In this document: piece by piece, positions 1 through 64,000 of the stretch
Layout of the letters: every line of letters begins with the position of its first letter
Numbering within the stretch: the first letter of the stretch is position 1
Assembly: GCA_051599415.1 (NCBI GenBank)
Contig: AP039690.1
Coordinates: 868,001-932,000, forward strand
Direction of reading: 5' to 3'
DNA length: 64,000 nucleotides
DNA from: Savitreella phatthalungensis
Taxonomy: Eukaryota
Made by a program: the position numbers and the translations under genes
Notes under the pieces: generated by a model
Told to the model about the DNA's origin: nothing
Database searches by the model: none
What the model saw: the letters and a program-made list of their open reading frames with translations, nothing else

Positions 1-530
1 TGTGAATGAACTGTACTGTCCTCTTATGTTGCAGTCCAGGTGTTGTATCTCAAGATGATCCTTTTCCTGTGGATTGTGCCTGTCGCGGTGGCACGAGGGC
101 GAACAAATGAATTTTGATGCTGAGTTGTAAAGCACGTGTTTATTATGCTTGAAATCACGTGAACAGGACGATGACACATAGGTGCACTGCATAGAATGGC
201 AAACCGGGTCAACGCCAAGACTACCAGCAACAGAGCCTACTTACTGTAGCTTCATTGGAAAGTTGTCAAAACGCGTAGGCCGCGATTCTACTCTCTTTCT
301 CTCTTCGACCGAGTTCCTCGTTCATCTGCACTCGATATCATCCACCAAACCATCCATCCCAACTCACCTGTTACAGTCAAAGTATCTATCGAGACAAGCC
401 TTCAATCACTTTGTGACTTTCACACGTGAGGTATCAGACGAGCAGACGAGCTAAGCTTCATTTGTCTGCGAGAACTTCTGATCTCCTAAACCTAGTACCT
501 TTGTGCGTACATCCTGCCATCACACGAGCA

Positions 531-2021
531 ATGGACGGTTGGAACGTCAAGGGTCCATTCGAGACACCTGGAAATCTGACTCCACTGCAAGCTCGTCGTC
601 TCAGACAATTTTGGACAGTCCTTTTGCGACTCTTCCAGGCAGATTCGATCGAATCGGAGTGGAAAGCAATCTTTCCGACATTCCTCGTCGATGAAGATTT
701 CTCAAAAGCCATGGCGGTCTTCACATCCGCGTCTATCTTTAGAGAGGAGTACTACCGCCTCCTAAGACATGACTACGCCGACCTTCTGCCACTCAGATTC
801 CTCAAGGCCAGGCTGTACGACCTTGCCAAGTCGACCAGAATGCTGATCGTCGCACTCGCTTTCAGAAAGGAACAAATCCCTCGAGCCATGCACTCCGAGT
901 CGCGTGCAGCCAATGACAAGGAATTTATCGACGTAATCAAGGCGGCAAAGACTTACGTACCCTGCTACACCGAGGACGGCAGGAGTATCACGTGCATCAA
1001 GATCCGCAATCATTCTCGCGGCGATTGCTCACTCGACGCTTTCGAGAGATTCAACCTATATGCCATGGAGCACGCACACCTGCTTCATCTGCCGTACCAG
1101 GATCGGACTGTTCTGCTTGTCGACATGGCAGGATTCTCCATCACAGCTCTCGATCTGTCCGCTATCAAATTCATCATCAACAACTTCGAGCAGTACTATC
1201 CGGAAGAGCTTTATGAGGGCATCATCCACAATGCCCCATGGCTTTTCAGCTCTGTCTGGTCAATGGTGAAACCTCTGCTACGACAAGCCACTCGCGACAA
1301 GATCACTTTCACATCTTCGGTCGATGAGCTTGCAGCCAAGATAGGAAGACCTCAGGCAGAGCGATGTGTCAACTTCAAGCTCGATTACACAGAGCGAAGT
1401 GATGATGAGGCAGATTTCATCGACTACCGAGTGCCCGGCGAACCAGGACGCCTGGTGGATGGAGCGCCCCAGGCATGCAAGGACGCTTTCGCAAAGTGGG
1501 ACGCCGCCACTAAGAAAGTAGAAGACCTGACTCAGGAGTGGCTCAAGTGCTATGAAGGGGAAGATGGCGTTGATACTGAAGCAGTGGCCGCAGATCAACC
1601 AGAGGAGAATGATGAAGACGCCGATCTTGCCAAAGCGCTGGCAGTATCACGCATTGACACAGACGATGCGCGTGTCACCGCAATGTGGCGGCTGTCAGAA
1701 ACCTATTGGGAAATTGATCCCTGGATTCGCCCGCGATCTTACTTCGACAGACAAGGCCTCTTGCCACCTAGTGCTGATTCCCCACTCAACTTGTCCACTG
1801 CCCTATCGAAGAAGAGCACGCAGCAATCAAATGCGCTAGATGCGACGACATCGACATTGTCAAGTCGTCCATCCACACCACGCACGCCTTCCGGTGTTAC
1901 GACGCCTGTGAACGGAAGCCGACCCGCTGTCAGCAAGGGTCTTTCCGGTCTTCTGGCACGACCAAACCTCAGCAGGCTCAACTCCAATGCATCAGATTCA
2001 TCACGGAAGTCGAAGAAATGA
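531..2021 (+). CDS. CSR1: CRAL-TRIO/Sec14-family phosphatidylinositol transfer protein (Csr1/Sfh2-like)
   Basis: RHDYADLLPLRFLKAR resembles the CRAL_TRIO_N segment; VDMAGFS...FEQYYPEELYEGIIHNAPWLFSSVWSMVKPLL is the CRAL-TRIO core; S/T-rich tail. First ATG is at 531 (the ORF track starts at GTG 426). Confidence 0.85.
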   Translation: MDGWNVKGPFETPGNLTPLQARRLRQFWTVLLRLFQADSIESEWKAIFPTFLVDEDFSKAMAVFTSASIFREEYYRLLRHDYADLLPLRFLKARLYDLAKSTRMLIVALAFRKEQIPRAMHSESRAANDKEFIDVIKAAKTYVPCYTEDGRSITCIKIRNHSRGDCSLDAFERFNLYAMEHAHLLHLPYQDRTVLLVDMAGFSITALDLSAIKFIINNFEQYYPEELYEGIIHNAPWLFSSVWSMVKPLLRQATRDKITFTSSVDELAAKIGRPQAERCVNFKLDYTERSDDEADFIDYRVPGEPGRLVDGAPQACKDAFAKWDAATKKVEDLTQEWLKCYEGEDGVDTEAVAADQPEENDEDADLAKALAVSRIDTDDARVTAMWRLSETYWEIDPWIRPRSYFDRQGLLPPSADSPLNLSTALSKKSTQQSNALDATTSTLSSRPSTPRTPSGVTTPVNGSRPAVSKGLSGLLARPNLSRLNSNASDSSRKSKK

Positions 2022-2302
2022 GATATCTGCGCTGAATCGTCAAAGCCACGACACATCATGTAAAGTAACTCACTATAGCGCGCACCAAATATATCGATCC
2101 TGTACGCATGACCCCGATTTTCTTTGACCGAGAAAACCGTGCATTGATACTGCAAAAAACCGCGTTTCATGCACACGATTAGCTGGTACCACTGGGCATT
2201 CCCGATCGGGAAGTGTCCTCGAAACCATACGTAAAGTGCTGTGGTTGAGGACAGACTCGACTCGCGTACACAAGTGTCATCGACATCGTCAAAAGGGCAA
2301 TT

Positions 2303-2980
2303 ATGAGCTCTCAGGTAGTCGCAGCCGCAAGAGGGCGAGCAAAAGATTTCGTTGACCGGGTATGGGCATCATTTCTTGCGACGAGCGGGATGGAACCTCA
2401 CCTACTTCGGAACATGAAAGTGGTGGCTGCCGAGCCAGGCGTGGTCCGATGCAGGCTCGAGATCGAGCCACATCACTGCAACCGGCTGTCGATCCTCCAT
2501 GGAGGTGTCATCACTTGCCTGACTGACACCACAGGCAGTCTCGCCGTCGCGTCAAGAGGACTTTACTCAACAGGCGTCAGTACTGATCTGCACGTGACTT
2601 TCATTCGCGGCGCTGGCAAGGTGGGCGACAGTGTTGACGTGGTGGCTCGATGCGATCTGCTGGGGAAGACGCTAGCGTACACGCGTTGTGATTTTTTTGC
2701 AACAGCCGGTGCGGCATCAGGTGATGTTGCTGCCTCGCCCGAAGCGGATCAGCGCAATGACGGGATGTCGGCCAATGGCGCGATCGATGATGGACTCGGC
2801 AAGCTCGTCGCCCGCGGCACACATACCAAATACGTTTCTCACGCACGTGCACATCCGGACAACGATCTTGACGGATTAAAGGAAATCGCGCAACTCGAGG
2901 CCGAGGCCGCTGCGTCAACGAGTGGAACCCGGGCCGCAGCGGGAGAGGATGGACGTCGGTCATGGACAACACCGTCATGA
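2303..2980 (+). CDS. PaaI/ACOT13-family hotdog-fold acyl-CoA thioesterase
   Basis: HCNRLSILHGGVITCLTDTTGSLAV, GVSTDLHVTF, LGKTLAYT and ARGTHTKY motifs; one low-complexity insertion. Confidence 0.9.
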   Translation: MSSQVVAAARGRAKDFVDRVWASFLATSGMEPHLLRNMKVVAAEPGVVRCRLEIEPHHCNRLSILHGGVITCLTDTTGSLAVASRGLYSTGVSTDLHVTFIRGAGKVGDSVDVVARCDLLGKTLAYTRCDFFATAGAASGDVAASPEADQRNDGMSANGAIDDGLGKLVARGTHTKYVSHARAHPDNDLDGLKEIAQLEAEAAASTSGTRAAAGEDGRRSWTTPS

Positions 2981-3025
2981 TCAATGTGGTCGCGTTGATC
3001 TATTCTTTTCATCGTTCGCAGATGA

Positions 3026-4483
3026 TCAATATAGTGTTGTCGTGGAAAGCTTTGCCAAGACGTCAGCTGTAAGCCTGATGCACTTCGTGCTGTTTGCGCC
3101 GATCTGAGATTGCAGATCTAACGGATCATCAGGGTATGGAGGTAAAGCAGGTGCACTGCCGTCTCCGACGTTTGGTAGGTGAGGTGGATGAATCAGTGGA
3201 CTAGGATCGAGCACCAGACCGAAATTCTTGCAGGCATCCATAGCTGCACGATGCTCTGCTTCTTTCTTGTTTGGCCCCCAGCCGCGTCCGAGTTCGACGG
3301 GACCACGAGTCAGTGGCTCAACATTTGTCTCTGCGAGCCCCTCTGCCGTCGTGCCCGTTACTGGTACGTGATGATCGTCAACTACGCTGATCTGACAAGC
3401 GACCACAAATCCACCCTGATTGCCACCCGCACCGTCCACCCAATCGTATGTGAGAGACAGAAGTGGCAATCGCTGACGAGTATATCGTGGATCGGTCTTG
3501 TTTGATGGGAAATGCCGTCCAAAGTGGTTGAAAATACGTTGTTTAGCAGACGGGTCAACTTCGCCAACTTCTGCAGAGCCGATATGAGCCTGGATTTTTG
3601 GCCGCATCAACCGTGCAAGCCAGTGGAGGCACCGCCTTGGACCGTCATGACCATCAAGCAAGAGAGCTCCGAGATAAGCTTCAAATGTATCAGCGATGAC
3701 CTTCGGGTTTGCGCGGACGTTCTGCTCATTCTGTGCAGCGTCTGAGAGTAGCAAACGGTCTTGCAGCGCATACTCCAGACCAAACTCCTGCCCGGTGTGA
3801 TTACCAATCAGCTCCGCGCGCAGTATAGAAAGCTCGCCTTCACGTGCATCCGGGAACTTGACATACAGAAGTTTCGTCGTGACGTAGTACAGCACCGCAT
3901 CGCCAAGGAACTCAAGTCGCTCGTTGTGTTGTCTAACAACGTCCGCCCTCGTGGTACCGTGCGGCGCATGCTCAAACGCATAAGAGCGATGCGTGAATGC
4001 CTGTCTGCGCAGCTCAGCGTCTCGGATCTCAGGTAGAGTAGGAGGCCAGAGAGTTTCGTTTTCGGATTCCTCGAGCACCTTCGCAGTCTCCTGTAGCGTG
4101 GCCAGCGCTTCAAGCTGGTCCATCGCTGAGGTGAGAGACGTTGTTGGACACTTCGGTGAAGTCAGCTTGCTTGATTCAGCAGTCTGCTCGCCAGAGCGAG
4201 TATAGCCGTCTATCCAGGTCAATTGACCTTTGTCACGCATTTTTCGCAGCACACGAGCAATGACAATCTTGTCATCGGTGGCACCCTCGCCCTCGCCGCC
4301 ATCTGATGATCCACGAACACTGAAACTTTCCGCAGGAGTGACGTCGAGTAAATTGTGAAGGGCATTGACGAATTCGTCCAAGCGCTTCACCACGATCGCT
4401 TTACTGTGCCCAAAGTCCTTGTCAACAGCATCCTGACTCGTGGACATTCCCGGGTGACCTTCTTCTCGTTTCCGCTTGCCCAT
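3026..4483 (-). CDS. pac1: Ribonuclease III (Pac1/Rnt1 class: one RNase III domain plus C-terminal dsRBD)
   Basis: AFTHRS, the signature HNERLEFLGDAVL, ADTFEAYLGA, and a dsRBD end GRGWGPNKKEAEHRAA. Confidence 0.9.
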   Translation of the reverse strand: MGKRKREEGHPGMSTSQDAVDKDFGHSKAIVVKRLDEFVNALHNLLDVTPAESFSVRGSSDGGEGEGATDDKIVIARVLRKMRDKGQLTWIDGYTRSGEQTAESSKLTSPKCPTTSLTSAMDQLEALATLQETAKVLEESENETLWPPTLPEIRDAELRRQAFTHRSYAFEHAPHGTTRADVVRQHNERLEFLGDAVLYYVTTKLLYVKFPDAREGELSILRAELIGNHTGQEFGLEYALQDRLLLSDAAQNEQNVRANPKVIADTFEAYLGALLLDGHDGPRRCLHWLARLMRPKIQAHIGSAEVGEVDPSAKQRIFNHFGRHFPSNKTDPRYTRQRLPLLSLTYDWVDGAGGNQGGFVVACQISVVDDHHVPVTGTTAEGLAETNVEPLTRGPVELGRGWGPNKKEAEHRAAMDACKNFGLVLDPSPLIHPPHLPNVGDGSAPALPPYPDDPLDLQSQIGANSTKCIRLTADVLAKLSTTTLY

Positions 4484-4958
4484 GTATAGATGACGAGCCT
4501 GAAGCTCTTCAGTCAGGCAGATAGCTCACTGCTTACAGTCGAAAGGCTCTGTTGATGACTGTGAGTAGAACACGAGTTGCTCGTCTGCTTGATCAGGGCA
4601 TACTGCATTTGGTGGGTCCCGAATATGATCTAAAAGATCTTGGTCCCTGTTTTGCCTCTGGGGGCGACCTGGATATCTGGATACGTGCATTCGGAAATCA
4701 ACGTCTCCACCATGCAACCCAGCGCATGCATGCATCCGAGCTTGAGTTTCCAGTCGAGCACATGTTCGATCAATTGTTTGAATCGGCGAAGATCATCTTG
4801 CAAAAGAGATTCGGAGAGTGGATCATGATTGGCCGATCCTTTGTGATCACCTTTTTCGAAACTGTTGGCGGGGACTGAGTGCGCAACGTCATTTCATTTA
4901 TACAATATTGCTTTCATTTTGATGTCCAGCTACAGAAGACAATTGAATTAGTCACTCG

Positions 4959-5552
4959 ATGGGTCCTGAAGCACGCTCATGGCTTAGCTGGCATACAGTC
5001 GACAATGTCGCAAAAGTGCCTGAGGTAGGCTCAGCTGCGCCTAACACAGCTGGACTGGATTTGCGGCCAGGACGACCGGCGATAATTACCTTTTTGCGAC
5101 ACTGTGGCTGTCCATTTGCAGAACAGACATTAATCCGTGCGCGAGACGCTGCGCTGAGTCACCAGGACATTGACTTTATCGCGATATCTCATAGCGATGC
5201 TGCCTCAACAGAGCGCTGGCAGCGCGCTGTCCTTGGCGAAAAGCAGACAGGAGACAATCTACCTGACAACCTTCGGATCAGCGTGGACGACGAGCTGAAG
5301 CTGTTCGCTGCTTGGGGGATTGGCGCATCGAGTTATTGGCACGTGCTTGACCCACGTTCGATGATGAGTGTACTGAGGCTACAAAGGGATCACAACATCA
5401 GCGTACGCCCGACCGAGTCTGGCAGCCGTTGGCAGAAATCTGGATCATTTGCGATCGATCACAACAGAATCGTACGCTGGAGCCGACCAGCCACTCGAGC
5501 GGACGATGTGCCCAGCTTTGAAGAGGCCATCGCTTGCATCGAGTCAAAGTGA
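4959..5552 (+). CDS. AhpC/TSA-like (peroxiredoxin-like 2) thioredoxin-fold protein
   Basis: ITFLRHCGCPFAE (CxxC-type region) and WQKSGSFAID...VRW C-terminal motif. Confidence 0.85.
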   Translation: MGPEARSWLSWHTVDNVAKVPEVGSAAPNTAGLDLRPGRPAIITFLRHCGCPFAEQTLIRARDAALSHQDIDFIAISHSDAASTERWQRAVLGEKQTGDNLPDNLRISVDDELKLFAAWGIGASSYWHVLDPRSMMSVLRLQRDHNISVRPTESGSRWQKSGSFAIDHNRIVRWSRPATRADDVPSFEEAIACIESK

Positions 5553-5739
5553 GACTTCGTTCTGTTCATCACGTGCTCGATGGTGCATGCGTCAAGGGGC
5601 CTCTGCGTCAGTAGACATCACATGGGAGGTCGATACATCGGTACATTGGAGTCATCTGGTCATTGAGATTGCACCGGGATACATGTATAGACCCAACGTC
5701 ATTGCCGCTGTGCCGTGAGATATCGGTTCATAGCACTAA

Positions 5740-7120
5740 GCAGCGGATAGTGTGCTTTCCTTCTTAGTAAACAATTCACTTACATTGAATTCGAGACGCG
5801 AGTGATGGCACGCGAGAGGTAGCTAACGACGCCGTGGACGTAAACCCTGTCAATTCCAAGGATTGCAACTTCCAACAGACCTGCACCTGCATTCCACCTA
5901 TCGTAGCTTGGAACCCTTTACGTCAGTAACAAGCATGATGATATCCAAATGATCGTGCCGTGCTTTTTGTTTTCCTTACGGATCGTCCTTACTTCACAGA
6001 TAGGAGTATTGTACAGTATGGTGGGCGAGGGTTTTGTTGATTCTAGTGTGGTGGATCAAGAAGTATAGAAAAGGGTTTTCTTGTCTTGACAGTGATTTGG
6101 TTGATATCCATTGAGAAAACACAGATCTGGCTCGACGAAAATTCGGCAGAATCTATCTGACTACCGTTGTCCAATTCAAGTGGAAATACTGATTGAGATG
6201 TAGTATCTGCTCCCCTTTGAACACAAGTTTCAGTAGATGCCAATCGAACTTGATGAAACCCAGCGCGCTTAGCTATAAACCTTAGTATTTACATGTCACT
6301 CGCGGGATCCCCAGCCTTGCATAGTTTATCAGAGGCTGAATTATTGTGGACATATTTTGACAATCTGAGGCTTAAACGCCGGCGAAGGATCGGGATAGAT
6401 GAGCAGAGCATCACATCCAACATAGATTATCTATACACAACCCCCAGGTATATACAAACCCATCTACCGCACGTCTACTGTAGACCCATTCTGTGGGTGA
6501 TACATCAGCCCCGAAAATACAAGCCAAAGCAGGTCAAGAATTTGATCCATCTCGGATTTACCTCATCGGACCTTGACAAAATGTCCATCTAAAGAAGAAT
6601 AGGGTGAATCACGTAGTTCATCAAACTTTTTTTGAGATCAGTAACTGAGCAAGGTGAGTGAGCTGAAGAAGCCGAAGAACATGAGCCAGAACAATGCAGA
6701 ATCAAGGACGGTCAATTCTATGGAACTCGGGCGTCAACAGCCGACCTGAACAAGTACAACTGAAGGGTTTTCAGACTGTATACATTCACAGTCAACGCAC
6801 GTAGTCAGATCATACAGGCTACACTTCACTCAGCTCCAAGCTTTTGCTTTCTTACCGCTTTCTCAGTTCTAAAACCTGTTACAGGCAGGCGGGGGGTCAC
6901 AACTTCCAGTTTGCTCTTGCGTTCATTACCTTCAAGTCTTGTCATTTGAAAGGGTTGTATCGAGCTTGTCAGAGAAGAGACAACGCAAGAGCTCGACAGA
7001 AGGCGTAGCGCTTTGTTGTCTGTTCCTTGACGTCTTGCACTCAGACGACCATCGACCACCGACCACATCAAGTTCACAGGGCGTGAATAGACCTGAAGTC
7101 CTCATATAAGCACCGCTCTG
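5740..7120 (+). ncRNA. Candidate long structured non-coding RNA of unassigned family (telomerase RNA is one hypothesis)
   Basis: No credible ORF. Many nested inverted repeats and 5'/3' end pairing; G-U pairs favour the + strand. Details under findings. Confidence 0.45.
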
Positions 7121-7379
7121 GGTGATTGACACCTTCGACCTCGCTCTGTCCTCGAGGACAGCGTTACACTACGACGTGAGCCGATAGAAATCAGCTCCGT
7201 GGAGAAACGCACAAATACTGCCGCGGCTCCGTCATCAGTCATCACGGTCATCGGAAGCAGCTCTGGTAGCTCTTCGCGGCAGGTCAAAGATCCCTCGGTA
7301 TTCTTCTCAAACCAATTCCATTCCAGGCGATCCAACACCCATACAAACGCACGCGTAAATATAAAGAGGTACGTCTCTC

Positions 7380-10208
7380 ATGAGCCTGGTCGAGACGCGT
7401 CGAGCGACCAGGTCGTTGCGACCTTCTGGTGCAAGCATCCATGACGGCGTCAATACTGCCAAGTCTCGCGATAGTTCGACCACACCATCACGAGTTGTCC
7501 GGTCATCACGCAATGCTCAAAGCCTCAGAGACACGCGATCCAAGTCGCCAGCAAGCACGATAGGCGATGATGACTTCACCGCCCACACCCCGTCGGGCCG
7601 CACTTCCAAAAAAATGCGGGGGGATTCCCCTTCCAGCATTAGGTCCACATCACCATTATCGTTGAAGCGCAAGCGTGCTACTCAAACATCTCGTGGGGCT
7701 GATACTGAGTCTGTGACTTCGAGCATCAGTGCATCTCACGGCAAGCGGTCCTCACCTACCATGCTACGAATGGTGGAGCTCGGGGAGCGCTACCGTAAAG
7801 TCGCGTCAGCCTTGGTCGAATGCGAAATCGCACATATCGATCGGACCCTCGGTCAGATACGCAAGTCGCAATGTGAGCCTCTCAATGCAGTCTTTGCTCG
7901 TTTCGATGAGACCCGTCAGGCAACCATCCGGCGGGCTGAACTTCGCCTGAGCTTGAGAGAGACTCAGATCGATGAAGAATGGCGAGCTGCCAAGCTATCT
8001 GCCCACTCTCAGTTCGTCAAAGACCGTGGAGAGCTCAAAGCTCAGATGCGCCAGGAAATATCTGATCGTATCTTCACCACAAGCCGTGAGCATCGAGACA
8101 TGGCGTTTGAAGAAATGGGTGTTGCATCATACGTGCCGCAATTCAAGATTTCTCGGGCGCCTCTTGCCCTTGCTGGCTGTACAGCCGAAGAGCGAACGGA
8201 GGACCTGGTCCGCATGGGCGTTGTCCAACCTTCTCAAGTCTCATTGCCTCAACAATCAACAACGCAAAGGATTCACGATAGACCTGTGGCTACACCACCA
8301 GCATCGAATCTTTCCGCACTCGCAGATGCCTCTGCAGATCGGCCGAAGGCAGCTCCGACGCCCAAAAAACGTAAGCGCAAATCCAAGGCAACGTCAAATG
8401 CGGCGACTGCATCGGACTCTGTCGAGCTGGATCCTGCCAAACAGGTCGAGCTCGCAAAAAGCGCGACATACGCTCAGCTGTCAAGCACACCGGCCAAAGC
8501 TCATCTGCCAGGACAGTCGTCATTCGAACAAACTCCCCAATCGATGCCGGTTCAGCCGGCGCACGCAGCACAGCCAGGTGCACAGTATGACCAATCGTGG
8601 CCAAGATACAATGCGAACATGCCTCCACCGTCGGGACAGTTTGGCACACAAGTGGGAGGTCCGCTCCTACCGCCCCTCGGTCCACCGCGCTATGGCACCA
8701 CCTTTGGTCATTATCCTGCGCACGCTGCCGGCTCGCAGCCTATTGCCGCCAAACACGATGCTCCTCCTCAGCTACAACAATCACATCCCGCACATTCGTA
8801 TGCACATCAGCAGCACTACCAGCAGCACAATCAATTTCTCCATGGCGGACACCAACCGCCACCGGGCGCATACAGTCAACCTCCGAACGCTCCAGGTTAT
8901 GCTGCCCCCGGACCTCAATACGGCACACCTGTCTGGTCAGGTCAACCGTATAGCCAAACGCCAAGCTCCAGCGTATATGGTGGTCCGATGGCGCCAGCAC
9001 CGACGAGAGAGTTCCAAGGCCATGAGCACGCTCAGCCGCCCGTCGGTCCACCCGGATCAGGAGCTCAAGGGCCGCATTCGAACTCAACAACAGGCAAAAC
9101 TACACCAGCTTCGGATACATCCGCTTCTGCGCGCCGTCGATCAACCTCAAAGAAAGATGACGCAGATGAGCGGAAAACAAAAGCAGCCAGTCTCCTGCAG
9201 CCCTTCAAAGGCAGTGCGCCCACGGGTGGGTCAGCGAGCAAGGGCCACAAACGAGACAACAGCAACCACAGTACGAAGCATGAACATGCTATCGATCGCT
9301 TGCCTGGAGAGCGTCGTGCACAAACCTCTGCAGAATGCAGCAGAACGACGCCTCCAGCTCCCGCGCTTGGTGCCGCAAAGCGTTCATCTCAACAACCGCC
9401 GTCGCCAATTGTGCCACCGCCGCCGCAATACGGCGTGTTTGGAGTGCCAAATGGTCCACCAACTGGCATTTTCGATGCTCCCGCCGGTCAAGCCTTTCAG
9501 CGACCGCCTCCCGGGCAGTATCCGACTGGTAGCACTGCGTATCCGCCTTACAATCAAGCGCCTGGACCTCCTCCGACGTCCGACTCTGCGATGCACAATC
9601 ACACCAATTACGCCGCCCCAGAGAGCAATCATCAGCCGCAGCCGTCTCAGCAGCAGCAGCAGCCTGGAGCGTCAGATGGCTACCGGCCGACGATGTACGG
9701 CAATGCTCCGCCTTATGGCTACAATGTGATGCATCAGCATCCACAGCACCAGCAGCAGCAACCAGCCCCGCCACAAGCTCATGCTTATAACGGACCAAAT
9801 CCGTCATCTGGTCATTATGGACAATACGGTCCTCCTCCGCCGAACAGCCAAATGAACGTGTTTCCAGGCTATGCTCCACGACCACCTCCGCCTCCGCCGG
9901 CTTTTCAGCAGCCGCCACCGCAGAACAGCCATGAGGGGCCACCGCCGTTGCACTCACAGCAAGGGCAAAGCTTGAGATACCCGCCCAATCCATATAATAA
10001 TCACGCTATGCCGCCACTTCAGCCGCATCCCTCGACCGACAAGTCTCAGCTTGACGACTCAACTGAGCATAGTTCTCGAAAGTGGTCCGCCACACTGCCT
10101 GCGATGCTGCCTGCGCCCTCTGCACCGAGCGCATCCGAAACCAAGAGGAATAGCAGAAAGAAATCGGCATCGCCCGCCACCAGTGGCCCGATCAGAGCGA
10201 AGCATTAG
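7380..10208 (+). CDS. Sds3/Dep1-like coiled-coil protein (putative Sin3-Rpd3L subunit) with a long Q/P/Y-rich low-complexity C-terminus
   Basis: 942-aa ORF. Residues ~130-240 (ELGERYRKVASALVECEIAHIDRTLGQI...AHSQFVKDRGELKAQM) resemble the Sds3-like domain; NLS-like PKKRKRK. Confidence 0.65.
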   Translation: MSLVETRRATRSLRPSGASIHDGVNTAKSRDSSTTPSRVVRSSRNAQSLRDTRSKSPASTIGDDDFTAHTPSGRTSKKMRGDSPSSIRSTSPLSLKRKRATQTSRGADTESVTSSISASHGKRSSPTMLRMVELGERYRKVASALVECEIAHIDRTLGQIRKSQCEPLNAVFARFDETRQATIRRAELRLSLRETQIDEEWRAAKLSAHSQFVKDRGELKAQMRQEISDRIFTTSREHRDMAFEEMGVASYVPQFKISRAPLALAGCTAEERTEDLVRMGVVQPSQVSLPQQSTTQRIHDRPVATPPASNLSALADASADRPKAAPTPKKRKRKSKATSNAATASDSVELDPAKQVELAKSATYAQLSSTPAKAHLPGQSSFEQTPQSMPVQPAHAAQPGAQYDQSWPRYNANMPPPSGQFGTQVGGPLLPPLGPPRYGTTFGHYPAHAAGSQPIAAKHDAPPQLQQSHPAHSYAHQQHYQQHNQFLHGGHQPPPGAYSQPPNAPGYAAPGPQYGTPVWSGQPYSQTPSSSVYGGPMAPAPTREFQGHEHAQPPVGPPGSGAQGPHSNSTTGKTTPASDTSASARRRSTSKKDDADERKTKAASLLQPFKGSAPTGGSASKGHKRDNSNHSTKHEHAIDRLPGERRAQTSAECSRTTPPAPALGAAKRSSQQPPSPIVPPPPQYGVFGVPNGPPTGIFDAPAGQAFQRPPPGQYPTGSTAYPPYNQAPGPPPTSDSAMHNHTNYAAPESNHQPQPSQQQQQPGASDGYRPTMYGNAPPYGYNVMHQHPQHQQQQPAPPQAHAYNGPNPSSGHYGQYGPPPPNSQMNVFPGYAPRPPPPPPAFQQPPPQNSHEGPPPLHSQQGQSLRYPPNPYNNHAMPPLQPHPSTDKSQLDDSTEHSSRKWSATLPAMLPAPSAPSASETKRNSRKKSASPATSGPIRAKH

Positions 10209-10327
10209 CCGTCCACCTCGACATCTCTCATTCGTTCATGACATTGGCATTGAGTGCATCAGTCGGCACTAATGATGATCAGGACTAATAGTGCACATAG
10301 TCAGTTCTGTCATACTTTACATATATG

Positions 10328-11833
10328 TTACCACAACTCGTCCACGGCATTTAGTGGGTCGAGCCATCGGATGTCTGCAGAAAGTGGCTTCTTCTTCCAA
10401 CCGACTTGTGCCGCGCTGTCAGAAGAAGCCCGGCTTGAGTGCTCCAGCCAGGCTTGTCTTGCCACATCCCCGTCCCAGATTATTTCCGCCATCACTTTCC
10501 CTGTGCCGGGAGCTAGAGAAATTCCCCAGCATGAGTGTCCGGCTGCGATATACAGGCCAGCGCACAGTTTTCCGACAAGTGGTCCACCGGCCGTGCCGTA
10601 CAACTGACCCTTGAGACCTGCCGTGTCGCCGACGCCATTATGTCGACCGTCGGCGGCATCCTGAGAGCGCTCCGTATCGCTGATGGCTCCGGTACCCCTG
10701 GCACGCCGAGTCACCCCCGTCACAATCGGCAAGTAGCACGCCTGTCGCGAGCCGACGACCGTAGCTGCTGTGCTTCGTGCAAGATCTCGTAGTACTGGTG
10801 ACAACTCGAGCGTCTGATCGATCAGTGCTTGTGTGCGCGCATGATCCACCACTACGTCTGCGGCCGTCTGCGGCAAGGGGACGTCAGAGTCTCCTTCACC
10901 ACAAGTGTAGACTTCGTCCACACGCGCATACATCTCGGGGTTGCTCCGCGTTCCATCGGCAAAGCGACACTCCGTGAATACTGCATGCGGACTGACAGCT
11001 TGTGGAGTACGCAAGGTTATTGAGTGGGCGCGCTGTCCCGAGATAGGCAACGAGTCAGCTCGATCGCCAAGAATGCGGGCGCTCCATGGTCCAGCGGTGA
11101 TGACTATCCGCGTCGCATCTGAAATTGTGATAAGTTCATCATCCTGCTCAAATCTGGTCTCATCAGGTATTGGAACTGCATCTTCAGGTCTACTATTCTC
11201 AGCGGTCGTCCTCCCGTATTCAGTACCTGCAAAGTCGTCGAACCTGACTGGGGTATAGCAAACGCGTCCACGGTGAATATCTGACACGCGCCCAAGCACA
11301 TATCTCACACAGCCTTGTGCCCGTGTGTCTGCAAGCAGCGCCCGACAGAACCTTCGTGGATGAACCTGTGCCATGGTCGACGTGTCGCCGAGATCGTTGT
11401 ACCTCGTGACAAGATCGCCATCAATCCAATCAACTTCTTTCGGCACTTTGCTCTTGCCGATCTGAGGGCTACGCATCTTGCGCTTCGCGTCACATTCGAT
11501 GGAGATCGCATTCGTTCTTCGATAGTCCCAGCGTGTGCCGCCTTTGTGCTTCTTCGCCAAAGCGTCGTGAAGTGCGAAGGAAAGCTTGCCCAATGACGCC
11601 GTCGCTTGACCATGCCAGTCTTCGGCGAGCAGGCCACCAGCCTTTCCAGAAGCACCAGCAGCCGCGCAGACTGCCTCAATGATTGTAATCCGGTCTTTCT
11701 TGGCGTCAAACAAGGGATGCTGCCTACAGTGATAAGCAGTGCTGACGCCGATGACGCCCGCACCAATGATCACGATATGCTCCCCATCCCTCTCAGAAAG
11801 CCAAGAGGGCTGCTCCAATGAGCCTGATGGCAT
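10328..11833 (-). CDS. FAD-dependent oxidoreductase, DAO superfamily (Tda3-like)
   Basis: IVIIGAGVIG Rossmann motif, GASGKAGGLLA, AQVHP, AAGHSCWGISLAPGTGKVMAE. Confidence 0.9.
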   Translation of the reverse strand: MPSGSLEQPSWLSERDGEHIVIIGAGVIGVSTAYHCRQHPLFDAKKDRITIIEAVCAAAGASGKAGGLLAEDWHGQATASLGKLSFALHDALAKKHKGGTRWDYRRTNAISIECDAKRKMRSPQIGKSKVPKEVDWIDGDLVTRYNDLGDTSTMAQVHPRRFCRALLADTRAQGCVRYVLGRVSDIHRGRVCYTPVRFDDFAGTEYGRTTAENSRPEDAVPIPDETRFEQDDELITISDATRIVITAGPWSARILGDRADSLPISGQRAHSITLRTPQAVSPHAVFTECRFADGTRSNPEMYARVDEVYTCGEGDSDVPLPQTAADVVVDHARTQALIDQTLELSPVLRDLARSTAATVVGSRQACYLPIVTGVTRRARGTGAISDTERSQDAADGRHNGVGDTAGLKGQLYGTAGGPLVGKLCAGLYIAAGHSCWGISLAPGTGKVMAEIIWDGDVARQAWLEHSSRASSDSAAQVGWKKKPLSADIRWLDPLNAVDELW

Positions 11834-12359
11834 AGCGTGATGCCCTACCTCTACCGTCGTGACAAAACCAGCACTTCAATACTATCTGTGATGGACTTGA
11901 CTCTGTTCGTGCGCTTGTATACCTGGATCAATTGAATTACGATTGTTCAGCTTAGAGATATGCAGCATTTGATTAAGTCGTATACGAGGCTCTTGATCGT
12001 CAGTAAAGACGCCACTCACGTGAAAGCAATGACTTAGACTATGCAGACTCTACCGTGGCATATGTTCAGTCGGGACTGTCGTCAGTCTCCATACGATCGC
12101 GTGTTGTGACGCCGAGCGATCTTGCGCAAGGTTCGATAGAGCATTGTCTGCCTCAATGTAAGTAAAAAGCAGTCCGAAAGCAGTCCAATTAGTGATTCAC
12201 TCAGGTGAAATTCAAGCAGCATGTGGAACAGCATGGAGGACATTGGTGGTGCTTGAAATGTCAACGTAGCATGTCCGGCGGATCTCGGCCACACCGCTAT
12301 CCCTTTGTGCTGGGATCTTTCCCTTGCGATAGGAGATGAGATGAACGAGTCAAGTTGAT

Positions 12360-14180
12360 CTAAACCACGCCCAAAACTATCATGAAGCGCAGGTTGCCAA
12401 GTTCGACACCATCGTCAATGTGCTCGCGCTCGTCGTACGCACATAGGCCTCGTGACTTCCAGCCCCAGGACTGTGATCTGTGAAATTCGTCCGGTGCGCT
12501 CCGGAACTCTGTAAGGCCAACCTTGGAAGTGCCCTTCCTCGTGGGACAATAGATCTTAAAATACGTCGATATCGTAGAGCGATGGTCAACATATGGTCGC
12601 GTTCGTGCTTCGGCGGCACTGATCGGCGAGGCCGAAACACCACCTGTGGCCTGAGCATCTTTCGTTGGGGTGAAGAGAGAATTGGCAGCTTGCACAGGTG
12701 GCATGCCAAGGGAAACGACTCGACGAGATGGAGTGGATGGAGTAGCCTCCAGCTCGTCTGGCAGACTGTCTACCGAGTCGTGGCACTTGATCTCGACACG
12801 GTGCAAATAGACGCCAAGCTGCCGGGTCTTGCGTGCTCTAACCTTGTTGTGAATATAGATGTTCCAGTAGCTTCCTGCATAAAAGACTGTGTGCGAATAG
12901 ACACGAGTGTCCTCTTTCAGGTCGCTTACACGGTCGAATTCAGCACAAAAGCGGAATGGTGGAAAGGCACTGAAAGACTGAGAAGGTATGCTGCTCGGTG
13001 TAGCCGCGTTTTGACAAGGGACCGACATCAGAGGATCACCGATATAGCAAGTGTCGTCGAAAGGTATTGGATATGGGGTCTGCTTCTCTTGCGTGACGCC
13101 CAATGTCGAGCCATGCGCCTGTGCGATGTGCTCCTTCAGATCAACCTGATTCCACAGTGCGCGGAAGAGCACGTTCTCGTCCACGATACCATCTGCTCTA
13201 ATCTTCTTCAGCTCATTCTGCGTCATGTGCATGTAGTAGACGCATTCGCACAGCGTCTCATGCAGAGCTTCCGTATCCTCGGGGTTTCTCCGCCTGTGTG
13301 CCAGGAGAGAACAGATGAAGTTGTACCGATCGATCTCGGATCCACAGAAGAAGGCATCATGCCCTACAATCTCACAGACAAAGTCGACTGGTATGCCATC
13401 CCACTCATGCATCGACATTTCGATACCGTCGCGCAGCAACAGCGCTCTCGATGCCTCTCTCAAGCGATCCGAGGCGATTCCGTACGTCGAGCTTGCTGAC
13501 ACAAACTTCAGCACAAGTGCGACATTCGAGCTTGACAACGTGCGAAGCTGATATGAGGTACATTGGTCGACGAGATCGCTGAGGTCGAGGTAGGTTGCAG
13601 TAGCAAGAACGGCTAGCAGGTCGGTCTGCTCAAATGAGCCATTCTTCCCGTAGATGCGCTGCAGAACAAACTCGAATGACTGGAGAGTGATATTTGGATC
13701 GTCAAATTGCAGCTCAAGCGTAGACGAGTCGTTGTCGCGCCATGGCCCGCTGAACATGGCGCTGAAGAATGGTGAACGGTCGAGAATAATGCGATGCAGG
13801 CTCCAGGCTTTGCCAAAAGCTTTCACAGTCACGTCAGAGCATACTCCTTCGAGGAAGCCACGATTAAAGATATGGTCGTCAATCTTGCTGGAGGTGTGTC
13901 TTGTGGGATTGCGTCGCGGGGAACGGACCGGGGCCGGACTGCCCGAGTCGAGAGATTGCCATGCCACTGAGCTCGCCAAGCTGAAATTCCTAGCGGGCCA
14001 CTCAGGATTGTCGGGTTCCTTGACAAGCGTCGCGTAACTCGTGTCCGAGACAAACCGTGATGGTCGAGACGGTGTCGCATGCACAGATCTGTACGGAAGT
14101 GTTGAGGAGGTGGGTTCAGAGGAGGTCTGGAGATCCTCTATCATATCAGCCAGATCATCTACATGAGATGCTCGAATCAT
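12360..14180 (-). CDS. BTB/POZ-domain protein (germ-cell-less-like) with MATH-like C-terminal region; likely Cul3 adaptor
   Basis: SDVTVKAFGKAWSLHRIILDRSPFFSAMFSGPW is a BTB start; FPPFRFCAEF, FYAGSYWNIYI and SQSWGWKS are C-terminal motifs. Confidence 0.85.
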   Translation of the reverse strand: MIRASHVDDLADMIEDLQTSSEPTSSTLPYRSVHATPSRPSRFVSDTSYATLVKEPDNPEWPARNFSLASSVAWQSLDSGSPAPVRSPRRNPTRHTSSKIDDHIFNRGFLEGVCSDVTVKAFGKAWSLHRIILDRSPFFSAMFSGPWRDNDSSTLELQFDDPNITLQSFEFVLQRIYGKNGSFEQTDLLAVLATATYLDLSDLVDQCTSYQLRTLSSSNVALVLKFVSASSTYGIASDRLREASRALLLRDGIEMSMHEWDGIPVDFVCEIVGHDAFFCGSEIDRYNFICSLLAHRRRNPEDTEALHETLCECVYYMHMTQNELKKIRADGIVDENVLFRALWNQVDLKEHIAQAHGSTLGVTQEKQTPYPIPFDDTCYIGDPLMSVPCQNAATPSSIPSQSFSAFPPFRFCAEFDRVSDLKEDTRVYSHTVFYAGSYWNIYIHNKVRARKTRQLGVYLHRVEIKCHDSVDSLPDELEATPSTPSRRVVSLGMPPVQAANSLFTPTKDAQATGGVSASPISAAEARTRPYVDHRSTISTYFKIYCPTRKGTSKVGLTEFRSAPDEFHRSQSWGWKSRGLCAYDEREHIDDGVELGNLRFMIVLGVV

Positions 14181-14395
14181 TTGCGATGGCGTGTGATGCA
14201 GTCTGATCCGAGCACAAGCCTAGACCTGCCCAGACTTTGCTGGAGAAATCTGGACGTGACGCGAGGATCGAGGATTGAGGATTGCGCCGCAGACTGTATG
14301 AGATGTGTATCTGGCTTGCAGTACTTGTTGCTATGTATGCAACACTACGTCGACATGTGTATGTATGTAGGTAGGTAACATGACTATGATTTAAT

Positions 14396-14630
14396 GATCG
14401 TAACTGTGATTGTGATCGTAATTGTGATTGTGATTGCATCAATTGTGATATCAGTTGTCATGCAGTGTTGGTGATCATCTAATTTAACTTCAGACGGCTG
14501 CTGTGATTGATCTAGCTATTTGTGATTGTGATCGATGGATACACATAAAATTCCGTGTCATGGTTGCAATACAAGATTCAAGTAGCATTCAGTATATGTG
14601 ATCTTCAGCTAGGACGCATATGCATGTGAT
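14396..14630. repeat. Cluster of TGTGAT hexamers including an 18-bp tandem duplication
   Basis: GATCGTAAyTGTGATTGT occurs twice from 14396. TGTGAT at 14405, 14411, 14423, 14429, 14444, 14502, 14521, 14527, 14597 and 14625. Confidence 0.8.
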
Positions 14631-14827
14631 GCCGATCTAAACAAAGTCCAAGATCGAACGTTCTGATCCACAAATATGGAGCTGTATGCAGTATATATCC
14701 ATAGGCTAGGTTGTCGACTATTTAGTGGACGGTCAATCTATTGAAATAGAAAATTTGTCAAAGCCAGCGGGGAAGCATTGACAGACTGTATCGCCTTAAA
14801 CGGCCATACATGAATTTGAAAAGATCA

Positions 14828-14846
14828 AATTGAATTGAATTGAATT
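14828..14846. repeat. (AATTG)n microsatellite
   Basis: AATTGAATTGAATTGAATT. Confidence 0.8.
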
Positions 14847-15263
14847 TAGATCTCAACGGATTCCCGATAGGATTGGCGGAGATCAATCCCGCTCACTTCT
14901 CTTGCTTTTCTTCTCCAGCTTCTTCCTTCAGCTTCCTCATCCAGCCATGCTCATTACAGGCTCCCCAACTCTGAAGCCTCGGAAACCTGTAGCCGAGAGT
15001 TCGTTCTTCCGGGCTCCCGATCACTGATGCACGCTCGCCAGGGCTTCGGCTCTTTGAACCGCTCGGCTCCGCGATGCAGTCACTCACAGCTTGGATGCAA
15101 CGCCAGACACAATTGACTGCTTGACTGCATGGCAATAGCAAAGGTTCCGGAATCACATCAATTGAAGGTCGATGTCCGCACTCTGCTGATACATCTTATC
15201 GACTATATACAACGTGATCTTGGGTCAACCACATTGCTCTAATTGTTTTGGAAGCAGCAAGGT

Positions 15264-16322
15264 ATGAATAATCTTTCGATCCTGTCGTCTCAGGACGTTC
15301 GTGAGCTGCTGGACGAGTACAGACATTTACTGCCTGTCGCAGGACTGCTCGCAGGACTCGCTCTCGGTTACCGCTTCGGACGTCATTCCAATTCGACGGG
15401 GCCACGCGTGATCAAAGCTCCAGTCCCAGCAACGTCAAACGGCTATCCGAGCGACTACTATGACGGTGGAAAGCAAGTAGCCACTCCCTATGGTGACATT
15501 CGCGTGTACGAGTTTGGGCCTGCCGACGGCGAGCGTCTGCTGTTCGTCCATGGAATCTCGACGCCTTCTCCAGTATTCTCAAAGGTGATAGATCGACTAC
15601 AATCGTTGGGTAAATACAGGGTCGCCCTGTTCGACCTTTTCGGCCGCGGTTACACGGACAGCCCGGATGTGCCTCACGACGACAGGCTATATGTCACACA
15701 GCTTCTCATCGTCCTTCGCCATCTTGGCTGGGACAGATGCTCGCTTGTCGGGTACTCTCTCGGCGGCGGTATTGTCGCCGACTTTGCATCCTACTTCCCA
15801 CAATCGATTGACAAGGTTGTCATGATTGCACCTGCAGGCCTGCTCGTCGAATCCTCTCTGCCGGCGGTGCGACGTATTGCCAAATCGCCACACGTGCCGC
15901 TTGCAGTTGTCTCTGCGCTCCAGGGCCTCGTGCGCCCCCGAGCACATGAAACGAAAGTGCAGGTCGGCGGCGACCGACGAGATCTAGCCCGTGTCATTGA
16001 CTTCCAGGACCGACAGCACAAAGGCTTTCTCCGCTCCTATCTGAGTACATATCGCAACGCCGTCATCTTCGATCGCTGGGATGTGTTCGAGCGACTCGCC
16101 AGGACAGAGCTACACGCAGGTGACAGGTGCAGAGCAATCTGGGGCAGTCGCGACGACATAGTCGACACGCAGGTAGTCTCCGCCAATCTGGTAAAGGCGC
16201 TACCGGCATGCGAAGTCGTCATCATCGATGACGTCGCGCACGACGTCGCAGCCAGCAGGCCAGACGATCTTGCAGATAGAATTCATGCCTTCCTCAAGGG
16301 CACAACGAAACAGGCTAAATAG
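15264..16322 (+). CDS. Alpha/beta-fold hydrolase with N-terminal membrane anchor
   Basis: FVHGIS, FDLFGRGYTD, nucleophile elbow GYSLGG, WGSRDDIV and the His in VAHD; hydrophobic LLPVAGLLAGLALG. First ATG at 15264. Confidence 0.9.
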   Translation: MNNLSILSSQDVRELLDEYRHLLPVAGLLAGLALGYRFGRHSNSTGPRVIKAPVPATSNGYPSDYYDGGKQVATPYGDIRVYEFGPADGERLLFVHGISTPSPVFSKVIDRLQSLGKYRVALFDLFGRGYTDSPDVPHDDRLYVTQLLIVLRHLGWDRCSLVGYSLGGGIVADFASYFPQSIDKVVMIAPAGLLVESSLPAVRRIAKSPHVPLAVVSALQGLVRPRAHETKVQVGGDRRDLARVIDFQDRQHKGFLRSYLSTYRNAVIFDRWDVFERLARTELHAGDRCRAIWGSRDDIVDTQVVSANLVKALPACEVVIIDDVAHDVAASRPDDLADRIHAFLKGTTKQAK

Positions 16323-16714
16323 ATCATACAGGCCGCTGTAGGAGATTGTAACGAGTGACTGTGATTTTTTTTTCCGTCGGCTATAAGTCTACTCCGTCTC
16401 ACTGTTCTAACGAGGCTTATTGACGTTGTTTGTTGGGTCGCCGTTGATGGCTCGCAGCTGGCTTGGGCTGGGCTGTGAGATGTCTGTCATGCGCTTCAAC
16501 TCGTCTTGAGTCGGATCTGGAATCTGTCCAGAAAGTCAGCAAGCTTATCCACATCAAAATGTTTGCATGGCATGCTCATTCGCAGTAGAGATGGCAACAA
16601 CATTATGCCCTTGCTTGTCATGACGTCGAGGATGTCGACACACGATAGTAGAGAGATGCACTCGCCCCGGGTCTGCTCGAAAGAGCTAAGCCATCAGATG
16701 GACTCACCATCTAT

Positions 16715-17725
16715 TCAGGGCCTTACGTTGGCAGCGACGTTTACAGGCACATAGGCAGCGGTCACTTTCTCCACCTTTGCGCCTTTAGGAATGCGGTCTC
16801 CAGGAGCGGCCTGCATCATCCCATCGGCCTCGCGCAGGGCGATTCCTGGTGTGACCATGCCCACGGCACTGTCCAGCTTCATAGCCTTCAACTGGGCTTG
16901 AGTCTCGATCTGCTGCTTGTTGACAGCTTCAATCTTAGCTCGCGTCTTGACCGAGTCCGGGCTGAAATCTTTCCGACCTGTCAACAGAAAAAAGCAACGT
17001 CAGCGTAACCAATAAAAAAATCATGTGAGAATTTGCCTCACCTTCATTGTCCCGCTGAATCACACCGAAACAACCACCGAAACTGCCAGCGAAAGCCGCA
17101 TTTCTGCAACGTACAACGCAGCTGCGTCCATTCGAGCCTCCGACGCAGTCAAGATCGTCCGGCAGCTTGAGTTTCATGTCGTAACTCGTCTGTACGACGG
17201 AGTTGAGTCCGGCCACACCCGGGACGTCTTTCAGCACTTGCACCGGCCTGAACGTCGCGCTGTTCGCAGTCCCGGTCGGATCAATTTGGCAAAGGTAGGG
17301 ACCTGCGCCGTCTCCGTTGACCTGATGCATCTGCACGGTGATCTCGCTGCCTCGAGCGACCTCCGGAAGGAGCTTCTGTTCGATGTGCTGCTCTAGATGC
17401 AAAACATGCGGTTAGTGTACCGAGCTTTGGGAATTTGGTGAGATGTTCGGCAAATAAACCTACCAAGGACTGTGCTTGTGTCAATCATGCCGCCCCCTTG
17501 AGTGCGGCCACAACCACCGACATTGTTGGTAGCCAGTTCTGCGTCGCGCATGATAGGCGAGTCACTCTGACACGGGACTACGCTGAAGCAATTTCGGAAG
17601 TTATTTGCATCCACTCCGAAGCCGATGCCTTGTGGTCCGCCAGTACCGATGACGGCCGAGATGACGGAATGCGCGTAGACGCTGCCTGCCAGCAGGCTAA
17701 TAGTCGTGTACGCGGTAACGAACAT
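16715..17725 (-). CDS. Secreted Egh16/GAS1/CAS1-like (DUF3129) protein, 291 aa; exons 17725-17464, 17392-17042, 16977-16715
   Basis: Signal peptide MFVTAYTTISLLAGSVYA followed by HS; motifs PCQSDSPI, GCGRT, MHQVNGDGAGPYLCQIDPTG, CVVRCRNAAFAGSFGGC. Introns 17463-17393 (GTAGGT..CTAAC..TAG) and 17041-16978 (GTGAGG..CTGAC..CAG) join three ORF-track fragments in frame. Confidence 0.9.
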
Positions 17726-18005
17726 CGCAGGAAAGAGAAGGAAGGAGCAGCGGCGAATTAAAGTGTTCTGACTTGGGATTCTTTTCTTCGCTCCACCGAC
17801 CAGCTGTGTTAGAGATCACTACGGCATCTTATATCTATCGCCTTCATGAACTGGTGCGAGGGCTGGTACATCTATGACGGCTTGCTCGTCAGAACTGCAT
17901 CGATACATACAGTGTCTCAGCCTGGCCGCTGAACCGCTAGATGGCAGGCTGAGACGAACGCTGCTTCAACGGACCGCACCGGCGAGCGCAATCAACCTCG
18001 GCGCC

Positions 18006-18428
18006 TCATGCATTCGGGTCGGGCTTTACTATGCCGCGCTTAAGGACGTAGTAGGCGACAGTACTGTCCGGATCGATGATGGCCAGGAGAATCTTCTCGA
18101 TCGTTGCATTGAGCGCTGCGGATGCTGCAACGAACAAGCGGTCGAAGATTTCCAGCGTCACCTGCTCAAGTCGGCTGACCGCGTACACGAGCTCTGTAAC
18201 GCCCTTAAGCGTGCCAGATAGCAAAGGCCGCCATCCAGATGCCATGCGGTGAATGCGTACATCTTGCCAGTCTTGCGATAGTCGCACATCGGCATATGCT
18301 GCATAAATCAGCCCGTATTCATGCTCCGGCAGGATTTCCTTGAACTCGAGAAGCTCTGGAGGTGGCCAGTCCTCAATGGTTTTGGCACGATCTAGCAGCC
18401 GCGCGACATTTCTGTCCTTCGATGACAT
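18006..18428 (-). CDS. SEN15: tRNA-splicing endonuclease subunit Sen15
   Basis: C-terminal ILLAIIDPDSTVAYYVLKRGIVKP motif; ATG at 18428 (MSSKD) gives 140 aa. Confidence 0.85.
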   Translation of the reverse strand: MSSKDRNVARLLDRAKTIEDWPPPELLEFKEILPEHEYGLIYAAYADVRLSQDWQDVRIHRMASGWRPLLSGTLKGVTELVYAVSRLEQVTLEIFDRLFVAASAALNATIEKILLAIIDPDSTVAYYVLKRGIVKPDPNA

Positions 18429-18656
18429 GCGAGCGCAAGCCGAGTCCTCAGCGCATCCTTGATGCCATTGTCCGCTAGTCTGGACGTCTTCGATAGTCAA
18501 TGGGTATCCACTGCCAAAACCTTCCTGAATCAATCCTGGCGTCACGTGCCGACGCGGCCTGCCCAGAATTCGGAAGGCAAGACAGGCACATATATTTATC
18601 GAGTTACACAGCACTCCCAGTGAAACAAGACGGTGTCAATCAAAAGTAGTCGTGAG

Positions 18657-19892
18657 ATGACCTCGGCAACTTGTGCGCTTGCGACGTCGGCCGTCTCTCG
18701 TTCTGTCGAGCCAGTTGGCCAACATTTCCTGGCTCATGCTCGCAGGAAACGTCACTCCCGCACGTTCTCGGAAGACGAGCGACTCGAGGCGGAGAAGAAC
18801 GTGAAGAACGTTGAAGAAGTCGAAGAAGAGGAAGCCGAAGAACCTGAAAGTGCTGAATTGCTCAAGAGTGATCCGAAGGACTGGAAGAAACAAGACCATT
18901 ACGCTGTACTCGGTTTATCAAAGTATCGATACCGTGCCAACGATGCTCAGATAAAGAAGGCGCACCGCAAGAAGGTGCTCAAGCATCATCCGGACAAGAA
19001 AGCTGCTCTGTCTGGCAACGTCAACGATGATGCTTTCTTCAAGTGCATTGCTAAAGCCTTCGAGATTCTCTCCGACCCGGTCAAGCGAAGGCAGTACGAT
19101 TCTGTCGATGAGGGAGCCGACGTGCCTGAGCCTTCGAAGAAAAGTAAGGACTTCTACAAGGCGTGGGGTCGCTTCTTTGAGGCCGAAGGCCGATTCTCCA
19201 ACAGACAACCCGTACCCAAGCTCGGTGGAGACGATGCGCCAAAGAACGAAGTTGACCAGTTTTACGACTTCTTCTACAACTTTGATTCCTGGAGGACATT
19301 CGAATACCTCGATAAGGACCTTCCAGACGACACAGATTCTCGCGATCAGCGTCGTTACCAGGAGAAGAAGAACAAAGCAGAACGGGCGCAGCGCAAAAAA
19401 GAGGACAACGCTCGATTGAGGGCAAAGACAGACGAGGCGCTCAGCCTGGATCCTCGATACAAGCGCTTCAAGGAAGAAGAAAAAGCCGCAAAGGCCAAGG
19501 CTAAATGGGATCGTGAGGCTGGCGCACGTGAAGCTGCCGAGAAGGCTCGTCTGGAGAAGGAGGCTGCGGACAAGAAAGCGGCGGACGAGGCAGCCGCTAG
19601 CGCCGCGAACAAAGCCGAATCGAAGGCGGCAAAGGAGGCTGCGAAGAAGAACGCGCGGAAGGACAAAAAGACTATCAAGGCGGCCCTGAAAGACTGCAAC
19701 TACTTCTTCGCTGGCGCCAACGACGCACCGATCGATGTCGTCGACAAGACGCTGTCAGAGATCGAGTCTTTGATGGAACAATTGGAAGGCACGAAGCTCA
19801 GCGAATTTGCCAAGGAATTGACGGCCGCTGGGGGCGATAAAAACAAGCTGCAAAGCGCTTTCGCGTCGAAAGGTGTTCCTTCTGCTGCGTGA
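18657..19892 (+). CDS. ZUO1: Zuotin, ribosome-associated J-domain chaperone
   Basis: EPVGQHFLAHARR, DPKDWKKQDHYAVLGL, HHPDK J-domain motif, FDSWRTFEYLD and a charged middle domain. Confidence 0.97.
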   Translation: MTSATCALATSAVSRSVEPVGQHFLAHARRKRHSRTFSEDERLEAEKNVKNVEEVEEEEAEEPESAELLKSDPKDWKKQDHYAVLGLSKYRYRANDAQIKKAHRKKVLKHHPDKKAALSGNVNDDAFFKCIAKAFEILSDPVKRRQYDSVDEGADVPEPSKKSKDFYKAWGRFFEAEGRFSNRQPVPKLGGDDAPKNEVDQFYDFFYNFDSWRTFEYLDKDLPDDTDSRDQRRYQEKKNKAERAQRKKEDNARLRAKTDEALSLDPRYKRFKEEEKAAKAKAKWDREAGAREAAEKARLEKEAADKKAADEAAASAANKAESKAAKEAAKKNARKDKKTIKAALKDCNYFFAGANDAPIDVVDKTLSEIESLMEQLEGTKLSEFAKELTAAGGDKNKLQSAFASKGVPSAA

Positions 19893-19914
19893 TGACACTA
19901 CACATGCTGGATTC

Positions 19915-20946
19915 TCAGGCGTCCGCGATTTTATAGACCAGCTTCTCGGCACTGACCTTGCCATCCATTTGAAGTTGAAAACCTTCGAGTATGTTGTCCA
20001 ATCCTCCCAATTCCTTGACACGATTCGGTTTAATCTTTCCCTGTGTAAGGAGATCCGGGAGCATCGAAAGGTATTTCTCCCACAGAGCCTTGTCTTCTGG
20101 CGTTCTGCCTCCACAATTATCGAAGGCGCCGTAGTGCAGCTCGCGCTCGAACACCGTGTAAACGATGGTGGATTCTGCCTTGACCTTGGAATTCGATATC
20201 TCCGACTTGTCTGTTGGCAGGAGCGTCACGATGAGGCCACCTTTCGTGGGCGACATTGCACGCGAGATGGCGACGGTCGTGCCGTTCTCGGAAATCGTGT
20301 CAAAGGCATGCTGTAGATTGTCGTGAGAGACGTTTCGAATTTGATCCACCCAATCTTGGTCATTGTAATCCACAACGGCATCAGCACCGAGGTCGAGGAG
20401 CAGCTGGTGATTACGTTTTGAGCCTGTGGCAATGACGAAGAGCCCAGCCAGCTTAGAGAGCTGAATTGCATACTTGCCAACGGATGAAGAGCCTCCGTTG
20501 ATGACGATCGGAATAGGCGTCGTCGCAGGCTTCGACGGCTCCGGCAGTGAGAGACGCTGGAATAGCGCCTGCACCGCCGTTGCAAAAGCCAATGGAATGA
20601 CTGTAGCCTGCTGAAACGAAATTCCATCGGGAATGGGATATACCAGTGAAGCCTCGACAACCGCAAACTCGGCAAAGACGCCGCGAGTGGGCTTGACAGC
20701 GGTGCCCTGTACAAATCCGGCGACGCGCTGGCCCTCACGCCAATGAGAGCCATTACTGTCGTGCACTGTGCCGGCAAAGTCGCAGCCAATGATCCGACCG
20801 GGCGGCACAGCGCGCATAGCCTTCCAGTCCGTTGGATTTTGGGCTACATAATGCACTTTGATAAGGATCTCGCCCTCCTCGGGTTTCGGCTGTTCGACCT
20901 CCTGGACTTCTGCAGTCTTGCCTTGAATCGTCACGAGGGCCCGCAT
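19915..20946 (-). CDS. Medium-chain reductase, enoyl-reductase-like (ToxD/LovC-like)
   Basis: VAQNPTDWK, GCDFAGTV, NGGSSSVGKYAIQL, GKVSAEKLVY; ATG at 20946 (MRALV). Confidence 0.9.
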   Translation of the reverse strand: MRALVTIQGKTAEVQEVEQPKPEEGEILIKVHYVAQNPTDWKAMRAVPPGRIIGCDFAGTVHDSNGSHWREGQRVAGFVQGTAVKPTRGVFAEFAVVEASLVYPIPDGISFQQATVIPLAFATAVQALFQRLSLPEPSKPATTPIPIVINGGSSSVGKYAIQLSKLAGLFVIATGSKRNHQLLLDLGADAVVDYNDQDWVDQIRNVSHDNLQHAFDTISENGTTVAISRAMSPTKGGLIVTLLPTDKSEISNSKVKAESTIVYTVFERELHYGAFDNCGGRTPEDKALWEKYLSMLPDLLTQGKIKPNRVKELGGLDNILEGFQLQMDGKVSAEKLVYKIADA

Positions 20947-22091
20947 TGTGTTGGTTAGATCAGATGAAAGATTACAAGCAATGGACGGCCTCAATGACTG
21001 AAAGGGAGACTGTTGTATGCCTGGTAAGAGTATGTCATCGCTTGCCCGCGATCCCACCCACAATGATGCTGTGGAGATGGAGAGTCAGCGGGCTATGACG
21101 GAATTTGAATGGAGAATCATACAGACTTTTGAATTATAAATCCAGGAGGGGATGAATCTGAATTGTGATCAATCAATATATAGAAGAACATCAGGAGGTC
21201 CGATGAAACTTTATGTAAATTTGATGTAGAACAGGCGCCCTGCCCTGGCCAACTGCGCACGTGCCATTGCTAGCTGAGATGGAGGTCGACGTTCATGTAA
21301 CAGAACATACAAATTAGATTACAGCTGGGCCAATCTGAAAGATGGATAGGTTTTCCACGTTCGAAGAATTCCGCACAGAGCCCTGTCATGATGAGCAGAT
21401 CGAGATTGCTTGCAAATTGAAGGAGTCCGCGTCGTGCATCTGCCGTATCGGCACATGGACAGGCTTGGACATGGCCAGGTTGTGATTGTCTTCTTAAACC
21501 GCAGATACGTACATAATATTAGATCTGAACGGAATCTCGAGATTTGATATATGTGCACGTGCGTGTACACGGATGTGCTTCACTACCCTAGATTCCAATA
21601 TTGATATAAATTTAGTATTGAAAATAGCAATTTTGAGATTTGACTATCAATCACGGCTATTGTTTGGCTGATCTACTTGATTTCGTTATATGCTCGGCAT
21701 TCATGATCGAGTATACTTGCGAAGTCAATTATCCACTCTGGAGTCTACCTCACTCCACTGAATCCAGCTCCATATCAACAATGGGGCACTGCAGCCTGAG
21801 CGATCAGACTTCGTGCATCCACTATCGATATTCATAGTTTCAATATGGCTTAGCATGAGCTGATCCCGTGCCCGCGAATGCTGGACTCGACACGTCTCCG
21901 TCCACACAGACACGCCTCGTGATCCATCTTCCAAGGCATACATCTTTGACTCATAGACTTATCAGGAGCAACAAGTCAATCGAACGCAATTCATTCGTCC
22001 TCGAGACTGTCGATTCCAGCTACCCAGGATTTAGAATCGCAAGCGGACGACAGCTTCGAGTCGTCCAAATTTCTGTGGCTTAAAAGCTACC

Positions 22092-25000
22092 ATGGAGTCC
22101 AGTTCTGTATTTGCAAACGATCCGGCGGACCTGGCCACGGCCCAGCGGCTGGTCACGTCAATGGAAAATGTTCCTCTTTCCAGTCCAGGAGAAGCTTATG
22201 AGATCAGCAGTGGGGATGACCTAGACTCGGATGTCGAAACGGATGAGCGTCCGGCACATCGTCAGTCGAAGAGCCGACCGCAACAACAACCCAACTTCAA
22301 CGATGAGTCCGCTTTCCCATCCCTTAATGGAGGGTCCAATCCGGGCAAAGGCCCCGGTGGCGCTGCCAAATCTTTATGGGGTTCCGGTGGGACGAGCCGG
22401 CCTGTCGTTGCTCCTGTCCGCAGTCAAGTCGTCTCAGCTTCGGATCTTGTAACAGAAACGGTCAAATTAGACTCTGCCGATCAACAAGCGCGCACGCTTG
22501 GTGTCGGAGAGACCGTAAAGACGCTTCAGCGCAGGACAGGCACTACGATACAGATGTCGACTGCTCAGAAGACTGGCACAACAACCTTTCTGATCCGCGG
22601 CAAGCCTGATGCCGTTGCCGAAGCAAAAGCAGCTCTCTTCAAGGATCTTGCCAAACGTGTCATTTTGAAAATCTCGGTGCCGAGCGTCGTCAGGCCTTTC
22701 ATCATCGGCTCGAAAGGCAAGACTCTCAAAATGATTCAGGACAAGACAGGGGCACGCATTCAACTTCCAAAGCGCGATGAGTCGATCGATCCAGCGGAGC
22801 ATGATTCCGAGGAGATGTCAGAAATTACGATTGAGGCAGACGTCTATGGTGCTACCGAAGCGCGTAAGCAGATCGAAGCAATCGTCGCCGAACGCACCTC
22901 GTCTGCATCTATCAAGATCACAGATGTTCCGGCTGATCACTTCCCTTTTGTCGCTCTGGAAGCTCGGCGATGGGAGGCGGCGCATGACACTCTCAAGGTC
23001 AAAGTGCCCCTATCTCTAGCTGATGAGACATCGCGACCGGAGATCAGCGTTTCCGGCTCTAAAGAGGTCGTCGACGAGATCAAAAGTCGGATCGAAGGCT
23101 TGTCAGAGCAGCTCGCACGCAACACGATAGTCTCGTTCATCAATTTGCCAAAGCCGCATCACCAGTTCGTATCGGGAACTGTACAGAATATCCTTGAGCA
23201 GACCGGCTGCTCAGTCGTTATTCCGCCAACTTCTTCCAGTTCCGATCAGATCACCGTTCGTGGACCGGCCGCCAATCTTGGCAACGCAATCTCCCTTGTG
23301 ATGGAAAAGGCGAACAGCATGGCACTCGACAGCCTCGAGATCAGTCGTGCGCACGGTGGTTCGATTGCTCACGCGGCTAACTTGACGAGGTTCTTGTCGA
23401 GTGGCAATTGTATTGCTCCAATTGAGAAGCAGCATAACGTCAAAATTGCTTTGCCCAAGAGTGAGGAACTAGCTTCCGCTGAGCGGATTGTCTACTACAT
23501 CAGTGGCCCGCAAAGCGACAGTGTAAGACTCGCGCGTACCGCGCTCATCGGCCTAGTCAATTCTCTTCCACCTGCAAAATTCGATACCATATCGATCGAG
23601 CCTTTACTGCACAACATTGTTGTTGGACCGAAGCAGAAAAACCTCGTAGCTTTGAAGAAGGAACTTGGCATCGACGTGGTTGTTCCGACCTTGGCGGACG
23701 ACGAGAACTTCGTCCTCGTAGCTGAGAAGGCTGCAGATCCCGCTTCAGCCAGGCAAAGTCTGGCCGATGCGAAGGCGCAGCTGCAGGTACGCGTTGACGC
23801 TGCCGGGCATATTTCGAGCCAGACCATTTCCATTCCCTCAACTGACCATAAATTCATCACCGGCAAGAACAAAACCACTCTCAATGCCATTACTGGCGGC
23901 AGCGATTCCACGGTCCGTGTCATCTTCGGTGAGCCAAACGCCGACGATATCACCGTCCGCGGCCCGGAAAAAGAGGTGATTCGAGTCATCAAAGAATTTG
24001 GCGAAGTCATCGTACAAGCGAAAGACGCGCAAGCCGAAAGTGACTTCAAGCTCGAGTTTGCATTTCCTCCGCAGTTTGCCAAGAATCTAATTGGTAAAGG
24101 TGGGCAAAACATTACAAAGCTGCGGGACGAGCTCGGTGTCAAGATCGAAGTCGATGATGAAGGCAATGTCACCGTACAAGGTCCGCCACGGAACGCGGAG
24201 GAGGCCAAGGCTCGAATCACAGCGCTTGAAGAGCGCCTGCTGGATGAGACCACCTATCGGCTGAAAATTCCGGCTGAATTCCACGGCCAAATTATCGGCC
24301 AGGGCGGCAAGCTCGTTAAGCGGCTTGAGGAGAAGTATGAGGTCAGTATCCAGTTTCCAAGATCAAACACCGGAGTGAAATCGTCGAGCACGACCGACGA
24401 TCGTGACAAAGTCGGGAAGAACGAGGTGGTGGTCAAGGGCGGAAAGAGAGGTGCCACCAAGGCGCGAGATGAGATCATGGAGCTGTTCGCGTATGAGAGC
24501 GAGCATGCGTACTCAACCACGATTCGAGTGCTTCAGAAATCGATCTCTCACATTGTCGGGCGCGCAGGTACGGTGATCAATGAGCTTAAAGAGGAAACAA
24601 ACACACGCATCGACATCGATCGGTCTGCAGATAGTCAACAGAACGGTACAGGGCCTGACTCGTCAGTGACAATCACGATCACAGGCAAGAAGTCGCAGGT
24701 CGAGATCGCGAAGGCCAGAATCGAAGAGATTGATCGCGAGCTCGAGGACACCGTGCAGCGAAGCGTGATCGTGGACCCCGCTCACCATCGTACGCTCATT
24801 GGTACGGGTGGCAACAATCTGAGAGACATCGTCGTCAAGGCAGGCGGACCAGAAGATGCATCAGCGCGAGCACACATGGTGCGCTTTCCGCGCCAAGGAG
24901 AGATCTCAAATGAAATCGTGCTGCGCGGTCCACGAAAGGTCGTTGAAAAGATCGCGAAAGCGTTTGAGAAGCTCGTTGGCGATGCATCGAACCAGCACAG

Positions 25001-25766
25001 CGAAGTCATCGATGTGCCCGCCGAACAAGTTCGCATGGTCATTGGCCGTGCTGGCACAAAGAAACAAGAACTCGAGACTGTGCACAGCGTCACGATCGAC
25101 GTGCCTCGAGCCTCGTCAGAGGGCACTGGGGCGACGTTACCGGTCAAAATTCTTGGAAAACCCGAGAATGTTGAGCTGGCAAAGGCAGCCATCGTTGCGC
25201 TGATCAAGACTGCTGAGACCGATGTTGTCTCTGTTCCTCGCCGGTTACATGCTGTTGTGGCTGATGGTGGCAGCTTCATCCGCAAGCTCAAATCGGACTG
25301 CAAGGTGAGCGTGAGCCACGACGGTCAAAAGACGCCTTCGGTTTCCAGACCGAAAGCTACCACAACTCCGAGCACCGCAGCCCGGATCGACGACGATTCG
25401 AATGACGAGGTTCCCACTGCGTTCATGGTCGTCGAGGCCGCGTCAAGCGAAGAGCTGGGAGACATACCATGGGTACTCAAGGGTGACCGCAACAACTTGG
25501 AACGTGCCAAGCGCGCCATTGCCAAAGCCATTTCGCAGGCCGAGCAGCAGACACACATAGCATACATGACAGTGCCAAGCGAGAAACATCGCTTCATAAT
25601 CGGTCCGGGCGGCTCGACCATCACAGAGATTCGACAGCAGAGTGGAACGAAGATCGACGTACCTCGAGAGAAGACGGACGAGACGATCGTACTCAAAGGC
25701 TCTAAGCAGGGACTCGAGCAAGCGCGTGATCTGATTCTTGAAGCTATCAAACCTCGAAGGTCCTAG
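22092..25766 (+). CDS. SCP160: Vigilin / multi-KH-domain RNA-binding protein
   Basis: 1224 aa with repeated KH GxxG loops (IIGSKG, LIGKGG, IIGQGG, IVGRAG, LIGTGG, VIGRAG, IIGPGG) and N-terminal ESAFPSL. Confidence 0.95.
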   Translation: MESSSVFANDPADLATAQRLVTSMENVPLSSPGEAYEISSGDDLDSDVETDERPAHRQSKSRPQQQPNFNDESAFPSLNGGSNPGKGPGGAAKSLWGSGGTSRPVVAPVRSQVVSASDLVTETVKLDSADQQARTLGVGETVKTLQRRTGTTIQMSTAQKTGTTTFLIRGKPDAVAEAKAALFKDLAKRVILKISVPSVVRPFIIGSKGKTLKMIQDKTGARIQLPKRDESIDPAEHDSEEMSEITIEADVYGATEARKQIEAIVAERTSSASIKITDVPADHFPFVALEARRWEAAHDTLKVKVPLSLADETSRPEISVSGSKEVVDEIKSRIEGLSEQLARNTIVSFINLPKPHHQFVSGTVQNILEQTGCSVVIPPTSSSSDQITVRGPAANLGNAISLVMEKANSMALDSLEISRAHGGSIAHAANLTRFLSSGNCIAPIEKQHNVKIALPKSEELASAERIVYYISGPQSDSVRLARTALIGLVNSLPPAKFDTISIEPLLHNIVVGPKQKNLVALKKELGIDVVVPTLADDENFVLVAEKAADPASARQSLADAKAQLQVRVDAAGHISSQTISIPSTDHKFITGKNKTTLNAITGGSDSTVRVIFGEPNADDITVRGPEKEVIRVIKEFGEVIVQAKDAQAESDFKLEFAFPPQFAKNLIGKGGQNITKLRDELGVKIEVDDEGNVTVQGPPRNAEEAKARITALEERLLDETTYRLKIPAEFHGQIIGQGGKLVKRLEEKYEVSIQFPRSNTGVKSSSTTDDRDKVGKNEVVVKGGKRGATKARDEIMELFAYESEHAYSTTIRVLQKSISHIVGRAGTVINELKEETNTRIDIDRSADSQQNGTGPDSSVTITITGKKSQVEIAKARIEEIDRELEDTVQRSVIVDPAHHRTLIGTGGNNLRDIVVKAGGPEDASARAHMVRFPRQGEISNEIVLRGPRKVVEKIAKAFEKLVGDASNQHSEVIDVPAEQVRMVIGRAGTKKQELETVHSVTIDVPRASSEGTGATLPVKILGKPENVELAKAAIVALIKTAETDVVSVPRRLHAVVADGGSFIRKLKSDCKVSVSHDGQKTPSVSRPKATTTPSTAARIDDDSNDEVPTAFMVVEAASSEELGDIPWVLKGDRNNLERAKRAIAKAISQAEQQTHIAYMTVPSEKHRFIIGPGGSTITEIRQQSGTKIDVPREKTDETIVLKGSKQGLEQARDLILEAIKPRRS

Positions 25767-26008
25767 ATGTCAAAATATCTTTTGGACTGACACAGAAGCA
25801 TTTCACACTCGAGGCTAAGCATAAACGATGCAGACAAAAGCTGAGTGTAGCATACGATATGGTCTCAAGTGCTATGTATACAGAGCTCGTATCAGTGCTT
25901 GCATGACGCATCGCGTGCATTCGACTGAAACACGGGAATGTACACATACGTAGTGTACGCGTATGTGTTGAGCGTTTCTAAATATAATTCAGCTCGCCGT
26001 CAGATCGA

Positions 26009-29000
26009 ATGCACAATGAAAGACAGCCATTAGATGAAATCCTCACGAGATCGACCGCAGCGACGTGCTCCATGAAGGCCCGGCAGGGCGATCCAGTCGC
26101 CAATGTGGAAGCTGAGCTTCAGAGGTTTCTGCAGGCTCTCGAGGAACTGCGGATTGACCTCGACGGTTACAGCGAAATATCAGAGACAGAAGCACAATCA
26201 GACTCTAATGCTAGCGTCGACGACATCGAGTGGGCTTTCTGTGAAGACGACGTGCTGTCGGACGTCTCGTGCCAAGTACCGGAGCGTCCTGACGAAGAGC
26301 AGCATGTCTCGCAAGCCGAGTGGCTAGCTGCACTGTGCAGGCGTAGAGCTCATACTGAAGGATTTGCTTCTGATGTACTCTACAATAACCTGATTCAGCT
26401 GCTGTTGTCAGATCACTCAGCAGATGAACTCGAGACCTCCCTAGTCGAACTACTTGGTTTCGATGAGCTGGATGGGATTTCTCGTCTCATATTGGAGAGA
26501 CGATCCATTGTCGACGCTGTCGCTGCAACGAAGGCCGGTTCAAATGGACAGCGCGCGGTGGATGGACTCATGACCAAAGAACAGAGGCGGGCGCAGCTTC
26601 ATCGGAATGGTGGACGACCAATTTTCACAAACCCACAGCGAATGAGCGCGAATCAACAGCAATACCCACACGTTTATGGCGCAGCTCAGAATTCATCTCT
26701 CGACTTCTTCGGTAACCGCTTTGCTTTGCCTGTAGGATCTCTGCGAGAAGAGCATGATTACTACGAAGAGGTGACCATACCACCAGCTCAAAATGTCCCA
26801 CCAATGCTTGGGGAAGAGCCCAAGCTGATTGCCTCACTCGATGGCCTTTGTCGAGGCTGTTTCAAAGGATATCGGTCATTGAACCGCATTCAATCGCTTG
26901 TCTACCCAGTAGCGTATGAGACCAGCGAAAACATGCTCATCTGTGCGCCAACAGGAGCCGGTAAGACCGACGTTGCAATGCTTACTGTACTCCAGACGAT
27001 TGCTGCACATTGCACGCCCAGCCCGCGTGCTGATGCTTCGACAGATAAATTCGAAATCATGAAGGCTGACTTTAAGGTCGTTTATGTGGCGCCAATGAAA
27101 GCGCTTGCAGCCGAGGTCGTAGACAAGTTCTCCAAGAAGCTTGCATGGCTGGGTATATCCTGTCGGGAACTGACTGGCGACATGCAGCTCACAAAGCAGG
27201 AGATCCAGCGCACGCAGATTCTTGTCACAACGCCAGAGAAGTGGGATGTTGTCACGCGAAAGGGCATGACGACAGACGCTGAGCTGGTCCAGAAAGTTAA
27301 GCTACTCATCTTTGACGAGGTACATATGCTTCACGATGAGCGCGGTGCGGTGATTGAGACACTCGTGGCAAGGACGCAACGATATGTTGAGGCTACACAA
27401 TCGCCTGTCCGCGTAATTGGACTCTCGGCCACGTTGCCAAACTACCTCGACGTCGCTGACTTTCTCGGAGTGAATCGCTACGTCGGGTTGTTCTTTTTCT
27501 CATCAGCATTTCGACCAGTTGGCCTCGAACAGCATTTTATAGGCGTCAAAGGAAAACCCGGAGGGCGACAGTCAAATGAGAATCTCGATAAAGCAACATA
27601 CGAACAGGTGTCCCGACTTGTAAATGAGGGTCATCAAGTCATGGTCTTTGTCCACGCCCGGAAAGCGACAGTCCGTACCGCACAGACGCTGCTCGAGATG
27701 GCCATCAACAACAAAGACGACGTTGACTTCGATCCATCTGAGCATCCAATGTTTGACATTGGCAAAAGAGACGTCGGGCGGTCGAAAAATCGGGAGTTGC
27801 GTGAATTGTTTGTGAAAGGCTTTGGTATCCACAACGCAGGTATGCTGCGGTCCGATCGGAACCTGGTGGAGAAATACTTCGGTGAAGGCTTACTGAAGGT
27901 CCTCTGCTGCACTGCGACGCTCGCGTGGGGAGTCAACTTGCCGGCATATGCTGTTGTAATCCGCGGCACGCAGCTGTACGATCCTCAGAAAGGAAGCTTC
28001 GTCGATCTTGGCGTACTCGATGTGTTGCAAATATTTGGTCGTGCGGGAAGACCGCAGTACGAGACTCACGGTGTTGGATACATTTGCACCACACACGACA
28101 GGCTGGCTCACTATACAGCAGCCATAATGAGTCAACGGCCGATCGAGTCGCGTTTCCAAGATCGATTGATCGACAATCTCAATGCAGAGATCGCCCTCGG
28201 TACGGTCACAAAGATCGACGAAGCGGTATCTTGGCTCAGCTACACTTATCTCTTTGTCCGAATGCGGAAGAATCCCCAAGTCTATGGCATTGAGCAGGGT
28301 GAAATGAGCGATGACCCAACCCTAGCCGGACGTCGAAGAGATCTAATCGTGGCCGCTGCGCGTAAGCTGCACAAAACGCAGATGGTTGTGTATGACGAGC
28401 GTACAGAGCTCCTCACTGCTAAGGATCTCGGTCGCATAGCGTCAAATTACTACATTTCACACCAGTCCGTGGATGCGTTCAACTGTTCACTGAAGGAGAA
28501 AATGACTGAAGCGGATGTCTTCCGATGCATCAGCCAAGCGACGGAATTTTCTCAGATGCAGTCCCGCGATACTGAACAGCAGGAGCTCGATGAACTCAAA
28601 TCTTTCGCTGCGCCGTGCGCAATCAAGTCAGAGGTCAGTACTGTCGAGGGCAAGGTCAACGTCCTGCTCCAGGCGTATGTTTCCAGGGCTGCTATCGATG
28701 ATTTCGCCCTTGTGTCCGACACAAATTACGTGGCTCAGAACGGCAGTCGTGTATGCCGCGCTCTGTTCGAGATTGTGCTTTCGCGCTCGTGGCCATCTGC
28801 TGCAACGATTCTGTCGGTCTGCAAGATGCTCGAAAAACGGATGTGGAGCTTTGAACATCCGCTTGCACAAATGGCTTTACCGAAGGAGATCACGCACAAG
28901 CTTGAAGAGAAGCGCACCGCCGCATCGATAGAAGTGCTCAGAGATATGGACGTTGGCGAGCTCGGCTCTCTTGTCAATTTTCAACGACTGGGAGGCAAGA

Positions 29001-31936
29001 TCAAGCAGGCAGTGGACAACTTCCCACTCTTAGCCGTGGATTACGAGTTGGCACCATTAACGCGCCAAGTGCTTCGCGTCAAACTTTTTATCACTCCAGA
29101 TTTTGACTGGTCTGTTAGTGTTCACGGGGCAGTCGAATCCTTCTGGCTTTGGGTCGAAGATGAAGATGGCATGGAAATCTTGTATTCCGAGCCCTTCTTG
29201 TTGTCAAAACGAAGAGCAAGCGATGTGCATGAATTAGAGTTCACAATCCCTCTTCCCGAGCCCTTGCCACCTCAGATTTTCGTTCGCGCAACTTCTGATC
29301 GCTGGCTCGGCGCTGAAACACTAACCGCTATCTCGCTTGGCACTCTAGTCTTACCACGGGACGCAAATCCGGCTACGGAGTTGCTCGATCTGCAGCCGTT
29401 ACCAATAACTGCGCTGCATGATCCGACTCTTGAGGAGATCTGTGCCCGTCGGTTCCTCTATTTCAACCCTGTTCAAACACAGTATTTCCACACACTGTAC
29501 AATACGCAGCAGAACGTCCTCATTGGTGCCCCGACTGGTTCAGGCAAAACAGTTGCTGCGGAACTAGCCCTGTGGGCAGCATTCCGCCGCTATCCTAAGA
29601 GCAAAGTTGTGTATATCGCGCCGATGAAGGCTCTCGTGCGTGAGCGCATGAGCGACTGGAGCTCGAGACTGTCGGCCGCTATGGGACGAGCGGTGGTTGA
29701 ACTGACGGGTGACAATACGCCCGACACGCGGCAAATTCGATCCGCGGATATCATTATCACAACGCCCGAGAAATGGGACGGAATTTCGCGCAGCTGGAAG
29801 AATCGGGACTACGTCCGGGACGTATCGCTGGTCATTATCGACGAGATTCATCTTCTTGGAAGCGATAGGGGTCCGATTCTGGAAGTCATTGTCTCGCGAA
29901 TGAACTACATCGCTGATCAAACAAAAAGACCTGTTCGAATCCTAGGCCTGAGCACGGCGGTAGCGAACCCACTCGACCTCGCAGACTGGCTCAATATCAG
30001 TCCTTCGGGACTATTCAACTTTCGCCATGCTGCGCCCGTTGAGATCCACATTGATGGATTCCCCGGCAGGGCTTACTGTCCGCGGATGAATTCCATGAAT
30101 AAGCCGGCTTTTGCTGCAATCAAGACGCATGCGCCCACAAAGCCTGTGCTCATATTCGTCAGTTCTCGGCGCCAGACTCGCCTCACAGCGAAAGACCTCA
30201 TCGCTCTTTGTGGCTCTGAGGACAATCCGCGGCGTTTCCTGAAGATGACCGAGGATGAGCTCGAGATGATCTTGACGCGCGTGCAAGATGAAAATCTGAA
30301 AGCGTCGCTTCCATTTGGCATTGCTTTACATCACGCCGGTCTAGCCGAGACCGATCGCCGTCTTGCTGAAGAGTTATTTGTGAATCAAAAGATTCAAGTG
30401 CTAGTGGCGACGAGCACGCTAGCATGGGGCGTAAATACACCGGCTTCCCTCGTCATCATCAAAGGCACAGAATTCTTTGATGCAAAACTCGGAGGATATA
30501 AAGACATGGACCTGACAGATGTCCTCCAGATGCTTGGTCGCGCAGGCAGGCCTCAATACGATACTTACGGGATTGCTTGCATCTTCGTCAAGGACAACAA
30601 GAAAAACTTCTACAAGCACTTCCTGCACTCAGGCTTTCCTGTGGAAAGCTCATTACACACCTGTCTGGCAGACCACTTGAACGCCGAAGTCGCTGCGGGC
30701 ACCATCCGATCCACTGCCGACGCTTTTGACCTACTTCAAAGCACCTATTTTTTCCGTCGAGTGCAACAGAATCCGACCTACTACGATCTCGAGGAGGCAT
30801 CCGCCGAAGGACTCATGACTTATTTGGCAGCATGGCTGGACGGTGTATTGAAGGAGCTTCAGCTGTCAAGCTGCATTGAAATCGACGCTCAAGGACAGTT
30901 GGTCGCAACGAGTGTGGGACGGGTGACATCTTACTATTATCTGTCGCATACCACCGTGCGAGGATTCCTCGCGAATGCTACTGACCGCGCAACTTTTGAG
31001 CAAGCGTTGCAATGGCTCTCCGATGCTACAGAATTTGATGAACAGCCGGTCCGTCACAATGAGGATCTCGTCAATGCAGAACTTGCGAAGTCTTTGCGCT
31101 ACTCTCTGGGTAGTTCAAGGAAACCACCGTGGGACCCGCATGTCAAGGCATTCGTGCTCTTACAGGCGCATTTTGAAGGCCTGATGTTACCTGTCACAGA
31201 TTACATTACCGACACGATTAGCGTCCTGGACCAAAGCGTCCGAGTTCTCCAAGCTTACATTGATCTGACAGTCGACCAGGGCTGCCTCTCAACAACTCTG
31301 ATGTTGATACGACTGATGCAATCATGCAAGCAAGGACTGTGGCACGATGATCCTCCATGTGCTCTCCTTCCTGGTGTTTCGCGGCAGGTCGAGAGACCGG
31401 TGGCGCTTCAGGACTTACAGATGATGAAGGCACGCGAGCTTCGCCAAGCTGCTCGACAATTACGAGTCACAGGTTCGAGGATCGAAGAATTTATCACGGC
31501 CGTGCAAAGGCTACCCAGACTGCGTGTCCATGCGACGCAAAGCGATGCACAAACGCTGCAGGTCGATGTGACTCGCTCAGACTCGAGAGATTCGGCCTCA
31601 GGGAATCAGGAGGCGAAGGATCGTGAGTATGTGGCATGGACTCCGAAATTCCCAAAAGCCCAAACTGAAGGATGGTTTGCAATGCTTGTGGAGGCGTCGA
31701 ATGACGAAGTCATCGCGCTACGACGTGTCTCTTTCAACCCAGGGGTGCCAAATCGACCTGCACAGGCGCACTGCACTCTCAATATTCCACGCGACAGTGA
31801 GGGCTCTCGCCTGACAATTTTGATTGTGAGCGACGTGTATCCAAGCATAGAGAACGCTGTCGAGGTGAAATTGGCACGCCGAGAGGACTTTATCGCTGCA
31901 GATGATCGCAAGATTGACGTTCACATCCAGCCGTAG
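26009..31936 (+). CDS. SLH1: Ski2-like tandem helicase Slh1/Rqt2 (ASCC3 orthologue)
   Basis: Two helicase cassettes (APTGAGKT/DEVH/GRAGRPQY and APTGSGKT/DEIH/GRAGRPQY), each followed by a Sec63-like region. YPHVY and LPVGS N-terminus, plus an intact second cassette, fit Slh1 rather than Brr2. Confidence 0.93.
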   Translation: MHNERQPLDEILTRSTAATCSMKARQGDPVANVEAELQRFLQALEELRIDLDGYSEISETEAQSDSNASVDDIEWAFCEDDVLSDVSCQVPERPDEEQHVSQAEWLAALCRRRAHTEGFASDVLYNNLIQLLLSDHSADELETSLVELLGFDELDGISRLILERRSIVDAVAATKAGSNGQRAVDGLMTKEQRRAQLHRNGGRPIFTNPQRMSANQQQYPHVYGAAQNSSLDFFGNRFALPVGSLREEHDYYEEVTIPPAQNVPPMLGEEPKLIASLDGLCRGCFKGYRSLNRIQSLVYPVAYETSENMLICAPTGAGKTDVAMLTVLQTIAAHCTPSPRADASTDKFEIMKADFKVVYVAPMKALAAEVVDKFSKKLAWLGISCRELTGDMQLTKQEIQRTQILVTTPEKWDVVTRKGMTTDAELVQKVKLLIFDEVHMLHDERGAVIETLVARTQRYVEATQSPVRVIGLSATLPNYLDVADFLGVNRYVGLFFFSSAFRPVGLEQHFIGVKGKPGGRQSNENLDKATYEQVSRLVNEGHQVMVFVHARKATVRTAQTLLEMAINNKDDVDFDPSEHPMFDIGKRDVGRSKNRELRELFVKGFGIHNAGMLRSDRNLVEKYFGEGLLKVLCCTATLAWGVNLPAYAVVIRGTQLYDPQKGSFVDLGVLDVLQIFGRAGRPQYETHGVGYICTTHDRLAHYTAAIMSQRPIESRFQDRLIDNLNAEIALGTVTKIDEAVSWLSYTYLFVRMRKNPQVYGIEQGEMSDDPTLAGRRRDLIVAAARKLHKTQMVVYDERTELLTAKDLGRIASNYYISHQSVDAFNCSLKEKMTEADVFRCISQATEFSQMQSRDTEQQELDELKSFAAPCAIKSEVSTVEGKVNVLLQAYVSRAAIDDFALVSDTNYVAQNGSRVCRALFEIVLSRSWPSAATILSVCKMLEKRMWSFEHPLAQMALPKEITHKLEEKRTAASIEVLRDMDVGELGSLVNFQRLGGKIKQAVDNFPLLAVDYELAPLTRQVLRVKLFITPDFDWSVSVHGAVESFWLWVEDEDGMEILYSEPFLLSKRRASDVHELEFTIPLPEPLPPQIFVRATSDRWLGAETLTAISLGTLVLPRDANPATELLDLQPLPITALHDPTLEEICARRFLYFNPVQTQYFHTLYNTQQNVLIGAPTGSGKTVAAELALWAAFRRYPKSKVVYIAPMKALVRERMSDWSSRLSAAMGRAVVELTGDNTPDTRQIRSADIIITTPEKWDGISRSWKNRDYVRDVSLVIIDEIHLLGSDRGPILEVIVSRMNYIADQTKRPVRILGLSTAVANPLDLADWLNISPSGLFNFRHAAPVEIHIDGFPGRAYCPRMNSMNKPAFAAIKTHAPTKPVLIFVSSRRQTRLTAKDLIALCGSEDNPRRFLKMTEDELEMILTRVQDENLKASLPFGIALHHAGLAETDRRLAEELFVNQKIQVLVATSTLAWGVNTPASLVIIKGTEFFDAKLGGYKDMDLTDVLQMLGRAGRPQYDTYGIACIFVKDNKKNFYKHFLHSGFPVESSLHTCLADHLNAEVAAGTIRSTADAFDLLQSTYFFRRVQQNPTYYDLEEASAEGLMTYLAAWLDGVLKELQLSSCIEIDAQGQLVATSVGRVTSYYYLSHTTVRGFLANATDRATFEQALQWLSDATEFDEQPVRHNEDLVNAELAKSLRYSLGSSRKPPWDPHVKAFVLLQAHFEGLMLPVTDYITDTISVLDQSVRVLQAYIDLTVDQGCLSTTLMLIRLMQSCKQGLWHDDPPCALLPGVSRQVERPVALQDLQMMKARELRQAARQLRVTGSRIEEFITAVQRLPRLRVHATQSDAQTLQVDVTRSDSRDSASGNQEAKDREYVAWTPKFPKAQTEGWFAMLVEASNDEVIALRRVSFNPGVPNRPAQAHCTLNIPRDSEGSRLTILIVSDVYPSIENAVEVKLARREDFIAADDRKIDVHIQP

Positions 31937-33408
31937 CTAGTGTTCTAAATGGTACCGCCCGCACAGCGTGCACGTGATACCTGGCGTACCCCGCTGCTCG
32001 TGGTCACGTCAACATTTGTGGCAGGCTGGCGCAGTTATACAATGATGACAGAATGTCACCTTCATGGACCCTCGAAAGATAAAGGCATTTTTTCTACGCG
32101 AACATCGTCTGACATGAGCATTGGGCGGCCGCGAAGATGTAAGAAGCAAAGTTTCGCGCGCGGAACAATTGCTCGAAGGATTCTCACCGCAAAGGCTGAG
32201 TCAGGCAAATCAGTCTTGGTGGACGTTGCTGATGGCGAGGGAGACGTCGATGCACCTCATCGACCGCGAAGTGTAGATCGGAGCAAGCATGATTAATGTC
32301 TCGAGAACTTTGAAAACCACGATGTAATATATTGCGCATGGTCGTTTTGTGATTGATCGCCCGTCAAAGAGCAATCGAACCCTGGTCAGAAGACGTTGGT
32401 GTAGTGTTTGATCCGCGCGATTGGTTTAAAAGCTATGGAATGGTTGACTCCAATGACCATCGATGTTTGCTATTGGACTGCCTTACGCCAAGTAATTGGC
32501 CGCGCGACTTATCAGAGACTGACCAGACTTTTCAGAGGAGGATAATGAAGAGCAAAACGCTGCCGTGCCAGAAAGACCATGCAGTGTATCTGAATGGTGT
32601 GAAGGGGTTCAACTACTCTTAAGCTGTTCAAAATCAATTGGGCAGGTGCAGGTCGATCCTTCTGCAGTGTATCAATCCGATTCTGCGGGAAGATCGAAGA
32701 TGGGAGATTTGACTGTGGTCAGCTACTCACCATTTCGAACACGGTGCTTCTACAATACACAATATAAATTTCAACTCAAATTCAAGTATAATCAACTATG
32801 TGGTGAAACGACTAAAATAAAGATGTTCATTTGCGAAAATGGCTGATTTTGGCTGGACTCATGCTGTCTTAGAACTTTGGCTGGACCCCGCGGCAAGCTA
32901 ACCGTTGTGAAATCTAATCGCAGTCTCAATCAGGTCTGATATGACATTATCTGGGCAGATTCGACAGCGCCTCTCGTTCGTCAGTTCAGGATCCAGCTAC
33001 ATAATCCATGCTCCTTCCGCAGGTTCCGACAAAGGCGCTAGAAAGATGCATGCTCTAGACACTCCTCCCAGACTGATAAAGGAGAAAGCTGGGAGGGATC
33101 GACGAGGTCGTCCTAGGCCGCCCCGCCTCCAATCCTCCACCCTGAAAGTCTGTTTAAACACCCCGACTTATCGCGTTGCATGTGGCAGCGAGCTATCACA
33201 AAGTGAAGCCTTACGCGCACATCTGTCTCCTTCTTGCCGGACTTGTAGCGCTCTGATATAGCGCTCTGCTCTTGTTCTTGTGAACGTACACAACTTGACG
33301 AGGTTCACAGGCCAGCGCATCGTAGGTGCGGTTTGAGGGGCTCGCAGTGGATGAACTAGAGTGGCCACCCTACAATTTCTATCGGTCTGCTACAAAAAGG
33401 TCCTCGCG

Positions 33409-35097
33409 ATGAATCTGGAGAAGCGTCCTCATTTTGTCGAGGAGGCTGTCGACAGCCGGGCTTCGCCCATTGCCCTGGCCAGTACCAGTAGTCGGATTAC
33501 AGACATTTCTGGGCTCGAAGCCGATGAAAAGCTCTTACGAGCACAGGGACATAAAGGGCAATTGCCCAGGCAATTTACATTGATGTCACTCGTTTCATTG
33601 GCCTTTGGAACCATTTCATCGGAACTGGGCGTCGCCGCCGGCGTTGGGGTCAACCTCACTGAGGGCGGCGCGTCGAGCATGATTTACGGTACAATTGTTG
33701 GGGCCGTAGCAGTCGGTCTGATCACCCTCGGGATGGCCGAGCTGTCGTCGGCATTCCCCTCCGCTGGTGCTCAGTATCATTGGGCTTATTGCGTTGCCTC
33801 GGACCGTTCCCGCAAGTTCTCTGCTTACATCACTGCATGGTTCAATATAGCTGGTTGGTTATTTGGCACCGCTTCCCTCACTCTTTTCTGCGGCACAGTC
33901 TTCCTCGGCATAGGAAATCTTTACAATGAGGATTTTGCCCCGAGGCCATGGCAATTTTGGTTATGCTATCTTGCTTGCAATGCTATCTGCGCATCCGTCA
34001 ACATCTTGCTACCACGTCGCTTGCCTGCGATAAACACTGGCTTACTTTGGCTGCAACTGTTAACCTGGCTCGTGTCCATCGTGGTCCTATGTATCTTAGC
34101 TCGCGACAGATACAACAACGCTGGCTTTATTTTCACCGACATGAGTAATCTTTCTGGATGGTCCAACAACGGCATAGCCTACATGATTGCTGTCTGCAAT
34201 TCGATGTATGCGTATATCGGTACTGATGCGGCCGCTCACTTGGCAGAGGAAGTACCACGCCCTCAGCGCACCGTTCCATTAGCCATGCTCGGCAGTATTG
34301 CCATCGGCCTCATCACAGCTCTGCCCTTCAGCGCTGTGCTCATGCTCGTTCTTCAGGACAAGCAGTCCGTGATAGGCACAACCACGGGGCTGCCATATTT
34401 GCAGCTCTGTAAGGATGCCACGGGCTCGAATGCTGCTGCGACGGTCTTGATCATCATGGTATTCTTCTGTTTCCTCGGATCGGCCAACGCGGGCTACACC
34501 GCCGTGTCGAGACTCATCTGGGCATTTTCGCGTGACAATGGCATGCCATTCAGTGACTGGCTGTCGAAAGTCCATTCAGTGGCTCAGTACAAAAGAGGCA
34601 ACAAATCAGAAAATGAGGGGGTGTCCCTAAATGACGTCGATCGGGTGCCGATGCATGCAATTCTGCTCTCCTTTAGCTTGGTTTCGCTCTGGGGTCTTAT
34701 TTACATTGGTTCAACAACAGCATTCAACGCATTTCTCAGTGCTGTCATCGTGTATGCTTCAATCGCTTATGCAGCCCCACAAGCAATCATGCTATTCGGA
34801 AAACGTGGTCGCTCCGCCTTGCCTCCGCATCGCTTGCTGAGGTTACCGAATACGCTGGGCTACGCCATTAACGCATTCTCGGTAGTCTGGGCCGTGCTCG
34901 TCACTGTCATATTCTGCCTGCCGCCAATCTTCCCAGTAACCCAACAGAATGCCAGCTATATCTCTGTCGTTGTCGTTGGAGTTCCATTACTTGCAATCAT
35001 CTTCTGGTTCGCCAAGAAACACAAAGAGTTCCACGGCCCACAGATCGATAGCGCGCTGCTCTCGCAGGCATATTTGTACAAAAGCGTGACGCAGTGA
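33409..35097 (+). CDS. APC-superfamily amino acid/choline/GABA permease (Hnm1/Uga4-like)
   Basis: MAELSSAFPSAGAQYHW, GTDAAAHLAEE, SRLIWAFSRDNGMPFS; many hydrophobic segments. Confidence 0.92.
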   Translation: MNLEKRPHFVEEAVDSRASPIALASTSSRITDISGLEADEKLLRAQGHKGQLPRQFTLMSLVSLAFGTISSELGVAAGVGVNLTEGGASSMIYGTIVGAVAVGLITLGMAELSSAFPSAGAQYHWAYCVASDRSRKFSAYITAWFNIAGWLFGTASLTLFCGTVFLGIGNLYNEDFAPRPWQFWLCYLACNAICASVNILLPRRLPAINTGLLWLQLLTWLVSIVVLCILARDRYNNAGFIFTDMSNLSGWSNNGIAYMIAVCNSMYAYIGTDAAAHLAEEVPRPQRTVPLAMLGSIAIGLITALPFSAVLMLVLQDKQSVIGTTTGLPYLQLCKDATGSNAAATVLIIMVFFCFLGSANAGYTAVSRLIWAFSRDNGMPFSDWLSKVHSVAQYKRGNKSENEGVSLNDVDRVPMHAILLSFSLVSLWGLIYIGSTTAFNAFLSAVIVYASIAYAAPQAIMLFGKRGRSALPPHRLLRLPNTLGYAINAFSVVWAVLVTVIFCLPPIFPVTQQNASYISVVVVGVPLLAIIFWFAKKHKEFHGPQIDSALLSQAYLYKSVTQ

Positions 35098-35201
35098 ATT
35101 TCTCAGGCCACCGAAACGAGAGCATAGAAATCAGATCATCGTCATATAGGGATACGTTAGCATGTACGTACGTATTTACAGAAAGATTGTCACTACACCA
35201 C

Positions 35202-36242
35202 TCAAACGTGCATATGACCGTGGCCGAGCTCTCCGTTGCGTGCCTTGAGCGCATCCTGGCACCAGCGCCAGGCAGTCTGTTTATAGCGATCGGCTTTCAG
35301 AAGACCCATTCTCGCCCGTTGCATGCAGCGAAGGTATTCTTCGCTGCGATCAAGAGCGGCTTGCAGCAGTCTTCGGGCCTCTTCAGCTTCATCACTTCCC
35401 ATGCCCAGGTTGCGATCATATTCTGGTGCAGCAAAATCGTGAGCGATCAGACTTGTTTCCTCAGCAACAACTGCTCCGCGAGTCACCGCCCTGGCGGACG
35501 GAATGGAATCAGAGCCCATCGGTAGAATGATGCTGTTCGGGCCGCTCTTGAGAGCAACTTCTGTGGGAGTATCGCGCAGGGAGGTCCCCTTGATGTCGCC
35601 TTCATAGTGGCGCATTATCAAGACAGGATCGTCTCCGAGAAAGGCAGTGAGCAGGCGTGAGAGCTGCACCCTGTGTTCATGCTCCGTCGCAATTGTCTCG
35701 AGTGCTTGAGAAGCTAGGACACTGACCGCTTGTCTTTTGAATGTTTGCGCAAGAGCAGGGTGGTGCGGCAAATCGGAAGTGCTCGACAAGGGAGCAAGAA
35801 GTTCGTCGACAGCAACCCGAGTGTACGGATCATCCTCATCGTCGCCGCTCGACATAACATCATCATCCTGATGCTGAGCACCCAAAGTAGCTGCGTCAGA
35901 ACCAGCAAGAAACAATTCTGCTTGTTTCAAGCGCTTTCCATTGGATCTTCTGGCGCCGATGATGGCTCGTCGCCTAGATCCGTGAAAGTATTGTGTAGTA
36001 TTCGCTTTAATGCCACCTGCCGAGTCTAGCTTGGCCTTGCTACGAAAGCGTGCTTTGCGTTTTAGCTTGTTGAACCTGTTTGAGGGCGCATCGCCGATCG
36101 AGCTGTCAGAGTCACTTGCGTCGTCCTTGCGATGCACAGCTGATCGCAAGGCTGCAGCAAGTACTTCTAGATCTTCCTCGGCATATGCGGCAGTGCTAGA
36201 CAAATTGCTATCATGCAGCGTAGCAGGCCCTATGGTAGTCAT
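35202..36242 (-). CDS. RXT2: Rpd3L/Clr6 complex subunit Rxt2
   Basis: SDSDSS..SNRFNKLKRKARF, DPYTRVAVDELLAPLSSTSDLPHHP, GLLKADRYKQTAWRWC. Confidence 0.85.
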   Translation of the reverse strand: MTTIGPATLHDSNLSSTAAYAEEDLEVLAAALRSAVHRKDDASDSDSSIGDAPSNRFNKLKRKARFRSKAKLDSAGGIKANTTQYFHGSRRRAIIGARRSNGKRLKQAELFLAGSDAATLGAQHQDDDVMSSGDDEDDPYTRVAVDELLAPLSSTSDLPHHPALAQTFKRQAVSVLASQALETIATEHEHRVQLSRLLTAFLGDDPVLIMRHYEGDIKGTSLRDTPTEVALKSGPNSIILPMGSDSIPSARAVTRGAVVAEETSLIAHDFAAPEYDRNLGMGSDEAEEARRLLQAALDRSEEYLRCMQRARMGLLKADRYKQTAWRWCQDALKARNGELGHGHMHV

Positions 36243-36947
36243 GACGCCTGCAGCAGCGCGTTATTCGAGCTCGATCGGAAATTCAGCCAGTTCGATGTCC
36301 GTCAGTGCTCTACTGCACCGCTCTAGTCAAATGCGATGGTGCACCGGAACTGCTCAGTCTGAGTGGAAGAGGTCAGCAATGTCTGTGGTCCGCAGGACGG
36401 TTGATCGGTGCACAGCATACACTTTAATTACTCACTCAGTTTGTGGCTGACCAGCGGGGAGGTGCCAGTGCCAGCACTATGCACTGTAGCACGATCCACG
36501 TGTGTTAGCTAGCTCAAGCGTGAAACACCTTGACCAAGAGCTTCAAAAGCTCACAATATATAAATAAAAGTAGATACAATAAATTATTGATACAATAGAT
36601 TATTACACGCATTTACAAATTCAAATACATCATCAATCAGCGATATCCGTTTGATTGGCATATATATACAGCGAATTTCTAGGCCGCATCTGCATCATGA
36701 GCAATAGAAGAACGTGCGTAGAGGTGTGTGGGGCAATTTGCATCTGCGCGTGCACGTACACCGATGCACTCATATGATCACTACAATGCACGATTGTTGT
36801 GGACAGCACGGCGGGCGACATGCCACAGACCATGGGCGGCATTGTCCCTCACTTCTCTAAGGACGGCAAGACGAGTTAGGTTCGGCACAGTCAACACGCA
36901 TTTCGGTTTTGCTTGATTGAGGAAACAGCGACCTAGCGTCGAGTTCG

Positions 36948-38978
36948 ATGGAGTCAGCCATAGAAACATGGCGGGTCATAGACCTGTCAGGCCTGCAGTC
37001 AGAATTGGACATGAGAGCTCAAGAGATTGCGTCGACAGTGGAGTCGTCAATGGTAGAACGGAAAGAACTGGCGACGCGAACGAAAGAATTTCGCAAGTTG
37101 CCTGACGAGCACAAGGTCGACCAGTTCAAGTCGTTGTTAAAGCTCTACCAAGGCGGCATTGATACACTCACCCATCGAGCAAAAGGTGTGGAAGCAACGC
37201 TACTTCATCTGTGCAAGGTGCTTGGAGATGCCCCGGACCCAGTACCCTTGCTTCAGGGAGCGTTGGAATCGATGATTCTGTCCGAGCGTGCTATACAACT
37301 AGAGACGGAGAACAAGGACCTGAGCGAGCAACTTGCTCGCTGTAGAGATTACGATGCTCTGAGATCAAAGCTTGCAGACGCCGAACAAGCTCTTGTCAAG
37401 AATTCGGACGACAAAGCGGCCAGTAAACTACTACAGGCCCAAGCTGAGCATGAAGAAAAGGAGAAGCACTGGGCCGACCGTGAACTATCGCTCAACACAC
37501 AGCTTAAGGAGATGCGCGATACGCTAAAGGAGCTACAGGCTGATAGGAAGGTGGAAGCCCGGTTGAATCGTACTGCAGAAGGTGAGAAATCTGCCGCAGG
37601 TCAGCTCGCGGAGCTAGACATCGTTTCGAAAGACTTGGCACGCACTGAGGCGCGCCTGCAACAAATGGAGCAGCGGAATGCTGACTTACGCAGAGAGAAT
37701 GCAGCGCTGATCGGTGGCAGCGAGAAGGAAGCAAAGGCTGCCATCGAGCATCTTGCAGCGCAGCTCGGAGCTTCGAAAGCCGAGGCTGATCATCTCTCTG
37801 CCAAGATTAATCGAGACGCCACCGAGCATCGCCAGACCGTCTCACAGCTTCGGGCTCAGCTTGACCACTCCAAAGCGCAAAATGTTGCTCAAACAAGCAC
37901 GCTACGTGGGCTCGAGTCTCGCGTGGCCTCTATGCATGACTACGATGAATTGAAGCGCGAGCTGGACCTTCTAAAGAGGATCGAGTTTAGCATCCAGGAT
38001 GACGACTTGGCATCGGAAACGAACGACCAGGCTGGAGACAAGTCTGACGAAAGTTCTCTCGAGCGTCTACTCGTCTTGCGTAATCACAAGCTCAATGACT
38101 CGCTAGTTCAAAAGCGCAACATGATCTCGGATTTGCAAGCCAAACTCGAGAACACCACGAACGAGTTCAATCTTGCTAAGGTGGAACTAGACGAGCACCG
38201 CAAGCTAATTGAAAAACTCGAGGGAGACCTGACGCGTGTCAATGACCATGTTGCCAGCGCTGGTTCCGCATATTCTCCGTCGATCGCTCCCAGTCGATAC
38301 GCTTCGAGACCCAGAAAGAGTGGACGCAACCTGTCGCCGACAACGTCGATCGTCGGTCTTCCTCGTGAAGCGGACATGATCACATCCCTAGGGAGAACGG
38401 TTTCCGGACAGCAGACTCAAGCGCCTCAGCAGCAGGCAGAAGCGGATGCGGCCAATATTTTGGCTATTGTGACGCAACAGCGTGATCGATTCCGGGCAAA
38501 GAATGGTGAGCTAGAGGAGGAACTACGCAAGCAGCTTTCGTCTGCTTCTCAGCTACGAGCAGAATTACAATCCCTCAAACGTGATAACGTTCAGCTGTAC
38601 GAGCGCTCTAGATATATGTCTTCCTATGCCGCGGGAAAAGTTAAGGACGACACGGTCATTCAACTCGGAGAGTTTGCAGCTCCGGCAAGCACAAAAACGT
38701 ACGATCGTTACAGATCAGTATACGAAGCTGATATGAACCCGTTCCAGCGCTTCAAGGCAAGAGAGAGCGCTCGTGCCATTCGCGGTATGAACATATTGGA
38801 GAAAGGCTTGCTGAACGTTATGCGATACACTTTGTCGAACAAGCTGTCTCGCACGATCTTCGGCCTCTATTTCCTGGCCATTCATATCTTTCTTATAATA
38901 GTCTCGATAAAGCTGGCTGGTATACCACCACCGGCTAGCAGGCTACGCTACTCTGGACCTCACGATGCCTTTGGCTAG
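36948..38978 (+). CDS. COY1: Golgi coiled-coil protein CASP/Coy1
   Basis: LLKLYQGGIDTLTHR, APDPVPLL, IVTQQRDRFR, DNVQLYERSRY, YEADMNPF, and a C-terminal TM helix containing Y and H. Confidence 0.95.
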   Translation: MESAIETWRVIDLSGLQSELDMRAQEIASTVESSMVERKELATRTKEFRKLPDEHKVDQFKSLLKLYQGGIDTLTHRAKGVEATLLHLCKVLGDAPDPVPLLQGALESMILSERAIQLETENKDLSEQLARCRDYDALRSKLADAEQALVKNSDDKAASKLLQAQAEHEEKEKHWADRELSLNTQLKEMRDTLKELQADRKVEARLNRTAEGEKSAAGQLAELDIVSKDLARTEARLQQMEQRNADLRRENAALIGGSEKEAKAAIEHLAAQLGASKAEADHLSAKINRDATEHRQTVSQLRAQLDHSKAQNVAQTSTLRGLESRVASMHDYDELKRELDLLKRIEFSIQDDDLASETNDQAGDKSDESSLERLLVLRNHKLNDSLVQKRNMISDLQAKLENTTNEFNLAKVELDEHRKLIEKLEGDLTRVNDHVASAGSAYSPSIAPSRYASRPRKSGRNLSPTTSIVGLPREADMITSLGRTVSGQQTQAPQQQAEADAANILAIVTQQRDRFRAKNGELEEELRKQLSSASQLRAELQSLKRDNVQLYERSRYMSSYAAGKVKDDTVIQLGEFAAPASTKTYDRYRSVYEADMNPFQRFKARESARAIRGMNILEKGLLNVMRYTLSNKLSRTIFGLYFLAIHIFLIIVSIKLAGIPPPASRLRYSGPHDAFG

Positions 38979-39527
38979 TCTCGCTCTCTTTAAAGTAAGG
39001 AAAAAGACGAATTGCAGACGGAGGTGCGGACAATTGGCTTGGTCGGATACGCAGTCTTCGCAGACTATCTCATTAGGACCAGACCAGCCGTCGATGGTCA
39101 GGCTGGGCCATATGTTCATTGCCTGGGGATGATGGTGGCGTGTATGTTAGACTTTCACATGAACGCTGGCTCGAACGCATCCCACGCAAGGTGCTCGTCT
39201 CCAATCCACGTTTATCCCACATATATGATTGAAGTTTCAAATTTATGAATTCATGCGCATGACAATTTAAACGTTATACTGATACGTTTAACTCAATTGC
39301 ATATAGCTAGGTCTGCTAAGCTATAGACGCAACAAAAGTCCTGTGATTATGTGGTCTCTTAAAACCCATTTTCAAAACGATCGACTAGCTAGATCAATTA
39401 TTCGATCATGCAGCTGTTTAGAGAGTCCCTGGAAAGACACAATATGGCGAGTCCTTCGTCGCCAAGAGCTACATAACTGCACGACAATCTCTGACAGGCC
39501 GCAGAGTAGGGAGTAGTCCATCGCGCC

Positions 39528-40535
39528 ATGAGTCTATTGGCCAAGGGACGATCGCCCTGCCTGTCCCGGCTCAATCTACGATCAGCACAATCGGCGGTCC
39601 AGACGCGGTCTCTCTCTTGTGGTCGATGGAGTCGTGCCTCCGTCGTCGCACCACCTCAAGGCCCACTAGACTTCCTCGGTGTTGGGGGGCAACAGAACAA
39701 TCGCACTATGAATCCGGCTGGCTACTCACAAACCAAGCTTGCAGAAGCTACGATGAAGCGGTTCTGGAAAAGAGTGGCCGTCGAACGACGTGATCTTGGA
39801 TATACGGTGACACTCGACGGAAAAGCCCTCAAGACCCCTGGAGCAGCCGTTTTGGTTGTGCCGGAGGAAAAAGAGAGACTTGCGCAGCTCATAGCTGCTG
39901 AATGGGCGCAGGTTTCTTCTGCTCAAATGCGTCAACATCAATTGCCATTGACAAGTCTAGCCGCACGCGCAATCGATCATCTCGAGCTTCACCATCGCGA
40001 TCGGGCGGCAACGATAAAGTCATTGCTCCGCTATCTGGATACTGATGCTGTCCTGATCCATACCCCCGGCAGCGATCGCTTCATCAACATGCAGGAACAA
40101 GAGTGGACACCAATTCGCGAGTGGGCGCAGAGATTCTTTCGCACACCAATATCGCGCCTGGATGCTGATGCAGGCCTCATATCGCACCGGCAGTCAGACG
40201 AGGCTCGGACTGCTGCCCAACAGTATCTGGAGACACTCGACAAGTGGCAGCTGGCTGCATTTGAACGCAGTGTCTATGCGACCAAGTCTTTCTTGCTAGC
40301 CGCTCTCCTTGTTGAGTCGCAAGGATCCACAAGTCAAGGATATCTGACTTTGCCGCTCATGTCGAGCGATAATTTGACAGAGAGCTGCGTGGTCAGTGTC
40401 GAGACCATCGCCAGGCTGGCTACGTTAGAGGTCCGTTATCAGACTGACCTTTGGGGTGAGGTCGAAGACACTCACGATGTTGATCACGTGGATATCAGAA
40501 GACAGCTCGCTAGCGCAGTACTGCTACTGGCATAG
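39528..40535 (+). CDS. ATP12: Mitochondrial F1-ATPase assembly chaperone Atp12
   Basis: Arg/Ser-rich presequence; KRFWK, LDGKALKTP, LPLTSLAARAID, YLDTD, WGEVEDTHDVD. Confidence 0.95.
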   Translation: MSLLAKGRSPCLSRLNLRSAQSAVQTRSLSCGRWSRASVVAPPQGPLDFLGVGGQQNNRTMNPAGYSQTKLAEATMKRFWKRVAVERRDLGYTVTLDGKALKTPGAAVLVVPEEKERLAQLIAAEWAQVSSAQMRQHQLPLTSLAARAIDHLELHHRDRAATIKSLLRYLDTDAVLIHTPGSDRFINMQEQEWTPIREWAQRFFRTPISRLDADAGLISHRQSDEARTAAQQYLETLDKWQLAAFERSVYATKSFLLAALLVESQGSTSQGYLTLPLMSSDNLTESCVVSVETIARLATLEVRYQTDLWGEVEDTHDVDHVDIRRQLASAVLLLA

Positions 40536-40807
40536 TCCACCGACGCAGTAAGGAAATCTCTCTTGACCTCATACGAGTCCGCCCGTTCGCTGTTCGCCGT
40601 ATTGCAATCCGCTCGAAATTACATTGCACAGATCGTCTCGCAATCCCTGATTCTTCATACAAAGCTTGATCAAGCCAGCGCTGCTCTTCCTGTCCGATTG
40701 AGGCGAACGACTTTACCGCTGATTCGGTTAATTTCGTTAGAAACAGCATATCTAATAAGTTGAATATGATTTGAGCAATTCGATATTATTATAGCTGTAC
40801 AAGATAT

Positions 40808-42715
40808 TTACCATTTCGTTTTCAGCAATCCTCGCATCATGTCAAATGAGTTCCCATCTGCCTGCACGCCGATGACCTGTCCTCGTTCCCCGGTCAATCG
40901 AACTTGAAGGTGTCCGTGGGTATGATGGATGCCAACGACTACTCCACGAAGATTGCCTTCCTTTTCAATCGTGACGTGCTGGCCGTTGTGCAGCCAATGG
41001 CGATAATATCTCTCGGCAATCGCGGCAAAGCCACCGCCGTCAAACTTTGCCACTAGCTCTTCCAGTCGGGAGAGCAGGGCGGCTAACAGATTTTCCATCG
41101 CCACTGATTCCTTGACAAAAGCATTGACGGAGATCGTTGGGGCAGGATTGTTCACATTGACGCCACATCCGATTGTCAGAATGTACTTATCCTGCCAGAA
41201 AGTCGTGCTGATTAGCGAACCAGACACCTTGGCGTAATATTTGCCTTCCAGCTCAAAACACGACGTGCCCAAGGTGTTTTGTGACTGTGGAACCCGCATG
41301 TAGACATCATTTGGCCACTTGATGCCAAGTTCGAGCTCTGGACTGAGCTCGAGCAAGGCCTCGACAGTGGCAAGCGATATCAGATATTGGAAAAATACCA
41401 GCCCTGCAGCTCCTCCACTTCCTGGAGAATCAGCCAGGTCATGATACAAGATGAGGCTGAAGGAGAGCACACCGGGAGGAGATATCCAGCTGTTTCCGCC
41501 CCGACCACGCCCGGATAATTGATGTGAACACAGCATCAAGGTCCCGTGTGGCAGATCACGAGAAAGTGAGAAGTTCTTGTCTAGCATCGTCTGTGATGAT
41601 GTCACTACCTCCGCGTACAACCCAGCAACGCCAAGCCGTGCATGAGGAGACAGCAGACCGAGAAAGCGGCCGACATCGAATAAAGGTGATGGCTCTGCAA
41701 ATCCCAAAGACACATATTTTATCTGTTTGTCCAGATCGTCGGCAAGCGGTTTAATCTGTGGTGCCGACTCGCCATCTGACAAAATCTGGAATGTGTCGTT
41801 CTCACAGACGATGAGGTTTGCCTTTGAGATCTTGCTGCTTAGCACAGCTATTAGCTTTTCTCTTGACCCCTGATCCTTCGCAAAGAGCTGTAAGGTCGAG
41901 AGCGACGGCAACGAGCTTGCGGAATCATTGACGCGCAGGCACAGCCGTTTGTCGAGAATCGACCTGAAAAACGACAGGCGCGCATTTTCATGCTTGCCAA
42001 GCGCATCGTTATTCAAATCTATCTGATCGTTTTCCGAGACGTCGTCGTGAGATCCTGTGCAGATCGTCCGCGGACCGATCTCAGGGTGAACCGCAGACAG
42101 GACCGCAACGCCACGATCCACGTCGCATTTGACCACGCACGCGTCGCCACCTCCAACAACAATGGAATCGGCTGATTCGCTGTATCTCGCGATCACTTCC
42201 ACACCTGGCTTCTCTATCGCATCGACGAACACGCCGCCTCCATTCCAATAACAGCGAAATGGTGGCATTTGCGTTGAGGGTTGTATTGAAACGGCGCGCG
42301 CCCCGATTTCCGAGTCATATGAGAAACCCTCAAAGGCACATCCCCGTACCACGCCCGGGAAGAATCCGAGATCTCGATCACCAACGACTGCCATATCGGC
42401 CGAGCTGGCTTCGAATTCGCACCTGCTTGCAGCGAAATACGCTCCGGCGCAAAGCCCAAGGTACTTGCCCCCTTTTGAGACGAAGGATCGAATTGCGTCT
42501 GTGCCACGACCACGAAGCGCCGCGCAGAAAGGGACGTCCCTCCCGCCCGGAACAACAAGCAGCGCGGTCGAGCTTGCCCAAGGCTCCTCAATCAATGCTC
42601 TTGCATCTATAGTTCTGACAGAATAGTACGGTGTCAGGAGCAACGTCAGCGTCGCCAGCGCTCCTCTGACAGAAGATTTTGAGGTTCCCGCTCCGGCGTA
42701 GACCAGAACATTCAT
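40808..42715 (-). CDS. BPL1: Biotin-protein ligase (holocarboxylase synthetase) with BPL_N domain
   Basis: MNVLVYAGAG, PGGRD, GLCAGAY (BPL_N); QLSGRGRGGNSW, IKWPNDVY, DGNSFDMMRGL. Confidence 0.96.
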   Translation of the reverse strand: MNVLVYAGAGTSKSSVRGALATLTLLLTPYYSVRTIDARALIEEPWASSTALLVVPGGRDVPFCAALRGRGTDAIRSFVSKGGKYLGLCAGAYFAASRCEFEASSADMAVVGDRDLGFFPGVVRGCAFEGFSYDSEIGARAVSIQPSTQMPPFRCYWNGGGVFVDAIEKPGVEVIARYSESADSIVVGGGDACVVKCDVDRGVAVLSAVHPEIGPRTICTGSHDDVSENDQIDLNNDALGKHENARLSFFRSILDKRLCLRVNDSASSLPSLSTLQLFAKDQGSREKLIAVLSSKISKANLIVCENDTFQILSDGESAPQIKPLADDLDKQIKYVSLGFAEPSPLFDVGRFLGLLSPHARLGVAGLYAEVVTSSQTMLDKNFSLSRDLPHGTLMLCSHQLSGRGRGGNSWISPPGVLSFSLILYHDLADSPGSGGAAGLVFFQYLISLATVEALLELSPELELGIKWPNDVYMRVPQSQNTLGTSCFELEGKYYAKVSGSLISTTFWQDKYILTIGCGVNVNNPAPTISVNAFVKESVAMENLLAALLSRLEELVAKFDGGGFAAIAERYYRHWLHNGQHVTIEKEGNLRGVVVGIHHTHGHLQVRLTGERGQVIGVQADGNSFDMMRGLLKTKW

Positions 42716-42729
42716 GAAACACTGCGCAA

Positions 42730-42748
42730 GCGTACGTACGTACGTACG
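42730..42748. repeat. (CGTA)n microsatellite immediately 5' of BPL1
   Basis: GCGTACGTACGTACGTACG. Confidence 0.85.
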
Positions 42749-43026
42749 GACACTTATGATCGCTCAATAGCCTCTTGACAACCAGTCAGTTTGCGAGCGA
42801 GTTGCAGCGTGCACAGCTAACATCCATGTGTAACTAATGCATGTTAGTACGCATCAATTTCTTTGATGAATGCAGCAATAACCGTGCAAGACCTGGACAT
42901 ATGATATCGAAATGGAGCGCCAAACTGGCTGCTTCGTGTCACTAAGTCAAATCACTCCGATCTTCATTGGAATTTGAGGCACACTCATCGGGTGAGCTAT
43001 TATGCAAGTGTATCTTTCAGAGACGA

Positions 43027-44973
43027 CTACAACTTGGCTTTTGAGCTAGCTGATGGTTCAAGCACACATAGCAATGAGGCCTCGCCAATTTGCTCGCCCA
43101 CCTTGATGTCCTCGGGTATGCTCTTGACCGTGCCCGTGCGAGGACTACGCACGTCGATCTCCATCTTCATTTGCCGTAGTACAGCGATGACCTCGCCTTC
43201 GGCCACAAAATCACCTGATTCCACCAGGAGCTCAACGAGAATTCCTGAGAATGGTGAGGCGACCTGCCAAGGGTCCCGTTTGTCCGCCTTTGCGTGTCTC
43301 GTTGCTCCTTGAGCTCGTTTGAGTGTGAATTCCTTTGCTTCAGTCGAGCCAACCGGCAGGAACTCCGCAGCCACATGTTTTGGCCAATCCATGCGACGCA
43401 ATTTCGTCACTTCCAGTAGCTGAGGTGCACCTCCCCCAAGTGAGAATTCAAATTTGTCACCCTGCCTGAAAAGCTGCCCTGAGTTCGAGCCGGACTGTGT
43501 CCAATCCCGACTTGCCGCCTGACTAGCTTTGACTTGTGCCTGACTGAGCCTCTGCGCCTGATGTTCGCGCTTTGTCAAGTACGCTTGACCTGCACCGACA
43601 ATACGGGAGACCATCGATGCATTGGACAGTGTCGTGATGTCAATAAGACCCGGCCGGTGGAGCAGATTGCTGCGTGTTAGACCAATGAGAAGAGATTGAT
43701 TAGTGTCGACGCCATTGATGCGAAGCGATCGTAGTGCTGCTACAGATCGCCGTAAGGCGATCTTGTAGGTGGCGCCGGAACAGATGACTTTCGCTACCAT
43801 GTTATCGAAGAAATCCGACACCAAGTAGGATGTCGTATTGCTGAGAAGAGAGTCAACACGAACACCAGGTCCGGCAGGCAAATTATGCGACGAAATCAGC
43901 CCGGTCGCAGGGGCGAACGTGATAGGATCTTCCGTGTTGACCCGACTCTGAATGGCATGACCCAAGGGAGCGTGTGGAAATGAGATCGACTCCAAGTTCA
44001 GTCCGTCGAGGCAGACGCCTAACAAGAGCTGCACCAGGTCTATGCCAGTAACTTCCTCCGTGATGGTGTGTTCCACCTGGATTCGCGGGTTGCACTCCAT
44101 GAAATAAAACGGAACTGATTCGCCGGCTGCGCGCGCGTCCACTAGAAATTCGAAAGTGCCGAGACCAATATATCCAACGCGCCGTGCCAGCTTCAAAGAC
44201 GCTTCGATGATCGGTGCCACACGATCGCGGGTCAAGGAAGAAGGCGCGATTTCAATCACCTTCTGGAAGCGACGCTGAAGCGAGCACTCTCGTTCGAAGA
44301 CATGTCTTACATTCCCATATCGATCACCAACGATTTGAACTTCAACGTGCTTGAACCCCCGGAGAGCGGCCTTCTCACAAAAGACTTGGCGCGATGGTGA
44401 TTCGTTGATAGCTTCTCCAAATGCACGTTCAGCTTCAGCAGATGACTCCACAATTCGGATACCGCGGCCTCCGCCACCGTCTTTGGCCTTGATGATGACT
44501 GGGAAGCCGACCTGATTCGCGAACTTGAGGACTCCATCCACGTCGTTCACGGCTGAAGTGGAAGGTAAGGTCGAGACGCCCACGTTAGCAGCCAATGCCT
44601 TTGCTTCGGTCTTATCACCGAGAGTCGCTAGCACGTCAGCAGACGGGCCAATGAATGTCATACCTGCTTGCATCACTGCTCGCGCAAAGGCCGCCGATTC
44701 ACTCAGGAACCCGTAGCCAGGAGCTATGCCTTTGCAGAGCCCACGTCTCGCGATGTCGACAATCTTTTCGATGTCCATGTACTGTGCCGGGGAATCAAGC
44801 CTGATAGAAACCGTGGCGTCGATCGCGTGCGCACCATCGTTGTCGGTGAACAGCGCGATGGTCTCAATACCACGCTCGTGACATGCGTTGATCAGCCGAA
44901 CTGCGATCTCGCCTCTGTTGGCGATCAGCACACGGTTCTCTGGCCCCGTCGGAGGCTTTCTCATGCCCCGCAT
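43027..44973 (-). CDS. Biotin carboxylase-BCCP (acyl-CoA carboxylase alpha subunit) with C-terminal PTS1 -AKL
   Basis: VLIANRGEIA, PGYGFLSE, KAKDGGGGRGIR, ERECSLQRRFQK, ECNPRIQVEH, GPGVRVD; biotinyl motif RQMKM; ends SKAKL*. Confidence 0.92.
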   Translation of the reverse strand: MRGMRKPPTGPENRVLIANRGEIAVRLINACHERGIETIALFTDNDGAHAIDATVSIRLDSPAQYMDIEKIVDIARRGLCKGIAPGYGFLSESAAFARAVMQAGMTFIGPSADVLATLGDKTEAKALAANVGVSTLPSTSAVNDVDGVLKFANQVGFPVIIKAKDGGGGRGIRIVESSAEAERAFGEAINESPSRQVFCEKAALRGFKHVEVQIVGDRYGNVRHVFERECSLQRRFQKVIEIAPSSLTRDRVAPIIEASLKLARRVGYIGLGTFEFLVDARAAGESVPFYFMECNPRIQVEHTITEEVTGIDLVQLLLGVCLDGLNLESISFPHAPLGHAIQSRVNTEDPITFAPATGLISSHNLPAGPGVRVDSLLSNTTSYLVSDFFDNMVAKVICSGATYKIALRRSVAALRSLRINGVDTNQSLLIGLTRSNLLHRPGLIDITTLSNASMVSRIVGAGQAYLTKREHQAQRLSQAQVKASQAASRDWTQSGSNSGQLFRQGDKFEFSLGGGAPQLLEVTKLRRMDWPKHVAAEFLPVGSTEAKEFTLKRAQGATRHAKADKRDPWQVASPFSGILVELLVESGDFVAEGEVIAVLRQMKMEIDVRSPRTGTVKSIPEDIKVGEQIGEASLLCVLEPSASSKAKL

Positions 44974-45239
44974 GAGTGACTATTCAGACTGACGACGGAA
45001 GTGACCACACGCCTACAGGTGGACTACGTTGGTCTCCTGTGCCCTTAAAGTCATGAATTCGATGATCAACTTCGCGTGTAATCCCGTTCGGATCTCGGTA
45101 CGGGGTAGCACAACTCGAAATTGCGGGGTTCAGAGTGCAGAACTGGCATGAGTTGAAGACATCCCGATGAGACGACAGTGACTGCAGCATCTCGACAATC
45201 ATCGCAATAGAGGCGTGACATCAACGATCAAGTGTGAGA

Positions 45240-46895
45240 ATGCCAAACGAGCGGCGCAAGCAGCGAAGAGCTGCAGACTGGTCCCCAGTACTCGATCGTA
45301 TCAGGCATATTCAGCATCTCTCTCGGGCTCCGCCCAAGGATACACGCGGCTACCAGGCGCACATCCGAGCAGGGAAGCAATGGGTGAGAGAAAGAATTAA
45401 ATGCCTCGTCGACGAGGGCAGCTTCCAAGAGATTGGTAGTGTCACTGGAACGGCGGAATATGAGGAGGCGAATAAAGTCAAAAGTTTTGTGCCTACGAAT
45501 ATGGTGACAGGACTTTGTAAGCTTAATTGCCGTCCTGTCGCTCTTGCTGCTGACGATTTTACAATCCGAGCGGGCCATGCTGACGGTGCGCTGTATGCCA
45601 AAGCTGCATATATCGAGCAACTAGCTCAGAGTCTGAAGATGCCGCTCATAAGGCTCATTGACGGTGCCTCTGGCGGTGGCTCTGTTGCTGTATACAAAGA
45701 GATTGGCTTCACATACATCCCACCTTCGACTGGAGCTGGCTGGCAGACGATGGTGGACTCCTTGTCAGTGATTCCCGTGATAGGATGCATCCTTGGGGCA
45801 TCCATTGGCCTTGGAGCGGCCAAAGCATCGACGACGCATTTCTCCGTCATCTGCGCACCTATCGGATCACTTTTCAATGCAGGCCCGGTTGTCGTGGAGG
45901 CAGCTGGCATTGAATCTGGGCTGAGCAACGCTGAACTTGGGGGCCCCGAGGTCGTTTGCACCAACGGCGCGATTGACAACTTCGGAGCAACTGAGGAAGA
46001 ATGCTTCGCAATCATTCGCAAATTCTTGTCTTATCTGCCCTCGAGTGTGCTTGAGCTTCCACCGACGCGTAGATACGACGCTGCCTCGGTTGAGGAGCGT
46101 GCTCGTCGGCATAAGTTCTTGGACACCTGTATTCCGAATCAGTCTAACCGTGCATATGCCATCCGACCGGTGATCGAGGCTCTTGTCGACGCCGATAGCT
46201 GGTTTGAGGTTGGCCCGAAATGGGGCTCACCTTGTGTCGCTGGCCTCGCACGTGTGCGAGGCAGGCCTTGCGGCATGATTGCATGGGACACAGAGAGTGC
46301 TTCGCTCGGGAATTTAACAGCTGAAGCTGCGAAAAAGCTTAAGCGTCATGTCGAGCTCTGCTCGCGATTCGGTTTGCCAATCGTTCAGCTTGTGGATATG
46401 TCGGGATTTGCGATCGGTTCAGCAGCAGAGCGGGCAGGGACGATGCGTGCTGGTGTGGACGCAATACTTTCTGTTTATCAGGCTAGTGTGCCCTTCTTCA
46501 ATGTGGTCATCCGAAAATGCTACGGGGTTGCCGGCGCCTTCCTTGTGGACAACAAATTGCCACATTTCCGGATTGCGTGGCCTTCCGGAGAATGGGGCTC
46601 CCTCCCACTGGCCGGCGGTATCGAAGCTGCCTATGCCTGGCCACTGAAGCAGGCGATGCAAAAAGGCGGGCCAGAAGCACGTAAGGATCTCTATGAGAAA
46701 CTCAAGGCAGAGTTCGATGTGCTTGGCGATCCAGTCCGCACGGCGATCAACTTCGGCATCGAGGAAATTGTACAACCCTCGCAGACGCGTGCCATTGTGG
46801 CTGGCTGGCTGGAGCGTATCTATGAAGTGCACCTGCCAATGCGACTGAAGATTGAGCAGCTCAAGCACTCGCTGATCGGCAAGAGCCTTTTGTAA
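45240..46895 (+). CDS. Carboxyltransferase (acyl-CoA carboxylase beta subunit)
   Basis: VRERIKCLVDEGSF, ADDFTIRAG, GASGGGS, LFNAGPVVV, ELGG, VDMSGFAIG..AE, IRKCYG, AWPSGEWGSLP; ATG at 45240. Confidence 0.92.
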   Translation: MPNERRKQRRAADWSPVLDRIRHIQHLSRAPPKDTRGYQAHIRAGKQWVRERIKCLVDEGSFQEIGSVTGTAEYEEANKVKSFVPTNMVTGLCKLNCRPVALAADDFTIRAGHADGALYAKAAYIEQLAQSLKMPLIRLIDGASGGGSVAVYKEIGFTYIPPSTGAGWQTMVDSLSVIPVIGCILGASIGLGAAKASTTHFSVICAPIGSLFNAGPVVVEAAGIESGLSNAELGGPEVVCTNGAIDNFGATEEECFAIIRKFLSYLPSSVLELPPTRRYDAASVEERARRHKFLDTCIPNQSNRAYAIRPVIEALVDADSWFEVGPKWGSPCVAGLARVRGRPCGMIAWDTESASLGNLTAEAAKKLKRHVELCSRFGLPIVQLVDMSGFAIGSAAERAGTMRAGVDAILSVYQASVPFFNVVIRKCYGVAGAFLVDNKLPHFRIAWPSGEWGSLPLAGGIEAAYAWPLKQAMQKGGPEARKDLYEKLKAEFDVLGDPVRTAINFGIEEIVQPSQTRAIVAGWLERIYEVHLPMRLKIEQLKHSLIGKSLL

Positions 46896-46939
46896 TTTCA
46901 CAATGACGCACCTGCTTCGAAACTCGACAGATGGCACCT

Positions 46940-48862
46940 TCAATGTGCTTGATCAGCCTCTGATGCGCCGCCTGCTTGCGTTCTGGAGGATCTGGATGCT
47001 GCGCTGTCAATGACGCTGCCTTCAAGCTGGACACGAGTATGCTCCTGATCGGCGTGAGCTTCGTATGAGATCTGGCGGAAGGTCGCGCGACAAGAATCCG
47101 GTTCGCCGGCAGCGGCAGCAGCAGCAGCAGTCACAGCGGCAAGGTTCTCGTCTTGCTGACGATTGCCCGCACGGTTGTGATTTGGCGATTGATGTAGACG
47201 TGAGTCCCTGCCAGGTATGCTGCTCTTGGACGCACTCTTTGACCCACCTTCATATGCTTTATTCACAGGAGCGAGGCGATCACCTGTGAACATTTGCTGC
47301 ACTGCTGGTGTATTACGGGAGGCTGCGACGTCAAGACACTGCTCATCCTGCTGCTGTGATGGCCATGGGCTCGAGCTCGATATTGACATCGATGATTTCG
47401 GATATGCTGTGGGCTGGCGCACCATCGGCGCTGCACCCCAATGACGTGACACTGTCTCGATAGCCCTCGCCTTCGGGAAGTTGAAATTTGCAAAAGATTG
47501 GTACTGTCCTTTCAATGGATACTGAGGGTGCTTGTCGAAAGCGCTCCACGACTCTCTCGCTCGCGTCTCCTCTTGCCGAAGTGTTGCATGCTGATTTACC
47601 GACGGGATTTGTGGCGTCGGGGGAGACTGCTGTGCGGGTGGTTGCGGATAGGTGGACGATATTTGTCGCCATTGCCCTTGAGACGACGCCTGAACAGCCC
47701 CTGAAATTTGCTGAGCCGGCTTCGTGCCTGTGCCTGCAACATTTGCAGATTGCCACGGCAGTCTCATATCGCCTGCGTCGTTTCCGCTGACAGGAATCTG
47801 AGCGCGCATCACCCCGTAAGATCGCGCTGCAGACTGCTTTGCCGATGTCGGAGATGGCGCTGTAAGTGTGGTTTTGATGACTTGGCTTGAGCCCGATCGC
47901 AAGACGTTCTCAACGTCAGGCCCGCTGTAAACACTCGGATATGCCCGAGAAGACATGACTCGTTCGGCGTCTGACGCACTCATGCGTTTGAGTTTCGCTC
48001 TGCGATTCTGGAACCAGACCTGGATCTGCCTGGCAGACAGTCCTGGCACGACCCTTGCCAGACGGCCCCTCTGAGCTGCATCTGGATGGGGGTCCTTGGC
48101 GAACTCATTCAGCAGATATCGCGTTTCTTGATGCGTTAAGCGATGGCGCCTGAGATTTTTCTTGCTGAAAGGTTTAGGGCCGATGAAACCGGGTCTGCTC
48201 GAAGGATCTGTTCGGCCGGCAGAACGAAGGGGCGTTTTACCTTTGCCTTCAACCTCCACCATTTCTGAAGAAAAATTTGAGCCGCTGTCGATGTCGGCGT
48301 CGTCTTCAATTACATCGTCTTCGTCCTCGATGTCGTGGTCAGCGGCATTAGAACCAAAATTTTGGTTGTTCTTGGCCGAAGAGAGAAGCACAGAGTCTGT
48401 CGACGCTCGGCGCGTTCGTAGGGCATAGCGGGCCTCGTCATGATGTATCATGTTACCCAAATTCCGCGAGCAACCCCATGAGCTTGGAGGTCCGGTGGTG
48501 CCCTTTGCACCGGAGAGATACGTATTGGTCGATTCACCCATGAAGCGATTCGACGTGGGCGACGCATATCCCGAGTTAGCCAAGGTCTGAGAATGTGAAC
48601 CAGTCCATGCTGCAGTCGCAGCGACTGTCAAGTTGGTCATGGTCCCATCAGAAGATGAGGTAGGCCTTGCCAGAACCGAGAGTCCGTCGATCTCTTGAAC
48701 GGTCGCTCTTGTGCGGTCTGCCAGTGGCTCGACGCGCGGCCGTTCTGTGTCCTCACCAGGACAAGACCCAGAAGCTGATCCGACTGGGGCATTGATTCGA
48801 TGTGTCATGCTAGATTCCCGCGATGCGATCTTGCCAAGAGAACCTCGCGTGACCGCAGGCAT
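46940..48862 (-). CDS. Homeodomain transcription factor
   Basis: Homeodomain RRHRLTHQETRYLLNEFAKDPHPDAAQRGRLA...QIQVWFQNRRAKLKR at ~48151-47984. First ATG 48862; the 5' end is uncertain. Confidence 0.88.
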   Translation of the reverse strand: MPAVTRGSLGKIASRESSMTHRINAPVGSASGSCPGEDTERPRVEPLADRTRATVQEIDGLSVLARPTSSSDGTMTNLTVAATAAWTGSHSQTLANSGYASPTSNRFMGESTNTYLSGAKGTTGPPSSWGCSRNLGNMIHHDEARYALRTRRASTDSVLLSSAKNNQNFGSNAADHDIEDEDDVIEDDADIDSGSNFSSEMVEVEGKGKTPLRSAGRTDPSSRPGFIGPKPFSKKNLRRHRLTHQETRYLLNEFAKDPHPDAAQRGRLARVVPGLSARQIQVWFQNRRAKLKRMSASDAERVMSSRAYPSVYSGPDVENVLRSGSSQVIKTTLTAPSPTSAKQSAARSYGVMRAQIPVSGNDAGDMRLPWQSANVAGTGTKPAQQISGAVQASSQGQWRQISSTYPQPPAQQSPPTPQIPSVNQHATLRQEETRARESWSAFDKHPQYPLKGQYQSFANFNFPKARAIETVSRHWGAAPMVRQPTAYPKSSMSISSSSPWPSQQQDEQCLDVAASRNTPAVQQMFTGDRLAPVNKAYEGGSKSASKSSIPGRDSRLHQSPNHNRAGNRQQDENLAAVTAAAAAAAGEPDSCRATFRQISYEAHADQEHTRVQLEGSVIDSAASRSSRTQAGGASEADQAH

Positions 48863-49991
48863 GTATGTGGTCGCTTGCGATGTATTCCACAAAGATAGAC
48901 CTTGATATAGATTAAACTTCGGCGTGTCACTGTCGTTCACGGCTTCGTCCGGCGGTATTTCCTGTGATCCTCTTTCCGGGAGAGATGTCTCCCAATAGCC
49001 TCTGAGTATTCAGAAATCAGTCCTTCTTTGGTCACTCTGAGTGTCCGGCGTGCTGTGCTGTTGATGTAAACGCTCTTGAGTTTGACTAGAGGCGAGAAGT
49101 CAACCTCGCAACTTAGCAACAAGAACTTGATCGCAGGTAGATATTGCTCGCGACCTCCCTGGTGTAGTGGTCGCGACAATTCAGAATGTGCGGGCTGTAC
49201 GAAGTGCGTACCGTAGCTTCGATGAAAGCAGAGCCTCGCGCGTTGGTTGCTTTGAGGAAGTATGTTGAGTAGCAAATTTTTAGCGCAGCGCCTTTTCCGA
49301 GAGAAATGCTGACTCAAGCGGGCAATCGCGCGTGCACGTTGCAAATGAAGTATCTCAATAGAGTACGAGACAGTTCTAGATCGACTGCATGCGAAGCTGA
49401 AGCTCCTGCAAGGTCAGGCGACTTGGTATGTTTGCGATCCTGCTGCAGGGACTTTATAAGCTAATGTCACGGAGGCGAAAGAACGAGTCGCCTGACGCGA
49501 ATGTGACGAAAGAGCATACATCAATCTAACTGGACTCTGCGTTTGCGATTGTCAATAGTCGCGTGTCGATCCTGCGACTGTCGCAGACAAATGAGTTGTC
49601 ACCACGTACAATATAAAATTGTAGATTGCCTGGACGAGTGGCGACAACGTTGGCAGTTTCAAGTGCTTCACTAGTCCGCTTTTCCAGTCGCGCATCATCA
49701 CGCGCGTGTGATTGAGCGCAAAGGACTCGTGCTGAAAGGTTTGAAGGCGGGATAAGGCTTGCTTGTTGAAACAATTTCAGTAAGAGATTGAACCTGAGCG
49801 CTGGAAGCACTTAGCTTCTATGAGACAAAGCATCTGCCATGAAAGAATGTTGTGTTGCCTTTGGGAAAGAGACTTGTCGTCTTGATTGCATATTTGCGAA
49901 GTGCAGCATCGACCACTAGGGGGTGCATAACGTTTCGTCTAGGCAATCCAAACTGCATGATCAGGCTCAAGAGCCAGCACTGAAATACTAA

Positions 49992-51656
49992 TTACACTAT
50001 TCTTGGCCTTTTGTTCTCCACCGATCGAGCAGGATTGTTAACTTCAAGATCATCTTCATCAGCGGCACGCTTACTCGGAGACACAAAGTTCTGCAGAGGT
50101 AACGGAGGCGAGACATGTTTAATAGATGGCAAAGGCTGATTTTCCTTTTGCCGAGCTTGACGTTCTGCTCTGGCACGTAGGAGGGCATGAAGGTTGCCAC
50201 CCGCTGTTTCGTCTGCCAAAAGGTCATAGTCGGATTCCCTTGCGCGTCGGAATGCACACCAGACTCTGCTTGACATGATGGTCTTGTGCATAGCTTTTTC
50301 GTCGCCGTCGCCAGCCAGCGCAGCCTTTATCTGACTTTCTTTGTACTGGCCGTATAAGTCGTCAATGCTGGGTCCAGCCGGCTGCGCAATAATCTCCTCC
50401 ATTGAGCAAACGCCGCCATCTTTCCAAATCTTGGACAGGGAAGCACTCCCCATGGCGTGCGGCCACGACCGTTTCGGAGACGATAATTTCGCGAAATACT
50501 CGTTGGCAGCCGCGAATCGTTCGCTGGGCAATGCCGGTCTTTCATACGCCGGACACGATCTCGCCTTCCAATCGAACCAGACTTTATCCGAAGCGAGGAT
50601 CGCGCTGACAAGGTCGCGAAGATTCGGCGAATCGATCTTGCGTGAATCAAGAATAGCACAGATTGCTGAATCGTAATCAGCGGCGCGACGCACTTGTTCA
50701 AGTGGGACACTAAATGCTGGCAACATCGACTTGTTCGTCGGTTGCAGTGACCCGGCGCTAGGACCGTGTATCTGGATATAGGCTAGTATGACAAGAGCCT
50801 GAATGAGCATATGTCTTCGAAACGTCGGATCAGCGAGTTCGAATTGGAGTAGCCTGCGTGTAGTGAGCAGTCGGGATGTGAAGAACGATTGAGCCTGCAT
50901 GGCAATGGGTCCAACATCAAAACCGTTGAGGGTCTCGATTTGTTGAAATGCTTCAATCATGGTCCCTAAGCTCGACATGAAGTCTGTCAGGACGGCCTGG
51001 GATCGCAGTGCTGAAGGATTGCAAAATGTCCGCTGGAGCAAGAGAATCGTGTCCCACAAATCGGAGGCGAGTTTGGAAAGGTCAACCTGCCCCGGCAAAG
51101 ACATCACATCGCCTCGATCAGAATCGTCAATAGCGAGAATCTTGTCTGAATTGAAGTCGCCAGCGCGATTCACCGCGCTCCGCTCGGACAAGGGAAAGGC
51201 GAAGCTCAAAAAGATGAGAATTCGACTGCTAAATGCTGCATGGCGACCTTTGCTGAGACGTCGTAAAAGCTCATTGCACAGCCGCAGTAGTGTCAGTCCG
51301 GCACCCATATTCGACGTCAGTTTCTCGCGATTTTGCTCAAGCCAACCAAAGAGGTGTTCACATTCGACCAGAGCTAAGGAGTCGAAAGCGCTTTCCAGTA
51401 GCTGTGCTGGTAATTCCCTGAAACAGAGCTCCGCATTAACCAAAGCCTGAACGATGTCAAGCAGCGCCGTGATCGTCGCAACGACAGTCTCGGCGGATTT
51501 CCTAGACTGATCGAGCTGATCGCAGAGTATATCATGCGCCGTAGCTTCTACAGTCGAAGCCAACGATTCCAGTGGTACAGACGCTACCAAGCGTTCCCGC
51601 AACTTCTCGACATCGCTACCCGCCTCGATAACAGCGCTCTTGACAATGTCTATCAT
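49992..51656 (-). CDS. HPR1: THO complex subunit 1 (Hpr1/THOC1)
   Basis: LLRLCNELLRRLSK, RILIFLSFAFPLSERSAVN..GDFN, ELADPTFRRHMLIQ, WFDWKARSCP. Confidence 0.92.
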   Translation of the reverse strand: MIDIVKSAVIEAGSDVEKLRERLVASVPLESLASTVEATAHDILCDQLDQSRKSAETVVATITALLDIVQALVNAELCFRELPAQLLESAFDSLALVECEHLFGWLEQNREKLTSNMGAGLTLLRLCNELLRRLSKGRHAAFSSRILIFLSFAFPLSERSAVNRAGDFNSDKILAIDDSDRGDVMSLPGQVDLSKLASDLWDTILLLQRTFCNPSALRSQAVLTDFMSSLGTMIEAFQQIETLNGFDVGPIAMQAQSFFTSRLLTTRRLLQFELADPTFRRHMLIQALVILAYIQIHGPSAGSLQPTNKSMLPAFSVPLEQVRRAADYDSAICAILDSRKIDSPNLRDLVSAILASDKVWFDWKARSCPAYERPALPSERFAAANEYFAKLSSPKRSWPHAMGSASLSKIWKDGGVCSMEEIIAQPAGPSIDDLYGQYKESQIKAALAGDGDEKAMHKTIMSSRVWCAFRRARESDYDLLADETAGGNLHALLRARAERQARQKENQPLPSIKHVSPPLPLQNFVSPSKRAADEDDLEVNNPARSVENKRPRIV

Positions 51657-52180
51657 CAGATTGACATAATCGAGAGCAAGCGGGGGCTCACAAAGTCGGA
51701 TCGCGCTGATGATGGCTAAAATCCGGCTTGGTGAGTTGCAGGAAAGGCCACAAAGAGCTTGTCGTCAATTAAAGTACAGATACAGGCTCGATCCACGCGC
51801 GCATTATTGAGCCATATCAATATCCCTGCAGGTCCTTGTTGATCAAGGCGTGGAACCGGCAGAGTAAACTAAATGTAAATTGCTGTGCATACAGCATGCA
51901 CGTGTGTTAGAATTCATGCGCGCAGCGTGTACCCTATATTCAGGTATGCATTCAATCGTGCGAGCGATTCAGCGTGTCGATGCATCGATATAATCTACCA
52001 CGGACTTCCGCGATAGATGCACCAATAAATTTACAGAATTTAGATCTGATGTGGAAGCAGCAAGGCAGTCTTTCATCTCTGACACTTGGCTCGACCTCCG
52101 TGCGCAGCTTCTTGAGCTGTCCGATGCTGAGATGCAGAGTGAATCCTGATGCAGCGAACTCCTACTTCAGGAGGTTGGAA

Positions 52181-54790
52181 TCATCTCGAATTAAGGAGTT
52201 TTTGTAGGGCAGCTTCGATCTGTGGCCAAATGATGTCGCTTGTTTCTCCGCGGAAGTTGACTAAGATCCCTCGCTGCTCATAATAATGCTTCAGTGGAGC
52301 CGTGTTCTCGTCATACACAGCAAGTCGACGTGTAAATGTCTCAGCAACATCATCAGCTCGCTGCGTCAAGCGTTCGCCCGTCAAGTCATCCTGACCAGGC
52401 ACCTTTGGGGGATTAAATGTAAGGTTGTAGGTTCTGCCGCTCGGAGCATGGATCCAACGGTTGACGATCCGATCGAGAATCACCTCGCGAGGTACATCGA
52501 GATTTATGACGGCAGTCAGATCCGCTCCGGCGATGCGCAGATCTCGATCGAGGGTGCGTGCCTGTGCAATAGTCCGAGGAAAGCCGTCGAGAACGAAAGA
52601 CTTGTCGAGTAGCTGGTTATCCCGTAGATGGGCTAAGACCATGGAGCACATCAAATCGTCGTCTATCAACTGTCCTGCCTCAACGATAGCCTTTGCTCGA
52701 ATACCGAGATCAGTGGATTGAACGATCTGCTGTCTTAGTAGATCGCCAGAGGATACAACGACGATCCCCTCGAACGTCTCCATTATACGCTTCGAATGTG
52801 TACCTTTCCCTGCTCCTGGAGCGCCAAGGATGAGTCCACGAATTGCTCGGTCTCTATGATGTGCTTTGAGGGAGGCGCATGTAGCATCGTAGTCTGCCAC
52901 CAACCTCTCCATTGTCGCTCCGATCTGTCCAGTGTGCTGCACAATATGACAGCCGGCTGTAGCTAGCATTTCTGTTTTCTGTGCAGCGGTTAGATCTCCG
53001 GGCATTCGAAGAGCGCCCGCATGGCCCATCACGCGCATTTCAGGGGCCGTAAATCCAGCAATCATAGCTACGATTGGCTTTGGATTGGGCGTCTTGTTGT
53101 ATTCTGCAATAAAGCTTGCAGCCTCCGCTTCAGCCAATCCACCAATCTCACCGAGGACAACGATCCCTCGCGTATCTGCGCGTTGGACAAAGATGCGGAG
53201 GGCGTCTACCAAAGACGTGCCTGCCAGCATATCGCCGCCCATACCAACCACCAAAGATTGACCAAGGCCTACACGCGTCGTCTCGCCGACAGTCTCGTAC
53301 GAAAGCGTGCCGCTCTTCGACACGATGCCAATGCAGCCCGGCTCGTACTGCAAATATGGCATGATGCCGACACGACATTGGCGTGGTACGATAGTACCTG
53401 GGCAGTTTGGACCGATCAGTCGTGTCTTGCCCGCGGATAACCGCAGTGCATCATGCACCCGTAGCATGTCGTGTATCGGCACACCTTCCATGACTGCCAC
53501 GACCAGCGGAATTTGCGCCTGTATGGCGGCGATGATCGCATCCGCAGCTTTTGCAGCAGGCACGAAGACTGCACTGACATCCGGGTCGACATCTGCCACT
53601 GCCTCGCGGATCGTGTTGAAGACAGGAAGCTCGAGATGGCGCTGTCCACCTTTGCCCGGCGAGACTCCACCAACAACATTTGTGCCATAAGCGATAGTGT
53701 CCCGAGCATTGATGGTTGCCTGCCTGCCTGTGAATCCCTGGTACACGACACGTGTATGTCTGTCAAGGTCCAATCGGAGCACTTTTGCCCTGCGCGCATC
53801 GTCCATACAGGATCGCGAGCTCGTGTGAAACTGCCGACGCCCAGACGGCACAGTTGCAGTAGCTGGGGCCTGGCGTAGCTTGGCTTGTTCGATCACAGCC
53901 TTGGCTGCGTCCTCGATAGCATCGCAGCTCGTGAGCGATAGACCTGAACTTTCAATGATCTGGCGGCCCTTGTCCATATTTGTCCCGCGAAGACGTATCA
54001 CGACGGGTGTATCTTTCATCTGAAGTTCGCGCACTGCTGCGACAACGCTCTCGGCGATCATGTCGCATCGTATCAACCCGCCGTAGATGTTAACCAGAAC
54101 GGCTCTGGTATGTGGTCCTCGAAGCAGCACATCGAAGCCCTTAATAAGCAAAGCAGTCGTCGCTTGACCGCCAGTGTCGAAGAAATTAGCCGATTTCCCA
54201 CCATAGAGCGAAATCACATCATTCGTTGCCATTGCAAGTCCAGCGCCATTGACAACGCAGCCAATATCGCCGCCGAGATCCGCGAAAATCAATCCAGCTT
54301 TGTCTGCTTCCTTTTCCCACGCGGTGCGTATGTCATCACCTCGCAAGGAGGCCCACTCGAGTCTTCTGAATGCCGCATCTGGGTCAACTCTGATACGGGA
54401 GACGACGATCTGTTCCTCGACAACGGAGAAGGCTATCTCGATTGCTTCAAGTCTCTTAAATGCTGACCAGACAGCGTCCAGCTGCGGCATTGCGCTGTAA
54501 CTCCCCCCGTTGGACGCGTCAACCAACAGATCCTTGACTTGATCCGAAAGCGTGGCCCTCGTGTACTCGAGACAGTGCATGTGCGTTCCGTGGCCGAAGG
54601 TGTCTAGCACCGGCCTTTTGAGCTCACGATCTATACGTAGAGCGTACGTAACAGCCGCCTCGCACCGGTCAGCTACATTGAGACGGAAAGGTTGCAATAG
54701 CCTTTGAGCATCATCTTGTCGCAAAGTTCGAAAGCTGCGATTAGGAGCGAGCTTTTGTATCGATCTGAAATGTGATCTCATCATCGACAT
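52181..54790 (-). CDS. Fusion: succinyl-CoA-ligase-like beta (ATP-grasp truncated) + alpha + AK3/Adk2-type adenylate kinase
   Basis: Beta: IGCVVNGAGLAMATND, ANFFDTGG, NIYGGLIRCD, RLRGTN. Alpha: YQGFTG, GPNCPG, SKSGTLSYE, GEIGG, MGHAGA. Kinase: GAPGAGKGT, SSGDLLR, LDGFPRT, RWIHAPSGRTYN, QRADD. One uninterrupted 869-aa frame. Confidence 0.9.
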   Translation of the reverse strand: MSMMRSHFRSIQKLAPNRSFRTLRQDDAQRLLQPFRLNVADRCEAAVTYALRIDRELKRPVLDTFGHGTHMHCLEYTRATLSDQVKDLLVDASNGGSYSAMPQLDAVWSAFKRLEAIEIAFSVVEEQIVVSRIRVDPDAAFRRLEWASLRGDDIRTAWEKEADKAGLIFADLGGDIGCVVNGAGLAMATNDVISLYGGKSANFFDTGGQATTALLIKGFDVLLRGPHTRAVLVNIYGGLIRCDMIAESVVAAVRELQMKDTPVVIRLRGTNMDKGRQIIESSGLSLTSCDAIEDAAKAVIEQAKLRQAPATATVPSGRRQFHTSSRSCMDDARRAKVLRLDLDRHTRVVYQGFTGRQATINARDTIAYGTNVVGGVSPGKGGQRHLELPVFNTIREAVADVDPDVSAVFVPAAKAADAIIAAIQAQIPLVVAVMEGVPIHDMLRVHDALRLSAGKTRLIGPNCPGTIVPRQCRVGIMPYLQYEPGCIGIVSKSGTLSYETVGETTRVGLGQSLVVGMGGDMLAGTSLVDALRIFVQRADTRGIVVLGEIGGLAEAEAASFIAEYNKTPNPKPIVAMIAGFTAPEMRVMGHAGALRMPGDLTAAQKTEMLATAGCHIVQHTGQIGATMERLVADYDATCASLKAHHRDRAIRGLILGAPGAGKGTHSKRIMETFEGIVVVSSGDLLRQQIVQSTDLGIRAKAIVEAGQLIDDDLMCSMVLAHLRDNQLLDKSFVLDGFPRTIAQARTLDRDLRIAGADLTAVINLDVPREVILDRIVNRWIHAPSGRTYNLTFNPPKVPGQDDLTGERLTQRADDVAETFTRRLAVYDENTAPLKHYYEQRGILVNFRGETSDIIWPQIEAALQKLLNSR

Positions 54791-55171
54791 CCTTACCCAA
54801 TGATCTTCCCGACCATGTGCTTGGACTAGGTCTCGTCAGCAGTAGATGACGCGGGTAACAAGCTTTTTGATCACGCTGAAGGAGAGCTCTGCATTCGAGG
54901 TTTCCCAGGAATTCTCGGATCAACGATTGTTCGTTCCATGACCGATCGATTAATCGCGAGGATTCCCCACAACTGCATGGCCGGCTGTATACATGCAATA
55001 ATAATTCCGGGTTCTTCAAGTTGATCAATTCGATCGACTCAATATAAATTAAATGTGGGGTAATATTTCTCCAGTGTGTACGTACGTAGGTAAACAGGGT
55101 ACGTGCAAATATGTTCACGACGCACGGACGATGCATGGAATCCCCGATCGTCATCATCTACGGCGTTCTCA

Positions 55172-56350
55172 ATGATGGTTGAGGGCATCGCCCCGATGAC
55201 AGCGGACGACGATTCGTCCGCACCAGTAGACCTCGTCGAGCTGTCACGAAACGGAGCTATAATGGAGGTCAGCCTCAATAGACCGGGCAAATTGAATGCG
55301 CTGTCTGGGGAACTCATAGAAAGGCTCTCGCTGACTCTCTTGCAATGTGAGAGGGACTCTGGAGTTCGAGTCGTTGTGCTCAGAGGCAAAGGCAAAGCTT
55401 TCTGCGCTGGTGGTGATGTCGCTGCTCTTGCGCGGCTCGCCAAACACGGGACGCAGTCTTCCATCCATGAGGGGAATAAGTTCATGCAGCGACAATATCA
55501 GCTCAATCATGTGGTGGCGACACTGAACAAGACCACGATCGCAATCTGGGATGGCATCGCGATGGGCGGCGGTATTGGCGCGTCGATTTGTCAGGACTTT
55601 CGCATCAGCACAGAAAACACGATGATAGCGATGCCCGAATGTGCTATTGCGTTTTTCCCCGATGTCGGAGCATCCTATTTCCTGAACAGGCTGGACCATG
55701 GGATCGGTGCCTGGCTGGCCCTGTCTGGATCTAGAGTCAAAGGCGAAGACGCAGTGCTGCTCGGACTAGCTACCCATCATGTTGCTTCGGACCGCTTAGA
55801 GGGCTTACTCGCGGCGCTCGCTACCGAATGCGCATACGATAAAGAAGAAGTTGACAGGTTGCTCACGCGGTCGTCCTCCAATCCTCCGACAGGACAAATG
55901 CACGCCAAGCGAGCGCGGATACGCGCAATTTTCCAAGCTGGCAGCTTGAAGGAGATACTGCAGCATCTCGAAGAAAGCAGAGAAACGTGGGCCGCAGAGA
56001 CCCTTAGGAACATTCGTTCAGCTTCTCCAACTGCTGTTTGCGTCACCTTTGAACTTTTGAAGCGCACGAAAGGACTGAAAGCAGAACAATGTCGAGCTCT
56101 TGAATTCGTTGTTCACACGAATTTCATGCGTCTGCCTGACTTTGTGGAAGGCACGTTCGCCAGACTTATCGACAAGCCGGCGAGAACGGCACGGTGGTCA
56201 CCCTCCAGCATTGAGGATTGCACCGAGCAGTACGTCGCGTCGTTCTTTATCCCGAAAGATGCTCCACTGCGTTTGCGTGCGCAGATTGCGGATGAGGGAC
56301 GCCAGAATCGGTACGCAAGACACGCGCGACTAGTTCAAGCTACGCCTTAA
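55172..56350 (+). CDS. 3-hydroxyisobutyryl-CoA hydrolase family (crotonase fold, Ehd3/HIBCH-like)
   Basis: LNRPGKLNAL, AFCAGGDV, WDGIAMGGGIG, AMPECAIAFFPDVG, DFVEGTFARLIDK...W; first in-frame ATG at 55172. Confidence 0.92.
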   Translation: MMVEGIAPMTADDDSSAPVDLVELSRNGAIMEVSLNRPGKLNALSGELIERLSLTLLQCERDSGVRVVVLRGKGKAFCAGGDVAALARLAKHGTQSSIHEGNKFMQRQYQLNHVVATLNKTTIAIWDGIAMGGGIGASICQDFRISTENTMIAMPECAIAFFPDVGASYFLNRLDHGIGAWLALSGSRVKGEDAVLLGLATHHVASDRLEGLLAALATECAYDKEEVDRLLTRSSSNPPTGQMHAKRARIRAIFQAGSLKEILQHLEESRETWAAETLRNIRSASPTAVCVTFELLKRTKGLKAEQCRALEFVVHTNFMRLPDFVEGTFARLIDKPARTARWSPSSIEDCTEQYVASFFIPKDAPLRLRAQIADEGRQNRYARHARLVQATP

Positions 56351-58034
56351 AGATAGTCATGACCTTTTGTCTGTATGCTTCAGTACGGGCATGGGACATT
56401 TGAGTATGTATCTGATAGACTGCATGGAAACATACACGCGAACACGAAACAGTCGCGTTTGCTGTCTTGGACGGTGACAACCATTGGTAGCAAGCACGGC
56501 AGGAAAGAGTCAGACCACGAAACCAATCGTGATGCGATGAACCGTATGGCTCCCGGAATGTTCAGCATTGTGAGTCGCTTTCGTCGAATTCCTTGTCAGC
56601 ATGAAAGTCGCACCCAATAGGAGCTCGGAGCAGGAGGGCTTTGGTGGTATCTACGGCTCGCCCAGAAACGTGAGAGATTCGCAATTCGACCACGACAACC
56701 ATGCATCACTGACAAGCGTCCTGTCATCTGCCGGTTGGCAAAGCAAAAAGCGACCATTACAGCGCGGCAAAAGAATCACTCTTGAACAACTATCTCGATC
56801 GTCATAATGAGCCGAAATAAAGGCCGTTGCGAGCGCGTCCTCCCGTGAGGAAATGTACGGAATTGACGAGTACGCATATATACTCGATCATGTTTGTACG
56901 AGTGCCAGCGTTTCACGTGTACTCATGCGGCCTAAGTTTCGTGGGTCAATGCATATGATCAAACCTATTTACTAGGTAATTTCCAACAAAATCACCCCAA
57001 TTGACTGCAAGGTTGAACTGAACATCCCGCCGGCCACGATCGATCACCGATATGGCTATACCACGTACTGTAGGTATGTGAAAGACAAATATAAAATCAT
57101 GAGTTCGGATCACGATCTGGATTAATTATGCCAATATATAAAGCTAGGCACATATTGATATTCAGTAGTAGTCGACGGACCTAAAGCTTAATTGTTTTTA
57201 CCCACCTCAATGATGATTTCGACTGTGTGTGGAGTTCTGGTGACCAGGCCTGCAACGTCCAGTTTGATCTCATGCCCATACATGGTGCTTCACGATCATC
57301 AATTCAGATCCCTTGGCGAGTCACAGATTGAAACATCAACGGCTGCTAGCAGTGAATTCTCACATGACACTTGCAAACGTACGACAACAAGCCATAATCA
57401 AGTAGGCACTCAGGCTCTCGACCTAACCTCATCTGTGGGAAGAGCCTCATTTGGACACCACTGTACTGGCCTCCAATGGCACAAGTCGCCTGTTAGTCCT
57501 CGTTACTGAATCTCATCGCTAGGGCGACGTGTTCTCGACATCTGTTGACCTTCCAACGACCTCCAGCTGTTTTGGCAACTGACTTCTTCCGATCTTCCGC
57601 ATCCGTCGCATCCCACCGGTCACATCCTTGGGCACGCCGCTGCGTGGCATCGCTTTCTACTCGAAGCACCTGCTCCCGCGACACTCGTCCACCACGCGGT
57701 AGAGCACGCCGTTGCAAGCGTTGCCAGTCAATTCTGATCAAGCATACTGTGCCAAGTAGGGTTTGACAGGCTGAGACTCAAACAGCTGCTTCGTCTCTGC
57801 TGACTCGTCGCGCGGCCCAAAACTTAGATTACCATCGAAAAACTTGTGACTCTTCCATCAACCTCAAGACCCGGCCGCTTGCGTACCCAGGCAGGCATCG
57901 ACCGTCCCGAGTAGCCGCGGCAGATAATCTGGTGTCTGTCACGCGCAGCTGCCTCGCCTGTCCCAAGAACTGTCTATATAACTGGCTCAAATCGCACATT
58001 CATATGATTCTCATTGAGCAAGCTCTTGCATCAA

Positions 58035-59816
58035 ATGTCTAGTGAGGCCTCGATTGGTAGATCCGCTGGCTCAACTATGCCCACCGGCCGCGCCGCTGGC
58101 TCCGATACTACTCAGAGTCCCATGGAGAGGCAACAACCTTCAGTTCAGCAAAGCGACGATCGATTAACCATACCGCAGCACGCAGACAGTCATCCGCACA
58201 CCAATAGCACTTCAGCTGCGAGTGCACAATCACAAGTGCTGAATCCGGCTGCCATAAAAAATGAAGGTCCGAACGTTGGTGACATAGGCGAGGCTAAACC
58301 GCGTCAGAAAAGAAAGAAGGCCTCTCGAGCATGTCTACACTGTCAGAAGGCTCATCTGACGTGCGATGACGCCCGTCCGTGCGGACGTTGTATTAAACGG
58401 GGTCTGCACACCACTTGCCACGATGGCGTGCGCAAAAGGGCAAAGTATCTGCAGGATGTCGATCTCGATGATCTCTATCTGGCTCCTGGCGCGAATCGTT
58501 CTTCTCCTCAAGTAGTCACTCCCACGACTGCCACTGCGTACTCGGGCATCCCTCCATCACCGGGCATGGTTTCAGCGTACTCGCAAATGCCGAGTCTCCA
58601 ACGAAACGGCTCATCGTATAGCAATCCTGCCGAACTAGCCGCACAAGGAACGGAATCCACGTTTCACGACAACGCCTCGACACAAAGCAATGTGAACATG
58701 GCTACCGTCTCTGTCGATGCGTCTGCGAGCGCTCTGTTCGGAGATCATTTCCTCTTTGACTATCCTCCACTGTCAAGCTATGACTTCGATTCAAAGGCGG
58801 CTAACCTCGAATACAGCATGATCTCCACAATGCTTGGACGCGCCATGACTCCGGGTACCGAGGCGAGTAGCGATCCATTTGCACTGTCCCCGCAGAGCCT
58901 GCGTCCAGGTGACTTAGCAATGAGTCGTCAGTCGCAGGCGCACCCGTGGCTCGGCTCAGGCGCAAGCTCGGGAATGCCTGCTCCCGCGCCGTTGTCGACA
59001 ATGCCGCTCACGACTGCTGAGCAAATTGGGAAACAAGATATTCCATCCCCGGCTACCTCTAATCAGAGCTTTTCCTCTCAACCGAAATCTCAGCCAGCCG
59101 CACCATCGAACCATATTGACCCACACGGGCAAAGACCGACTCCTGTCGCTCGTCGTGCCGTTCCAGGCGCAAGCAAGGACCCAAGCAGCATCTACACCGC
59201 CATTACCCGGCCGTTCAGTTATACCAATGGCTACCATCTCCTCAACTCGTATTTACGCAGTCGATTCGACAAAGAAGATCTGGTCCGCATCGCTCGCGCT
59301 ATCGTGGGCTATCGGCCGTCGTTCATAGCGCTGACTAAGACTCTCCGTGAAGAAGACTTGACCTTCATGGAGGTCTGCTTTCAGCGCACTCTCCTCGAGT
59401 ACGAAAAGTTCGTTGGCTATTCGGGCACGCCTACCGTGATTTGGAGGAGGACCGGTCAGATCGAATTGGTGGGTAAGGAATTCTGCCTGCTAACGGGCTG
59501 GACGCGTGATCAGCTCCTCGGCAAGCAGACATTCATCGTGGAATTGATGGATGATGCATCGGTGGTCGAATACTTTGAGCAATTTTCTCAGCACGCCTTT
59601 GGGGACACTTCCTCAGTGGTTACGACGTGTATCCTTTTGACGCCGCCCGTTAAGAGGCGGGACAAGGCCGATGAAGAACAAGGGGCTACTGCATGCGGGG
59701 AAGAGAAAACGCCCGCGCAGGGCAAGGTGCCATGTGCATTCTGCTTTACTATCAAACGCGACGTGTTCGACATTCCCATGATGATTGTGGGCAACTTCCT
59801 GCCTTGTCTAAGTTGA
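58035..59816 (+). CDS. ERT1: Zn2Cys6/PAS transcription activator of gluconeogenesis Ert1/AcuK
   Basis: RKKASRACLHCQKAHLTCDDARPCGRCIKRGL..CHDGVRKRAKYL, AANLEYS, RPSFIA, GTPTVIWRRTG, RDVFDIPMMIVGNFLP. Confidence 0.95.
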   Translation: MSSEASIGRSAGSTMPTGRAAGSDTTQSPMERQQPSVQQSDDRLTIPQHADSHPHTNSTSAASAQSQVLNPAAIKNEGPNVGDIGEAKPRQKRKKASRACLHCQKAHLTCDDARPCGRCIKRGLHTTCHDGVRKRAKYLQDVDLDDLYLAPGANRSSPQVVTPTTATAYSGIPPSPGMVSAYSQMPSLQRNGSSYSNPAELAAQGTESTFHDNASTQSNVNMATVSVDASASALFGDHFLFDYPPLSSYDFDSKAANLEYSMISTMLGRAMTPGTEASSDPFALSPQSLRPGDLAMSRQSQAHPWLGSGASSGMPAPAPLSTMPLTTAEQIGKQDIPSPATSNQSFSSQPKSQPAAPSNHIDPHGQRPTPVARRAVPGASKDPSSIYTAITRPFSYTNGYHLLNSYLRSRFDKEDLVRIARAIVGYRPSFIALTKTLREEDLTFMEVCFQRTLLEYEKFVGYSGTPTVIWRRTGQIELVGKEFCLLTGWTRDQLLGKQTFIVELMDDASVVEYFEQFSQHAFGDTSSVVTTCILLTPPVKRRDKADEEQGATACGEEKTPAQGKVPCAFCFTIKRDVFDIPMMIVGNFLPCLS

Positions 59817-59933
59817 TGCCCAAGCTATCTCTCGCGGTAGACGACGATGCAGCATAGAACACAGAATCTATTGTGATTTAGAACGAATGACGAATCATAC
59901 ATGGATCGAGATCGTCCACTTGATTGAGCTGCT

Positions 59934-61130
59934 CTAAATGGGAGCTTCTGAAATCGTCACAGGATGCGCGATGTCCCACGGACCGGAGATCTCATTTTTG
60001 TAGCGTTGGAGCTGAATCAGCCAAAGTGGACAGACGAAGGACACGAAGAAGAGGGCGATATCGAAGATGTAAGCATAGAACCAGCTTGTGAAGATGCCGA
60101 GTGTCAGGTTGGCAGAGACGATGAGTAGCAAGGTCAACGCGAGATTCAGGGTTCGATCGAAAGCTCGGACGAATCGACGAAAGATGGGAAACAGCGCGAA
60201 CCATTCGACCGCAAACAAAATCAGCGCGAAAACGGAGGTAGAGTCTCCCAGCCTCGACGCCAGTACGACCGAAGCCATAACGGCTGCATTCGTGGAAACG
60301 TTGCCGGAGTACGAGATCGACGTGTGAGCTTCATTACGCATCGGCATCGGCGCGAGTTCTGCAGGAATTCGTAGCTCGTTCGGCGTAAGCGCTCCTGAGC
60401 GTATCGGCGACACGTCTCGCGAGCTTGTTAGTGCGGAATAGTCTTTACGAATGGATCGTGGCCAGCGGCCAGCTGACGGCGGGGCGCTTGAGATTGATGT
60501 TTGACTCATTCCAGAACGTTGGCTCGACTGCGGCCGACGGATTCGCGTACGAGTGCTCCGCCTGGATGGTGACCACTTGACGTGACGGCGGCGTAGGCTG
60601 TAGTCGTGAAATGCGATATTTGCGATGAAAAGATAGACCGCAATCGTCCAGATCGAGTCGCTATCAGAGGATTGTGTCAAGGATATTAGAATCGGCGACA
60701 GGCCCAGTATGGTCAGGACGATCAGCAATCCTGATTTGGCTGTCTCAAGACGTTCTCGCCGGTGGCCTAGGAAATCTGAGTGTATGCTGTGCGGCGCATG
60801 CGACGGGACTTCGGGTTCCGTAGCCATGCGCGGGCTTGCCTCATTGTGGTACGACCAGAATGCATAGGCCGCCGCGGTCAGCGCGGTCGCGGTCGCAACC
60901 ACGATCAGGGCGTCCGCACTGCCGCTGTATATACCGACAAAGCTTGCAACAAAAATTGCGACGGAGCAGACGTGTTGAGACAGGACCGTCGAGTCTGCCA
61001 CTAGCGGCCAATATTCATATGCAACAACGTTCGCATTTCGTTGAAGCTTGTTCAGGAAAGTCTGGTCTACCCAATTGTCTGGATAGTCCTGTTTGACCCA
61101 GAGGACCTTGCGCCAACTCTTCCTTCCCAT
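59934..61130 (-). CDS. GPI2: GPI-GlcNAc transferase subunit Gpi2/PIG-C
   Basis: WRKVLWVKQDYPDNWVD, LSPIL..LT.S..SDSIW, STNAAVMASVVLASRL, LQRYKNEISGPWD. Confidence 0.96.
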   Translation of the reverse strand: MGRKSWRKVLWVKQDYPDNWVDQTFLNKLQRNANVVAYEYWPLVADSTVLSQHVCSVAIFVASFVGIYSGSADALIVVATATALTAAAYAFWSYHNEASPRMATEPEVPSHAPHSIHSDFLGHRRERLETAKSGLLIVLTILGLSPILISLTQSSDSDSIWTIAVYLFIANIAFHDYSLRRRHVKWSPSRRSTRTRIRRPQSSQRSGMSQTSISSAPPSAGRWPRSIRKDYSALTSSRDVSPIRSGALTPNELRIPAELAPMPMRNEAHTSISYSGNVSTNAAVMASVVLASRLGDSTSVFALILFAVEWFALFPIFRRFVRAFDRTLNLALTLLLIVSANLTLGIFTSWFYAYIFDIALFFVSFVCPLWLIQLQRYKNEISGPWDIAHPVTISEAPI

Positions 61131-61609
61131 CGAAATAGCATTTGCGCAACCACGTCAACTGAGCTCCTATTCCAAGTCCCAGCCAAACTCGAGAAAGCTG
61201 CCAAGAACTAGCTCCGGACAGCTGGGGATGTTGACCGTCTAGAAACAGTCGAATGCGTGGTTAGGCAAGCAGACTCGGATACACATGCAGCTGTATCTGC
61301 ATTGGCGTCTAGCGACGTCCGCAGCCGTAAACTAGACTCTCATAAATTGTGTACAATATTGTGGTCGACGCTGAATCGAAGGCGCTCCGGTGAACACGTG
61401 CGAGGGTTCGACTTCACCACGTACGTACGCATATATCTGCGATGAATCTGCGTAGGGATTTTGATCAATTTATCCCATAGTTCTGTAGTTAGGATGGCGG
61501 GCACATCGCAGAAGCCCGACGTGCGATGTATAGCAGCCTTATATGTGTGTCATCCCGTGCTTTTTGATTGTCAGGTGATTTGATACCTGTAGCACTTTGT
61601 CTGCTGCTC

Positions 61610-62863
61610 ATGTCCGTCAGCAGCACGAGATTCCGCACAAGTGTCAGACGAGATGAGTTCATTGAATGGATTAAGAGCTTGCTTCTGACCCCGTTTGTGC
61701 TCCACGCTCACCTGCAACCGGCTGGCGACATTGACGAGCCGCGGGCGCGACGATATCAACGCAGTCTCGCGATTGCTGATGCTCGGAGACGGTATGCAAC
61801 CATATGGTTCGATATCGAAGCGGTCATCTCGGACCATCGAAGGCATCGACGTCAGCGCCTGCAGACTCCCTCAAAGCTGCAGATCTTGGTCCCAACAGTC
61901 GGTGACTTCTTTACTGATTTGCCACTGCGGGATGCTTTCCTGCTCGTGGATCAATATCGCTTCATTTCAGCTCGGCGCTTTGTATCTCCGTCTTTCAATG
62001 ACATCAGGCACGTCTTAGCCGTCGCACAGCTGCTGGCGCACGCACGATCAGGAGGGCTCAAGCTGGCGACATTCGATGGTGACGTGACTCTCTACGACCA
62101 TGGTCAAGGCATTGATCCGGATTCGCTCGTGCTGCCCTTGCTAATGGAGCTTTTGAAGCGCAACGTCGTCGTGTGCATTCTGACAGCGGCTGGCTACCCT
62201 GATGGTGTTCGCTACCGAGAGCGCTATCACGGCATGTTGGCTGCACTTCGACAATCAAATGTCCTCACAGATGTCCAGAAGCGCAACTTCTGTATAATGG
62301 GTGCAGAATGCAATTACCTCTTCCGATACTGCGGCGGCCCGTCAGAAATCGAGAGAATTCCCGAGAGCGAGTGGCATCTGCCGGAAATGCGCAAATGGAC
62401 CGAGGATGAGTGTACGAGAATGCTTGATGTCGCACAGCAGGTCATGGAGGAGTGCATCGTTCTTATGAAGTTGCCAGCAGAAATCATTAGGAAGCAGCGC
62501 AGTGTCGGAATGGTACCAACTGTCGAGCGGCTCTCGAGAGAGACGCTAGAGGAAGTCGTCATGGCTTGTCAACGTCAGCTCGCGTCGCAGTCCTTCGATG
62601 TCCCCTGGTGCGCCTTCAACGATTGTGATGTCTGGGCCGACGTCGGCGATAAAGCTATCGGAGCTCGGTGTTTGCAGAATTACTTGGGAGGCATTCCGCC
62701 GGAGGCAACAATTCACGTCGGTGACCAATTTTCGGCCGCTGCTGGCAATGACTTCCGCACGAGGACGGTTGGGACTACATTATGGGTCACAGGCCCCAGT
62801 GAAACCGTCGAATGGCTGCGTTTGTTCAGCGACATGGACGAAAACACAGGCAAAAAACTGTAG
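61610..62863 (+). CDS. ISN1: IMP-specific 5'-nucleotidase
   Basis: RRDEFIEWIK, RRFVSPSFNDIR, HAD motif TFDGDVTLY, TAAGY, HVGDQF..GNDF. The start (ATG 61610) is uncertain and a short upstream exon is possible. Confidence 0.93.
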   Translation: MSVSSTRFRTSVRRDEFIEWIKSLLLTPFVLHAHLQPAGDIDEPRARRYQRSLAIADARRRYATIWFDIEAVISDHRRHRRQRLQTPSKLQILVPTVGDFFTDLPLRDAFLLVDQYRFISARRFVSPSFNDIRHVLAVAQLLAHARSGGLKLATFDGDVTLYDHGQGIDPDSLVLPLLMELLKRNVVVCILTAAGYPDGVRYRERYHGMLAALRQSNVLTDVQKRNFCIMGAECNYLFRYCGGPSEIERIPESEWHLPEMRKWTEDECTRMLDVAQQVMEECIVLMKLPAEIIRKQRSVGMVPTVERLSRETLEEVVMACQRQLASQSFDVPWCAFNDCDVWADVGDKAIGARCLQNYLGGIPPEATIHVGDQFSAAAGNDFRTRTVGTTLWVTGPSETVEWLRLFSDMDENTGKKL

Positions 62864-62994
62864 ATTACATCGACGGTTAGTGGTCAACTGTGAATCAGTT
62901 GATCCATATCAGCAGTATTTCTTGTGCATCCTCGCTGAAACAAGACGACCGATAGCTGAAAAAGTGTATTATGTCGAAGCTCGTCATAGGTCTT

Positions 62995-63030
62995 GGTCAA
63001 AATAAAGGTCAAAATAAAGGTCAAGTACAA
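62995..63030. repeat. 12-bp tandem repeat (GGTCAAAATAAA), about 3 copies
   Basis: GGTCAAAATAAA GGTCAAAATAAA GGTCAAGTACAA. Confidence 0.8.
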
Positions 63031-63097
63031 TATATATTGGCATTGATCTTGCAGGCACGTCGGCAGCACGTCAGCCTCTCCGGTACAAAGCGAGAGG

Positions 63098-63985
63098 ATG
63101 TGCTTGCTTCTCCTGACGCAAGAGCATCCGGACTACAGTCTCATAATTCTCTCCAACCGTGACGAATATTTGGAGAGACCTACCAAAAAGCTTCATGAAT
63201 GGTCATCCAGCGGACTGTATGGCGGACAGGACATTGATCGCGGTGGAACATGGCTGATGCTGTCGGCTGTCGGTGAGATTGCAGCCTTGACGAATTACCG
63301 CGAGAACAGCGAGACTATAAGCACGAGATCGCGCGGCGAGCTTCCATTCCTCTTTACAAACCGGCCGCGACAGCAGTCTGCCGCGAGATGGCTCGAAAAC
63401 TTGGTTCAGCACCCGCACGAGCTCATTGCTTATGGTGGCTTCAGCTTACTATGTGGAACATTCTGGTCGCCCGATTGTGCGGAGCCAGATCTTTATGTGG
63501 TTTCAAATCGCGTGGCTGACAGAACGAGTTACATACGTCAGCTCGACCGCTCCTTCGGGCTGACCTGCGAACTCAGTAATGCCGATATCGCCGATCGCTG
63601 GCCGAAGTGCGACATGGGACGTGCAGCACTACATGCTTGCCTGCAGCAACCCCATCACAGGGACGACGATCTCGATGCACCGTCTGACGTATCTGCAGCT
63701 ACACGCGCTCTTGTCGCTGATCTCTTCGACGTTCTCTCCGTTGACACGCTTGCACGACCGGACGTACGGAGCATGTCTTCAAGTGTATTCATACCTCAAA
63801 TTCAGCTCCCGAGCGGGAAAGTGTATGGAACGCGTCAACAAACAGTCATCTTGATTGAAAGGCCTGTCGGAAAGTGTCCGCCCAAGGTCTCAATATGTGA
63901 GCGCACAATCGAGCGCGCTGATACTGCTGCTCTAAGGCCGCCGGTAGTGCAACATACGTGGCAGTCGTTTCGCTGTGAATCGTGA
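63098..63985 (+). CDS. TANGO2/NRDE-family protein
   Basis: N-terminal MC, SNRDEYLERPT, GGTWL, LTNYRE, SRGEL, YGTRQQTVIL. Confidence 0.95.
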   Translation: MCLLLLTQEHPDYSLIILSNRDEYLERPTKKLHEWSSSGLYGGQDIDRGGTWLMLSAVGEIAALTNYRENSETISTRSRGELPFLFTNRPRQQSAARWLENLVQHPHELIAYGGFSLLCGTFWSPDCAEPDLYVVSNRVADRTSYIRQLDRSFGLTCELSNADIADRWPKCDMGRAALHACLQQPHHRDDDLDAPSDVSAATRALVADLFDVLSVDTLARPDVRSMSSSVFIPQIQLPSGKVYGTRQQTVILIERPVGKCPPKVSICERTIERADTAALRPPVVQHTWQSFRCES

Positions 63986-64000
63986 ATAGCGAAGACCACG

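What the first reader, a model, noticed from the sequence alone, without database searches (positions are those of the whole stretch)
40808..46895. Biotin ligase plus a divergent two-subunit acyl-CoA carboxylase: a compact biotin-enzyme module
Seen: the BC-BCCP and CT genes are head-to-head with only 266 bp between their ATGs (44973/45240), and BPL1 starts 311 bp after the BC stop on the same strand. Known: Bpl1 biotinylates BCCP domains. The pair does not look like ACC1, PYC, urea carboxylase or mitochondrial MCC: there is no clear presequence, and CT motifs such as DDFTIRAG and WPSGEWGSLPLAGGIEAAY recall an uncharacterised bacterial-type CT family (from memory). Inference: a co-regulated carboxylase of unknown substrate clustered with its activating enzyme.
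Basis: partly seen in the sequence, partly recalled or inferred. Interest (0 to 1): 0.75.

Follow-up and report, generated by a model that had tools for sequence, protein, structure and literature searches.

The report
Peroxisome-tagged two-subunit fungal biotin carboxylase
Two back-to-back fungal genes encode the halves of a biotin-dependent CO2-fixing enzyme of an unstudied family that carries peroxisome address tags, pointing to an undescribed reaction in fungal peroxisomes, while the neighbouring biotin ligase is the cell's ordinary single copy and probably sits there by local accident.

Summary
The three genes and both spacings are real. The CT falls in an uncharacterised clade apart from PCC, MCC/GCC and LCC (AU p=2e-47 against PCC). 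The BC groups with single-chain bacterial carboxylases.

The alpha subunit ends in AKL; 47 of 70 fungal homologues have a strict PTS1, against 0 of 120 controls. Most non-Taphrinomycete CTs carry a PTS2, Taphrinomycete-type CTs carry PTS1-type ends instead (7 of 12 strict), and this CT ends in non-canonical SLL.

BPL1 is the genome's only biotin ligase and is not adjacent to the pair in 5 of 5 relatives, so the three-gene module is unsupported.

Best reading: a peroxisomal acyl-CoA carboxylase acting on beta-oxidation intermediates; substrate unknown; canonical PCC role unlikely (no mutase found). The scan noted this peroxisomal reading earlier on another genome (e1-7702481). Ten literature searches found no description.

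The parts
43027..44973 (-). Alpha subunit: biotin carboxylase (aa 13-436), helix plus small beta-sheet linker (about aa 452-553, BT-like, lead only), BCCP (aa 570-639, biotin Lys603), C-terminal PTS1 AKL
   Evidence: Pfam; invariant BC residues and K603 in 55 of 55 aligned rows; AF2 model pLDDT 86.7; BC tree; PTS counts
43030..43038 (-). Codons of the C-terminal PTS1 tripeptide AKL of the alpha subunit
   Evidence: Translation ends ...SKAKL; 47 of 70 fungal homologues strict PTS1, 69 of 70 end [KR][LI]
44974..45239 (.). 266-bp divergent intergenic region, presumed bidirectional promoter
   Evidence: Sequence; head-to-head order also in fungal metagenome locus L015; promoter function is inference
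45240..46895 (+). Beta subunit: CoA carboxyltransferase of an uncharacterised clade; C-terminal non-canonical PTS1-like SLL, no N-terminal PTS2
   Evidence: Pfam; 28% or less identity to all solved CTs listed, TM about 0.8; trees; motifs; termini
40808..42715 (-). BPL1, the genome's only biotin-protein ligase (housekeeping); neighbour, probably not part of the conserved unit
   Evidence: Pfam; single copy; not adjacent in 5 of 5 relatives
42716..43026 (.). 311-bp gap between alpha stop and BPL1 start; holds a short (CGTA)4 repeat at about 42731-42748
   Evidence: Sequence; gap size compared

Best explanation
The divergent genes encode the alpha (BC-BCCP) and beta (CT) subunits of one biotin-dependent acyl-CoA carboxylase that works in the peroxisomal matrix. 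Cytosolic Bpl1 biotinylates Lys603 of alpha (inferred). Alpha is imported by its PTS1; beta by a weak PTS1 or piggy-back in this lineage and by PTS2 in Pezizomycotina and Mucoromycota (signals shown, import inferred). BC uses ATP and bicarbonate to load CO2 on biotin (catalytic residues conserved), and CT moves it to an acyl-CoA. I favour PCC-type carboxylation at C2 of a short- to medium-chain acyl-CoA that peroxisomal beta-oxidation makes or cannot finish, such as a branched or dicarboxylic ester (inferred; about 0.35 for this substrate class). The alpha-beta linkage is ancient and probably selected for co-expression; the BPL1 adjacency is local to this lineage.
For: Targeting: alpha ends AKL; strict PTS1 in 47 of 70 fungal alphas, 0 of 50 mostly single-chain, bacterial-type hits and 0 of 120 BPL1 controls. 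PTS2 pattern in 61 of 108 non-Taphrinomycete CTs (100 of 108 with a pattern relaxed after seeing the alignment), 0 of 120 controls, 0 of 12 Taphrinomycete-type CTs, which instead have a strict PTS1 in 7 of 12. The motif has the same form as the N-termini of two thiolases in this genome. Protist BCCP-CT fusions of Diplonema and Thecamonas also end AKL. Partnership: consecutive accessions in 5 of 5 species; head-to-head in L015; both trees show Taphrinomycete, Pezizomycotina and Mucoromycota branches. Catalysis: K121, K162, H209, K238, E275, E293, N295, R297, E301, R344 and K603 invariant in 55 of 55 (match to E. coli BC residues recalled). Chemistry: the CT profile scores PCC/ACC beta chains at 260-290 bits and MCC/GCC at 163-195. 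Bacterial relatives often sit beside CoA ligases, acyl-CoA dehydrogenases, thiolases and hydratases.
Against: No localisation, expression or activity data. The window's own CT ending SLL fails both the strict pattern and the published pattern in PMC8611851. No such carboxylase is listed in the Histoplasma peroxisome proteome tables (PMC13343957; whether that fungus has the genes was not checked). Linkage is not universal: fungal loci L017 and L020 have no alpha within 10 kb either side. Most bacterial CT relatives have no BC nearby (1 of 80 genome loci, 0 of 74 bacterial metagenome loci, flanks variable), so the family need not work as a dedicated carboxylase. Bacterial neighbourhoods vary and name no substrate.
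Confidence: 0.72

Rival explanations
1. The three genes are a co-regulated module: BPL1 was recently moved beside the pair because co-expression with its client is selected.
For: Direct adjacency, same strand as alpha, 311 bp. Chance that a single BPL1 borders one of 4 BCCP genes among about 5,600 genes is about 0.15% by my arithmetic, a post hoc figure for one genome.
Against: BPL1 is single-copy and must serve ACC1, PYC and the C8 enzyme too. Not adjacent in 5 of 5 relatives. No BPL1 in any of 160 fetched related loci, 6 of them fungal. The gap is ordinary for this genome.
Confidence: 0.13
2. It is what databases call it: a propionyl-CoA carboxylase, here detoxifying peroxisomal propionyl-CoA to methylmalonyl-CoA.
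For: Automatic names; PCC beta chains are the best solved matches by sequence and fold; odd-chain beta-oxidation yields propionyl-CoA (established knowledge).
Against: AU test rejects a fungal-CT plus PCC clade, p=2e-47. Pocket-lining motifs differ from PCC throughout. No methylmalonyl-CoA mutase found, while a PrpD of the methylcitrate cycle is present.
Confidence: 0.1
3. The physiological direction is decarboxylation or transcarboxylation of a malonyl-type CoA ester, as the BC-less bacterial relatives suggest.
For: BC within the held flank in 1 of 154 bacterial loci; a small BCCP or biotin/lipoyl domain in 19 of 154; Bacillaceae operons with two CTs, a mini-BCCP and CoA ligases.
Against: The fungal partner keeps every BC catalytic residue in 55 of 55 rows. 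Single-chain bacterial members fuse an intact BC to this CT type (P0382, P0389, P0393). Each of 5 bacterial genomes checked has 3-9 BC genes elsewhere that could be borrowed.
Confidence: 0.1
4. It works like geranyl-CoA carboxylase: vinylogous carboxylation of beta-methyl-branched enoyl-CoAs so that peroxisomes can degrade isoprenoid acids.
For: Peroxisomal location and beta-oxidation neighbours in bacteria; the beta-methyl block to beta-oxidation is established knowledge.
Against: The CT lies outside the MCC/GCC clade and scores MCC/GCC chains about 100 bits below PCC chains. The genome has a separate MCC/GCC-group pair on contig C8.
Confidence: 0.1
5. It supplies the precursor of pimeloyl-CoA for peroxisomal biotin synthesis, for example crotonyl-CoA to glutaconyl-CoA, or malonyl-CoA.
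For: [quoted passage not shown] This genome has a BioF-like gene ending AKL and BioB. A basic residue at CT position 195 is conserved through the core clade.
Against: PTS2 thiolases already explain the pex7 effect (one search shows them here; the link is my inference). No biotin-synthesis genes were recognised among the bacterial neighbour clusters I annotated (only 26 representatives scanned). The pair is not near bioB or bioF in this genome.
Confidence: 0.07

Closest known systems
Long-chain acyl-CoA carboxylase, single-chain BC-BCCP-CT (PDB 4rcn; Tran et al. 2015, recalled, not read)
   Same: The BC domain groups with single-chain bacterial enzymes, 100/95 support; these are the nearest non-fungal hits of alpha. 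L195, in the same CT group as those hits, has 4rcn as best match.
   Different: Two chains, not one. About 180-200 residues between BC end and biotin lysine against about 100-130. CT lies outside the LCC CT clade. Peroxisomal signals.
Propionyl-CoA carboxylase alpha/beta (PccB 1xnv, human 7ybu) and mycobacterial AccA3/AccD5 (9yx2, 9t97)
   Same: Alpha(BC-BCCP)/beta(CT) layout and folds; best solved matches for the CT (TM about 0.8); the 9yx2 alpha chain has the best query-normalised TM-score (0.71) among the listed matches.
   Different: 25-28% identity; separate clade (AU p=2e-47); family-specific motifs around the acyl pocket; no mutase in the genome; PTS instead of a mitochondrial presequence.
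Methylcrotonyl-CoA and geranyl-CoA carboxylases (3u9r, 8j4z, 5ikl)
   Same: Two-subunit layout; subunit genes clustered in filamentous fungi (Aspergillus mccA/mccB, recalled).
   Different: Both subunits fall outside the MCC/GCC groups; the genome's MCC/GCC-group pair is on contig C8.
Pyruvate carboxylase
   Same: Best BC matches by sequence; sister to the fungal plus single-chain BC group; the stretch leading into BCCP scores best against the genome's PYC.
   Different: No pyruvate CT domain; NCBIfam score 494 against a cut-off of 965; true PYC is on contig C18.
Fungal 'acyl-CoA carboxylases' noted by Lombard and Moreira 2011 (PMC3199775; passages and section 6 read)
   Same: [quoted passage not shown]
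   Different: In the parts read there is no mention of localisation, gene linkage or substrate; whether their sequences are this family was not checked.

Membership tests
Biotin-dependent CoA-ester carboxylases (XCC) | Intact BC domain with catalytic residues | tested here: met
   Pfam; invariant columns in 55 of 55 rows; E. coli residue equivalence recalled
Biotin-dependent CoA-ester carboxylases (XCC) | BCCP with MKM biotin lysine | tested here: met
   K603, M604 invariant; Biotin_lipoyl hit
Biotin-dependent CoA-ester carboxylases (XCC) | Full double-crotonase CoA-type CT subunit | tested here: met
   Carboxyl_trans aa 43-520; AF2 pLDDT 84.9, TM about 0.8 to PccB-type chains
Biotin-dependent CoA-ester carboxylases (XCC) | Alpha and beta form a holoenzyme with carboxylase activity | not testable with these tools
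   Needs co-purification and assay; inferred from linkage and shared targeting
Propionyl-CoA carboxylase | Beta subunit within the PCC clade | tested here: not met
   Trees; AU p=2e-47; PCC rows were labelled by Pfam score and motifs, not by assay
Propionyl-CoA carboxylase | Alpha BC domain within the PCC alpha clade | tested here: not met
   Tree; no AU test completed
Propionyl-CoA carboxylase | Downstream methylmalonyl-CoA mutase in the genome | tested here: not met
   0 matches, control rang in 8 of 14 genomes; the assembly may be incomplete
Propionyl-CoA carboxylase | Activity on propionyl-CoA | not testable with these tools
   Needs assay
MCC / GCC | Both subunits within the MCC/GCC clades | tested here: not met
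   separate MCC/GCC-group pair on C8
Single-chain LCC | BC-BCCP-CT in one polypeptide | tested here: not met
   Two divergent ORFs
Single-chain LCC | BC domain of the single-chain group | tested here: met
   100/95 grouping
Single-chain LCC | CT within the LCC CT clade | tested here: not met
Pyruvate carboxylase | Pyruvate carboxyltransferase domain | tested here: not met
   No such Pfam hit in 648 aa
PCC/MCC-type alpha subunit | BT docking domain between BC and BCCP | tested here: inconclusive
   Helix plus 3 strands at low pLDDT; BT clusters at 0.83-0.85, lead only; no profile match to PCC, MCC, PYC or LCC linkers
Peroxisomal matrix protein | Conserved PTS1 on alpha | tested here: met
   AKL; 47 of 70 strict, controls 0 of 120 and 0 of 50
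Peroxisomal matrix protein | PTS1 or PTS2 on this beta subunit | tested here: inconclusive
   SLL fails the strict patterns, but 7 of 12 close relatives have a strict PTS1 and 61 of 108 distant ones a PTS2
Peroxisomal matrix protein | Observed peroxisomal localisation | not testable with these tools
   Needs microscopy or fractionation
Conserved BPL1-carboxylase gene cluster | BPL1 adjacent to the pair in relatives | tested here: not met
   0 of 5 species
Conserved BPL1-carboxylase gene cluster | Dedicated second BPL copy | tested here: not met
   One copy; the second PF03099 hit is weak, 22.9 bits, and has no similarity to BPL1
Conserved BPL1-carboxylase gene cluster | Co-expression | not testable with these tools
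   Needs RNA data across conditions

The most novel reading that the evidence does not exclude
An ancient peroxisomal biotin-dependent carboxylase, kept from chytrids to Dikarya and tagged for peroxisomes also in apusozoans and diplonemids, carries out a carboxylation no one has placed in this organelle. It may be the missing PTS1-plus-PTS2 step that makes the pimeloyl-CoA precursor for fungal biotin synthesis, or a route that frees blocked beta-oxidation intermediates. Its beta subunit switched from PTS2 to PTS1 in Taphrinomycetes although that lineage still has PTS2-type thiolases.
Probability: 0.3. Interest if true: 0.8.

Novelty: new variant of a known kind. Interest (0 to 1): 0.58.

Why it matters
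Biotin carboxylases are textbook cytosolic, mitochondrial or plastid enzymes (own knowledge). A conserved peroxisomal one in fungi would add a carboxylation step to an organelle central to fatty-acid use, biotin synthesis and secondary metabolism. It would also correct widespread database labels ('PCC beta, mitochondrial', 'pyruvate carboxylase'). The CT defines a large clade with no solved structure and no assigned substrate that I could find, spanning many bacterial phyla and several eukaryotic lineages. The fungal pair makes it directly testable by knockout and assay in a laboratory fungus.

Tried and rejected
Complex prediction of CT with alpha 440-648: no verdict, score 0.00, alignments not used.

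Sequencing runs: no RNA holder listed. X3 and X4 gave only scattered near-identical short contigs and X5 one 38-bp piece, so there was no synteny information.

Linker as a pyruvate carboxylase PT domain, which looked plausible by eye: no profile-profile signal, probability 0.05; PCC, MCC and LCC linkers also negative.

AU tests for the BC tree were not completed; the script machine failed.

Rhodosporidium fitness supplements (PMC5922974) showed no row for this enzyme, but file 1 was cut when stored. Sordaria miniTurboID passages were uninformative.

A CGG-type zinc-cluster site pattern matched the window at chance level. A findings search for a BPL1-carboxylase cluster returned nothing. Nearby SCS-ADK and HIBCH genes as cluster members: no peroxisomal ends, and no full-length homologues in 160 related loci. 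Loss of the PTS2 route as the reason for the PTS1 switch: two thiolases here keep a PTS2 motif; Pex7 itself was not searched. Regions fetched and most were not analysed further.
Full report
Observation. The window comes from an intron-poor 12.7-Mb fungal genome whose closest named relatives are Protomyces and Taphrina. The three ORFs are as described: BPL1 40808-42715 (-), BC-BCCP 43027-44973 (-) and CT 45240-46895 (+), with gaps of 311 and 266 bp. A contig of run X1, possibly the source of this DNA, spans the region without differences. The gaps are ordinary here: among 28 window ORFs, divergent gaps have median 477 (n=8) and tandem gaps median 526 (n=11).

Inventory of the genome. There are 3 CoA-type CT genes and 4 BC genes: a 2318-aa ACC1-type frame on C11, a 1204-aa PYC on C18, a pair 31 kb apart on C8, and this pair. 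The C8 beta chain matches MCC/GCC-group structures best, though at a level that does not prove it is canonical MCC. BPL1 is single-copy. No methylmalonyl-CoA mutase was found; PrpD, BioB and a BioF-like gene ending AKL are present.

The CT. It has the PccB fold (AF2 pLDDT 84.9; TM about 0.8) but only 24-28% identity to the solved chains listed. Homologues at 44-79% identity fill the 119 other top hits and, where named, are ascomycetes and Umbelopsis, apart from one record labelled Quercus suber. In an 83-row quick tree and a 35-row careful tree (LG+G4) the fungal CTs are one clade. That clade sits inside a larger one, support 100, that holds only uncharacterised proteins and excludes PCC, MCC/GCC and LCC rows. 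Forcing fungal CTs with PCC is rejected, p-AU 2e-47. Reference rows came from five bacterial genomes and were labelled by score, motif and architecture; only L195 (4rcn) and the C8 beta chain were anchored to solved structures. The clade includes stand-alone bacterial CTs, single-chain BC-BCCP-CT proteins (P0382 from Binataceae, P0389, P0393), a chytrid protein (Synchytrium), and BCCP-CT fusions. The Diplonema japonicum fusion was in the tree; the D. papillatum and Thecamonas ones were assigned by profile score and motifs only. Motifs around the acyl pocket differ from PCC, including a conserved Asp115 and a basic residue at 195; their roles are not shown.

The alpha subunit. All BC catalytic positions and the biotin lysine K603 are invariant in 55 of 55 aligned fungal rows (equivalence to E. 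coli residues recalled). In a 62-row careful tree the fungal BCs of Mucoromycota, Basidiomycota, Taphrinomycetes and Pezizomycotina form one clade (100/100). It groups with single-chain bacterial enzymes (100/95), with PYC as sister, away from PCC and MCC alpha chains; no AU test was completed. Between BC and BCCP there are about 60-80 more residues than in single chains, modelled as a long helix and three strands at low confidence. ESM Atlas features point weakly to BT domains (0.83-0.85), and profile comparison found nothing. Whether the pair arose by fission of a single chain or preserves an unfused ancestor is open.

Alpha ends in AKL. Of 70 hits I assigned as fungal alphas by length and name, 47 end in a strict PTS1 and 69 in [KR][LI]; 7 of the 70 are near-identical Parastagonospora alleles ending ERL. 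The other 50 hits score 0 on both patterns, and 120 BPL1 controls score 0 strict and 18 loose. Of 108 non-Taphrinomycete CTs, 61 carry R[LVI]x5[HQ][LI] in the first 70 residues, and 100 match a pattern I relaxed after seeing the alignment; BPL1 controls score 0 of 120 on both. The 12 Taphrinomycete-type CTs lack this N-terminal extension; 7 end in a strict PTS1, two including this one in SLL, and one looks truncated. SLL fails the published pattern in PMC8611851 (passages), so import of this beta chain is inferred from its relatives or from piggy-backing. Two thiolases of this genome begin with the same PTS2-form motif, which serves as an internal control and shows that the switch is specific to this gene. 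A signal that changes type between lineages but is kept, on both subunits, is hard to explain without selection for peroxisomal import.

Synteny. Alpha and beta have consecutive accessions in Protomyces, Taphrina, Aulographum, Acephala and Phyllosticta, 5 of 5. Of 6 fungal metagenome loci, one (L015) shows the head-to-head pair, two have no alpha within 10 kb, and three are too short upstream to tell. BPL1 is on another contig in Taphrina (338 accessions away), Amylocarpus, Lecanosticta, Dothidotthia and Meristemomyces, where it was compared with whichever subunit I held: 0 of 5 adjacent. Protomyces could not be tested. The adjacency is improbable for one genome (about 0.15% by my post hoc arithmetic), so recent selected clustering is not excluded, but nothing supports it.

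Bacterial context. Of 154 bacterial loci with this CT type, 1 has a BC in the held flank and 19 have a small BCCP or biotin/lipoyl domain; 44 genome loci had full 8-kb flanks. Recurring neighbours are CoA ligases, acyl-CoA dehydrogenases, thiolases, hydratases and other dehydrogenases (rough clusters; 26 representatives scanned). This suggests catabolism of an organic acid through its CoA ester, without naming it.

Mechanism. Shown: domain content, intact catalytic residues, family placement, targeting motifs, gene linkage. Inferred: biotinylation by cytosolic Bpl1, import, assembly, and ATP-driven carboxylation of an acyl-CoA in the peroxisome, most likely at C2 because the CT is nearer PCC-type than MCC-type chains. 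The substrate is most likely a beta-oxidation intermediate that is branched or dicarboxylic. Rivals are listed with odds. The boldest is supply of the pimeloyl-CoA precursor, prompted by the statement in PMC3713238 (passages) that this step may need PTS1 and PTS2 proteins.

Prior knowledge. Ten full-text searches showed no paper describing a peroxisomal fungal acyl-CoA carboxylase in their listings; the six exact phrases hit one mouse liver paper, which I did not open. The library lacks most subscription journals, including fungal microbody proteomes such as the Neurospora study seen only in a reference list, which may list these proteins. Lombard and Moreira 2011 (PMC3199775; passages and section 6) mention fungal acyl-CoA carboxylases without detail. 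The Histoplasma peroxisome proteome (PMC13343957; passages and supplement search) does not list one. An earlier agent in this scan reached the same peroxisomal reading on another genome (e1-7702481); I had recorded mine before seeing it, and it is not independent support.

Verdict. A real, widespread, mis-annotated two-subunit biotin carboxylase family with strong sequence evidence for peroxisomal location and no known substrate. The biotin-ligase module is not supported. New variant of a known kind; interest 0.58.

Noticed in passing
window 52181-54790 (-) and 55172-56350 (+): One 869-aa ORF fuses the C-terminal half of a succinyl-CoA ligase beta chain, a full alpha chain and a complete adenylate kinase. 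It is divergent from a 3-hydroxyisobutyryl-CoA hydrolase-like gene. Other CoA-ligase loci exist on C14, C23 and C13, so it is an extra copy.
   Followed up: partly
G000:C8:214785-216398 (L010:6785-8398) and G000:C8 about 246.2-248.6 kb (L013, L242): The genome's only MCC/GCC-group pair lies 31 kb apart, is divergent from canonical MCC (long branches), shows no obvious N-terminal presequence, and the beta chain ends SRM, a PTS1-type end. It may be a second unusual, possibly peroxisomal carboxylase.
   Followed up: partly
L107, L174, L125, L030, L034, L132: Bacillaceae-type operons with this CT type, two or three CoA ligases, a 70-aa BCCP, often a second, different CT and a peptide-type ABC transporter, with no intact BC (L132 has only BC fragments).
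   Followed up: partly
P0421, P0402 (Diplonema), P0398 (Thecamonas), P0388, P0408 (unnamed): Eukaryotic BCCP-CT fusions without BC, all ending AKL or CKL: a third architecture of the family, also with peroxisomal tags.
   Followed up: partly
L245:1453-2694 (-) (G000:C6) and L233 (G000:C14): BioF-like gene ending AKL and a BioB gene, on different contigs: the fungus probably makes biotin with a peroxisomal first step.
   Followed up: partly
L017:11681-12520 (-); L020:4945-5994 (+): In two fungal loci lacking a nearby alpha, a convergent 279-aa ORF with no Pfam match ends AKL (L017), and a CoA ligase ending SKI lies about 4 kb upstream of the CT (L020).
   Followed up: no
window about 42731-42748: A self-complementary (CGTA)4 repeat lies 16-33 bases upstream of the BPL1 start codon.
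   Followed up: no
P0377 (Synchytrium microbalum): The chytrid CT is annotated with an N-terminal polyketide cyclase/START-like domain; real fusion or merged gene model not checked.
   Followed up: no

Follow-up and report, generated by a model that had tools for sequence, protein, structure and literature searches.

The window, a 64,000-nucleotide stretch of DNA from a Taphrinomycete related most closely, among named taxa, to Protomyces and Taphrina, carries a divergent pair of genes for the alpha and beta (CT) subunits of what appears to be a biotin-dependent carboxylase, and it raises the question of where in the cell this enzyme acts and on what. Biotin-dependent carboxylases have been described in the cytosol, mitochondria and plastids; to our knowledge, none has been described in peroxisomes. 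We conclude that the pair is probably a peroxisomal biotin-dependent carboxylase acting on C2 of an acyl-CoA, a reading in which location, biotin and activity are each predicted from sequence. The features concerned are the following.

43027 to 44964, minus strand: alpha subunit gene, 645 aa, with a BC domain, a BT/PT-like middle domain, a BCCP domain and a PTS1 (translation, homology).
43666 to 44937, minus strand: BC (ATP-grasp) domain, residues ~10-433 (Pfam BC_N, CPSase_L_D2, BC_C).
43318 to 43620, minus strand: middle domain, residues 449-549, BT/PT-like at lower confidence (AlphaFold model: long helix plus four strands).
43057 to 43266, minus strand: BCCP domain, residues 567-636 (Pfam, model, alignment).
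43162 to 43176, minus strand: RQMKM motif, with the predicted biotinyl-Lys600 at 43167-43165 (translation, alignment).
43030 to 43041, minus strand: PTS1 K-AKL, on a flexible tail past the usual BCCP end (translation, model); TAG stop at 43029-43027.
44965 to 45239, no strand: head-to-head intergenic region, 275 bp, a presumed shared promoter (same arrangement in L096 and L097).
45240 to 46895, plus strand: beta subunit (CT), 551 aa, PF01039, lacking the N-terminal PTS2 segment of the family (Pfam, alignment).
46878 to 46892, plus strand: GKSLL, a weak PTS1-like CT end (translation).
40808 to 42715, minus strand: biotin protein ligase, 311 bp downstream of alpha, without a PTS1; the only copy found in the genome.

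The alpha reading frame is uninterrupted by stops from 44979 to 43027 (minus strand), a splice-site pattern scan of the alpha and CT genes gave no candidate intron, and the protein collection contains products identical to both (645 and 551 aa). BC homology begins at about residue 10, and alpha has no N-terminal presequence. Two fungal metagenome contigs (L096 and L097) share the head-to-head layout, each combining a PTS1 alpha (ending RAKL or ASKL) with a PTS2 beta (beginning RLAQVSNHI or RLSQVSNHI), and the Protomyces alpha and CT have consecutive accessions; alpha and CT are a conserved unit. The ligase adjoins the pair in neither contig, so its linkage to alpha in the window is possibly incidental, and a ligase dedicated to alpha was rejected on this ground and because the genome yielded no other copy. 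On both contigs, which are Pezizomycotina-like, the pair has an HD-domain gene and a gene of cyclase-like type nearby (L096:12049-12873, L097:6199-7233, L097:3878-4597; the domain scan covered all of these neighbours but the L096 cyclase-like frame). In the window itself, an 884-codon frame at 52181-54835 (minus strand) encodes CoA-ligase and CoA-binding domains like those of succinyl-CoA ligase and ATP-citrate lyase, followed by a complete adenylate kinase; it is either a fused beta-alpha chain to which a kinase has been added or a run of neighbouring genes read as one.

The original prediction gave alpha a PTS1, and translation bears this out: the chain ends SSKAKL, with AKL at 43038-43030 (minus strand) immediately before the stop. 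The ending is also conserved. We compared the best 120 of 7,999 scored alpha homologues, a set that includes the window's own protein and whose top-scoring members are kin to one another, so that counts are not independent draws. All 120 end in x[KR][LI]; 53 have a canonical [SAC][KRH][LM] end, expected by chance from composition at 0.28%, and 63 match the PTS1 consensus determined for Histoplasma. The remaining 57 fit neither (GKL 45, EKL 8, GRL 3, FKL 1). K or R directly precedes the tripeptide in 84 of the 120, and a PTS1-like end is shared by none of 91 alpha-sized outgroup proteins. A profile search over 1.84 billion representatives, in which a drop in score separates the family from the outgroup, added members from a chytrid (Gonapodya, ARL), the Mucoromycota (Absidia, SKI) and basidiomycetes, and a PTS1-type signal is present on alpha in four fungal phyla.

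Were the enzyme mainly cytosolic, with its C-terminal KL structural or vestigial, one would understand why many orthologues end in the non-consensus GKL or EKL, why the window's CT has only SLL, and why the pair is absent from a Histoplasma list of 90 peroxisomal proteins, which includes no carboxylase and no KAG52945xx accession (PMC13343957). This absence counts mildly against a peroxisomal location, although the missing alpha is partly uninformative because an already biotinylated protein cannot show TurboID enrichment; beta could have. We regard a mainly cytosolic enzyme as improbable. The carrier lysine stands 45 residues from the C-terminus in the window's alpha and 40-58 residues across the family, compared with about 35 in the ordinary carriers described in PMC3048393. 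The extra tail is disordered in the AlphaFold model (residues 641-645 have pLDDT under 50) and variable in length, yet its last two residues are fixed, and the partner subunit independently has a PTS2, replaced by a PTS1 where lost. The claim of a peroxisomal alpha remains a prediction, one that we hold with strong confidence given a signal conserved from chytrids to ascomycetes and an independent one on the partner.

Two further proteins share features of this ending. A protist BC-BCCP protein of 617 aa from Diphylleia rotans (P0331) ends ASKL and has the motif TAMKM; family membership gave AU p 0.47, and the protein may mean that the family, or its peroxisomal location, is not confined to fungi. 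A thiolase (L092, G000:C6) ends KEKL, the same non-consensus EKL as in 8 alpha orthologues.

For the partner, it had been proposed that a CT ending GKSLL, at best a weak signal, might be imported piggyback. The CT frame does end GKSLL, with its stop at 46895. We searched the 120 best CT homologues (108 non-Taphrinomycete and 12 Taphrinomycete-like, 9 of the 12 assigned by 61% or higher identity) for the N-terminal PTS2 pattern [RK][LVIQ]x5[HQ][LAIF]. This strict pattern occurs within the first 40 aa of 64 of the 108 non-Taphrinomycete CTs (shuffles: mean 1.5, maximum 7) and in neither the 120 alphas nor the 12 Taphrinomycete-like CTs; a relaxed pattern, matched by 99 of the 108, was discarded because it also matches out of register. 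The carriers belong to the Pezizomycotina and Mucoromycota (RLANISQHL and RLDLIKDHL in the latter), and peptides such as RLSQVASHL and RLAQVSSHL are similar to the validated PTS2 of the Histoplasma Pot1 thiolase, RLSQVTSHL, as given in PMC13343957.

Alignment places a deletion of the PTS2 segment in the Taphrinomycete CTs. The twelve Taphrinomycete-like proteins end SKM, AKF, AKM, SYL, SKL, ARM, ANL, AKM, SKL, SLL and SLL, with one truncated; six of the 12 have a canonical PTS1, and the end is weak only in the window's CT and two relatives (SLL, SLL, SYL). The pattern test found no PTS2 in the window's CT, and no upstream exon with one was seen in the three forward frames of the intergenic region. 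What the analysis adds to the original prediction is the CT's own putative PTS2 and, in Taphrinomycetes, its predicted switch to PTS1. Loss of the PTS2 pathway is disfavoured as the cause: the genome encodes Pex14 and two thiolases that keep PTS2-type peptides, so the switch was probably not forced in this way. Since most fungi have a PTS2 on CT and the Taphrinomycetes a PTS1-like end, piggybacking is unneeded family-wide and at most a local fallback, plausible here, where the window's SLL is weak. We think it very likely that beta is peroxisomal. A PTS1 on alpha and a PTS2 on beta, both addressed to one organelle, make a structural explanation hard, and the pair is probably peroxisomal given that both subunits carry peroxisome targeting signals across distant fungal lineages.

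Whether alpha would carry biotin there depends on its motif. RQMKM (43176-43162, minus strand, with Lys600) does differ from the canonical (E/S)AMKM, as originally noted. It is, however, no peculiarity of this protein: [KRQ]QMKM is a family signature present in 106 of 120 alphas (KQMKM 62, RQMKM 34, QQMKM 10), alongside RQGKM (5), RQQKM (3), SVMKM (3), RHGKM (1), RQAKM (1) and TVMKM (1). The signature is an ascomycete one, and derived, since early-branching members carry SAMKM or SRMKM. RQMKM aligns exactly with EAMKM in human PCC alpha and in pyruvate carboxylase, and the BCCP fold places the lysine on a hairpin turn (Pfam, model, alignment).

Several of the substitutions would suit a peroxisomal alpha whose carrier is un- or poorly biotinylated and degenerate or regulatory, with CT working as a biotin-independent malonyl-/alkylmalonyl-CoA decarboxylase, for example in dicarboxylic acid beta-oxidation. 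The charge at -3 is reversed; the E. coli BCCP mutant E119K is poorly biotinylated, and we take the E-to-K/R change in alpha to mimic it. The methionine before the lysine is replaced by G, Q or A in 10 of the 120, mostly the closest relatives. At the BC His236 position, 116 of 120 alphas have F or Y (the window's reads QRRFQK where QRRHQK is usual), and both CT oxyanion-hole positions, with signatures IGLGA (189-193) and YGVAG (428-432), differ from ScPccB in having G-L-G and G-V-A. The malonyl-CoA decarboxylase family was unmatched in the genome, in a search whose control was unmatched too, and in the accessible text on Histoplasma streptavidin blots the only bands named are pyruvate and methylcrotonyl-CoA carboxylase (PMC13343957). 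We nonetheless consider an unbiotinylated carrier unlikely. K-M-E is invariant in all 120 alphas, and K118, K159, K235, E272, E290, N292, R294, E298 and R341 are invariant in 42 of 42 aligned alphas. Six of these (K235, E290, N292, R294, E298 and R341) we take to be the equivalents of E. coli BC catalytic residues. The early-branching members retain their SAMKM or SRMKM, and YGVAG also occurs in bacterial CT relatives, among them single chains whose carriers read EAMKM or SAMKM. From other organisms, PMC3048393 reports natural variants of the motif, ALKV and AMKS. Lys600 is likely to be biotinylated, judging from these residues and the alignment.

As to the kind of enzyme, the AlphaFold model of alpha (pLDDT 87.7) comprises BC, a middle domain of helix plus strands, and BCCP; its best fold match is human PCC alpha. 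The middle domain had no significant full-length outgroup match and, by HMM, no convincing relative beyond the family; ESM Atlas returned only generic biotin-carrier clusters for alpha residues 436-645. Many alpha orthologues are annotated 'pyruvate carboxylase', and automated names also include propionyl-CoA carboxylase; a Paracoccidioides protein that may or may not belong to this family, PAAG_02163, is listed under the latter name in PMC7712234. The pyruvate carboxylase annotation is wrong. Pyruvate carboxylases (PDB 5vyz, 7wta) do give the best BC sequence matches, and the family's BCCP profile top-scores on eukaryotic members, but alpha lacks the TIM-barrel pyruvate CT, has an NCBIfam score of 494 against a cut-off of 965, and occurs beside a separate full pyruvate carboxylase gene in the genome, which also has separate ACC and MCC-like genes.

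In BC trees, which contain no characterised enzyme and whose outgroup rows are labelled PCC- or MCC-like by length and similarity, the fungal clade (supported at 100/97 when 20 rows are used and at 100/98 when 10 are) falls with pyruvate carboxylases and single-chain carboxylases and away from the PCC/MCC-like alphas and AccC. AU tests of its sister gave p 0.21 for all single chains, 0.078 for all pyruvate carboxylases and 0.016 for P0384 alone, the last of which mildly rejects, for BC, an origin by simple splitting of a gene like P0384. For CT, a tree of 49 rows that samples 20 of the 80 bacterial loci, with PccB-like labels of the same kind, joins the fungal clade (100/98) to the single chains P0384 (100/98) and then P0392 (97/97), at 38-40% identity; the bacterial subfamily to which they belong stands apart from both PccB-like and MapLCC-like CTs. 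Compared with single-chain BC-BCCP-CT enzymes (MapLCC, PDB 4rcn; P0384, P0392, P0374), the fungal system consists of two divergent genes with an extra middle domain, and its CT has only ~25-30% identity to MapLCC-type CTs. The two long family-range matches scanned (P0308, P0322), among the 150 best 50%-identity representatives, have no CT domain.

The likeness to PCC (human PCCA/PCCB, PDB 7ybu; Streptomyces PccB, 1xnv) lies in architecture: two subunits, BC-BT-BCCP plus a two-lobed CoA CT, the best whole-chain fold match, and a CT profile that top-scores on PccB-type chains (E 1e-86 to 1e-80, vs 1e-56 to 1e-48 for the MCC/GCC type). In contrast, identity is ~30%, the trees place the two in separate clades, and the fungal pair has peroxisomal signals and no mitochondrial presequence, [KRQ]QMKM for EAMKM, and G-L and G-V-A for G-G and G-G-A at the oxyanion positions. 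The trees indicate that the alpha/CT family is not orthologous to PCC or MCC.

A true propionyl-CoA carboxylase, clearing the peroxisomal propionyl-CoA of odd-chain or branched beta-oxidation, whose products the original prediction named as an example of the substrate, would agree with the PccB-like CT, the fold and the automated names. The BC and CT, however, fall outside the PCC/MCC-like and PccB-like tree groups, and the downstream mutase was not found: PF01642, for methylmalonyl-CoA mutase, had 0 matches in an assembly of uncertain completeness (control matched 8/14). The genome has a PrpD-like methylcitrate enzyme gene, and 2S-methylmalonyl-CoA is, in the accessible text of PMC8708903, not known as a fungal product. 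These three grounds make classical propionate disposal unlikely, and we think it quite doubtful that the pair is a true propionyl-CoA carboxylase.

Alpha and CT have the features of a two-subunit XCC, namely a BC with ATP-grasp catalytic residues, a BCCP and a linked CoA-type CT. Lombard and Moreira (2011) noted fungal acyl-CoA carboxylases in their XCC group, and the accessible text mentions peroxisomes 0 times (PMC3199775). Our literature search found no account of the alpha/CT family or of a fungal peroxisomal biotin carboxylase; subscription papers, supplements and older fungal microbody proteomes may list them. We see the pair as a fungal variant of a known enzyme kind, predicted to be peroxisomal by two independent signals.

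The bacterial relatives of CT offer some context on substrates. A family III CoA-transferase lies within ~6 kb in at least 33 of 80 loci (L011-L090; one representative was domain-scanned, and the genomes are related to one another), which suggests organic-acid activation and carboxylation. In betaproteobacteria the loci also contain a second PccB-like CT together with AccC, an acyl-CoA ligase and a GntR regulator, and parts of TRAP and TTT transporters recur. The fungal genome encodes a family III CoA-transferase of its own (L175:1441-2685, G000:C5) that ends GSKL and is a peroxisomal candidate; presumably it is of the methylacyl-CoA racemase type.

We propose that the cell's single ligase biotinylates alpha in the cytosol and that alpha, already folded, is then imported via Pex5 (PTS1). 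Beta would enter via Pex7 (PTS2) in most fungi and via Pex5 in Taphrinomycetes; for the window's beta, with its weak SLL, co-import with alpha probably helps. The BT-like domain would dock alpha onto the PCC-type beta core, ATP and bicarbonate would load carboxybiotin, and CT would carboxylate C2 of the acyl-CoA to give a (substituted) malonyl-CoA. If the enzyme is active, a short or medium saturated acyl-CoA is marginally the favoured substrate, just ahead of a CoA-bound acid that is substituted, branched or dicarboxylic, with acetyl-CoA slightly less likely again; net decarboxylation as the reaction is improbable. The analysis identified no sink for the carboxylated product.

The genome's only MCC-type pair (G000:C8, L010:1426-3039, L003:1414-3765) also lacks mitochondrial presequences, and its beta ends GVSRM. 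In the 120 best homologues of this beta, 117 end [AS]R[ILM] and 65 have a canonical PTS1. MCC betas generally end RM, and this ending may be partly structural. The pair is possibly a second peroxisomal carboxylase, geranyl-CoA-carboxylase-like; should this MCC/GCC-like pair be peroxisomal too, fungal peroxisomes may host biotin chemistry more generally.

For the family as a whole, we lean towards a peroxisomal CO2 fixation extending from chytrids to ascomycetes, with a PTS1 alpha, a PTS2 beta (PTS1 in Taphrinomycetes), a PC/LCC-type BC, a CT that also belongs to bacterial gene clusters for organic-acid catabolism, and a carrier biotinylated despite its charge-reversed loop. A kingdom-wide family with signals on both chains would point to a missing peroxisomal reaction and to a possible local source of malonyl- or alkylmalonyl-CoA beside beta-oxidation, biotin precursor synthesis and secondary metabolism. 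It would also correct widespread annotations as 'pyruvate carboxylase' and 'PCC beta, mitochondrial'. The Taphrinomycete CTs would show, as a clean natural example, PTS2 giving way to PTS1 while thiolases of the same lineage retain PTS2, and the natural motif variants of alpha could probe what a eukaryotic biotin ligase reads.

What the first reader, a model, noticed from the sequence alone, without database searches (positions are those of the whole stretch)
52181..54790. Three-part mitochondrial fusion: succinyl-CoA ligase beta + alpha + adenylate kinase
Seen: one stop-free frame carries a beta-like region (aa ~1-304, 54790-53879), a complete alpha region (aa ~337-632) with the phospho-His motif MGHAGA (His codon 53023-53021), and a full adenylate kinase (aa ~648-869, 52849-52184). 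The kinase P-loop and LID (RWIHAPSGRTYNLTFNPPK) are of the mitochondrial AK3/Adk2 GTP:AMP phosphotransferase type. Known: eukaryotic SCS subunits are normally separate genes, and AK3 consumes the GTP made by substrate-level phosphorylation. Inference: the fusion could couple acyl-CoA thioester energy to AMP phosphorylation. I do not know of a characterised protein with this architecture, but I could not search for one.
Basis: partly seen in the sequence, partly recalled or inferred. Interest (0 to 1): 0.9.

Follow-up and report, generated by a model that had tools for sequence, protein, structure and literature searches.

The report
Succinyl-CoA ligase-like enzyme fused to kinase
A fungal nuclear gene joins a succinyl-CoA-ligase-like enzyme that has lost its own nucleotide pocket to a complete mitochondrial-type (AK3-like) adenylate kinase, a rare and uncharacterised arrangement that links these enzymes to one CoA-ester pathway.

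Summary
Window 52181-54790 (-) is one 869-codon ORF carrying an SCS beta-like part, a complete SCS alpha part (His590, codon 53023-53021) and a complete AK3-type adenylate kinase. A 63%-identical orthologue (P0003, 873 aa) has the same three parts in frame with linkers of different length, so the fusion is unlikely to be an assembly error.

New here: the beta part lacks the nucleotide-binding portion of its ATP-grasp fold, about 110 residues including the Lys/GGRGK segment; EINPL has become EIAFS. The CoA/acid/phospho-His site is fully kept. The protein therefore cannot make GTP the canonical way and pass it to its kinase.

The kinase is the lineage's AK3 orthologue. In sister fungi it is fused to a CLYBL-type acyl-CoA lyase (9 clusters, one from Protomyces), and in one metagenome protein to a full SCS beta.

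I read it as a real mitochondrial two-enzyme protein of a SUCL-like/CLYBL/AK3 module. Direct phosphate hand-off from His590 to the kinase is possible but unproven. I found no RNA data and no paper on this architecture. The scan had not noted it on other DNA.

The parts
52181..54790 (-). Whole ORF, 869 codons plus TGA stop: SCS beta-like + SCS alpha + AK3-type adenylate kinase
54731..54790 (-). aa 1-20, putative mitochondrial presequence: 7 K/R and 2 D/E in the first 30 residues, low-confidence helix
   Evidence: targeting is inferred, not tested
54296..54730 (-). aa 21-165, remnant of the beta ATP-grasp fold. It lacks the segment with the nucleotide-binding Lys and GGRGK loop; EINPL is EIAFS here
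53876..54295 (-). aa 166-305, beta C-terminal CoA-ligase domain, intact: VNGAGLAMATND, ANFFDTGGQAT, VNIYGGLIRCD
53780..53875 (-). aa 306-337, disordered beta/alpha linker with the conserved motif PSGRRQFHTS (53848-53819), probably the retained presequence of the ancestral alpha gene
   Evidence: a cleavage role is inferred
52895..53779 (-). aa 338-632, complete SCS alpha: QGFTG, GPNCPG, SKSGTLSYE, GEIGG, MGHAGA
53021..53023 (-). Codon CAT of His590, the phospho-histidine of the MGHAGA motif
52841..52894 (-). aa 633-650, alpha/kinase linker, part of predicted helix 620-645. From M627 onward the sequence aligns with the N-terminus of the standalone kinase P0122
52184..52840 (-). aa 651-869, complete AK3-type adenylate kinase: P-loop 52825-52799, GDLLR, GFPRT, LID 52459-52403, RADD

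Best explanation
This is a genuine, conserved nuclear gene of an ascomycete; the closest named relatives of its parts are Taphrina and Protomyces. It encodes a mitochondrial-matrix protein with two catalytic modules.

Module 1 is a single-chain beta->alpha succinyl-CoA-ligase paralogue. It keeps the whole CoA/acid/phosphate/phospho-His site ('site I') but has lost the nucleotide site ('site II') of the ATP-grasp domain. On its own it can only run the nucleotide-free half reaction: acyl-CoA + Pi <-> acyl-phosphate + CoA, then acyl-phosphate + His590 <-> acid + His590~P. The net result would be Pi-dependent CoA transfer between two acids, or thioester cleavage. The acid is probably not succinate, since GGQ replaces GGG.

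Module 2 is the lineage's ordinary AK3/Adk2-type NTP:AMP phosphotransferase, catalytically intact.

The two are joined because they belong to one matrix module. In sister fungi the same kinase is joined to the next enzyme of such a route, a CLYBL-type malyl-/citramalyl-CoA lyase.

Shown here: the architecture, the loss of site II, the retention of site I and of the kinase motifs, the orthologue with the same fusion, and the alternative fusion partners. Inferred: matrix location, the half-reaction chemistry, the substrate class, and that the fusion reflects shared pathway membership rather than direct phosphate hand-off.
For: One open frame, with no plausible intron at either junction: 2 of 2 motif-level candidates lie inside the conserved alpha domain. 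A second run of the source sample gives a contig over 52000-54810 with 0 differences. The orthologue P0003 (873 aa, 63% identity, 99% coverage) has the same Pfam set, and its alpha/kinase linker differs in length by about 6 residues yet stays in frame.

Identity between P0001 and P0003 is 78% in alpha, 70% in the beta C-domain and 64% in the kinase, against 44-47% in the linkers and 39% in the ATP-grasp remnant. All three catalytic parts are therefore under constraint.

Site II loss: there is no ATP-grasp_2 hit at E<=10 in 5 of 5 clade proteins scanned (the P0001 N-terminal 307 aa, P0004, P0005, P0006, P0015), and none for P0003 at E<=1e-5. The alignment shows the VVKAQVLAGGRGKG-containing segment absent and EINPL/DAK changed in all 6 clade members. 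The model of residues 1-305 aligns end to end with SCS beta chains, but only 282 of 393 residues align (2fp4_B, Z 27.2, rmsd 4.8). tblastn finds no ATP-grasp exon elsewhere in the window. Lichen-fungus relatives keep the domain (P0034 ATP-grasp_2 E 4.5e-49), so the loss is derived.

The site I and kinase motifs are all present. The whole-protein model has pLDDT 89.7 and pTM 0.76. Residues 18-639 superpose on human ACLY's single-chain beta->alpha module (5teq_A, Z 35.8, rmsd 2.9, 571 aligned).

The kinase is AK3-like, and TIGR01351 scores 215 against a cut-off of 168. On the tree of 25 kinase domains, P0001, P0003, one standalone kinase and 9 lyase-kinase fusions lie on one side of a 92/93 branch. 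The lyase half of P0249 (Protomyces lactucae-debilis) matches human CLYBL 5vxc at E 8.8e-49.

SUCL, AUH and CLYBL form one route in animals, and SUCL makes malyl- and itaconyl-CoA (bioRxiv 10.1101/2024.09.25.614871, passages read). AK3 supplies GDP for SCS (PMC9032187, passages read).
Against: There is no expression or protein evidence. Only two sequences carry the triple fusion: 2 of 84 and 2 of 120 listed. None of 52 shorter proteins spans the junction.

The independent low-depth runs do not bridge the alpha/kinase junction. The pathway link rests on fusions seen in other organisms. Whether this genome has a CLYBL gene, canonical SCS subunits or a second AK3 is unknown, because no genome is held and the window holds none of them.

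In 57 of 57 metagenome AK3-like loci, no SCS-like or lyase gene lies in the DNA held. Many of those loci are short. The association is therefore lineage-specific.

With site II gone, the fate of His590~P is unexplained. A lyase needs no nucleotide, so kinase fusions could reflect gene adjacency alone. The half-reaction and CoA-transfer chemistry is my inference from classical SCS enzymology (recalled), not from any test here.
Confidence: 0.55

Rival explanations
1. The kinase domain replaces the lost nucleotide site. His590~P, made from an acyl-CoA and Pi at site I, exchanges its phosphate directly with a nucleotide held by the tethered AK3 domain. This would happen in cis here, and in trans from the CLYBL-AK3 protein in sister fungi. 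It would be a new kind of substrate-level phosphorylation.
For: Site II is deleted, while site I and the phospho-His loop are strictly kept. The kinase is attached to the C-terminus of alpha, the domain that carries His590, through a predicted helix 620-645. In the two kinase-fused proteins, Ligase_CoA starts at residue 179 (P0001) and 174 (P0003). In the unfused clade members P0004, P0015 and P0006 it starts at 223, 220 and 270, so the ATP-grasp remnant is shortest where the kinase is fused. A pTM of 0.76 for the whole chain is higher than I would expect if a quarter of the chain were placed at random; this is a weak inference. Phosphate hand-off from SCS to another nucleotide kinase (NDPK) has been proposed (PMC10342173, passages read).
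Against: Every residue class needed for ordinary NTP:AMP transfer is conserved, as in standalone AK3, with no indel against 1zd8 in the LID or the C-terminal loop: P-loop, GDLLR, GFPRT with the following Q, LID arginines, RADD. The same kinase is standalone in P0122 and fused to a lyase, which has no phospho-His, in 9 clusters. 52 of the 84 hits show no PF08442, and most of these have no fused kinase. No adenylate kinase is known to me (recalled) to act on a protein histidine. Coordinates and PAE of the model were not available, so the geometry is untested.
Confidence: 0.15
2. This is an accidental read-through fusion of two neighbouring genes with no functional link. The kinase is the housekeeping matrix AK3 and may also be made on its own from an internal start (M627). 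The ligase-like part does something unrelated.
For: From M627 onward the protein aligns with the full length of the standalone kinase P0122, starting at its Met1 (54% identity over 241 residues). The whole kinase gene, including its N-terminal extension, was therefore appended. The same kinase has been captured by at least two other partners, which suggests a locus prone to fusion. The beta/alpha linker likewise looks like a retained presequence.
Against: The fusion is kept in frame in two species only 63% identical, despite linker indels. The partners are not random: SCS-like, full SCS beta and CLYBL are all CoA-ester enzymes of one known route. M627 is also conserved in clade members without a kinase, so it is not evidence for a second start.
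Confidence: 0.2
3. The ligase-like part is a decaying or non-catalytic paralogue, acting as a scaffold or regulator, and only the kinase is an enzyme.
For: A whole substrate site is lost. The alpha and beta scores fall below NCBIfam equivalog cut-offs: 327.2 against 336, and 187.6 against 370.
Against: The alpha and beta C-domains are the best-conserved parts (78% and 70% between P0001 and P0003), and every site I motif is intact across 6 of 6 clade members.
Confidence: 0.07
4. Assembly or frame artefact: the three parts are not contiguous in the organism.
For: No independent run bridges 52808-52908, and there is no RNA run.
Against: A second run of the same sample, at word depth 394, gives an identical contig over 52000-54810. 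An orthologue from another assembly has the same architecture. Fragments from two other studies are 98-100% identical where they overlap, with no indels.
Confidence: 0.03

Closest known systems
Succinyl-CoA synthetase, alpha/beta heterodimer (human SUCLG1/SUCLG2 or SUCLA2; E. coli SucCD)
   Same: The alpha part is 46-48% identical to solved alpha chains and superposes on them (4xx0_A, Z 40.3, rmsd 1.6, 299 aligned). The phospho-His motif, GEIGG Glu, CoA-binding fold and beta C-terminal CoA-ligase domain are all present.
   Different: It is one chain in beta->alpha order. The beta ATP-grasp nucleotide site is deleted. GGQ replaces GGG in the beta loop ANFFDTGGQAT. NCBIfam equivalog cut-offs are not reached. 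A kinase is appended.
Mitochondrial GTP:AMP phosphotransferase AK3 (human 1zd8, bovine 2ak3; yeast Adk2 recalled as the fungal counterpart)
   Same: It is the best solved relative of residues 648-869 (E 2.9e-60) and is collinear over chain residues 6-215 of 227. P-loop, AMP-site and long-LID motifs are shared.
   Different: Here the kinase is the C-terminal domain of an 869-aa protein. GTP preference cannot be read from sequence, because it depends on the backbone conformation of a short loop (PMC9635829, passages read).
ATP-citrate lyase N-terminal (citryl-CoA synthetase) module
   Same: It is the only solved single-chain beta->alpha arrangement. Residues 18-639 align with 5teq_A (Z 35.8, rmsd 2.9, 571 aligned).
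   Different: Identity is 19-20%. ACLY keeps a working ATP-grasp and carries a citryl-CoA lyase domain. It has no kinase.
Uncharacterised fungal fused SCS-like proteins (e.g. Taphrina deformans 'protein of unknown function' P0005; Xanthoria steineri P0034; Fusarium/Aspergillus/Penicillium 'CoA-binding domain-containing' proteins)
   Same: They belong to the same paralogue family. P0004, P0005, P0006 and P0015 share the beta'->alpha order, the lost nucleotide segment, the TGGQAT motif and the RxF-S/T linker motif.
   Different: None of them carries the kinase. P0034 keeps a full ATP-grasp. The Fusarium type (P0007) is in alpha->beta order.
CLYBL-AK3 fusion proteins of Taphrinomycotina-like fungi (P0249 Protomyces lactucae-debilis, annotated only as 'Pyruvate/Phosphoenolpyruvate kinase-like domain-containing protein'; P0072, P0129, P0247, P0250-P0252, P0256, P0258)
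   Same: They carry the orthologous kinase domain (57-62% identity) at the C-terminus of a mitochondrial CoA-ester enzyme.
   Different: The partner is a HpcH/CitE-type lyase (CLYBL, 5vxc E 8.8e-49), not an SCS-like ligase.

Membership tests
Succinyl-CoA synthetase alpha subunit (SucD/SUCLG1) | CoA-binding Rossmann domain plus C-terminal flavodoxin-like domain | tested here: met
   PF02629 344-436 (E 2.3e-22) and PF13607 484-622. Z 40.3 to 4xx0_A.
Succinyl-CoA synthetase alpha subunit (SucD/SUCLG1) | Catalytic phospho-histidine in MGHAGA, and the Glu of GEIGG that stabilises it at site I (His246alpha and Glu208alpha in E. coli; PMC10342173) | tested here: met
   MGHAGA 588-593 and GEIGG 547-551. 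Both are conserved in 6 of 6 clade members.
Succinyl-CoA synthetase alpha subunit (SucD/SUCLG1) | Score above the curated equivalog/subfamily cut-off | tested here: not met
   NF004230 scores 327.2 against cut-off 336; TIGR01019 scores 324.3 against 353.2. The score is close but below, as expected for a paralogue.
Succinyl-CoA synthetase beta subunit (SucC/SUCLG2/SUCLA2) | N-terminal ATP-grasp domain that binds ADP/GDP (site II) | tested here: not met
   No PF08442 hit at E<=10. The beta profiles match only from position 183-212. The Lys/GGRGK segment is absent and EINPL is EIAFS. 282 of 393 residues of 2fp4_B align.
Succinyl-CoA synthetase beta subunit (SucC/SUCLG2/SUCLA2) | C-terminal CoA-ligase domain that forms site I together with alpha | tested here: met
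   PF00549 179-299; motifs VNGAGLAMATND and VNIYGGLIRCD.
Succinyl-CoA synthetase (whole enzyme) | Catalyses succinate + CoA + NTP <-> succinyl-CoA + NDP + Pi | not testable with these tools
   This needs an enzyme assay. The missing site II argues against the full reaction.
Adenylate kinase (PF00406 / TIGR01351) | P-loop GxPGxGKGT, NMP-binding region, long LID, and a score above cut-off | tested here: met
   PF00406 E 1.8e-41 and PF05191 E 1.7e-14. TIGR01351 scores 215 against cut-off 168. Motifs located.
AK3 / GTP:AMP phosphotransferase subtype | Closer to AK3 than to other isoenzymes | tested here: met
   1zd8 at 2.9e-60 and 2ak3 at 1.8e-59. The next best are 5g3y at 1.7e-53, AK4 at 5.3e-48 and AK2 at 2.7e-46.
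AK3 / GTP:AMP phosphotransferase subtype | Uses GTP, not ATP, as phosphate donor | not testable with these tools
   Selectivity lies in the backbone orientation of a short loop (PMC9635829). The loop has the same length as in 1zd8, but the preference is only inferred.
ATP-citrate lyase | Citryl-CoA lyase / citrate-synthase-like C-terminal domain and a working ATP-grasp | tested here: not met
   No such Pfam domain is present. Only the beta->alpha synthetase module is shared.

The most novel reading that the evidence does not exclude
The tethered AK3 domain has taken over the role of the deleted ATP-grasp site. The phosphate captured on His590 from an acyl-CoA thioester and Pi would be passed directly to a nucleotide in the kinase domain, or the reverse. 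That would be a new form of substrate-level phosphorylation, built from an SCS site I and a P-loop NMP kinase. In sister fungi the same trio (beta'-alpha, CLYBL-AK3) would work as a complex.
Probability: 0.15. Interest if true: 0.9.

Novelty: new variant of a known kind. Interest (0 to 1): 0.6.

Why it matters
First, it is a natural 'Rosetta stone'. One fungal AK3-type kinase is found fused to an SCS-like ligase, to a full SCS beta subunit or to a CLYBL-type lyase. That is genetic evidence that AK3, SUCL-type ligases and CLYBL act as one matrix module. The link matters for itaconate and malyl-CoA handling and for vitamin B12 biology in animals, where it has so far rested on biochemistry of separate enzymes.

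Second, it exposes a clade of SCS paralogues that keep the phospho-histidine machinery but have no nucleotide site. What accepts or donates the phosphate is an open, directly testable enzymological question. The fused kinase is an obvious candidate.

Third, the protein is a compact, expressible object for testing whether thioester energy can be routed to nucleotides without an ATP-grasp domain.

Tried and rejected
- Whole genome of the window: none is held. Paralogues such as canonical SCS, CLYBL or a second AK could not be sought. tblastn of the 64-kb window found none.
- Expression: no RNA holder is listed. The laid runs were contigs only. X3, X4 and X6, from two other studies, gave 175-324 bp pieces. 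None covers 52808-52908, so the junction is neither bridged nor broken by independent data.
- Complex prediction of residues 17-640 against 646-869: no verdict (score 0.13, mark 0.34, controls not run). It counts neither for nor against docking.
- ESM Atlas: no usable hit.
- Earlier notes of this scan: by sequence, one unrelated note (SucCD lacking the catalytic His). By genome, by words and by relatives: nothing.
- Metagenome scan with the kinase-clade alignment: 57 loci, 0 with an SCS-like or lyase region in the DNA held. It gave no genomic context for either fusion type.
- Search for shorter proteins spanning residues 560-720: 0 of 52 span the junction.
- Representative search: I Pfam-scanned only 12 of the 150 listed hits, chosen from the multi-stretch and fusion-length ADK hits, plus P0072 and P0003. 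10 of the 12 were multi-kinase proteins.
- Literature: the searches found no paper on an SCS-adenylate-kinase or CLYBL-adenylate-kinase fusion, nor on SCS-like proteins without an ATP-grasp. One search failed on term syntax and was re-worded. I read passages only, not whole papers or supplements.
- Intron scan: the 2 motif-level candidates both lie inside the alpha domain and were rejected, because splicing them would delete GPNCPG or MGHAGA.
- Rooting of the kinase tree on P0126 is unreliable (end branch 3.63). I use only the unrooted split. Four partial domains (P0320, P0328, P0329, P0332) were dropped before the tree was built.
Full report
**Observation**

The window's minus strand carries one ORF, 52181..54790, of 869 codons with an ATG start and a TGA stop. 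The frame is open only from 54835, so this ATG is the first possible start, 15 codons after an in-frame stop.

Pfam finds Ligase_CoA (179-299), CoA_binding (344-436), Succ_CoA_lig (484-622), ADK (654-841) and ADK_lid (778-813), all far above their cut-offs. Residues 339-629 match human and pig SUCLG1 at E about 1e-90.

Residues 648-869 are a complete kinase. Their best solved relatives are human and bovine AK3 (E 2.9e-60 and 1.8e-59). Other adenylate kinases score 1.7e-53 or weaker.

**Is the fusion real?**

A second run of the source sample yields a contig identical over 52000-54810. Fragments from two other studies are 98-100% identical without indels, but none bridges 52808-52908. No RNA run is listed.

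The strongest support is an orthologue from another assembly. P0003 is 873 aa, 63% identical over 99% of the length, and has the same Pfam set. Its alpha/kinase linker is about 6 residues longer yet stays in frame.

Identity between the two proteins is 78% (alpha), 70% (beta C-domain) and 64% (kinase). It falls to 44-47% in the linkers and 39% in the N-terminal remnant. That is the pattern expected if all three catalytic parts are under selection. A motif scan gives no plausible intron at either junction.

The beta part is not whole. NCBIfam beta profiles match only from position 183-212 of about 388. ATP-grasp_2 is undetectable even at E<=10 in the N-terminal 307 residues, and likewise in the four closest unfused relatives P0004, P0005, P0006 and P0015.

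I aligned these proteins to full beta subunits and collinear beta-alpha fusions. All six clade members keep the first helix and the strand equivalent to 'YLxxxxDR'. All six lack the intervening segment with VVKAQVLAGGRGKG, which holds the nucleotide-binding Lys and Gly loop. They also have EIAFS-type sequences where EINPL stands, and variable residues where the DAK Asp stands. The assignment of these motifs to Mg/nucleotide ligands is recalled. Glu197beta and the swing of His246alpha to the beta nucleotide site are described in PMC10342173 (passages read).

A model of residues 1-305 (pLDDT 88.2) aligns end to end with SCS beta chains, but only about 280 of 385-393 residues align (2fp4_B: Z 27.2, rmsd 4.8, 282 aligned). 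No missing exon lies elsewhere in the window. Because the ORF is continuous, the deletion is genomic.

Lichen-fungus relatives of the same fused family keep a full ATP-grasp (P0034, PF08442 E 4.5e-49), so the loss is derived. By contrast, every site I motif is intact: QGFTG, GPNCPG, SKSGTLSYE, GEIGG, MGHAGA, VNGAGLAMATND and VNIYGGLIRCD. The acid-loop motif reads GGQ instead of GGG, and this is shared with the fused fungal family.

**Fold**

The full-length model is confident (pLDDT 89.7, pTM 0.76). Disorder is confined to residues 1-16 and the 306-327 linker, and a helix at 620-645 leads into the kinase. Residues 335-635 superpose on SUCLG1 (Z 40.3, rmsd 1.6). Residues 18-639 superpose on the single-chain beta->alpha module of human ATP-citrate lyase (5teq_A, Z 35.8, rmsd 2.9, 571 aligned).

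**Family context**

Fused SCS-like proteins are common in fungi. One search returned 84 hits, mostly hypothetical proteins of Fusarium, Aspergillus, Penicillium, lichen fungi and Taphrina. 32 of the 84 carry PF08442 in the precomputed column. Some, such as P0007, are in alpha->beta order. Only 2 of the 84 also carry the kinase: the window's own product and P0003.

A search with the kinase part among proteins of 477-1521 aa lists the same two SCS-kinase proteins. It also lists 9 clusters in which a 57-61% identical kinase follows a HpcH/CitE-type lyase (Pfam for P0072 and P0129). One of these is annotated from Protomyces lactucae-debilis, and its lyase half matches human CLYBL (5vxc, E 8.8e-49).

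The all-against-all representative search adds P0126, a full SCS beta with an intact ATP-grasp followed by an AK3-like kinase. It comes from a 2.1-kb metagenome contig.

In a tree of 25 kinase domains, P0001, P0003, one standalone kinase (P0122) and the nine lyase fusions lie on one side of a 92/93-supported branch. They look like orthologues of one fungal AK3-type gene with different partners.

Elsewhere the association is absent. 57 of 57 AK3-like loci from metagenomes show no SCS-like or lyase region in the DNA held.

**Interpretation**

AK3's only chemistry is nucleotide phosphotransfer. In animals it is held to recycle GDP for SCS (PMC9032187, passages read). SUCL also makes itaconyl- and malyl-CoA, which CLYBL removes, and 'SUCL, AUH, CLYBL' are named as the itaconate route (bioRxiv 10.1101/2024.09.25.614871, passages read).

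One kinase is thus fused alternately to an SCS-like ligase, an SCS beta or a CLYBL. I read this as Rosetta-stone evidence that the three belong to one matrix module for a C4/C5 dicarboxylyl-CoA.

Within this polypeptide the canonical relay (GTP made at the ATP-grasp site, then used by AK3) is impossible. My best reading (0.55) is two intact modules on one chain:
- a nucleotide-free SCS site I, running acyl-CoA + Pi <-> acyl-phosphate <-> His590~P, with net Pi-dependent CoA transfer or thioester cleavage (inferred from classical SCS partial reactions, recalled);
- a normal AK3.

The bolder reading (0.15) is that the kinase domain replaces site II. It is favoured by the site II loss and by the attachment to the His-bearing domain. 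It is weakened by three observations. The ordinary AMP and NTP sites of the kinase are fully conserved. The kinase is also fused to a lyase. Many relatives without an ATP-grasp have no kinase.

An accidental fusion with possible separate expression from M627 (0.2) cannot be excluded, because P0122 aligns from its Met1 with P0001 from M627.

**A further detail**

The disordered beta/alpha linker carries a motif conserved across the clade. It reads RRQF-HTS here, and RQF-S, RTF-S or RSF-S in four relatives. It resembles a matrix-peptidase R-3 cleavage site (recalled) and the presequence of a once-separate alpha gene. The precursor may therefore be cut into beta' and alpha-kinase. This is inference only.

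**Surroundings**

The gene sits among ordinary fungal nuclear genes. About 300-350 bp upstream, on the other strand, lies a HIBCH/mS47-type 3-hydroxyisobutyryl-CoA hydrolase gene. 5-10 kb away lies a divergent acyl-CoA carboxylase alpha/beta pair beside a biotin-protein ligase gene. These fit a CoA-ester theme but prove nothing.

**Verdict**

This is a real and rare domain architecture: a new variant of known enzyme kinds, uncharacterised as far as my searches reach. The unexpected twist is the missing nucleotide site. I had no expression data, no whole genome and no model coordinates; these are the main gaps.

Noticed in passing
P0249, P0072, P0129, P0247, P0250, P0251, P0252, P0256, P0258 (proteins): Nine clusters of CLYBL-type (HpcH/CitE) lyase fused to an AK3-type kinase. 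One is from Protomyces lactucae-debilis, with a basic, presequence-like N-terminus. I found no paper on this fusion.
   Followed up: partly
P0126 (677 aa, JGI metagenome contig of 2122 bp): A canonical SCS beta subunit with an intact ATP-grasp, fused to an AK3-like kinase with an enlarged LID. This is an independent fusion of the same two functions. It is a single sequence on a short contig, so a chimera is not excluded.
   Followed up: partly
window 53819-53848 (-), aa 315-324: A conserved RxF-(S/H)-(T/S) motif in the otherwise poorly conserved, disordered beta/alpha linker of the clade. It looks like a retained alpha presequence with a matrix-peptidase cleavage site, so the precursor may be cut into two chains.
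   Followed up: partly
window 55103-56350 (+): A 3-hydroxyisobutyryl-CoA hydrolase / mS47-type gene (ECH_2, E 9e-104; 6yw5_88 at 1.1e-56). It is transcribed divergently from the fusion gene, with about 300-350 bp between the two starts.
   Followed up: partly
window 40808-46895: A biotin-protein ligase gene (40808-42763, -) lies next to a divergent pair encoding the biotin carboxylase/BCCP subunit (43027-44979, -) and the carboxyltransferase subunit (45219-46895, +) of an acyl-CoA carboxylase.
   Followed up: no
window 58008-59816 (+): An ORF with an ERT1/AcuK-family PAS domain (E 6.6e-43), the family of fungal gluconeogenesis regulators, lies 1.7 kb beyond the hydrolase gene.
   Followed up: no
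P0058 (Aspergillus lentulus, 845 aa), P0030 (Penicillium expansum, 1460 aa), P0060 (Physcia stellaris, 1052 aa), P0070 (Tricholomella constricta, 572 aa): Other annotated fusions of fungal SCS-like proteins: with an APS kinase (another P-loop kinase), a carnitine acyltransferase, a short-chain dehydrogenase, and an acyl-CoA-binding domain plus ankyrin repeats. Some may be merged gene models.
   Followed up: partly
window 52000-55000, runs X3, X4, X6: Short contigs 98-100% identical to this gene occur at word depth 2-4 in runs of two other studies labelled as other organisms. The fungus, or a very close strain, is present there at low abundance.
   Followed up: no
P0034 (Xanthoria steineri): This relative keeps the ATP-grasp domain but reads AINP where EINP stands, so the Glu equivalent to E. 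coli Glu197beta is Ala. P0016 and P0038 keep EINP.
   Followed up: no

What the first reader, a model, noticed from the sequence alone, without database searches (positions are those of the whole stretch)
54370..54790. Beta subunit of the fusion lacks most of its nucleotide-binding ATP-grasp domain
Seen: the N-terminal helix (TLRQDDAQRLLQPFRLNV, equivalent to LHEYQ...GIPV) runs almost straight into YALRIDRELKRPVL. The KAQVxxGGRGK and GGMDIE motifs are missing, and only ~175 aa precede IGCVVNGAGLAMAT. Known: these motifs bind ADP/GDP in SCS-beta. Inference: the enzyme can probably still form phospho-His but cannot use the usual nucleotide site. The fused kinase might replace that site, or the ligase part may act as a CoA-transferase or hydrolase on another acid. 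A canonical SCS should exist elsewhere in the genome.
Basis: partly seen in the sequence, partly recalled or inferred. Interest (0 to 1): 0.75.

Follow-up and report, generated by a model that had tools for sequence, protein, structure and literature searches.

The report
Succinyl-CoA ligase lacking its nucleotide lid
A fungal gene joins both halves of a succinyl-CoA-synthetase-like enzyme to an adenylate kinase, and the piece that normally grips ATP or GTP is missing; the same loss is shared by a large, unstudied family of fungal enzymes.

Summary
Window 52181-54790 (-) is one uninterrupted 869-aa ORF. It has a presequence-like N-terminus, a ~115-aa remnant of the SCS-beta ATP-grasp, an intact beta C-terminal domain, an intact SCS-alpha with the catalytic His (H590), and an AK3-type adenylate kinase. 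Pfam, NCBIfam, PDB sequences and a purpose-built HMM find no ATP-grasp similarity before residue ~100-130. The KAQVxxGGRGK and GGMDIE motifs are absent, exactly 175 aa precede IGCVVNGAGLAMAT, and no hidden exon can supply the gap.

This is not peculiar to this gene. Of 121 family sequences only 4 keep a GGRGK-type loop, and the lid was lost at least twice within a fungal family of fused SCS-like proteins.

The kinase looks like a later add-on rather than a replacement:
- lid-less sister proteins have no kinase;
- the kinase looks like an ordinary AK3;
- the same AK3 lineage is fused to CLYBL-like lyases in related fungi;
- an unrelated canonical SCS-beta+AK2 fusion keeps its ATP-grasp.

Best reading: a mitochondrial SCS paralogue that keeps only site I and does nucleotide-independent phospho-His/acyl-phosphate chemistry (CoA transfer or hydrolysis) on a dicarboxylate. 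This mechanism is inferred, not tested.

The parts
52181..54790 (-). Whole ORF, 869 aa plus stop: SCS-beta remnant + SCS-beta C-terminal domain + SCS-alpha + AK3-type kinase, with no intron needed
   Evidence: AF2 full-length model: mean pLDDT 90.3, pTM 0.76
54731..54790 (-). Residues 1-20: basic N-terminus with no acidic residue, read as a mitochondrial presequence (inference)
   Evidence: Sequence; pLDDT 45-51. Aligns with the N-terminus of P0003. The source's own 769-aa model (P0002) starts only at M101
54386..54730 (-). Residues 21-135: folded remnant of the ATP-grasp. It keeps one N-terminal helix plus the C-terminal subdomain and lacks the lid and the Mg/nucleotide ligands
   Evidence: No PF08442 hit; HMM and hhalign mapping. 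pLDDT ~73-95 with elements H25-35, E48-54, E59-65, E70-73, H83-92, H98-113, E116-124, E127-135. ESM Atlas nearest clusters are ATP-grasp_2 at 0.83, a lead only
54647..54685 (-). Residues 36-48: the junction where about 85-120 residues of a canonical SCS-beta (KxQxLAGGRGK lid segment) are absent
53876..54322 (-). Residues 157-305: SCS-beta C-terminal (Ligase_CoA) domain, the beta half of site I, intact
   Evidence: Pfam Ligase_CoA 179-299. 145-155 bits to SCS-beta chains with long identical runs such as NGAGLAMAT
53801..53875 (-). Residues 306-330: disordered linker between the beta and alpha parts
   Evidence: pLDDT <50 for residues 307-327
52895..53767 (-). Residues 342-632: SCS-alpha (CoA-binding and flavodoxin-like domains) with GFTG, PNCPG, SKSGTLSYE, GEIGG (E548) and MGHAGA
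   Evidence: NCBIfam SucD 327.2 bits against a cut-off of 336. 308.6 bits to human SUCLG1. Foldseek TMt 0.94-0.97 to SCS-alpha chains
53021..53023 (-). Codon of His590, the equivalent of the phosphorylated active-site histidine (His246alpha of E. coli SCS)
   Evidence: MGHAGA at 588-593 is invariant in 10 of 10 aligned proteins. Role of His246alpha taken from PMC10342173 passages
52841..52894 (-). Residues 633-650: linker predicted to continue the last alpha-subunit helix into the kinase (helix 620-648)
52184..52840 (-). Residues 651-869: long-type adenylate kinase closest to AK3 (GTP:AMP phosphotransferase). It has the P-loop GAPGAGKGT at 656, and the LID at residues 778-813 (window 52352-52459)
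   Evidence: Pfam ADK and ADK_lid. TIGR01351 215 bits against a cut-off of 168. PDB: AK3 206 and 204 bits, E. coli ADK 177, AK2 161

Best explanation
The gene encodes a probably mitochondrial, single-chain member of a fungus-specific family of fused succinyl-CoA-synthetase-like proteins. In most members the nucleotide-binding ATP-grasp has lost its lid subdomain and its Mg/nucleotide ligands.

Shown:
- The canonical ADP/GDP site (site II) is gone.
- Site I is intact: the CoA-binding alpha domain, the beta C-terminal domain, the catalytic His590 and Glu548.
- The remnant is a folded domain.
- The loss is conserved and recurrent in the family.
- The C-terminal domain is a complete AK3-type kinase.

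Inferred:
- The ligase part can no longer couple thioester cleavage or formation to NDP/NTP at its own site. It most likely runs only the site-I half-reactions: acyl-CoA + Pi <-> acyl-phosphate + CoA, then acyl-phosphate + His <-> phospho-His + acid.
- Run forward with one acid and backward with another, these half-reactions amount to a phosphate-dependent, nucleotide-independent CoA transfer, for example succinyl-CoA to another di-acid. With water as acceptor they amount to hydrolysis.
- The AK3 domain was added after the lid was lost. I read it as an ordinary GTP:AMP phosphotransferase tethered to a mitochondrial dicarboxyl-CoA pathway. In sister fungi the same kinase is tethered to the CLYBL-like lyase of such a pathway.

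My odds:
- canonical nucleotide site lost: ~0.9
- family trait and not an artefact: ~0.9
- kinase is an add-on, not a replacement: ~0.65
- CoA-transfer or hydrolysis chemistry specifically: ~0.3
For: Loss of site II:
- No ATP-grasp_2 hit among the 10 Pfam families.
- SucC, PDB and HMM matches begin only at residue 100-132.
- hhalign at 99.7-99.8% maps residues 49-199 onto the second half of the ATP-grasp.
- V130 aligns with the Asp of the 'xDxK' strand, and A/S align with the E and N of 'LLEINPL'.
- The 310-aa model aligns to SCS-beta chains over 283-298 columns, but with TMt only 0.46-0.54 for targets of 354-420 aa.

Site I kept:
- 308.6 bits to human SUCLG1; about 50% identical by fold search.
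- H590, G547-G551 (GEIGG) and the NGAGLxMATxD, ANFxDxGGQA and RCDMIAE blocks are invariant in 10 of 10 aligned proteins.

Family trait:
- A GGRGK-type loop occurs in 4 of 121 sequences: 0 of 106 alpha-beta forms and 4 of 14 beta-alpha forms.
- The lid region is at least 60 of 86 positions filled in only 16 of 120, and under 20 filled in 62 of 120.
- The alpha-domain tree of 44 rows puts this protein and P0003 as sister (SH-aLRT 97) to the lid-less, kinase-less P0004/5/6. It puts them next to a lid-bearing clade (99) and apart from the lid-less Aspergillus-type clade (100). The lid was therefore lost at least twice.

Kinase ordinary and added later:
- TIGR01351 is above its cut-off, and AK3 is the best PDB match with all motifs aligned.
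- 9 CLYBL-like+AK3 fusions and a stand-alone AK3 (P0276) carry equally similar kinase domains: 268-294 bits, against 291 for P0003.
- P0280 is a canonical SCS-beta with a full ATP-grasp fused to an AK2-type kinase.

Pathway hint: mammalian mitochondria degrade itaconate by SCS, then an enoyl-CoA-hydratase-family enzyme, then CLYBL (PMC13307414, passages).
Against: - No biochemical evidence exists for any activity. No paper on this family turned up in 5 searches.
- The Glu equivalent to Glu197beta, which serves the phospho-His at site II, is retained in 84 of 106 alpha-beta family members. A pure site-I model does not explain this, and it hints that the histidine loop still visits the remnant.
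- SCS and AK have been fused at least twice independently (this clade, and P0280). That argues for selection on nucleotide coupling, which sits awkwardly with a ligase that no longer handles nucleotides.
- The CLYBL link is indirect. No CLYBL+SCS-like fusion was found: 2 long hits, both helicase fusions.
- The neighbour enoyl-CoA hydratase-family gene best matches HIBCH/mitoribosomal mS47 and may be an unrelated housekeeping gene.
- The AK tree does not resolve the order of the fusions.
- The nucleotide-free succinate<->succinyl-CoA exchange by SCS that underlies the CoA-transfer idea is recalled from classical enzymology. It was not seen in any paper read here.
Confidence: 0.55

Rival explanations
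1. The AK3 domain supplies the missing nucleotide site. It is fused here; in relatives it would act in trans from the CLYBL-AK3 protein. The phospho-His590 loop would deliver its phosphate to a nucleotide held by the P-loop kinase. That would make a new kind of NDP-forming acyl-CoA synthetase, or, together with the lyase, an ATP-citrate-lyase-like machine built from different parts.
For: - The lid is gone but His590 and Glu548 are kept.
- The kinase follows the last alpha helix through a predicted continuous helix, residues 620-648.
- In this lineage the AK3 domain is found on one or the other enzyme of a putative pathway: 2 SCS-like fusions and 9 CLYBL-like fusions.
- Glu197beta-like residues are retained in 84 of 106 alpha-beta relatives.
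- SCS+AK fusions have recurred.
Against: - The lid-less sisters P0004, P0005 and P0006, and the 106 Aspergillus-type proteins, have no fused kinase.
- The kinase keeps both nucleotide sites and the LID of a normal AK3, with no sign of remodelling.
- The independent fusion P0280 keeps a complete ATP-grasp, so fusion to a kinase does not by itself imply replacement.
- No precedent is known to me for a P-loop NMP kinase accepting phosphate from a protein histidine (recalled).
Confidence: 0.12
2. The nucleotide-binding lid is supplied in trans by another polypeptide, such as the canonical SCS-beta or a stand-alone ATP-grasp protein. This would resemble the way ADP-forming acetyl-CoA synthetases split the five domains between subunits.
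For: - Domain shuffling is a known feature of this superfamily (recalled; the N. maritimus ADP-forming synthetase papers appeared in the listing only).
- The remnant keeps the C-terminal ATP-grasp subdomain as a folded unit with pLDDT ~90.
Against: - The Mg/nucleotide ligand positions that lie in the retained subdomain are also substituted. A donated lid would meet a dead half-site.
- No candidate partner lies in the window. The only ATP-grasp is the biotin carboxylase of the MCC alpha-like gene.
- No split lid-only protein was seen, but 'shorter' proteins were never searched, so this is weak.
Confidence: 0.08
3. The ligase part is a catalytically dead scaffold or regulator (a pseudoenzyme), or a gene in decay, and only the kinase is functional.
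For: - The loss of a whole subdomain and the repeated independent losses in the family suggest relaxed constraint on part of the protein.
- NCBIfam scores fall below the equivalog cut-offs: alpha 327.2 against 336, beta 187.6 against 370.
Against: - The ORF is intact over 869 codons.
- The alpha and beta C-terminal domains are conserved at catalytic motifs in 10 of 10 aligned proteins, across taxa as far apart as Taphrina and Exophiala.
- The AF2 model is confident throughout the ligase part.
- The N-terminal remnant itself is conserved with P0003.
Confidence: 0.1
4. The truncation is an annotation or assembly artefact: a missed exon, a frameshift or a wrong start.
For: - The source's own model (P0002, 769 aa) differs from the ORF-based reading at the N-terminus.
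Against: - The reading frame is contiguous across the junction, with stops upstream of M1.
- The same architecture occurs in P0003 (873 aa, 63% identical), and the same gap occurs in 5 further beta-alpha proteins and in the alpha-beta family.
Confidence: 0.02

Closest known systems
Succinyl-CoA synthetase (E. coli SucCD; mitochondrial SUCLG1 with SUCLA2 or SUCLG2; yeast Lsc1/Lsc2)
   Same: The alpha part is about 50% identical to human SUCLG1 by fold search (308.6 bits by phmmer) and has the phospho-His motif. The beta C-terminal domain scores 145-155 bits to SCS-beta chains. Foldseek TMt to SCS-alpha is 0.94-0.97.
   Different: Beta and alpha are one chain. The ATP-grasp lacks the lid with the GGRGK loop and the GGMxIE segment, and its Mg-ligand positions are substituted. 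A kinase is appended. NCBIfam equivalog cut-offs are not reached.
Uncharacterised fungal family of fused SCS-like proteins (database names such as 'putative succinyl-CoA synthetase subunit alpha', 'CoA-ligase', 'CoA-binding domain-containing protein')
   Same: It forms one clade with them in the alpha-domain tree (SH-aLRT 93). It shares the degenerate ATP-grasp, and within the ten beta-alpha proteins aligned the GGQA variant of the GGGA loop.
   Different: Most members are alpha-then-beta (106 of 121), whereas this one is beta-then-alpha. Only this protein and P0003 carry a kinase. Four members (Exophiala and Xanthoria) keep a full ATP-grasp.
ATP-citrate lyase, N-terminal citryl-CoA synthetase module
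   Same: It has the same single-chain beta-then-alpha order. Foldseek TMq is 0.57 over 671 columns to human ACLY 5teq_A.
   Different: ACLY keeps a working ATP-grasp and carries a citrate-synthase-like lyase domain. Identity is only 18-20%.
AK3 / GTP:AMP phosphotransferase (human AK3, bovine AK3; yeast Adk2 recalled)
   Same: It is the best solved match: 206 and 204 bits over the whole domain, with P-loop, NMP-binding and LID motifs aligned. TIGR01351 is above its cut-off.
   Different: It is fused to the C-terminus of a ligase instead of standing alone. GTP versus ATP preference was not tested.
CLYBL-like lyase + AK3 fusions of Protomyces-like fungi (P0134 and 8 others)
   Same: They have the same AK3 lineage at the C-terminus, 57-61% identical, with the same 'RGLxLGAPGAGKGT' entry.
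   Different: The N-terminal partner is an HpcH/HpaI-type lyase closest to human CLYBL at 169.6 bits, not an SCS-like protein.
P0280: canonical SCS-beta + AK2-type kinase fusion (unnamed source)
   Same: An SCS subunit is fused N-terminally to a long-type adenylate kinase.
   Different: It has a full ATP-grasp (222.6 bits; 370 bits to pig GTP-specific SCS-beta) and no alpha part. The kinase is AK2-like (202.6 bits) and lies on a different branch of the AK tree.

Membership tests
Succinyl-CoA synthetase (NDP-forming acyl-CoA synthetase superfamily) | Alpha-type CoA-binding Rossmann domain plus flavodoxin-like domain with the phosphorylatable His in MGHAGA | tested here: met
   Pfam CoA_binding 344-436 and Succ_CoA_lig 484-622. 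H590 is invariant in 10 of 10. 308.6 bits to SUCLG1. TMt 0.94-0.97
Succinyl-CoA synthetase (NDP-forming acyl-CoA synthetase superfamily) | Beta C-terminal Ligase_CoA domain completing site I | tested here: met
   Pfam Ligase_CoA 179-299 at E 9.7e-47. PDB alignments from query 128-132 to 285-305
Succinyl-CoA synthetase (NDP-forming acyl-CoA synthetase superfamily) | Complete ATP-grasp nucleotide-binding domain (lid with Lys and GGRGK loop, GGMxIE, Mg ligands in EINPL and xDxK) | tested here: not met
   No PF08442 hit. HMM and PDB matches start at residue 100-132. Motifs absent or substituted. The role of the individual ligands other than Glu197beta is recalled, not read here
Succinyl-CoA synthetase (NDP-forming acyl-CoA synthetase superfamily) | Scores above the curated NCBIfam cut-offs for SucD and SucC | tested here: not met
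   SucD NF004230: 327.2 against 336. TIGR01019: 324.3 against 353.2. SucC NF001913: 187.6 against 370. TIGR01016: 172.4 against 375.55
Succinyl-CoA synthetase (NDP-forming acyl-CoA synthetase superfamily) | Succinate + CoA + NTP <-> succinyl-CoA + NDP + Pi activity | not testable with these tools
   Needs an enzyme assay
Adenylate kinase, long type (AK3-like) | P-loop GxPGxGKGT, NMP-binding segment, GFPR motif, 36-residue LID with RxDD | tested here: met
   Pfam ADK 654-841 and ADK_lid 778-813. TIGR01351 215 bits against 168. Residue-by-residue alignment to AK3
Adenylate kinase, long type (AK3-like) | GTP:AMP rather than ATP:AMP specificity | not testable with these tools
   Only the ranking of bit scores is available: AK3 206 and 204, E. 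coli ADK 177, yeast Adk1 174, AK2 161
Fungal fused lid-less SCS-like family (uncharacterised) | Alpha and beta parts in one chain, clade membership, ATP-grasp without a GGRGK loop | tested here: met
   Tree clade at SH-aLRT 93, sister to P0004/5/6 at 97. Motif absent, as in 117 of 121

The most novel reading that the evidence does not exclude
The swinging phospho-histidine of a lid-less SCS core hands its phosphate to a nucleotide held by a P-loop AK3 domain instead of an ATP-grasp. The AK3 domain is fused here and is borrowed from the CLYBL-AK3 protein in sister fungi. SCS-like, AK3 and CLYBL-like parts would then form a mitochondrial 'ATP-citrate-lyase analogue' that activates and cleaves a C4/C5 hydroxy-diacid such as malate or citramalate. 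This would be a non-homologous replacement of a nucleotide-binding domain inside a classic TCA-cycle enzyme fold.
Probability: 0.1. Interest if true: 0.9.

Novelty: new variant of a known kind. Interest (0 to 1): 0.6.

Why it matters
SCS is a textbook two-site enzyme: a phospho-histidine loop shuttles between the CoA/succinate site and an ATP-grasp nucleotide site. Here a whole fungal family, including species of Aspergillus, Penicillium, Fusarium, Coccidioides, Trichophyton and Taphrina, keeps the first site and the histidine and has discarded the second. It did so at least twice independently.

That implies an unrecognised use of the phospho-His/acyl-phosphate half-reaction. Candidates are phosphate-dependent CoA transfer, hydrolysis, or phosphate delivery to a new acceptor. 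The family is routinely annotated as 'succinyl-CoA synthetase subunit alpha', which misleads metabolic reconstructions.

The AK3 fusions, to this protein and to CLYBL-like lyases, give a concrete and testable handle on which pathway the family serves. A likely candidate is a mitochondrial dicarboxyl-CoA route such as itaconate, citramalate or malate catabolism.

Tried and rejected
- Docking of the kinase (residues 637-869) on the ligase core (1-636) with complex prediction: no answer. The runs scored 0.00, 0.43 and 0.00 against a mark of 0.34, and no controls were run. This is neither support nor evidence against.
- Literature: 5 searches gave no paper on a lid-less SCS, an SCS-AK fusion or the fungal fused family. 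Only listings and abstracts were seen, plus passages of PMC10342173 and PMC13307414. Subscription-journal papers are not covered.
- Direct CLYBL+SCS-like fusions among proteins of 918-2620 aa: 2 hits, both helicase fusions. This is weak negative evidence.
- AK-domain tree to order the fusions (27 rows): an unresolved polytomy.
- Apparent further truncated forms P0250 and P0285 from the representative search are fragments that do not start with Met. I discarded them.
- The bacterial promoter/terminator scan of the intergenic region found nothing and is not meaningful for a fungal genome.
- A first script and a first PDB query failed on slips of my own. They were corrected.


Full report
WHAT IS THERE.
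The window is fungal-looking DNA with long, mostly uninterrupted ORFs for typical eukaryotic proteins. On the minus strand, 52181..54790 is a single 869-codon ORF. Pfam finds these domains:
- Ligase_CoA (179-299)
- CoA_binding (344-436)
- Succ_CoA_lig (484-622)
- ADK (654-841), with its lid at 778-813

The order is therefore SCS-beta, then SCS-alpha, then adenylate kinase in one chain.

No tool sees an ATP-grasp in the first ~100-130 residues:
- PF08442 is not among the 10 Pfam families reported at E<=1.
- The NCBIfam SucC models match only their last ~190 positions and score 164-188 bits against cut-offs of 370-604.
- All 11 SCS-beta sequences in the PDB align only from query residue 100-132, corresponding to chain residue 184-215.
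- An HMM I built from six relatives with an intact ATP-grasp aligns this protein only from model position 243 of 313.
- Profile-profile alignment (hhalign, 99.7-99.8% probability) pairs YALRIDRE (49-56) with the canonical 'YLAxxxxRE' strand. It shows that the KxQxLAGGRGK segment has no counterpart and that the GGxxIEE segment is replaced by 'DTFGHGTHMHC'.
- Exactly 175 residues precede IGCVVNGAGLAMAT.
- In the part that is retained, V130 aligns with the Asp of the 'xDxK' strand, and A/S align with the Glu and Asn of 'LLEINPL'. That these positions bind Mg-nucleotide is recalled from the E. coli SCS-ADP structure papers. Only the roles of His246alpha, Glu208alpha and Glu197beta were read here (PMC10342173, passages).

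A hidden exon is excluded. The frame is continuous across the junction. An in-frame stop lies 16 codons upstream of M1, and the ~310-380 bp up to the divergent neighbour hold further stops in that frame. The nearest relative P0003 starts the same way, 45% identical over 62 aa at E 4e-9. The same comparison shows that the source's own 769-aa model (P0002, starting at M101) is probably too short.

One detail stays open.

THE REMNANT IS A FOLDED DOMAIN AND THE REST IS INTACT.
- AlphaFold2 with a 44-row alignment gives mean pLDDT 90.3 and pTM 0.76. Residues 21-135 score about 73-95, and only the N-terminus and the beta-alpha linker (307-327) are disordered.
- The full model superposes on SCS-alpha chains (TMt 0.94-0.97) and on the single-chain beta-alpha module of human ATP-citrate lyase (TMq 0.57 over 671 columns).
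- A separate model of residues 1-310 (pLDDT 84.1) aligns to SCS-beta chains over 283-298 columns with TMt only 0.46-0.54, as expected if about a quarter of the target is missing.
- The alpha part scores 308.6 bits to human SUCLG1 (about 50% identical by fold search). It keeps GFTG, PNCPG, SKSGTLSYE, GEIGG (E548) and MGHAGA (H590), all invariant in 10 of 10 aligned fused proteins.

Site I and the catalytic histidine are therefore conserved, while site II is not.

IT IS A FAMILY TRAIT.
The homology search returned 527 hits, and the best 120 are fungal fused SCS-like proteins.
- Of the 121 sequences examined (the query, its duplicate model and 119 others), 106 are alpha-then-beta (Aspergillus, Penicillium, Talaromyces, Fusarium, dermatophytes, Coccidioides, black yeasts and others), 14 are beta-then-alpha, and 1 could not be classified.
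- A GGRGK-type loop is present in only 4, all beta-alpha forms from Exophiala and Xanthoria. It is present in 0 of 106 alpha-beta forms.
- Aligned to the canonical model, the 86-position lid region is at least 60 filled in 16 of 120, 20-59 filled in 42, and under 20 filled in 62. This is a glocal alignment, so the filled counts are upper bounds.
- An alpha-domain tree of 44 rows (P0016 left out because its alpha domain is split by an insert) puts the fungal fused proteins in one clade (SH-aLRT 93).
- Within that clade, the Aspergillus-type lid-less proteins form one group (100).
- This protein and P0003 are sister (97) to the lid-less, kinase-less P0004, P0005 (Taphrina deformans) and P0006.
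- They lie beside the lid-bearing Exophiala/Xanthoria clade (99) and a Fusarium clade (95) that keeps part of the lid.

Regaining an 85-residue lid is implausible, so the lid was lost at least twice. In this branch it was lost before the kinase was added.

THE KINASE.
- The C-terminal domain passes the TIGR01351 cut-off, 215 against 168.
- It best matches AK3, the mitochondrial GTP:AMP phosphotransferase (206 and 204 bits). E. coli ADK scores 177, yeast Adk1 174 and AK2 161. The P-loop, NMP-binding, GFPR and RxDD-lid motifs are all aligned.
- Among proteins of 477-1521 aa with a similar C-terminal region, only this protein's own model and P0003 combine it with SCS domains. Pfam checks of seven of the best 150 of 38,008 hits in the representative library (the two top multi-stretch hits and five others) found repeated kinases or SCS-only proteins and just one SCS+AK protein, P0280; the remaining rows were judged only from the matched query ranges.

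- Nine proteins (P0131, P0132, P0134-P0137, P0142, P0143, P0148; P0134 is from Protomyces lactucae-debilis) carry the same AK3 lineage at their C-terminus, 57-61% identical and 268-294 bits against 291 for P0003. In these it is fused to an HpcH/HpaI lyase whose best solved match is human CLYBL at 169.6 bits. A stand-alone P0276 belongs to the same group. The AK tree does not resolve who came first.
- P0280 (677 aa, unnamed source) is a fully canonical GTP-type SCS-beta (ATP-grasp_2 222.6 bits; 370 bits to pig SCS-beta over its whole length) fused to an AK2-type kinase. Fusion of SCS with an adenylate kinase has therefore happened independently, with the ATP-grasp intact.

HOW IT MOST LIKELY WORKS.
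Shown: site II is destroyed, site I and His590 are conserved, the loss is old and recurrent, and the kinase is complete.

Inferred: the ligase part cannot exchange phosphate with NDP or NTP at its own site. The reactions left are those of site I: acyl-CoA + Pi <-> acyl-phosphate + CoA, and acyl-phosphate + His <-> phospho-His + acid. Run forward with one acid and backward with another, they give a phosphate-dependent, nucleotide-free CoA transfer. With water they give hydrolysis. This uses every conserved element and explains why the lid could be lost repeatedly. It is the reading I commit to, at about 0.3 for that chemistry specifically. It rests on classical SCS exchange reactions that I recall and did not read here.

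The substrate is probably not only succinate. All ten aligned beta-alpha fused proteins have GGQA where the solved SCS-beta chains shown have GGGA. That this loop lines the acid site is recalled.

The CLYBL-AK3 fusions point to a mitochondrial dicarboxyl-CoA route. So does the mammalian itaconate pathway, SCS -> enoyl-CoA-hydratase-family enzyme -> CLYBL (PMC13307414, passages). The enoyl-CoA hydratase-family gene transcribed divergently from this ORF adds a weaker hint, since its best matches are HIBCH/mS47.

I read the AK3 domain as a normal kinase tethered to that pathway, at about 0.65. The reasons are that lid-less sisters lack it, that it is also tethered to a lyase that needs no nucleotide, and that P0280 shows SCS-AK fusion does not require loss of the ATP-grasp.

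WHAT DOES NOT FIT.
- The Glu197beta-equivalent is kept in 84 of 106 alpha-beta members, as if the histidine loop still visits the remnant.
- Recurrent SCS-AK fusion suggests selection on nucleotide coupling, which is odd for a ligase without a nucleotide site.

Both observations keep the bold reading alive: that AK3 supplies the nucleotide site, in cis here and in trans elsewhere. I put it at about 0.1. Other rivals are a lid donated in trans (0.08), a pseudoenzyme (0.1) and an artefact (0.02).

COMPARISON AND NOVELTY.
- The protein works like the site-I half of SCS and belongs to the NDP-forming acyl-CoA synthetase superfamily by fold and motifs.
- It fails the defining test of a complete ATP-grasp and the curated SucC/SucD cut-offs, so it should not be called succinyl-CoA synthetase.
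- It is a member of an uncharacterised fungal fused family, and with P0003 it is one of two proteins seen carrying AK3.
- Five literature searches found nothing on such proteins. The library lacks most subscription journals, and gene-name look-ups were blocked.

I rate it a new variant of a known kind, with interest 0.6. The anatomy is solid and would surprise an SCS enzymologist, but the function is inferred only.

NOT CHECKED.
- Other fungal genomes: synteny, a canonical LSC1/LSC2, and a second AK3.
- Transcripts.
- Model coordinates.
- Any biochemistry.

Noticed in passing
window 54491-54790 (-), residues 1-100: The source's own protein model for this gene (P0002, 769 aa) starts at M101. 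Residues 4-64 are 45% identical to the N-terminus of P0003 (E 4e-9), so the annotated start is probably 100 codons too far downstream.
   Followed up: yes
proteins P0131, P0132, P0134-P0137, P0142, P0143, P0148 (not in the window): Nine proteins, one from Protomyces lactucae-debilis, fuse a CLYBL-like HpcH/HpaI lyase to the same AK3 lineage. I found no paper on this fusion. No CLYBL+SCS-like fusion was seen among longer proteins.
   Followed up: partly
protein P0280 (not in the window): A 677-aa protein from an unnamed source is a fully canonical GTP-type SCS-beta fused to an AK2-type adenylate kinase. This is an independent SCS+AK fusion.
   Followed up: partly
window 55103-56350 (+): Transcribed divergently from the fusion gene, about 310-380 bp away, is an ECH_2 enoyl-CoA hydratase-family gene. 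Its best solved matches are 3-hydroxyisobutyryl-CoA hydrolase and the mitoribosomal protein mS47 (196 bits). It may or may not be functionally linked.
   Followed up: partly
window 43027-44973 (-) and 45234-46895 (+): A divergent gene pair has the domains of a biotin-dependent acyl-CoA carboxylase. One gene carries biotin carboxylase plus a biotinyl domain and the other a carboxyltransferase, most like methylcrotonyl-CoA carboxylase alpha and beta. It lies about 6-10 kb from the fusion gene, and a biotin-protein ligase lies at 40808-42715 (-).
   Followed up: no
window 58014-59816 (+): A zinc-cluster protein with an ERT1/AcuK-type PAS domain, a type of regulator of gluconeogenic and non-fermentative carbon use, sits just beyond the ECH_2 gene.
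   Followed up: no
proteins P0072 and P0109 (Penicillium, 1460 and 1478 aa; not in the window): Two alpha-beta family members are annotated as fused to a carnitine/choline acyltransferase domain (PF00755). This is either another pathway hint, an acyl-CoA handed to carnitine, or merged gene models.
   Followed up: no
protein P0265 (672 aa; not in the window): A very divergent beta-alpha SCS-like protein also lacks a detectable ATP-grasp and has MYGHAGA and GYGAGIAM variants of the motifs. It sits on a long branch at the base of the fungal fused clade.
   Followed up: no
window residue Q209 (codon 54164-54166, -): All ten aligned beta-alpha fused proteins have GGQA where the solved SCS-beta chains shown have GGGA, in the ANFLDxGGxA loop. 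This may mark a changed acid specificity.
   Followed up: no
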